Shown here piece by piece: positions 1-19,574 of a DNA stretch of 19,574 nucleotides (position 1 is the first letter of the stretch; the number at the start of each line of letters is the position of its first letter). Both the position numbers and the translations under genes were made by a program. The notes below the pieces were generated by a model. The model was given only the letters and a program-made list of their open reading frames with translations, did not search any database and was not told where the DNA came from. Source of the DNA: Candidatus Micrarchaeota archaeon (lineage in GTDB: Archaea > B1Sed10-29 > JAJRYS01); NCBI GenBank assembly GCA_964496415.1, contig CAZBZN010000012.1, forward strand, positions 1 through 19,574, written 5' to 3'.

Positions 1-309
1 TTCTACTTCTACTGTTGGTGTTCCGTCAGTTGTGCATGTTAAGTCTTCGCTTGAGATTTCTGTTTGTTCGTAGTTGAGTGATGCTAAGACTGTTGCTATT
101 TTTGCTGCTGCTATTCCGTCAGTGATTTCTGCTCCGTTTGTTCCTACTACGATGCTTACGTCATTTGGGTTTGCTTTTATGTTTGCTATTAAGGCATCTA
201 CTGTTGCTTGGTCTGGTCCTATTGTTGCCAGTGCTGGTGCTAATACGCTTCCTATCATTGCTGCACCAGCAGCTATGGCAGCTGTTCTTTTTATGTTGAT
301 ACTTCTCAT
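1..309 (-). CDS. S-layer protein, N-terminal part (Methanococcales/Thermococcales-type); runs off the left edge
   Basis: Not in the ORF track. Hand translation from ATG at 309: MRSINIKRTAAIAAGAAMIGSVLAPALATIGPDQATVDALIANIKANPNDVSIVVGTNGAEITDGIAAAKIATVLASLNY... The IKRxAAIAAGAAMIG signal and IVVG...D.IAAAKIA motif are typical of this S-layer family. SD GAGGTGA at 318-324. Confidence 0.85.
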   Translation of the reverse strand, partial: MRSINIKRTAAIAAGAAMIGSVLAPALATIGPDQATVDALIANIKANPNDVSIVVGTNGAEITDGIAAAKIATVLASLNYEQTEISSEDLTCTTDGTPTVEVE

Positions 310-317
310 CTTTCATT

Positions 318-324
318 TCACCTC
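318..324 (-). promoter_or_regulatory. Shine-Dalgarno site (GAGGTGA) of the S-layer gene
   Basis: tcacctc on the + strand, 8 nt upstream of the ATG at 309. Confidence 0.85.
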
Positions 325-361
325 TTTTTTGTTACAAATCATGGTTTTTGATAAAGGTAGA

Positions 362-387
362 TAAGAACAGCTCATCCGCTGTTCTTA
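362..387 (-). repeat. Perfect 10-bp inverted repeat with 6-nt loop in the S-layer leader
   Basis: taagaacagc (362-371), tcatcc, gctgttctta (378-387). Confidence 0.85.
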
Positions 388-407
388 GGAGAATGATTTA
401 TGTTGCA

Positions 408-420
408 TTTATAAACTTTA
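408..420 (-). promoter_or_regulatory. Probable BRE/TATA promoter of the S-layer gene
   Basis: Minus strand reads TAAAG-TTTATAAA, about 20 nt upstream of the hairpin. Confidence 0.6.
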
Positions 421-460
421 CGTGATTCCCTCTAACAATTGCCTTAAAATATTTCGTCAA

Positions 461-1069
461 TCACCGTTTTTGCTGTTTTTTCAAGTTTTCAAGGTATTCC
501 TTAAACCTCGTGTCAAGGATTAAAGTAATATAATAGTGAACAGCAGAGACAATCAAATTAAGCAAGTCCTGTGCTTGAGAAGCATTAAGCTTAAACTCGC
601 TTGGTTCTAATAATTCTACTGAGGAAGGACCATAATTAACAATAAAATTAACCACGTCCCTGAACTCTGAAAAGTAAGCTTCTAAGTCAAAGAAAGTAGA
701 ATAAACATCACCATTCTTGATTATCTCTCCTTTTTCAAAAAAAGTAATCTTCATCTTTTCAAGCTTAATCCTTGACTCCAGCAACTCAACCTGTTTTTTA
801 AGTGATTGCTCGTCAGGACTTGCAGCCTCAATAATAAACTTTGCCTTAAAGTTCTCTTCAACTTCAGTGAACTTATCCTTAACATACTTTATCAAAGAAT
901 ACTTGCCTTCAGAATCCCTCTCAATCAACCTTAACTTTATAAGACCCTTTAAAGCCTCATTGATTTCACTAGCTGAAAAACTAAGCCTTTCTCTTAATTC
1001 TTCTACAGTCATTGGTTTTTCAAGTAAAAGCTTTGCTATTTGCTTCTGAGCTTCAGTATACTCAACCAC
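461..1069 (-). CDS. Winged-HTH domain fused to a conserved uncharacterised archaeal domain (YGPSSVELLEP motif)
   Basis: The N-terminus QKQIAKLLLEKPMTVEELRERLSFSASEINEALKGLIKLRLIE is an ArsR/TrmB-like wHTH. The C-terminal YSTFFDLE...NYGPSSVELLEP resembles hypothetical proteins I recall from DPANN/Thermococcales. Start moved to GTG 1069 (GTGA SD-like upstream), because the 1189 start overlaps the divergent gene. Confidence 0.7.
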   Translation of the reverse strand: MVEYTEAQKQIAKLLLEKPMTVEELRERLSFSASEINEALKGLIKLRLIERDSEGKYSLIKYVKDKFTEVEENFKAKFIIEAASPDEQSLKKQVELLESRIKLEKMKITFFEKGEIIKNGDVYSTFFDLEAYFSEFRDVVNFIVNYGPSSVELLEPSEFKLNASQAQDLLNLIVSAVHYYITLILDTRFKEYLENLKKQQKR

Positions 1070-1162
1070 GGTAATCACATAAAAAGCATTAAAAAGCAGT
1101 AATTTACTAATACTAATGGTATTTAAAGCTTTGCTGATAGAAAAGTTTAAAAAGGGAGTAAA

Positions 1163-1456
1163 ATGAACCTGACTGCAATAGGAAACCAAACCATTACTGG
1201 AACAATAAGCGCCCTTGCAGGAAGATGGGAACTAATAGTATACGCTGCAATCCTAATAATAGCTGCATTTGTAGTCATTTACGTACTAAGAAACATAATA
1301 GCAAACGCAATAATCGGAATAATAGCCCTCTTAGCAATAAAATTCCTGCTTGGAGTAAACATTCCAATAAACGGTTTAACAATTTTAGTAACAGTCTTAG
1401 GAGGACTTGGCGGAGTAGCTGCATTGCTTGCTGCTGCTTTCTTAGGATGGTTATGA
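1163..1456 (+). CDS. BofA-family (pro-sigmaK processing inhibitor-like) small membrane protein
   Basis: Three hydrophobic segments. N.IIG...L...NIPIN..TI....LGG..G pattern of BofA. GGAG just upstream of the ATG. Confidence 0.7.
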   Translation: MNLTAIGNQTITGTISALAGRWELIVYAAILIIAAFVVIYVLRNIIANAIIGIIALLAIKFLLGVNIPINGLTILVTVLGGLGGVAALLAAAFLGWL

Positions 1457-1465
1457 GGTGATAAA

Positions 1466-1693
1466 ATGGCAAAAGAAGAAGTACTAGTATGGGAAGACAA
1501 AACAGGAAAATACAAACTTGGTTACTCACAATACTTACAGCAAAAAATCCTAAAAATCAACACAATGCTCTTAATAGCAGTAATAATCTTAATAATAATG
1601 ATTGGAATAGGGTTCCTTTACGCGCATGCATTAATTCAAAGAGTAGACCAGCTTGACTTAGTTTCAAAAATGATTGCATCAATGCACCAGTAA
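1466..1693 (+). CDS. Small single-pass membrane protein, hypothetical
   Basis: SD GAGGTGA at 1455-1461. One TM helix (MLLIAVIILIIMIGIGFLY). Its stop abuts the convergent radical SAM stop. Confidence 0.75.
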   Translation: MAKEEVLVWEDKTGKYKLGYSQYLQQKILKINTMLLIAVIILIIMIGIGFLYAHALIQRVDQLDLVSKMIASMHQ

Positions 1694-2704
1694 CTACCAA
1701 AACCCAGGAATTTTAACTCCACAATTAGGACAACGTGCCTTTCCTTTTTTTACTTCAAGCTTGTTTTCAACAACACTGAAACCATCACGTCTTATCAAAA
1801 GCTCTCCGCAGTTATGGCAATAAGTATTATTATACTCAGTTAACACATTACCAACATACACGTATTTTATCCCTTCATCAACAGCTATTCTTCTTGCTTT
1901 TAATAGAGTTCTAACGTCAGTTGGAGGAACATTCATCATCTTCCAAGCAGGATAAAACCTGGTAAAATGCCATGGAATATCAGGACTAAGGCTTTTTATG
2001 AACCCAGCAGCTTCTCTTATCCAATCCTCGTCATCATTATGCCCTGGAATAAGTAAAGTTATTATTTCTAAGTGCATTCCTGTCTTAAAATAATTCTTAA
2101 TGCACTCAAGTACTTTCTCATAAACTACTCCTCCACAGACCTTATCATAGTGCTCTGCGTCTCCTTTCAAGTCAATGCGTGCAGCATCAAGAAACTCAGC
2201 TGCTTTTTCAACAGCTTGAGGAGAAGCATAACCATTAGTCACAAAAACATTAAAAATGCCCTTTTCTTTAGCGATCAAACCAGTGTCATAACAGTACTCA
2301 AAAAACACTGTAGGCTCAGTATAAGTATAAGCAATAATTGGAACATTATTATCCTCAGCTGCTTTTACTACTAATTCAGGCGGTAGGTCATAATAAGGAA
2401 CTTCATCAACTCTTGCTTGTGAAATCTCATAATTCTGGCAATGAAGGCAATGAAAATTACATCCAGCAGTAGCAATACTAAAAGCATACTCTCCTGGCTT
2501 AAAATGATAGAAAGGCTTTTTCTCAATTGGGTCAACTGCTACTGAACAAGCCTTGCTATGGTTCAAAGAATAAAGCTTTCCATTAATGTTCTTCCTAACC
2601 CCACAATTACCATACTCATCATTTTTAATAACACAATACCTATTGCATAACAAGCACTGTACTACGTCATCATTCAACTTTTTGTAAAACATTGCTTCTT
2701 TCAT
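1694..2704 (-). CDS. amrS: AmmeMemoRadiSam system radical SAM enzyme (PFL-activase-like)
   Basis: MKEAMFY start, CxxC..C...G.CGVR, DPIEKKPFYHF, GCNFHCLHCQN (CxxxCxxC), YTYTEP, VTNGY, PWHFTRFYP, YVYVGNV and C-terminal CxxC pairs. Alternative GTG start at 2713. Confidence 0.92.
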   Translation of the reverse strand: MKEAMFYKKLNDDVVQCLLCNRYCVIKNDEYGNCGVRKNINGKLYSLNHSKACSVAVDPIEKKPFYHFKPGEYAFSIATAGCNFHCLHCQNYEISQARVDEVPYYDLPPELVVKAAEDNNVPIIAYTYTEPTVFFEYCYDTGLIAKEKGIFNVFVTNGYASPQAVEKAAEFLDAARIDLKGDAEHYDKVCGGVVYEKVLECIKNYFKTGMHLEIITLLIPGHNDDEDWIREAAGFIKSLSPDIPWHFTRFYPAWKMMNVPPTDVRTLLKARRIAVDEGIKYVYVGNVLTEYNNTYCHNCGELLIRRDGFSVVENKLEVKKGKARCPNCGVKIPGFW

Positions 2705-2713
2705 AAAAACCAC

Positions 2714-3274
2714 TTAAAGCAGTTGATAATCAAGCTTTTTCTCAGGAAGAATCACCTTAAACTCACAGTACTCTTCACCCATTGCAGAGCACTTTACTTC
2801 AACACAAGCAAGCTCCCTTCCATAAATAGCTGAAAACACCCCTGAAAAAACAGCAGCAGAATAATCACATACAGGCCTACTGCTTTCCCCTATCCTCTCC
2901 TTGTATTCTTCACTCATTGGAGAATTAACAACTCTTAAAGTAGCTGACTTTTCAGGAAGCTGACAGTCAACCAACTCAATAACCCCATGCCCTTCTGCTT
3001 CAAGCAAACCAAGAACGAGTTTTATCACTTCCTCTAAACCAGGATTCTTCTCCCTTAAGTATTTTGATACAGGAGCACTATCCAAGAACTTATAAGTCAT
3101 CCTCTCAGCTTCTTTTGAAACAATTGAATGAAACATTTCCCATGCTCTTTTCCCAAACTCTTCTTCAAGCACTGAAGGGTACTTGTGAAAAACAAGTGGC
3201 GGGGAAAGGATTTTTCTTCCTGAAAGAGTCCAAACAGAACCTCTTTCTCTGTTAAGCTTTACTTCATCAAACAT
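2714..3274 (-). CDS. V4R (4-vinyl reductase) domain protein
   Basis: G.G.IE...V.NSP...PVCDYSAAVFSG...VEVKCSAMGEEYCEF matches the V4R C/E/C/C signature. Confidence 0.85.
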   Translation of the reverse strand: MFDEVKLNRERGSVWTLSGRKILSPPLVFHKYPSVLEEEFGKRAWEMFHSIVSKEAERMTYKFLDSAPVSKYLREKNPGLEEVIKLVLGLLEAEGHGVIELVDCQLPEKSATLRVVNSPMSEEYKERIGESSRPVCDYSAAVFSGVFSAIYGRELACVEVKCSAMGEEYCEFKVILPEKKLDYQLL

Positions 3275-3293
3275 GAATCATAATAAGAAATAC

Positions 3294-4421
3294 TCATTTA
3301 AAATGTTTGCTTAAAGCAAGAATCAAAATTAAAGCACAAATGCTTACCAATGAACTGAAAAAGAAAGGATAAGAAGAATTAACATTCCAAAGAATACCAG
3401 CAATTATACTTGAAGGAATAGCAACCAAACCAACAGTAGTATGATAAACTCCTAAAGCCGTTCCTCTTAATGAACTGCTTGAAAGCTCTGAAATCATCGC
3501 ACGATGATTACCGTCAATTAAAGCATAAGAAAAACCATACAAAGCAAAAAGCAAAACAAAAACAGCAAAAGAATCATTAAAGGCAAAACCAATGCAAGTC
3601 AAAGCAAAAACAAAATAACCAAAAGCCAGCACCTTCCAGCCAAACTTGTCAAAAAAATACCCTGAAGGAATCGACAATCCAGCATAAAAAACATTAGAAA
3701 TTACATAAAGCAATACAGGAGCAAACAAGCCAAGAGTCCTTGCTTTTAACATGAAAAACATGTAACTAAAGTTAGCCAAATAAAACAAGACCACGACAAG
3801 AAGGAAAACCTTTAGATTAAAAGAAAGAGACTTAATTGAAATAATAAAAGACTTTGAAGACTTTTTAAGATTACCTTCCTTGACAGCAAGCACAGGAAAC
3901 AATGACAAAAAAGACACGACAGCTCCAACCAAAACAATACCCATGAGATTAACACCAGAAAATAGTAAAGCAAAAGCAATTATTGAACCAATCACAGCAC
4001 CAGAAGTGTCAAGAGCCCTATGAACTCCAAAACCTTTTCCTTTCTCTTTCGGCATCAGGCTAGAGATCATCGCGTCCCTTGGAGCATCACGCACTCCTTT
4101 ACCCACTCTGTCAAAAGAAACAAAAACAAGAATATGCTGCCAGGTCTTTGAAAAAAACAATCCTAACTTTGAAAAAGCTGAAACAAAATAACCTGAAAAC
4201 ACAAAAGGCTTTTTCTTACCAAACTTATCAGAAAAATAACCTGAAAAAACTTTAAGTAAGCTTGAAAGTCCTTCCCTGAACCCTCCTATTATTCCTAACT
4301 CAACTCCCGAGCCTCCAAACATTGTAATGAGAAAAGGAAGCACTGGAGCAATAATCTCACTTCCAATGTCATTAAAAAGACTTGCAAGCCCAAGCAATAT
4401 TACTCCTTTTTTTACTCTCAT
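3294..4421 (-). CDS. Major facilitator superfamily transporter
   Basis: About 12 hydrophobic segments; GYFSDKFGKK and GYFFDKFG (motif A); DRVGKGVRDAPRDAMI. Start set to ATG 4421. Confidence 0.9.
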   Translation of the reverse strand: MRVKKGVILLGLASLFNDIGSEIIAPVLPFLITMFGGSGVELGIIGGFREGLSSLLKVFSGYFSDKFGKKKPFVFSGYFVSAFSKLGLFFSKTWQHILVFVSFDRVGKGVRDAPRDAMISSLMPKEKGKGFGVHRALDTSGAVIGSIIAFALLFSGVNLMGIVLVGAVVSFLSLFPVLAVKEGNLKKSSKSFIISIKSLSFNLKVFLLVVVLFYLANFSYMFFMLKARTLGLFAPVLLYVISNVFYAGLSIPSGYFFDKFGWKVLAFGYFVFALTCIGFAFNDSFAVFVLLFALYGFSYALIDGNHRAMISELSSSSLRGTALGVYHTTVGLVAIPSSIIAGILWNVNSSYPFFFSSLVSICALILILALSKHFK

Positions 4422-4560
4422 AAAACAAAAGACACCAAGCTCATTTTTAATCATTAAGGTTTATAACCCTAAAACCAAATAATATAAAAAAGAAATGATA
4501 CTAACTTCGCGTAACATTTCAATGGCCGCGTTGGTGTAATGGTAGCACAGGGGACTGTGG

Positions 4561-4601
4561 AATCCAAACCATGATGTTGGCATCCAGCAACCAATGCAGA
4601 A
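4561..4601 (+). other. tRNA intron 1 (41 nt), canonical position 37/38
   Basis: Bulge-helix-bulge: CTGT(4555-4558) pairs with GCAG(4596-4599); bulges GG|A and AA|A. Confidence 0.88.
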
Positions 4602-4622
4602 ATCCCCTAGTCGGGGTTCGAA

Positions 4623-4661
4623 TCCACAAGAGCAAGCATAAGTTGCTTTTGTGGGAGAAAA
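4623..4661 (+). other. tRNA intron 2 (39 nt), non-canonical T-loop position 59/60
   Basis: Long hairpin CCACAAGAGCAA/TTGCTTTTGTGG. Relaxed BHB with TTCG/AGAA helix (one G-A mismatch) and AA|T bulges. The junction can slide by 1-2 nt. Confidence 0.82.
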
Positions 4662-4699
4662 TCCCCGGCGCGGCCCCATTAATGCTTGAGGAATGCTTT

Positions 4700-5944
4700 A
4701 TGAAAAAAGAATGGAAGCCACCAAGAGGAACAAGAGACCTTCTTCCAGAAGAAATGGCGTTAAGGAACAAAATCTATTCAAGAATGAGAAGAATCTTTGA
4801 ATTATACGGTTATGGTGAAGTGTGCACTCCTGCTTTTGAAGACTTTGAACTTCTAGCTGCTAAAAGCGGTCCTGAAATAGAAGAAGAAATATATGTTTTT
4901 GAAGACAAAAGCGGCAGGAAGCTTGGACTGAGGTTTGACCCCACAGTGCCAATAGCAAGAATAGTAGCTACTGATCCTTCCCTTCCAAAACCAGTCAAGT
5001 TTTATTACATTACACGCATGTGGAGATACGACCGCCCACAAGCAGGACGTTACCGTGAGTTCTGGCAAGCAGGCCTTGAATTGATTGGAAGTAAAAGCCC
5101 TCTTGCTGATGCTGAAATCTTAGCAGTTGCTAATGACTTAATCAGAAGCGTGACTGACAAAGAGTTCACTTTTAAAATAAGCTCTAGGAAAATCGTGGAA
5201 GAAATAGCAGCAAAAGCAGGCGTGCCTGAAGATAAGAAAATACAAGCATTCAGAGCATTAGACAAGCTTCCAAAGATAGGAGAAGAAGAAGTTAAGAAAG
5301 AAATGGAAAGAATAGGACTAAATGACAAAGTAATAGATTCATTCCTCAGCATGCTTAACTCAAAACAAGCAGACCTCTCAGAACTTTACGGAATAATTGA
5401 AGCTGCTGAAAAAATGGGAGTCACGAACATTGAGATAGACCTGTCAATAATAAGGGGAATAGATTACTATACTGGGTTCGTGTTCGAGACTTTAATCAAA
5501 GGAAAAGAAAACCTTGGAAGCGTCTGCTCAGGTGGAAGATATGACTCGCTGATAAAAATATACGGCGGGCAAGACCTTCCAGCAGTAGGATTCGGGTTAG
5601 GCATTGACAGACTGCTTGACGCAGTAGAGTTAAAGCAAGTTTATTACCCATGCATGGTTTATATTGCTCCAGCAAATGACGATGCAAGAGACAAAGCAGT
5701 GGAATTCACTAAGCTCTTAAGACAAAACGGAGTAAGCGCTGAAACAGACTTAATGAACAGAAGCCTAAGGAAACAATTGGAATACGCTGCAAGCAAGAAA
5801 ATACCGTTCGTGGTAATAGTAGGATTGAAAGACCTTGAAAACAACCAAGTCACTGTGCGTGACATGGCTACTGGAAAAGAAGAAAAAATAATCACAGAAG
5901 ACCTCGTAGGTTACTTCAGAACCATTGACAAAGAACTAGAATGA
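4700..5944 (+). CDS. hisS: Histidine--tRNA ligase
   Basis: PRGTRD, LRFDPT, RYDRPQAGRYREFWQ, RGIDYYTG, GGRYD and a C-terminal anticodon-binding domain. The true start is ATG 4700; the track's 4571 start lies inside the tRNA. Confidence 0.97.
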   Translation: MKKEWKPPRGTRDLLPEEMALRNKIYSRMRRIFELYGYGEVCTPAFEDFELLAAKSGPEIEEEIYVFEDKSGRKLGLRFDPTVPIARIVATDPSLPKPVKFYYITRMWRYDRPQAGRYREFWQAGLELIGSKSPLADAEILAVANDLIRSVTDKEFTFKISSRKIVEEIAAKAGVPEDKKIQAFRALDKLPKIGEEEVKKEMERIGLNDKVIDSFLSMLNSKQADLSELYGIIEAAEKMGVTNIEIDLSIIRGIDYYTGFVFETLIKGKENLGSVCSGGRYDSLIKIYGGQDLPAVGFGLGIDRLLDAVELKQVYYPCMVYIAPANDDARDKAVEFTKLLRQNGVSAETDLMNRSLRKQLEYAASKKIPFVVIVGLKDLENNQVTVRDMATGKEEKIITEDLVGYFRTIDKELE

Positions 5945-5965
5945 GAAAAGGTTTCTTATTTTTTA

Positions 5966-7429
5966 CTACCATGATGCGTTCACAAAAGCCCAAGTAGAAT
6001 TAATTTCTGACGAGTTATCGCAAACAATCAAAGTAACGTTGTAAAAACCTGGGCTTGAATAATTATGGTATACAGTCCATGAAGTAGTGTTATATGTAAG
6101 CCCGTCTCCGAAGTTCCAGTAATGCCATAAAATAGTTCCGTCAGGGTCATAACTTGTGTCATTGAAAACAAACAAAGAAAGATATTGCTGATGGTAAGTA
6201 AACCTAGCAACAGGTGGGACATTAGCATATGAAGATTCATTCGAAGAAACATTACCAGATTCATTAGCACCCACACTTGAAGAAGTATTAGATGTCTCAT
6301 TTAAAGAAAAATTGCCTGATTCATTTGATTCATTAAACTCAAACTGGCACTCGCCGCTAACGTTGCATACATAGCCAGCATCACATCCGCATATCGAGCA
6401 CTTCGGGACCAATGTCCCATTATCACAATACAAAGGTTTAGTCTCTGAACACTGCCCATAAGGCGTGCCATCAGAACAATATAAAATAACAGAGTTGTTT
6501 TCATAAGTAGCATTTGATGATTCTTCTTCTGACAAATTGGAATTGTAAATAACTGAATCATTAAAAGTAGAAGAGTTAAGTGACGAGTTAACAACAACCG
6601 AACTTATCAAAGTGGATGAGTTGGTCACAGAATTATTTACGTTAGAAGAATTAGTTATCGTTGAATTTTCAACAACTGAGGAATGTACTGTTGAGTCTAA
6701 TGAAATAACTGAAGAAACAACTGAAGAATTATAAACAGTTGAATTATCATGAACAGTTGAATTCACTACTTCAGAGTCATAAATAGAAGAATTAACAGTA
6801 ACAGCATTATCAACTGAAGAATTATAAACAGTTGAACTATTACTTACAAAAGAATTTGAAACATTAGAGTAATAAATTGAAGAGTTAGTAACATTAGCAT
6901 CATCAAGAGATGAGTTCTCCACTGTTGATGGGTCAACATAAGCATCAACCAAATAAGCTCCTTCAAGAGTAGAATAAAGTACAGTAGAGGATTCAATATG
7001 TGAGTTAGTAATCTGAGAACCTTCGATATAAGAACAAGACATCACCACAGTTGATCCTGAACCATAATACGTATCTGCAGACTCATACAACTCAACATAT
7101 TCTCCATCGATATAAGAATTAATTATTTTATTCTCACATTCTGATAGAGTACTTGATATTTCATCAACAGCCCCTTGTTTGCATTTAGTAACAAAAATAG
7201 AGCCCAACCCCGAGCATTCTTGTTCACAATAATCACAAGGCGCTCCGGGAGAAGTTGCTTTTTCAACAGAACACCTTGCAGCAGCTGCTTTACATGCAGA
7301 AACATCTGCTCCTTTTTTACTTACTCCAAAACTTCCAGACACAAAAAGAACTACAATAGCTGCAATAGCTAGTACTGCTGCTATTACTATTAAGTACTCT
7401 AAAGCACCTTGGAAACGCGTGCTCTCCAT
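5966..7429 (-). CDS. Class III signal peptide (pilin-like) surface protein with Ser/Asn-rich repeats, Cys-rich modules and C-terminal PKD domain
   Basis: N-terminal R-F-QGALEYL plus hydrophobic helix. Repeated V.NS/I.NS pentapeptides. CSDGT.YGQCS..KP.YC motif. PPVARF...D.SYDPDG.I....WNFGDG...H.Y..PG.Y.VTL PKD domain at about 5969-6223. Confidence 0.82.
   Translation of the reverse strand: MESTRFQGALEYLIVIAAVLAIAAIVVLFVSGSFGVSKKGADVSACKAAAARCSVEKATSPGAPCDYCEQECSGLGSIFVTKCKQGAVDEISSTLSECENKIINSYIDGEYVELYESADTYYGSGSTVVMSCSYIEGSQITNSHIESSTVLYSTLEGAYLVDAYVDPSTVENSSLDDANVTNSSIYYSNVSNSFVSNSSTVYNSSVDNAVTVNSSIYDSEVVNSTVHDNSTVYNSSVVSSVISLDSTVHSSVVENSTITNSSNVNNSVTNSSTLISSVVVNSSLNSSTFNDSVIYNSNLSEEESSNATYENNSVILYCSDGTPYGQCSETKPLYCDNGTLVPKCSICGCDAGYVCNVSGECQFEFNESNESGNFSLNETSNTSSSVGANESGNVSSNESSYANVPPVARFTYHQQYLSLFVFNDTSYDPDGTILWHYWNFGDGLTYNTTSWTVYHNYSSPGFYNVTLIVCDNSSEINSTWAFVNASW
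6718..6836. repeat. 26-bp exact direct repeat within the surface protein gene
   Basis: caactgaagaattataaacagttgaa at 6718-6743 and 6811-6836, 93 nt (31 codons) apart; both encode STVYNSSV. Confidence 0.85.
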
Positions 7430-7478
7430 ACAGCTATATTAACCAGCCAACAATTTAAAAAAGTATCTTTTTACAACA

Positions 7479-8222
7479 TCACTTAACGCATACATACTGG
7501 TAAAAAACAGCATTAGGATCAAAGCCTTTTTTAAGGTCAGAGTATTGCTCTACTTCACTGAAGCCAGTATTTTTAAGAAGCTTCAAGAGTTCTCCTTTCT
7601 TGAAAGCATAATAGCGCTCCTTATAACTAGGCTTGTCGCCAATAGAAGTAATAAGACTGTCTTCCCTTAAAAAATTAATCTTTACTCTTACCGAGGAGTT
7701 ATAATAGCATGATTTTCTATTTATAAGGGACACATCTGGATTTTTCTTCAACAACTCGTAGTTTCTCTCATCAATTACAAGAACCCCCTCTTTTTTAAGT
7801 AAGGTGTAAAAATTCCTAACAGCTTTTTCCTGAGCTTCTTTGTTAAGGAGGTAAGTAAGTGAATTTCCTAAACACAGCACGGCGTCAAAGCTTTCTTTTT
7901 CAAACCTCTTGTCAAACTCAAGCCAGTTAAACCCAGTAACCTTCACTTCTGCCTTCTTGTTCTTAAGGAAGCCTTTCATCCTTTCACGTAAGAAAGGATT
8001 AAGTTCGTTAGCAACAACTTCATAGCCTTCATGATACAAGCAAGCTGCTTCAAAGCCAATGCCTGCAGCAGCATCAAGAACTCTCTTACATTTGTGTTCT
8101 TTTAAGATCCTACTTATGAACGGAACTAGTTGATTTTGCCTAGACTCATAATCCACGTAATGAATCCATACTTCTGCCATTGATTTCAGGTTCTCTATTG
8201 AATCAGCATATCCTTGATCCAT
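7479..8222 (-). CDS. Class I SAM-dependent methyltransferase, glycine/sarcosine N-methyltransferase-like
   Basis: RVLDAAAGIG (motif I), FDAVLCLGNS, GVLVIDERNY. GGTGA SD upstream. Confidence 0.8.
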   Translation of the reverse strand: MDQGYADSIENLKSMAEVWIHYVDYESRQNQLVPFISRILKEHKCKRVLDAAAGIGFEAACLYHEGYEVVANELNPFLRERMKGFLKNKKAEVKVTGFNWLEFDKRFEKESFDAVLCLGNSLTYLLNKEAQEKAVRNFYTLLKKEGVLVIDERNYELLKKNPDVSLINRKSCYYNSSVRVKINFLREDSLITSIGDKPSYKERYYAFKKGELLKLLKNTGFSEVEQYSDLKKGFDPNAVFYQYVCVK

Positions 8223-8248
8223 ACTCTTTCACCATCTTTTAAAGCAAA

Positions 8249-10660
8249 TCAAAAATGAAATATCTTTTTCTGCGCTGGGTCATCATCTGCGTTGTTTAGT
8301 CCTTCGAATATCGGCTCGCCGTATACTCCATCGTAGCCTGGTCTTATCTTGATTTTTCCTTCACGGTTCATTATTATTGCTTTTGCTATTTTTTCCTTGG
8401 TGTGTTTTCTTAGTTCTTCAAAGCTTGCTTTAAGAAGAACCGTCAGCTCTGAACCAAAAGCTGTTATTAGTTTTTCAGCCTCGTTCATGACTTTCTTAGA
8501 AGCAATGTTAGAATTCATTAAATGGCTTATTATTTCATGCAATGGCAGGAGTTTTTTGAAAGGAACTGCGTTTTCTGGGACAAATCCTTCTGGCCTGTCA
8601 GCAAGCTCTTCAACCCTATGTTCTACTCCTATGGTTAATGGTTTTCCGCATACTGGGCAAATCCCTCCAAGCTTTTCAGCTTCTTTAGGAGATAACACTA
8701 CCCCACATGCCCTATGACCATCATAATGGTACTTTCCATAAGCAGGGTCAACTTCTATAGTCATTTCTAACCCTTTCCTTGTCCTGATTGCTTTAATCAT
8801 TTCCTCATAAGACTTAACGTCAAAAATAGTTGCTTCTCTTCCAAGCCTCCAGGGATAAGGGGAATGAGCATCAGAAAAACTAACCAGAGTAATATTGTCT
8901 AATGCTGAAATCCTCCAATTCATTGCAGGGTCACTTGACAACCCAGTCTCTATTGCATGAACATATTTTGTTTTTTCCTGGAATGCTTCTTCAAGAGAAT
9001 CGAAACCGCTTTTTGAACCAAATATCCCGAACCATGGGGTCCAGCAATTATGAACTGCTCCAACATTAACAACATAAGAATGGTCTTTTTCAACCTCTAG
9101 ATTAAATACTTTGCCCTTGTATTTTTTTTTGTTAATCTTTCTTATAGGAAGATAAACATAAAATTCATCAATCCAACCATGCCTTGTTCTTCTTTTTGTC
9201 TTAAACTTCTTAAATGCTTTGTCTGATAACAAGTTAAACTTGTCTTCGAAAAAAGAAAGATTTGAAAACACATATAAATCATGATTCGCTTTAATTTTCC
9301 TACCTTTGATAAAATGTTCTCCTCTTTTATTGTATTCTTCAACTGAATCAACCGCTATTGAAGGGATTATTCCTAACCTAAAGCAAATTTGTTTCATCTG
9401 TTCTTTAATGAACGGTGAAACAGTATAACCAGCATCACCCCTCCACCAACCTCTTAATATCTCTGCTTGTTTTTCAAAAGGCAAGTACAAAGTAAACTCT
9501 GGTAATGACTTTGTAAAAGCATTTTTCTCTTTAGAAGAATAACAAAAGCCCTCAATGAAATGCATCAAATCCTTGGAATAAAAGATAAATTCAATATTTC
9601 CCTTGTCTTTATGAACTTCTTTTGGCTTAAGCCTAAACAACTCATAGGCTATGTCTTTAACGTCATCTGCGTATTCTTGTTCATTCTCATTAAAAGCAAA
9701 ACCAATCCCATCTCTTTTATTAGAATAGCCTTCTGCAAGGTAATAACCAATGAACCTCCAGAAATCCTTATCTGCTTTGACTTTGCCAAACTTACCCTTT
9801 TTAGAATAATTATTACCAACAAAAACATACTTAACATCTTTAACCTTCGTAAAACGAGGATAAAGCAATACATCTCCCACTTCCAAGTCCTTAGCAAGAA
9901 CCCATTCAGGAGAGTAATCTTCAAAATACTTCCTCTTACAAAAATCAACCTGTGAACAAATAGGGCGGCAGGTTCCTTTAGTCCAAGAACATCTTTTAAT
10001 TGATTTAATAGCATAAAAAGGATGTTCTGGAGTACAAGTTACTCCTTCTCTCATATACCATGGAATGATTTCATAAACTATTCCAGAATAATTTCTACTG
10101 AAAACTCCAGTAACTTTTCTAAAAATTCCTTTATGAGTAAGAACCTTGTCTCCTTTTGAGAGGTCGCAGATCTTCTTAGAACCAAAATTACAAACTACTC
10201 TTTCACTTGGCAAAAAACAATGTGCAGGTATCACTTCCACATCTTTTGAGGTTTCGAGAACCAAATCCATTAACTCAAGAAGTGTTCTTCCAAATATTGG
10301 TCTGCCGTCATAGTCTCTTCTTCCCCATTTGTCAAATCCTTCATTAAGCTGGTCAACTGTTTCAAAGTCAGGCGCTATCAATAATACATGCACTTTTCTT
10401 TGTTTTCCTCCTTGTGAGTACATTAAAGAAATCTCGCTTGTTAAGGAAAACAGCATACCGTTGTACTCGTAAAATCCTTCTTGAGTTCTGGAAAGTTTTG
10501 CTTTTAATTCTTCTAAGTGCTTTGGATGAGTAAAATCACCTGTGCCAAGAAGGTTTACTCCTTTTACTTTTGCTGCTTTTGAAAGATAGTCAATTGTCAT
10601 CTTTTCAGAAGTAGCTCTTGAGTACTTGCTATGCAAGTGAAGGTCAGCTATCAAACGCAT
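8249..10660 (-). CDS. endoQ: Endonuclease Q family (PHP domain + Zn finger) precursor containing an intein; 412 aa after splicing
   Basis: ADLHLHSKYSRATS, GTGDFTHP, DGRP, IPAH|CWTPW, ETGLSSDP.MNWR, SDAHS, GKYHYDGHRAC...CPVCGKPLTIGV, PGYDGVYG. C-terminal PIP-box-like QKKIFHF. Confidence 0.9.
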   Translation of the reverse strand: MRLIADLHLHSKYSRATSEKMTIDYLSKAAKVKGVNLLGTGDFTHPKHLEELKAKLSRTQEGFYEYNGMLFSLTSEISLMYSQGGKQRKVHVLLIAPDFETVDQLNEGFDKWGRRDYDGRPIFGRTLLELMDLVLETSKDVEVIPAHCFLPSERVVCNFGSKKICDLSKGDKVLTHKGIFRKVTGVFSRNYSGIVYEIIPWYMREGVTCTPEHPFYAIKSIKRCSWTKGTCRPICSQVDFCKRKYFEDYSPEWVLAKDLEVGDVLLYPRFTKVKDVKYVFVGNNYSKKGKFGKVKADKDFWRFIGYYLAEGYSNKRDGIGFAFNENEQEYADDVKDIAYELFRLKPKEVHKDKGNIEFIFYSKDLMHFIEGFCYSSKEKNAFTKSLPEFTLYLPFEKQAEILRGWWRGDAGYTVSPFIKEQMKQICFRLGIIPSIAVDSVEEYNKRGEHFIKGRKIKANHDLYVFSNLSFFEDKFNLLSDKAFKKFKTKRRTRHGWIDEFYVYLPIRKINKKKYKGKVFNLEVEKDHSYVVNVGAVHNCWTPWFGIFGSKSGFDSLEEAFQEKTKYVHAIETGLSSDPAMNWRISALDNITLVSFSDAHSPYPWRLGREATIFDVKSYEEMIKAIRTRKGLEMTIEVDPAYGKYHYDGHRACGVVLSPKEAEKLGGICPVCGKPLTIGVEHRVEELADRPEGFVPENAVPFKKLLPLHEIISHLMNSNIASKKVMNEAEKLITAFGSELTVLLKASFEELRKHTKEKIAKAIIMNREGKIKIRPGYDGVYGEPIFEGLNNADDDPAQKKIFHF
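9047..10219 (-). mobile_element. Intein (391 aa) with LAGLIDADG homing endonuclease domain
   Basis: Begins CFLPSERV; block B TPEHPF; ends VFNLEVEKDHSY...VHN followed by +1 Cys. LAGLIDADG-like FIGYYLAEG (9728-9754) and ILRGWWRGDAG (9428-9460). Removing it restores IPAHCWTPW. Confidence 0.93.
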
Positions 10661-10666
10661 GACTAC

Positions 10667-11431
10667 TCATCTTATATAAGTTAAAGGCTCATGAGAAGGT
10701 GGCTTTGGTATGGTTGCTTGCTGTGTTTTTTGGACTTCTTCTATTCTTTTTATCATTTTTTCTATTTCTTTTGCTTTTTCATCAAGTTCTTTAAAACTAA
10801 TTTTTAAACCAAGATAACTTGTTAAAACTTTTAGCACGCTTGAAGCTGCCTTTGGGTCAACGTAACTTCCATGAGTCTCACCCATCAAGCATACTCCTGG
10901 AATACCTCTTAAAGCGCCAATGCCTATTAGTAACCCTGCTGCTCCTATGATGTCACCGCCGACTTTCCCGAACAAAGCACCATGCTTTGAAAAAGTCTTT
11001 ATTAATGACTTGTCAGTTGCTGCTCCAAAAACTCTTGGTTTTTTAGGAATTCCCCTAACACCATAACCTCCAAGAGTTATTATCATGCTCGTGTTGTTTT
11101 TTCTAGCAAACTCTATAATGTCCCCGCATACCGAATACTGCCACTCTATAGTAGCAGCTTGGTCATCCCCAAGTAAAATGATTAAGTCTTTCTTTTTTTG
11201 TTTTGAATAATAAAACTCAGCCTTATGCATTGAAACAGTTCCGTCTGGAAGGATTTTCACTTGAGGAGGAAAACCAGGAGAGTAAAACTCAGCAAACTTC
11301 ACTGCTTTTAATTGTTTTACCAAATGCTCTGCAGCAAGTCTTCCTACTAAACCAAAGCCAGGAAGGCCTTCAATAAGAACAGGCTTTTTAAGCCTTGGCT
11401 TTTTTAATAATTTTATTTCATTTTTAATCAT
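10667..11431 (-). CDS. PAC2-family proteasome assembly chaperone homolog
   Basis: LIEGLPGFGLVG, ITLGGY, IIGAAGLL, CLMGET, DPKAA, C-terminal YIR; usual position downstream of nop10. Confidence 0.92.
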   Translation of the reverse strand: MIKNEIKLLKKPRLKKPVLIEGLPGFGLVGRLAAEHLVKQLKAVKFAEFYSPGFPPQVKILPDGTVSMHKAEFYYSKQKKKDLIILLGDDQAATIEWQYSVCGDIIEFARKNNTSMIITLGGYGVRGIPKKPRVFGAATDKSLIKTFSKHGALFGKVGGDIIGAAGLLIGIGALRGIPGVCLMGETHGSYVDPKAASSVLKVLTSYLGLKISFKELDEKAKEIEKMIKRIEEVQKTQQATIPKPPSHEPLTYIR

Positions 11432-11596
11432 TCAAACACCGTAAAGTGCTTTTCTTCTCTCACGCCCGTGTTTGTCTTCAGGAGAATACTTAAGTGGTTC
11501 TGGATTAAAAGTTTTCGCCCCGCATACATGACATGACTCATCAAGAGTATAATGCCCATTCACGCATTTAAGTATCTTAATTTTTTTCTCTTTCAA
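11432..11596 (-). CDS. nop10: H/ACA RNP protein Nop10
   Basis: Not in the ORF track. Hand translation (TTG start at 11596 or 11602): MKEKKIKILKCVNGHYTLDESCHVCGAKTFNPEPLKYSPEDKHGRERRKALYGV. YTL..C..CG and P.KYSPED motifs; conserved synteny. Confidence 0.9.
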   Translation of the reverse strand: MKEKKIKILKCVNGHYTLDESCHVCGAKTFNPEPLKYSPEDKHGRERRKALYGV

Positions 11597-12356
11597 ACTC
11601 AAACTCTCCTCCAGCTTTAGTTATTTCCTTTTCAATAACCTGAAGAGCTTTTTTAAGAATTAACTCTGCTTCTTTATAGTCATAAGCCTTACATTTTATC
11701 TTATACCTTGGCGCTGAAACATATTCTATTTCAGCTCCTTCTTTTACAGCTTTCTCTAAAGCTTTTTTTATCACTTCTATGCCGTCAGGAGCAAGAACCC
11801 TTATCTTCATCACTCCTTTTACTACTACTTGCTGAGGAGTTATGCTCTCCTTAGCAACCTTTACTATCTCTTTCTTCCATTTTTCAGGAAGTTTTATTCC
11901 TTTAAGTGCTTCTTCTCCTTTAATGCTTGCTGTCTCAAAACCAGAAAACACGTCATAAAACTTCCTTTCAAAAGCCTCTGTGATCTTTTCAAGCATTTCT
12001 TCATAATCTTCCTTAAGACTCTTGCTTATTCTCTCAATAAGTTTTTCTGCTTTTTTCTGCCTCTTCCACTCTTCGTTTTTCCTCTTCTCTTGGTTTTTTG
12101 AAACATCCCTAAAGGAGATGTCGATAGTTCCTTTTCTTGGGTCAACTGATTTTACTTTCCCAACTTTCATCTGTCCTTCAGACAACACGCTTCTGATGTT
12201 CTTAACCCATGAAGAAGAAATCTGAGAAATGTGAACAAACCCTTCTTTTCCAGGGTACTCTAAAAGATCAACAATAGCCCCATAATTAGTAATCCTTTTA
12301 ACTTTGGTTATTACCAATTCTCCTCTTTCAGGCCATTCTTCTTTCTTCAAAAACAC
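11577..12356 (-). CDS. eif2a: Translation initiation factor aIF-2 alpha subunit
   Basis: S1 domain WPERGELVI...YGA...L.EY..KEGFVHIS.ISS.WVKNI; KG.IDIS; PDGIEVIK; Y.SAPRY. Confidence 0.95.
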   Translation of the reverse strand: MFLKKEEWPERGELVITKVKRITNYGAIVDLLEYPGKEGFVHISQISSSWVKNIRSVLSEGQMKVGKVKSVDPRKGTIDISFRDVSKNQEKRKNEEWKRQKKAEKLIERISKSLKEDYEEMLEKITEAFERKFYDVFSGFETASIKGEEALKGIKLPEKWKKEIVKVAKESITPQQVVVKGVMKIRVLAPDGIEVIKKALEKAVKEGAEIEYVSAPRYKIKCKAYDYKEAELILKKALQVIEKEITKAGGEFEFEREKN

Positions 12357-12521
12357 TCACTCCAAAAAACTGAACTTCTTTGCAAGGATTTTTGCTTTTC
12401 CTCCTGTTGGTTCAGCTAGTTTCTTCCCACAGACTAAACAATAAACTTCACTTGCTGCGTGACTAAAGACAATCTGTTCTGAACCGCAATCATCACAAAC
12501 TACCTTCAAAAACCTTGACAT
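12357..12521 (-). CDS. rps27e: 30S ribosomal protein S27e
   Basis: Not in the ORF track. Hand translation: [62 protein letters not shown] upstream. Confidence 0.95.
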
Positions 12522-12532
12522 GCCATCACCTG

Positions 12533-12826
12533 CTAACTCTTCTTTATCTCAACAGCTTTCTTTAAATCAACCAAAGACCTCTGCTGAATCTTATTACACT
12601 CAGTGCATTGCAAGAGCAAGACGCTCTTATGAGTCTGCTTTACAGGATTTGCTTTAGCACCTACTTTACTCGTGTACCCTTTTGCTTTTTTCAAGTGTCT
12701 TTGCTGTCCTGCTGAAAGAGTTCTCTTTTTAGCAGGTGACTTCTGCATCTTCACTTTAGTTACTTTATGAACAGTGTGCTTTCTGCACTTAGGACAGTAA
12801 GTTTTTATCTCTTTAGGAACTTTCAT
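12533..12826 (-). CDS. rpl44e: 50S ribosomal protein L44e
   Basis: [22 protein letters not shown]...LQCTEC. SD GAGGTG at 12833-12838 supports ATG 12826. Confidence 0.93.
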
Positions 12827-12836
12827 CTCATGCACC

Positions 12837-13412
12837 TCAAATTATTTCAACAAACTGTTTTTCAGCAAGAATTTGGGCTTCTTTTTCAGGAAGCCTTACA
12901 ATGTCATTAGCTTTAAACGGACCAAGTTCCTTCAAGTCTGAAGAAACAAACTTTGGAATGTCTTTCAATATTCTCACAAGCACAGTATTTAAAACTTCTC
13001 CTTCATTTATTGCCTTAACTTTTTCCATTGCCTCTTCTTTTTCTTCAACCAAAACCTTGCCTTCAGCAAACTGTGAAAAAACTTTACGGTACTCTGAAAT
13101 CATTTCTAAAAGGTCATTGAAAAACTTCTTCTCAAACCCTACTAAATTAGAGTCATCAATTTCATTGTTTTTCACACTTCTAAGTGCTTTAAGAAGAATT
13201 TTCTGTTCTCTTCTTTCAAAGACTTCTTCCAAAGCCCTTTTAGCATTGTTGTAAAGCCTTAAATCCTCTTCTCTTCCAGAAGCCTCGTAATTCTTCTTAA
13301 GTTTTAAAACTAAAGCATTTGCTTGCTCATAAAAATTCTCAGGAAGCTCAACCAATTTTAAAACATCATTTCTTTCAAGCCTTTGAAACTTTCTTAGATC
13401 CTCATATTCCAT
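12837..13412 (-). CDS. GINS complex subunit (Gins51/Gins15 type)
   Basis: L...ER....L..LP.NFY...FERREQKI helical A domain, then VRILKDIP.FV..D....GPF...DIV.LP...A.IL B domain; sits between priS and rpl44e. Confidence 0.88.
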   Translation of the reverse strand: MEYEDLRKFQRLERNDVLKLVELPENFYEQANALVLKLKKNYEASGREEDLRLYNNAKRALEEVFERREQKILLKALRSVKNNEIDDSNLVGFEKKFFNDLLEMISEYRKVFSQFAEGKVLVEEKEEAMEKVKAINEGEVLNTVLVRILKDIPKFVSSDLKELGPFKANDIVRLPEKEAQILAEKQFVEII

Positions 13413-13445
13413 GCTTTAGTTTCTGTAATTCATTCTTTTTATTAT

Positions 13446-14483
13446 TTATTCAAGAACTTCAACAGCTTTCTTACATGCTAAAAACATCGCAGCATATTCT
13501 GGAAGCTCCTTAACTTCTTCTTTTCTAAAAGGACCAAAACACTGGTCTTTCAAACAAAACTCAGAAACATCTGCCAAAAACTTAACTTTTACCGGTGGGT
13601 TAAAGAAAACCACTGCATGCTTGAACGGGTTAAAAGAATCAAGGTTCTTTACAAAAGTACAAAGCAAAGAAGAACCCCCATGAATTGTTGAAGGAATCCT
13701 TATAAGTCTTGAAAGGTCAAGAGTGACACTCTGGTCAACATCAGCAGCAAGTCTTGCTTTTCTTTTAACCACATTCTTCTCAATGAGCCCCTCCAAGCCC
13801 TTAAAAAAAGAATAATTGCCTTGGCTGATCAGCTTTACTGCTTTTTCCCTGTCAGCAAAAGCCTTTGAATTACTTGTTTTTGCAATCTCTAAAGCCGTGC
13901 GTGCAATTCTCCCATACCATCCAGGAGAATCAGGAGTAGGATTCTGTTTTAAAATATACCTCACGTTAAGCTTGTTTCCTTGAACATAATCAACCATCTC
14001 CCTTCTTGCCTTAGAGTTTAAATGCCTTACAGCTTCAGAAAAAACATAAATATGATAACCACGATTACCACTGAAACTAACCTTAAGCTCTTTCTCATCA
14101 AAGCCAAAATCAGGAATAAGAAACTCTTCAATCAACTTTATAGCATCCTGCTTTGTTTTTTCCAAACAATCCTCACAAGTTAAAGTGTTATGATTGCATT
14201 CAGCATCAAACTCGAACACCAAATCAGAGCCAAGAAAACCTTTAGCTTCCATCGGCTTTTTTGAAGGAAACTCATAATAAGCAGTTGAAAAACTAGCATA
14301 AAGAGGAGCCTTGTCCACAAAAAACCTATTAAGCTCTTCTTCTGTCTTAAAACTAACATGCCTGTAATCTATTTTTTTATCATCACCAAAACCAAACTCT
14401 CTTCTTTTAAAATCAGGAGGAGCCTCAACTCCTTTCCTTAAATAATACTCCTTAAGCTTTTCTTTTATAAACTTTAAACTCAT
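13446..14483 (-). CDS. priS: DNA primase small (catalytic) subunit
   Basis: RREFGF, S.AYY..P, DLVFEFD, Zn knuckle CNH....CEDC, SGNRGYH, D..VTLDLSRLIRIPSTIHG. Confidence 0.94.
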   Translation of the reverse strand: MSLKFIKEKLKEYYLRKGVEAPPDFKRREFGFGDDKKIDYRHVSFKTEEELNRFFVDKAPLYASFSTAYYEFPSKKPMEAKGFLGSDLVFEFDAECNHNTLTCEDCLEKTKQDAIKLIEEFLIPDFGFDEKELKVSFSGNRGYHIYVFSEAVRHLNSKARREMVDYVQGNKLNVRYILKQNPTPDSPGWYGRIARTALEIAKTSNSKAFADREKAVKLISQGNYSFFKGLEGLIEKNVVKRKARLAADVDQSVTLDLSRLIRIPSTIHGGSSLLCTFVKNLDSFNPFKHAVVFFNPPVKVKFLADVSEFCLKDQCFGPFRKEEVKELPEYAAMFLACKKAVEVLE

Positions 14484-15466
14484 TTCTTCACCTTCTCCGA
14501 CTTCCTTCTCTTATAATAAGTCAACGGGTTCTTCCAAAGGCAAGTCTCGTCATTATAACACAAACCATAAGACTGAATCTTTGAACAAGAAGGAACCCTA
14601 TACTTTGTTCCTGTCTTTTCCCCATAAGCATGCTCTAAATAATACCTTGTTTTTTTCTCATTAAAGTTAGGCTGGTCCCTGAAAAAATCAACAGCCCTCT
14701 CTAAAGGCATGTTAATACTTGCAAAAAAAGTAGCTAAAACAAACCTTGAAGTATGATCTACTTTCTCACCTGACTTAAGCCTTGAAATTATTCTTTTAAT
14801 GCAAGGAGGAAAAGCAGTAGCTTCAACAGGGCCTAACTCTTCAAACAAGTCAACAGCAGAAGCCCTTTTCTTAAACAATTCTTCAGCAGTCTTAATTATT
14901 GACTCTGGAAGCTCGCTTTTCTGAACTGAAAAACCAGCCAGCTGATTATAAAAAGCAGACTTAACAAGTTTAGCAAGCTTAAACTTATCCAAAAAAACAA
15001 AGCCCTTAGAAAGCATTACATTAACCAACTTAAACTCATCACCAAAAGGAACATTGTTAGCATAATCCTGAAACCTAACCAAGAAAAAACCATCCTTGCT
15101 TTCCACTGGAAACAAAGAACGAGATACTTCTAATAACTCTTCTTCACTGCCAGTCTGAAGAAAATAGTAAACATCAGAAGACTCTGCCTCAGCAAACTTT
15201 TTAACAGCAAGCCGGTTATCACTTACTCCAACAAGCAGTTTTGCAAGAGCAAAAGAAACAACACTCTCAAACAAGACCTTATCACCTGCATTAGAAAGCA
15301 GCTTCAACCTCTCAACAGGCCTTGAAGCAGAATAAGTAAAAGCATCATTAACTCTTTCAACAGCTTTTTCAAGCAAAACTCCTGCTTCATCAAGTTTTAC
15401 TTCTCTTAGCAGTTCCTTAGCTTCTTTAGTAAAAGGATACTTGGCACAAAACAAAAGGTCAGGCAT
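14480..15466 (-). CDS. priL: DNA primase large subunit
   Basis: AKYPF..EAK at the N-terminus; FPPC, H..RF.LATF, P.FNE..TRY...H.YG, Y..PSC.....GLC....C..KNPL.YY (four Fe-S Cys). Start set to ATG 15466; 4-nt overlap with priS. Confidence 0.93.
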   Translation of the reverse strand: MPDLLFCAKYPFTKEAKELLREVKLDEAGVLLEKAVERVNDAFTYSASRPVERLKLLSNAGDKVLFESVVSFALAKLLVGVSDNRLAVKKFAEAESSDVYYFLQTGSEEELLEVSRSLFPVESKDGFFLVRFQDYANNVPFGDEFKLVNVMLSKGFVFLDKFKLAKLVKSAFYNQLAGFSVQKSELPESIIKTAEELFKKRASAVDLFEELGPVEATAFPPCIKRIISRLKSGEKVDHTSRFVLATFFASINMPLERAVDFFRDQPNFNEKKTRYYLEHAYGEKTGTKYRVPSCSKIQSYGLCYNDETCLWKNPLTYYKRRKSEKVKK

Positions 15467-15505
15467 GATAAGATTATGAAAAGAGAAAAATAAAAACAAA
15501 AGGGT

Positions 15506-15709
15506 TTAAGAAAAGTCCTCTGCAGGCACTAATTCAGAAGAATTAATTTCTTCAACACTGCTTAAAGCGTTTAAGTCCTGTTCCAAAGAACTTAAAGTCT
15601 GCTCGTTTACTTGCTCTGCCTGTCCTGCCTGCGCTGTGCTCTGATAATAATACAAAGCACCTGCTATTATTATCACTCCAATTATTAAACCAACCACTGC
15701 TTTATTCAT
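15506..15709 (-). CDS. Small N-terminally anchored membrane protein, hypothetical
   Basis: N-terminal TM helix and acidic tail; GGTGA SD; ATGA overlap with the upstream gene. Confidence 0.75.
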   Translation of the reverse strand: MNKAVVGLIIGVIIIAGALYYYQSTAQAGQAEQVNEQTLSSLEQDLNALSSVEEINSSELVPAEDFS

Positions 15710-16866
15710 GCACTCTCACCCTCTGGACTAACACACTTAAGAATGTTAATTAAGTCCTGTTTCTCCTCTGAGAAAACCTCTCTGAACACGCTTAAATCTT
15801 TTGTTTCCTTAGCCTTCTGCAAAGCTTCTTCTAAATCACTGAAGTCATAAACAATCCCACATTCTTCAGCCCTCTGTTTAATCCTTGCTAATACCTTTTC
15901 AGCCTTGTCAAGCACTTTCTCCTTTGCAGCCTCAGAAATCAAAGACCCGTGAAGCTTCCTGAACTCAATGAACTTTGAAGTTATCTCCTTGTGCACTGCA
16001 AGAACCTCGCTCCTGTTCATTGAATCATAAGCTGCTGACAAGTCATCCCTTAAGCCAATTATTTCATCAAGCTTTGCCCTTAGCTCACTGACATTATAAC
16101 CTCTTTCCTCTAAAACATTAACTGTCTTGTTAGCCATTTCAACTCTCTTATCAAACACCTTCAAAGCAACTTCTTTCAAATGAGCCCACACAGTTTCTCT
16201 CATGCTTCCAGTTTCGTTTTCAACCTCTGCAAGCACTTGTTCTTCATCAAAATCAGGAATCAACTCTTGAGCTTTTTCCCTGAACTCCTGAAGGATTGCT
16301 TTCAGTTCCTGAAGCACTTCATGCTTGTCAGAAGCATTCTGCAGCTCTAAGTACTTTTCTTCAAACTCACTCTTCAACTGCTCCAATTCTGAAGTGTTAA
16401 CTCCTTGATCCATTGCTAGTTCGATAACCTTGTCCATGTATTTTGTCCTCTTCTCAAAAGCATACTCATACTTGTAAAGCTCAGCTTGCTTAAACCTGTA
16501 CTTTATCAAGTCCTTCTTCTGCAGTTTCTTCAAAACTTTTTCTTTTAATTCTTCAACCTTAGTAAGCACTACTGCTTTTACTTCAACCCCAATTTTCTTA
16601 GCTATCTCTGAAATCCTTTCACCTGAAAAATTACTCTGCTGAATCTCCTGTTTTATCTCCTCAACAGTCTTATTAGTAATGTTCTTCACTATCTCGCCTA
16701 TCGAAGTCTTAGGTTTAATTTCATAACTCACTGCATGATAATTATTTAATTCCTCAGGAAGCCCTGACTCTACTGAACTCACTAAGTCACTGTCAACACC
16801 AATCTTCTCAGCGAACACGAACCCACTGAACAACAACAGCAACAGCACAAAAACTGCCTTACTCAC
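15706..16866 (-). CDS. Exported alpha-helical repeat protein, hypothetical
   Basis: Sec signal peptide (K-AVFVLLLLLFSGFVFA) followed by Glu/Lys-rich helices. SD GAGGTGA supports GTG 16866. Confidence 0.75.
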   Translation of the reverse strand: MSKAVFVLLLLLFSGFVFAEKIGVDSDLVSSVESGLPEELNNYHAVSYEIKPKTSIGEIVKNITNKTVEEIKQEIQQSNFSGERISEIAKKIGVEVKAVVLTKVEELKEKVLKKLQKKDLIKYRFKQAELYKYEYAFEKRTKYMDKVIELAMDQGVNTSELEQLKSEFEEKYLELQNASDKHEVLQELKAILQEFREKAQELIPDFDEEQVLAEVENETGSMRETVWAHLKEVALKVFDKRVEMANKTVNVLEERGYNVSELRAKLDEIIGLRDDLSAAYDSMNRSEVLAVHKEITSKFIEFRKLHGSLISEAAKEKVLDKAEKVLARIKQRAEECGIVYDFSDLEEALQKAKETKDLSVFREVFSEEKQDLINILKCVSPEGESA

Positions 16867-16879
16867 AAAACTCACCTCA

Positions 16880-17776
16880 CTATATATTAACGCCCCTAAG
16901 CCTTTTAATCCTTTCCTCTAACGGAGGATGTGTAGAAAACAAGTTAGAAACAAAACCCCTTCTCTTTAATGGATTAGAAAAAAACAAAGGAGCAACAGCC
17001 CTATTAACCTCAACGCTGTCAACAACAACATCCTTTCCTTTTTTCTCATCCTCCAAAATTTTCTCCAAAGCACTCGCAAGACCTTCAGGATAACGAGTCA
17101 GCAAAGCGCCATTAGCATCAGCTAAAAACTCTCTTTGCCTTGACAAAGCAAAATGCATTAAATAAGCAGCTAAAGGAGCAAGCAAAGAAAAAACAACAGC
17201 AACTAATAACAATAAGCCATTATCACTGTCATGATCCCCATAAAAAGCAAGCCTTCTTAAAAAATCACTAAGCATTATAGTTACTCCAATCAAAGTAACT
17301 GTCAAAAGCATGAATAACACATCATAATTTTTAATATGGCTTATTTCATGAGCGATAACCCCCTCCAATTCAAGCCTGTCAAGCTTTTCCAAAGCACCAG
17401 TAGTCACAGCAACCGAAGCATTAGCAGGATTCCTTCCAGTAGCAAAAGCATTAATAGCATCATCCTTGATAACAAAAACCTTGGGAGTAGGAATCCCAGC
17501 AGCAATAGCAAGCCCTTCAACAGTATTAATCAAATAAAGCTCTTTAGGATTCCTTGGATTAGCAGGCCTTGCCCCAACAACCTTCAAAATAAGCTTGTCA
17601 CCGTTATAATACTGAAGCAAAAAGAAAAACAAAGAAAAAACCAAACCAAAAACCAGACCAGTCAAAGGAGTTGAAAAAAGAACACCTAAAAAATAACCAA
17701 GCAATGCAACTAACAAAAAGAAAAAAGCAACAATGATAAAAGAGTTCCTTTTGTTAGCAGCAATCTGGTCATACAT
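16880..17776 (-). CDS. htpX: HtpX-family (M48) membrane zinc metalloprotease
   Basis: NAFATG, VAVTTG, ELEGVIAHEISH (HExxH), SRQREFLAD, LASALEKI, LFSTHPP..ERI. Confidence 0.93.
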   Translation of the reverse strand: MYDQIAANKRNSFIIVAFFFLLVALLGYFLGVLFSTPLTGLVFGLVFSLFFFLLQYYNGDKLILKVVGARPANPRNPKELYLINTVEGLAIAAGIPTPKVFVIKDDAINAFATGRNPANASVAVTTGALEKLDRLELEGVIAHEISHIKNYDVLFMLLTVTLIGVTIMLSDFLRRLAFYGDHDSDNGLLLLVAVVFSLLAPLAAYLMHFALSRQREFLADANGALLTRYPEGLASALEKILEDEKKGKDVVVDSVEVNRAVAPLFFSNPLKRRGFVSNLFSTHPPLEERIKRLRGVNI

Positions 17777-17785
17777 CAGCTCTCA

Positions 17786-18334
17786 CTAAAACTTCACTTT
17801 CACAGGTTGTTTTTCCTCTTCAGAAGCTGCAAAATACTCTCTTTCCTTAAACCCGAACAACTTAGCAATCAAACTATAAGGAAACTGTTGAATCCGAGCA
17901 TTATAGTTAAGCACGCTGTCATTGTAAAACTGTCTTGCGTAAGCTATCTTTGATTCAATGCCTGAAATCTCCTCCTGAAGCAGTTTAAAGTTCTCAGAAG
18001 CCCTTAAGTTAGGATAATTCTCTGCAACAGCAAACAAAGACTTCAAAGCATCAGTAAGCATGTTCTCTGCTTTCACTCTCTCCTTCAAAGAAGAAGCCTT
18101 CATCACAGCAGTCCTAGCCTTGGTGACGTTTTCAAAAACACTCCTCTCATGCTTAGCATATCCCTTGACAACCTCAACAAGATTAGGCACTAAATCATGC
18201 CTTTTCTTTAACTGAACGTCAATCTGAGCCCAAGCATTATCAACCCTGTTCCTCAAAACCACTAAAGAGTTGTAGATTAATATGAAGGATATTACTATTA
18301 CAAAGATTACCCCAACTAAAATCAACAGTAACAT
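17786..18334 (-). CDS. lemA: LemA family protein
   Basis: [55 protein letters not shown] supports ATG 18334. Confidence 0.95.
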
Positions 18335-18391
18335 TACAGACACCTCTTAAATAAATGCTTAAAATAAAAAACACAGCAAAGATTTAAAAAA

Positions 18392-19573
18392 CTAACTACT
18401 AAAACGTGAAAAAGAAAAAGCATGATTATCAAACAAAAAAACAGCAAATGCCAAAATGAAAACAACTAAAACTTCTGGAAAACTAAAACCAGAAGCACCC
18501 ACTACAATTAAATTAGTAGAAACCTCTTCAACAGATTTAGTAAAAAACCCATAAACTTCCTCAATAACAGGAGTAGAACTACCATTACCAACCAAATAAA
18601 CCTTAACCTTAAAATCAGTCCCAGCAGTACTATCAAAACCATTATCAAAATCACTACTCGTCAAAGTAACGCTTGTCCCACTAGCAATATTTTCGTCATA
18701 AGTAGACAAAACACTTCCATTAGCATCCAAAATTTCAACCCTATCAATATAATGATTGACATCAACACCGAAATAAACTAAAGTCAAATTAGCTAACTTA
18801 TAACCAACAGGCACACTCAAAGAGCCAGAAGCCCATGTCGCAGTAGTATTCACATATTGTAATCCTTGATTATATAATGTTTGGATTTCCTCTTGTGAAA
18901 GCGAACGATTATAAATCTTAACCTCATCAATGGAACCATTAAAATATCTGATTGTACTTCCTCTATACCTTCCTATTTCAAGAGTAATAGGAGTGTTATT
19001 CATACCCTCATAAGTTCCAGCAGTGTATTCTGTTGAACCATCAACATTAACCCCATTAAAGTAAATATGAAGCCCTGAATCCGATTTGCTTCCATCATAA
19101 GTCACCGTAATCATAGTCCACTCACCATTATTAGGATAACCTGAAGAAAACCTGCCAATCTTATTACTACTATCAGTATACAACCCTACACCAATTGCAG
19201 AATATTTCTCTGCAGCCCACACCAGCCACTCAAAATAATCAGGGTAAAAATACCTGCCTATAAGCCCCCCGCCCGTGTTACTCCAGTTATCACTTTTAGC
19301 CCAAAACACTACCGAGAAAGGCTTGTCAGTGCCATTGCCATAAGTGAATGAAAAATCATCACTATCAGACACGTTTATGAAGTCATCTACTCCATCAAAA
19401 TCATAAGCTCCACCAAACTTCCCGCTTGAATTATAAGTAGCTCCGTTAACACTGCCATTATGCCTTCCAGTTTCATCGTCAGCGTCTCCTTCAAAACGCC
19501 AGTAAGCAATCAAATTATCGTCTTTTTCAGCATAAGGAAAATCAACCTCTAACGTTCCATCTGAAATGTTGTA
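18392..19573 (-). CDS. LamG/concanavalin-like domain surface protein with C-terminal membrane anchor; partial, the frame stays open to the right edge
   Basis: LIAYWRFE...G..GGAYDFDG.DD.I...W.....TYDG...Y.NG...FNGSIDEVKIYNRSLS..EI is a LamG-3 signature; C-terminal VLVVFILAFAVFLF. No stop upstream of 19513 in this frame. Confidence 0.88.
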   Translation of the reverse strand, partial: YNISDGTLEVDFPYAEKDDNLIAYWRFEGDADDETGRHNGSVNGATYNSSGKFGGAYDFDGVDDFINVSDSDDFSFTYGNGTDKPFSVVFWAKSDNWSNTGGGLIGRYFYPDYFEWLVWAAEKYSAIGVGLYTDSSNKIGRFSSGYPNNGEWTMITVTYDGSKSDSGLHIYFNGVNVDGSTEYTAGTYEGMNNTPITLEIGRYRGSTIRYFNGSIDEVKIYNRSLSQEEIQTLYNQGLQYVNTTATWASGSLSVPVGYKLANLTLVYFGVDVNHYIDRVEILDANGSVLSTYDENIASGTSVTLTSSDFDNGFDSTAGTDFKVKVYLVGNGSSTPVIEEVYGFFTKSVEEVSTNLIVVGASGFSFPEVLVVFILAFAVFLFDNHAFSFSRFSS

Positions 19574-19574
19574 C

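Follow-up and report, generated by a model that had tools for sequence, protein, structure and literature searches.

An allele of the Mja hyp1 intein follows a predicted zinc-ligand histidine in an archaeal Endonuclease Q

The window analysed here is a stretch of 19,574 nucleotides from a Candidatus Micrarchaeota archaeon, and all of its features described below lie on the reverse (-) strand. The open reading frame at positions 8249-10660 is stop-free and encodes 803 residues, with a predicted spliced product of 412 residues. It reads as an Endonuclease Q (EndoQ) precursor, consisting of an N-extein (residues 1-147; 10220-10660), an intein of 391 residues (C148-N538; 9047-10219) and a C-extein (residues 539-803; 8252-9046). 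Profile matches provide the context of the gene: a SAM methyltransferase downstream (7479-8222) and a member of the PAC2 proteasome assembly chaperone family upstream (10667-11431). The latter belongs to a conserved archaeal row at 10667-15499, which comprises the large and small primase subunits, GINS, a probable ribosomal protein, aIF2 alpha and PAC2. Two further genes probably encode surface proteins. One is a Ser/Asn/Val-rich repeat protein (5966-7429) with a PKD domain and, by eye, a pilin-like N-terminus, and the other a LamG/ConA-like protein (18392-19573). The source genome measures 687 kb and is 91% complete. The nearest named homologue of the window protein comes from Ca. Micrarchaeota, and the intein and the EndoQ gene are contiguous and gap-free in contigs from two runs labelled hydrothermal vent metagenome.

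Judged by its PHP-domain ligands and pocket residues, the host protein is an Endonuclease Q, whose predicted activity is incision 5' of dU, dI, dX and AP sites. PfuEndoQ (PDB 5ZB8) matches both flanks of the intein, at residues 5-151 (E 1.9e-17) and 533-782 (E 1.2e-34). The TIGR00375 profile also matches both flanks, with a score below the cut-off because the intein splits the EndoQ match. The PfuEndoQ ligands H8, H10, E76, H84, H139 and D193 correspond to H8, H10, E76, H91 and H147 of the N-extein and D597 of the C-extein, and the pocket residues T142, W144, E167 and L170 to T541, W543, E571 and L574. The C-extein further contains H599 and a putative zinc ribbon, H649-x2-C652 ... C668-x2-C671. 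The first half of the ribbon is Cys-x2-Cys in PfuEndoQ, whereas here the first Cys is replaced by His, likewise in the consensus of close homologues. The C-terminus carries a PIP-box-like motif, QKKIFHF (8252-8272; see the available text of PMC4858679), and a similar motif is C-terminal in 171 of 240 homologues. PfuEndoQ (PDB 5ZB8, 7K30-7K33) shares the PHP ligands, the pocket residues and the C-terminal PIP-like motif, and its zinc ribbon has a putative counterpart here, but it is intein-free and has Ala at the position that follows the insertion site (+1). Intein-free EndoQ orthologues measure about 410-420 residues.

The residue at position -1 is His147 (codon 10220-10222). The sequence-only reading had taken this His of the PAH motif for a PHP metal ligand, and its alignment with His139 of PfuEndoQ agrees. 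In the available text of PMC5961232, His139 binds Zn and lines the lesion pocket, the H139A variant is almost inactive, and Thr142 and Trp144 belong to the lesion pocket and base-flipping loop. By this equivalence, His147 is a predicted zinc ligand that lines the pocket, and the positions of the loop residues come just after the insertion site.

An intein of 391 residues between PAH and CWTPW had been proposed from the letters, and it proves real by translation, flank matches, intein profiles and modelled fold. The Pfam profile Intein_splicing matches the insert with an E-value of 9.8e-8, slightly below the gathering score, and the TIGR01443 intein profile exceeds its cut-off in the full protein. 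The GC fraction is 0.327 in the intein vs 0.392 in the compared extein stretches. An AlphaFold model of the intein, built on a 118-row alignment, has a pLDDT of 95. Foldseek matches it to the TliVMA, PI-SceI, PhoVMA, PI-TkoII and PI-PfuI inteins with E-values of 1e-17 to 1e-10. These combine a Hint domain with a two-motif LAGLIDADG fold, as modelled here, at 12-17% identity to the present intein.

Across 127 alleles, ranging from 376 to 439 residues in a search that favoured full-length matches, C1, T63, H66, H390 and N391 of the intein are invariant (127/127). T63 and H66 form the T63-x-x-H66 motif of block B (10022-10033). Blocks F and G (9047-9121) close with His390-Asn391 and have Asn373 instead of Cys at the F4 position, which is Asn in 126/127 alleles. 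The following codon, TGC (9044-9046), encodes Cys+1, the predicted splicing nucleophile, a position held mostly by Ala, Ile or Val in intein-free relatives. The in-frame insertion, the termini, block B, the +1 Cys and the predicted Hint fold identify a putative class 1 intein. Class 3 inteins employ a Cys nucleophile in block F; this class is ruled out by the F4 Asn. Class 2 inteins have Ala at position 1, according to the available text of PMC7765530, and are ruled out by Cys1 in all 127 alleles.

The region at 9185-9778 (approximate bounds) corresponds to a LAGLIDADG homing endonuclease, as indicated by two modelled helices (intein residues 151-163 and 248-262), catalytic acidic positions and an invariant Lys. 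E163, K237 and D262 are retained in 125, 127 and 126 of the 127 alleles, and the Foldseek matches of the intein model include I-DmoI and I-SceI. In the model, the second motif almost abuts the next helix, which makes cleavage activity less than certain. Four diverged pairs of Methanocaldococcus-type alleles give an endonuclease dN/dS of 0.078-0.146. The value is 0.08 between the window and L081, with synonymous sites saturated or nearly so in the pairs of the window, and 0.6 in the closest pair, L012/L013, which has very few changes. Intein and extein identities are weakly correlated (Spearman 0.23, 7140 pairs). The window intein is nearest to P0003/P0004, while the window exteins group with P0006/L016, and P0016 and P0091 are 75% identical across the intein vs about 52% across the exteins. 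The most extreme discordant pair is an artefact of a second intein. The dN/dS values, the residue conservation and the discordance between intein and exteins are indirect signs suggestive of homing.

The sequence-only reading had regarded EndoQ as a new intein host. The novelty of the site does not survive comparison with Swiss-Prot, where Q60348 of Methanocaldococcus jannaschii ('Uncharacterized protein MJ0043; Contains: Mja hyp1 intein') already catalogues an intein there, the very outcome that the sequence-only reading had named as fatal to novelty. By sequence comparison, the insertion site is that of Mja hyp1, and the intein a hyp1 allele. The alignment of Q60348 with the window protein spans both junctions at 37% identity, and the intein is 40% identical to the allele of Methanocaldococcus sp. 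28A over 404 columns. The TIGR00375 profile matches the intein by itself; together with MJ0043, this suggested an intein-bearing TIGR00375 member. A scan with the junction pattern gave 11 matches, of which three were true (Methanocaldococcus sp. 16A and 28A and a Patescibacteria contig). A search with the 28A protein led to Thermococcus litoralis EHR78075.1, which bears the NCBI name 'Mja hyp1 intein', and to a cluster of 18 containing Q60348. The available part of the MjCyc supplement (PMC11742838) assigns MJ0043 to TIGR00375 and annotates it, in a column dated 2005, with '+Intein: aa 128-520'.

The Mja hyp1 alleles (Q60348; T. litoralis EHR78075.1) share the TIGR00375/EndoQ host and the site after PAH and before Cys-aromatic-TPW. 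They also share the termini, the approximate length, the LAGLIDADG motifs and a Cys cluster. They differ in being about 40% identical and in having exteins of the FTPW type, vs the WTPW type here; unlike the hyp1 of M. jannaschii, the present allele resides in a 687-kb archaeal genome. No statement placing hyp1 in EndoQ was found in the literature within reach of the search, with InBase and subscription journals lying beyond it. The word 'intein' is absent from the main text of EndoQ papers including PMC4858679 and PMC5961232. In the Novikova survey, neither the main text nor two of the three supplements mention EndoQ by any term; supplement file 1 may list it. RefSeq-style records of hyp1 genes (P0305-P0313, P0318, P0319) are truncated to 424-550 residues and named only 'TIGR00375 family protein', indicating that automatic annotation hides the intein.

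The intein is patchily present across the genomes searched, and the protein sets are best-match lists rather than random samples. The long homologues are the best 120 of 2078 matches, query included, and all 119 others carry an intein at this site ending in His-Asn/Cys. They include names from Micrarchaeota, Woesearchaeota, Aenigmarchaeota, Nanoarchaeota and Omnitrophota. Searches with hyp1 relatives yielded 60 further proteins, all of which end in His-Asn/Cys at the site. EndoQ was found in 47 of 61 relative genomes, five of them with the intein (one split across two contigs), and three of five genomes in the family of the source genome have it. A second set, 40 genomes from another order, gave an EndoQ match in 38 and the intein in five of these. 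EndoQ has a second intein site, after the ETGLS pocket motif and with a conserved Ser+1 (L083:1257-3632, G054:C28; P0071, P0087), and P0071 and P0087 have inteins at both sites. The source genome also has an intein-bearing family B DNA polymerase (named from motifs; L080, G000:C22:7500-12353), with a short N run inside the intein. In relatives (L077, L078, L079), a radical SAM protein has inteins within its CxxxCxxC motif; a similar gene in the window (1694-2713) is intein-free.

The Hint domain contains a Cys-rich insert of 26 residues (intein residues about 72-101; 9917-10006), located between block B and Trp106. Its residues C77, C84, C88 and C94, conserved in 122, 124, 91 and 119 of the 127 alleles, form a predicted zinc site. 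At least four Cys are present in 91 alleles and three Cys with an intervening His in 33; the cluster is missing in three. The His occurs in 33/33 three-Cys vs 22/91 four-Cys inserts, a comparison between related alleles for which a p value overstates the evidence. A further 59 alleles comprise 43 with at least four Cys, 10 with three Cys and His, one with three Cys only and five without the cluster. The catalogued hyp1 alleles also contain it. The model of the insert has a pLDDT of 92-93 and no regular secondary structure. Exchange between Cys and His is typical of structural zinc sites, and the residue pattern indicates that the insert is probably one. It presumably occupies the same Hint position as an insertion in PI-SceI. 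Accessory DNA-recognition domains are known in homing-endonuclease inteins, and the DNA recognition region of PI-SceI is such a Hint-domain insertion (PMC8966425, available text). We lean towards a zinc-stabilised accessory domain for DNA recognition, which would be new to intein structures. In the literature searched, which excluded subscription journals, no zinc-binding accessory module of inteins was found described. A related intein (36% identity) without the Cys cluster is present in a small protein (L076:1508-3040, G025:C46) that its motifs mark as IscU/NifU-like; the adjoining gene is, again by motifs, cysteine desulfurase-like.

The +1 residue distinguishes intein-bearing from most intein-free alleles. 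Ile, Ala and Val had been given as its usual identities, and they do account for 114 of the best 120 short, intein-free homologues (Ile 56, Ala 45, Val 13, with Cys in 6). The 25 intein-free loci of the 61 relative genomes have Ala 14, Ile 6, Val 4 and Cys 1. In the 40-genome set, 23 of 25 intein-free loci are readable by pattern and have Ala 20 and Ser 3. The intein-free alleles L053, L054 and L055 have Ser+1, a residue able to support splicing without co-conversion.

We placed these states on an extein tree (FastTree, 278 rows) from which the 8 residues preceding the site and the 10 following it had been removed, and whose support values are local only. Left out were two proteins and 12 loci that remained unparsed, seven short rows and four duplicate loci. 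The intein state changes at least 45 times, vs 82-102 in shuffles. Intein presence thus clusters by kinship, yet it is far from a single clade. The tree, unrooted for the intein trait, does not tell gain from loss; an occupied allele converted back by an intein-free one would leave the same pattern as gain. Of 25 independent pairs, 23.7 show Cys+1 tracking the intein, and none runs in the opposite direction. Sixteen intein alleles have an intein-free neighbour that shares at least 80% extein identity; the +1 residue of the nearest such neighbour is Ala for 12, Val for two, Ile for one and Cys for one, with Ala+1 found up to 98% extein identity. Among 11 close pairs compared, +1 differs in 10, and in six of those it is the sole change from -4 to +14. 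The sequence-only reading had seen Cys+1 as a pre-existing host allele permitting the intein; the extein tree and the close pairs make its arrival with the intein the better interpretation. The simplest reading of these alignments is that gene conversion would move the intein and the +1 codon together.

A precedent is provided by the haloarchaeal MCM-d intein, for which +1 co-conversion from Pro to Ser is published and was found to be slow (PNAS Nexus, PMC10643990). As far as the available text goes, the resemblance extends to invaded alleles that always have the +1 nucleophile, empty ones that mostly lack it, and a requirement for co-conversion. The MCM-d case concerns an essential helicase and is reported as rare, whereas the exchange here is from Ala, Ile or Val to Cys in a repair nuclease, for which the 278-row tree shows that the intein state changed 45 times or more.

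Taken together, it is very probable that this hyp1 allele after His147 is spliced constitutively and spreads by homing as selfish DNA, supplying the Cys at +1 itself. In the proposed mechanism, Cys1 would form a thioester and Cys+1 would take over the N-extein, as expected of class 1. Asn391 would cyclise, assisted by His390, to give the 412-residue EndoQ. By analogy with PfuEndoQ, the unspliced protein would be inactive because 391 residues part His147 from Thr541, Trp543, Glu571 and Asp597. The LAGLIDADG domain would cut endoQ alleles that lack the intein, close to the His codon, after which repair would copy the intein and the next codon, turning Ala, Ile or Val into Cys. Alleles missing Cys+1 would lose EndoQ; the +1 position of the host is variable, so Cys would be tolerated. 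The Cys/His insert would be an accessory subdomain that binds DNA and is held together by a structural zinc. Given the six intein-free proteins with Cys+1 among the 120, some invasions may have entered alleles with a ready Cys.

Those alleles also bear on the possibility that co-conversion plays no part, such that only rare Cys+1 alleles were invaded, or that an old intein was lost repeatedly with later changes of Cys to Ala, Ile or Val. Seven tree rows are intein-free with Cys, several near intein-bearing rows, and the missing root for the intein trait leaves room for such a history. Against it, Ala is found in intein-free neighbours at 95-98% extein identity, and Ala and Cys codons differ at two or more bases; the state changes would require many parallel multi-base changes. 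Cys is also found in 0/23 readable intein-free loci of the other-order set, though five genomes there are intein-bearing. We consider this history unlikely. The intein could also be a vertically inherited relic whose dead endonuclease retains its fold only for splicing. The Pfam profile LAGLIDADG_3 gives no match in the window protein, and little sequence follows the second motif in the model; yet E163, K237 and D262 are almost invariant, dN/dS is about 0.1, all 127 alleles fall in the narrow length range given above (with the same preference of the search for full-length matches), and intein and extein relationships disagree. A relic is thus rather improbable.

Dependence of the repair of deaminated bases on splicing, with conditional control, had been suggested as well. 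The dependence would apply to EndoQ itself; for the cell it is overstated, as the source genome also encodes UDG and NucS. NucS acts on U:G and I:T pairs, and EndoV was not found in the source genome. For such control, the Cys cluster or the Cys1/Cys+1 pair would sense zinc or the redox state and thereby gate active EndoQ under deaminating stress. The intein adjoins a predicted catalytic zinc ligand and four potential metal ligands are retained in 124/127 alleles. Conditional splicing is known for other inteins, as is inhibition by zinc (PMC7765530, available text). However, the intein is missing in 42/47 and 33/38 EndoQ-bearing genomes, including 2/5 in the source family, alleles without the cluster exist (3/127 and 5/59), endonuclease conservation fits continued homing, and UDG and NucS are present. 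Insertion at an active site is moreover the usual intein pattern. Inteins reside most often in proteins of replication and repair (61.5% for bacteria and 66.9% for archaea; PMC4760082, available text), and insertions into PHP domains have been noted for PolIII alpha. Such gating is therefore a doubtful proposition, with little chance of being correct. More speculative still is a C4/C3H module coupling zinc or redox state to splicing, and so switching the zinc-dependent EndoQ post-translationally, in lineages as far apart as vent methanogens, Thermococcus, DPANN archaea and Omnitrophota/CPR bacteria. Nothing here points to regulation of splicing, and most relatives manage without the intein.

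The comparison ties the old 'hypothetical protein' intein hyp1 to the catalytic His of EndoQ. Uncultivated archaea commonly carry members of the family, as do some bacteria, and it constitutes a large natural data set on +1 co-conversion during homing. The site itself is already known, and what is left to follow is the predicted zinc module, the Cys/His insert, which invites structure determination and measurement of bound metal. Were this insert to gate splicing, hyp1 would represent a natural metal-sensing intein useful in protein engineering.
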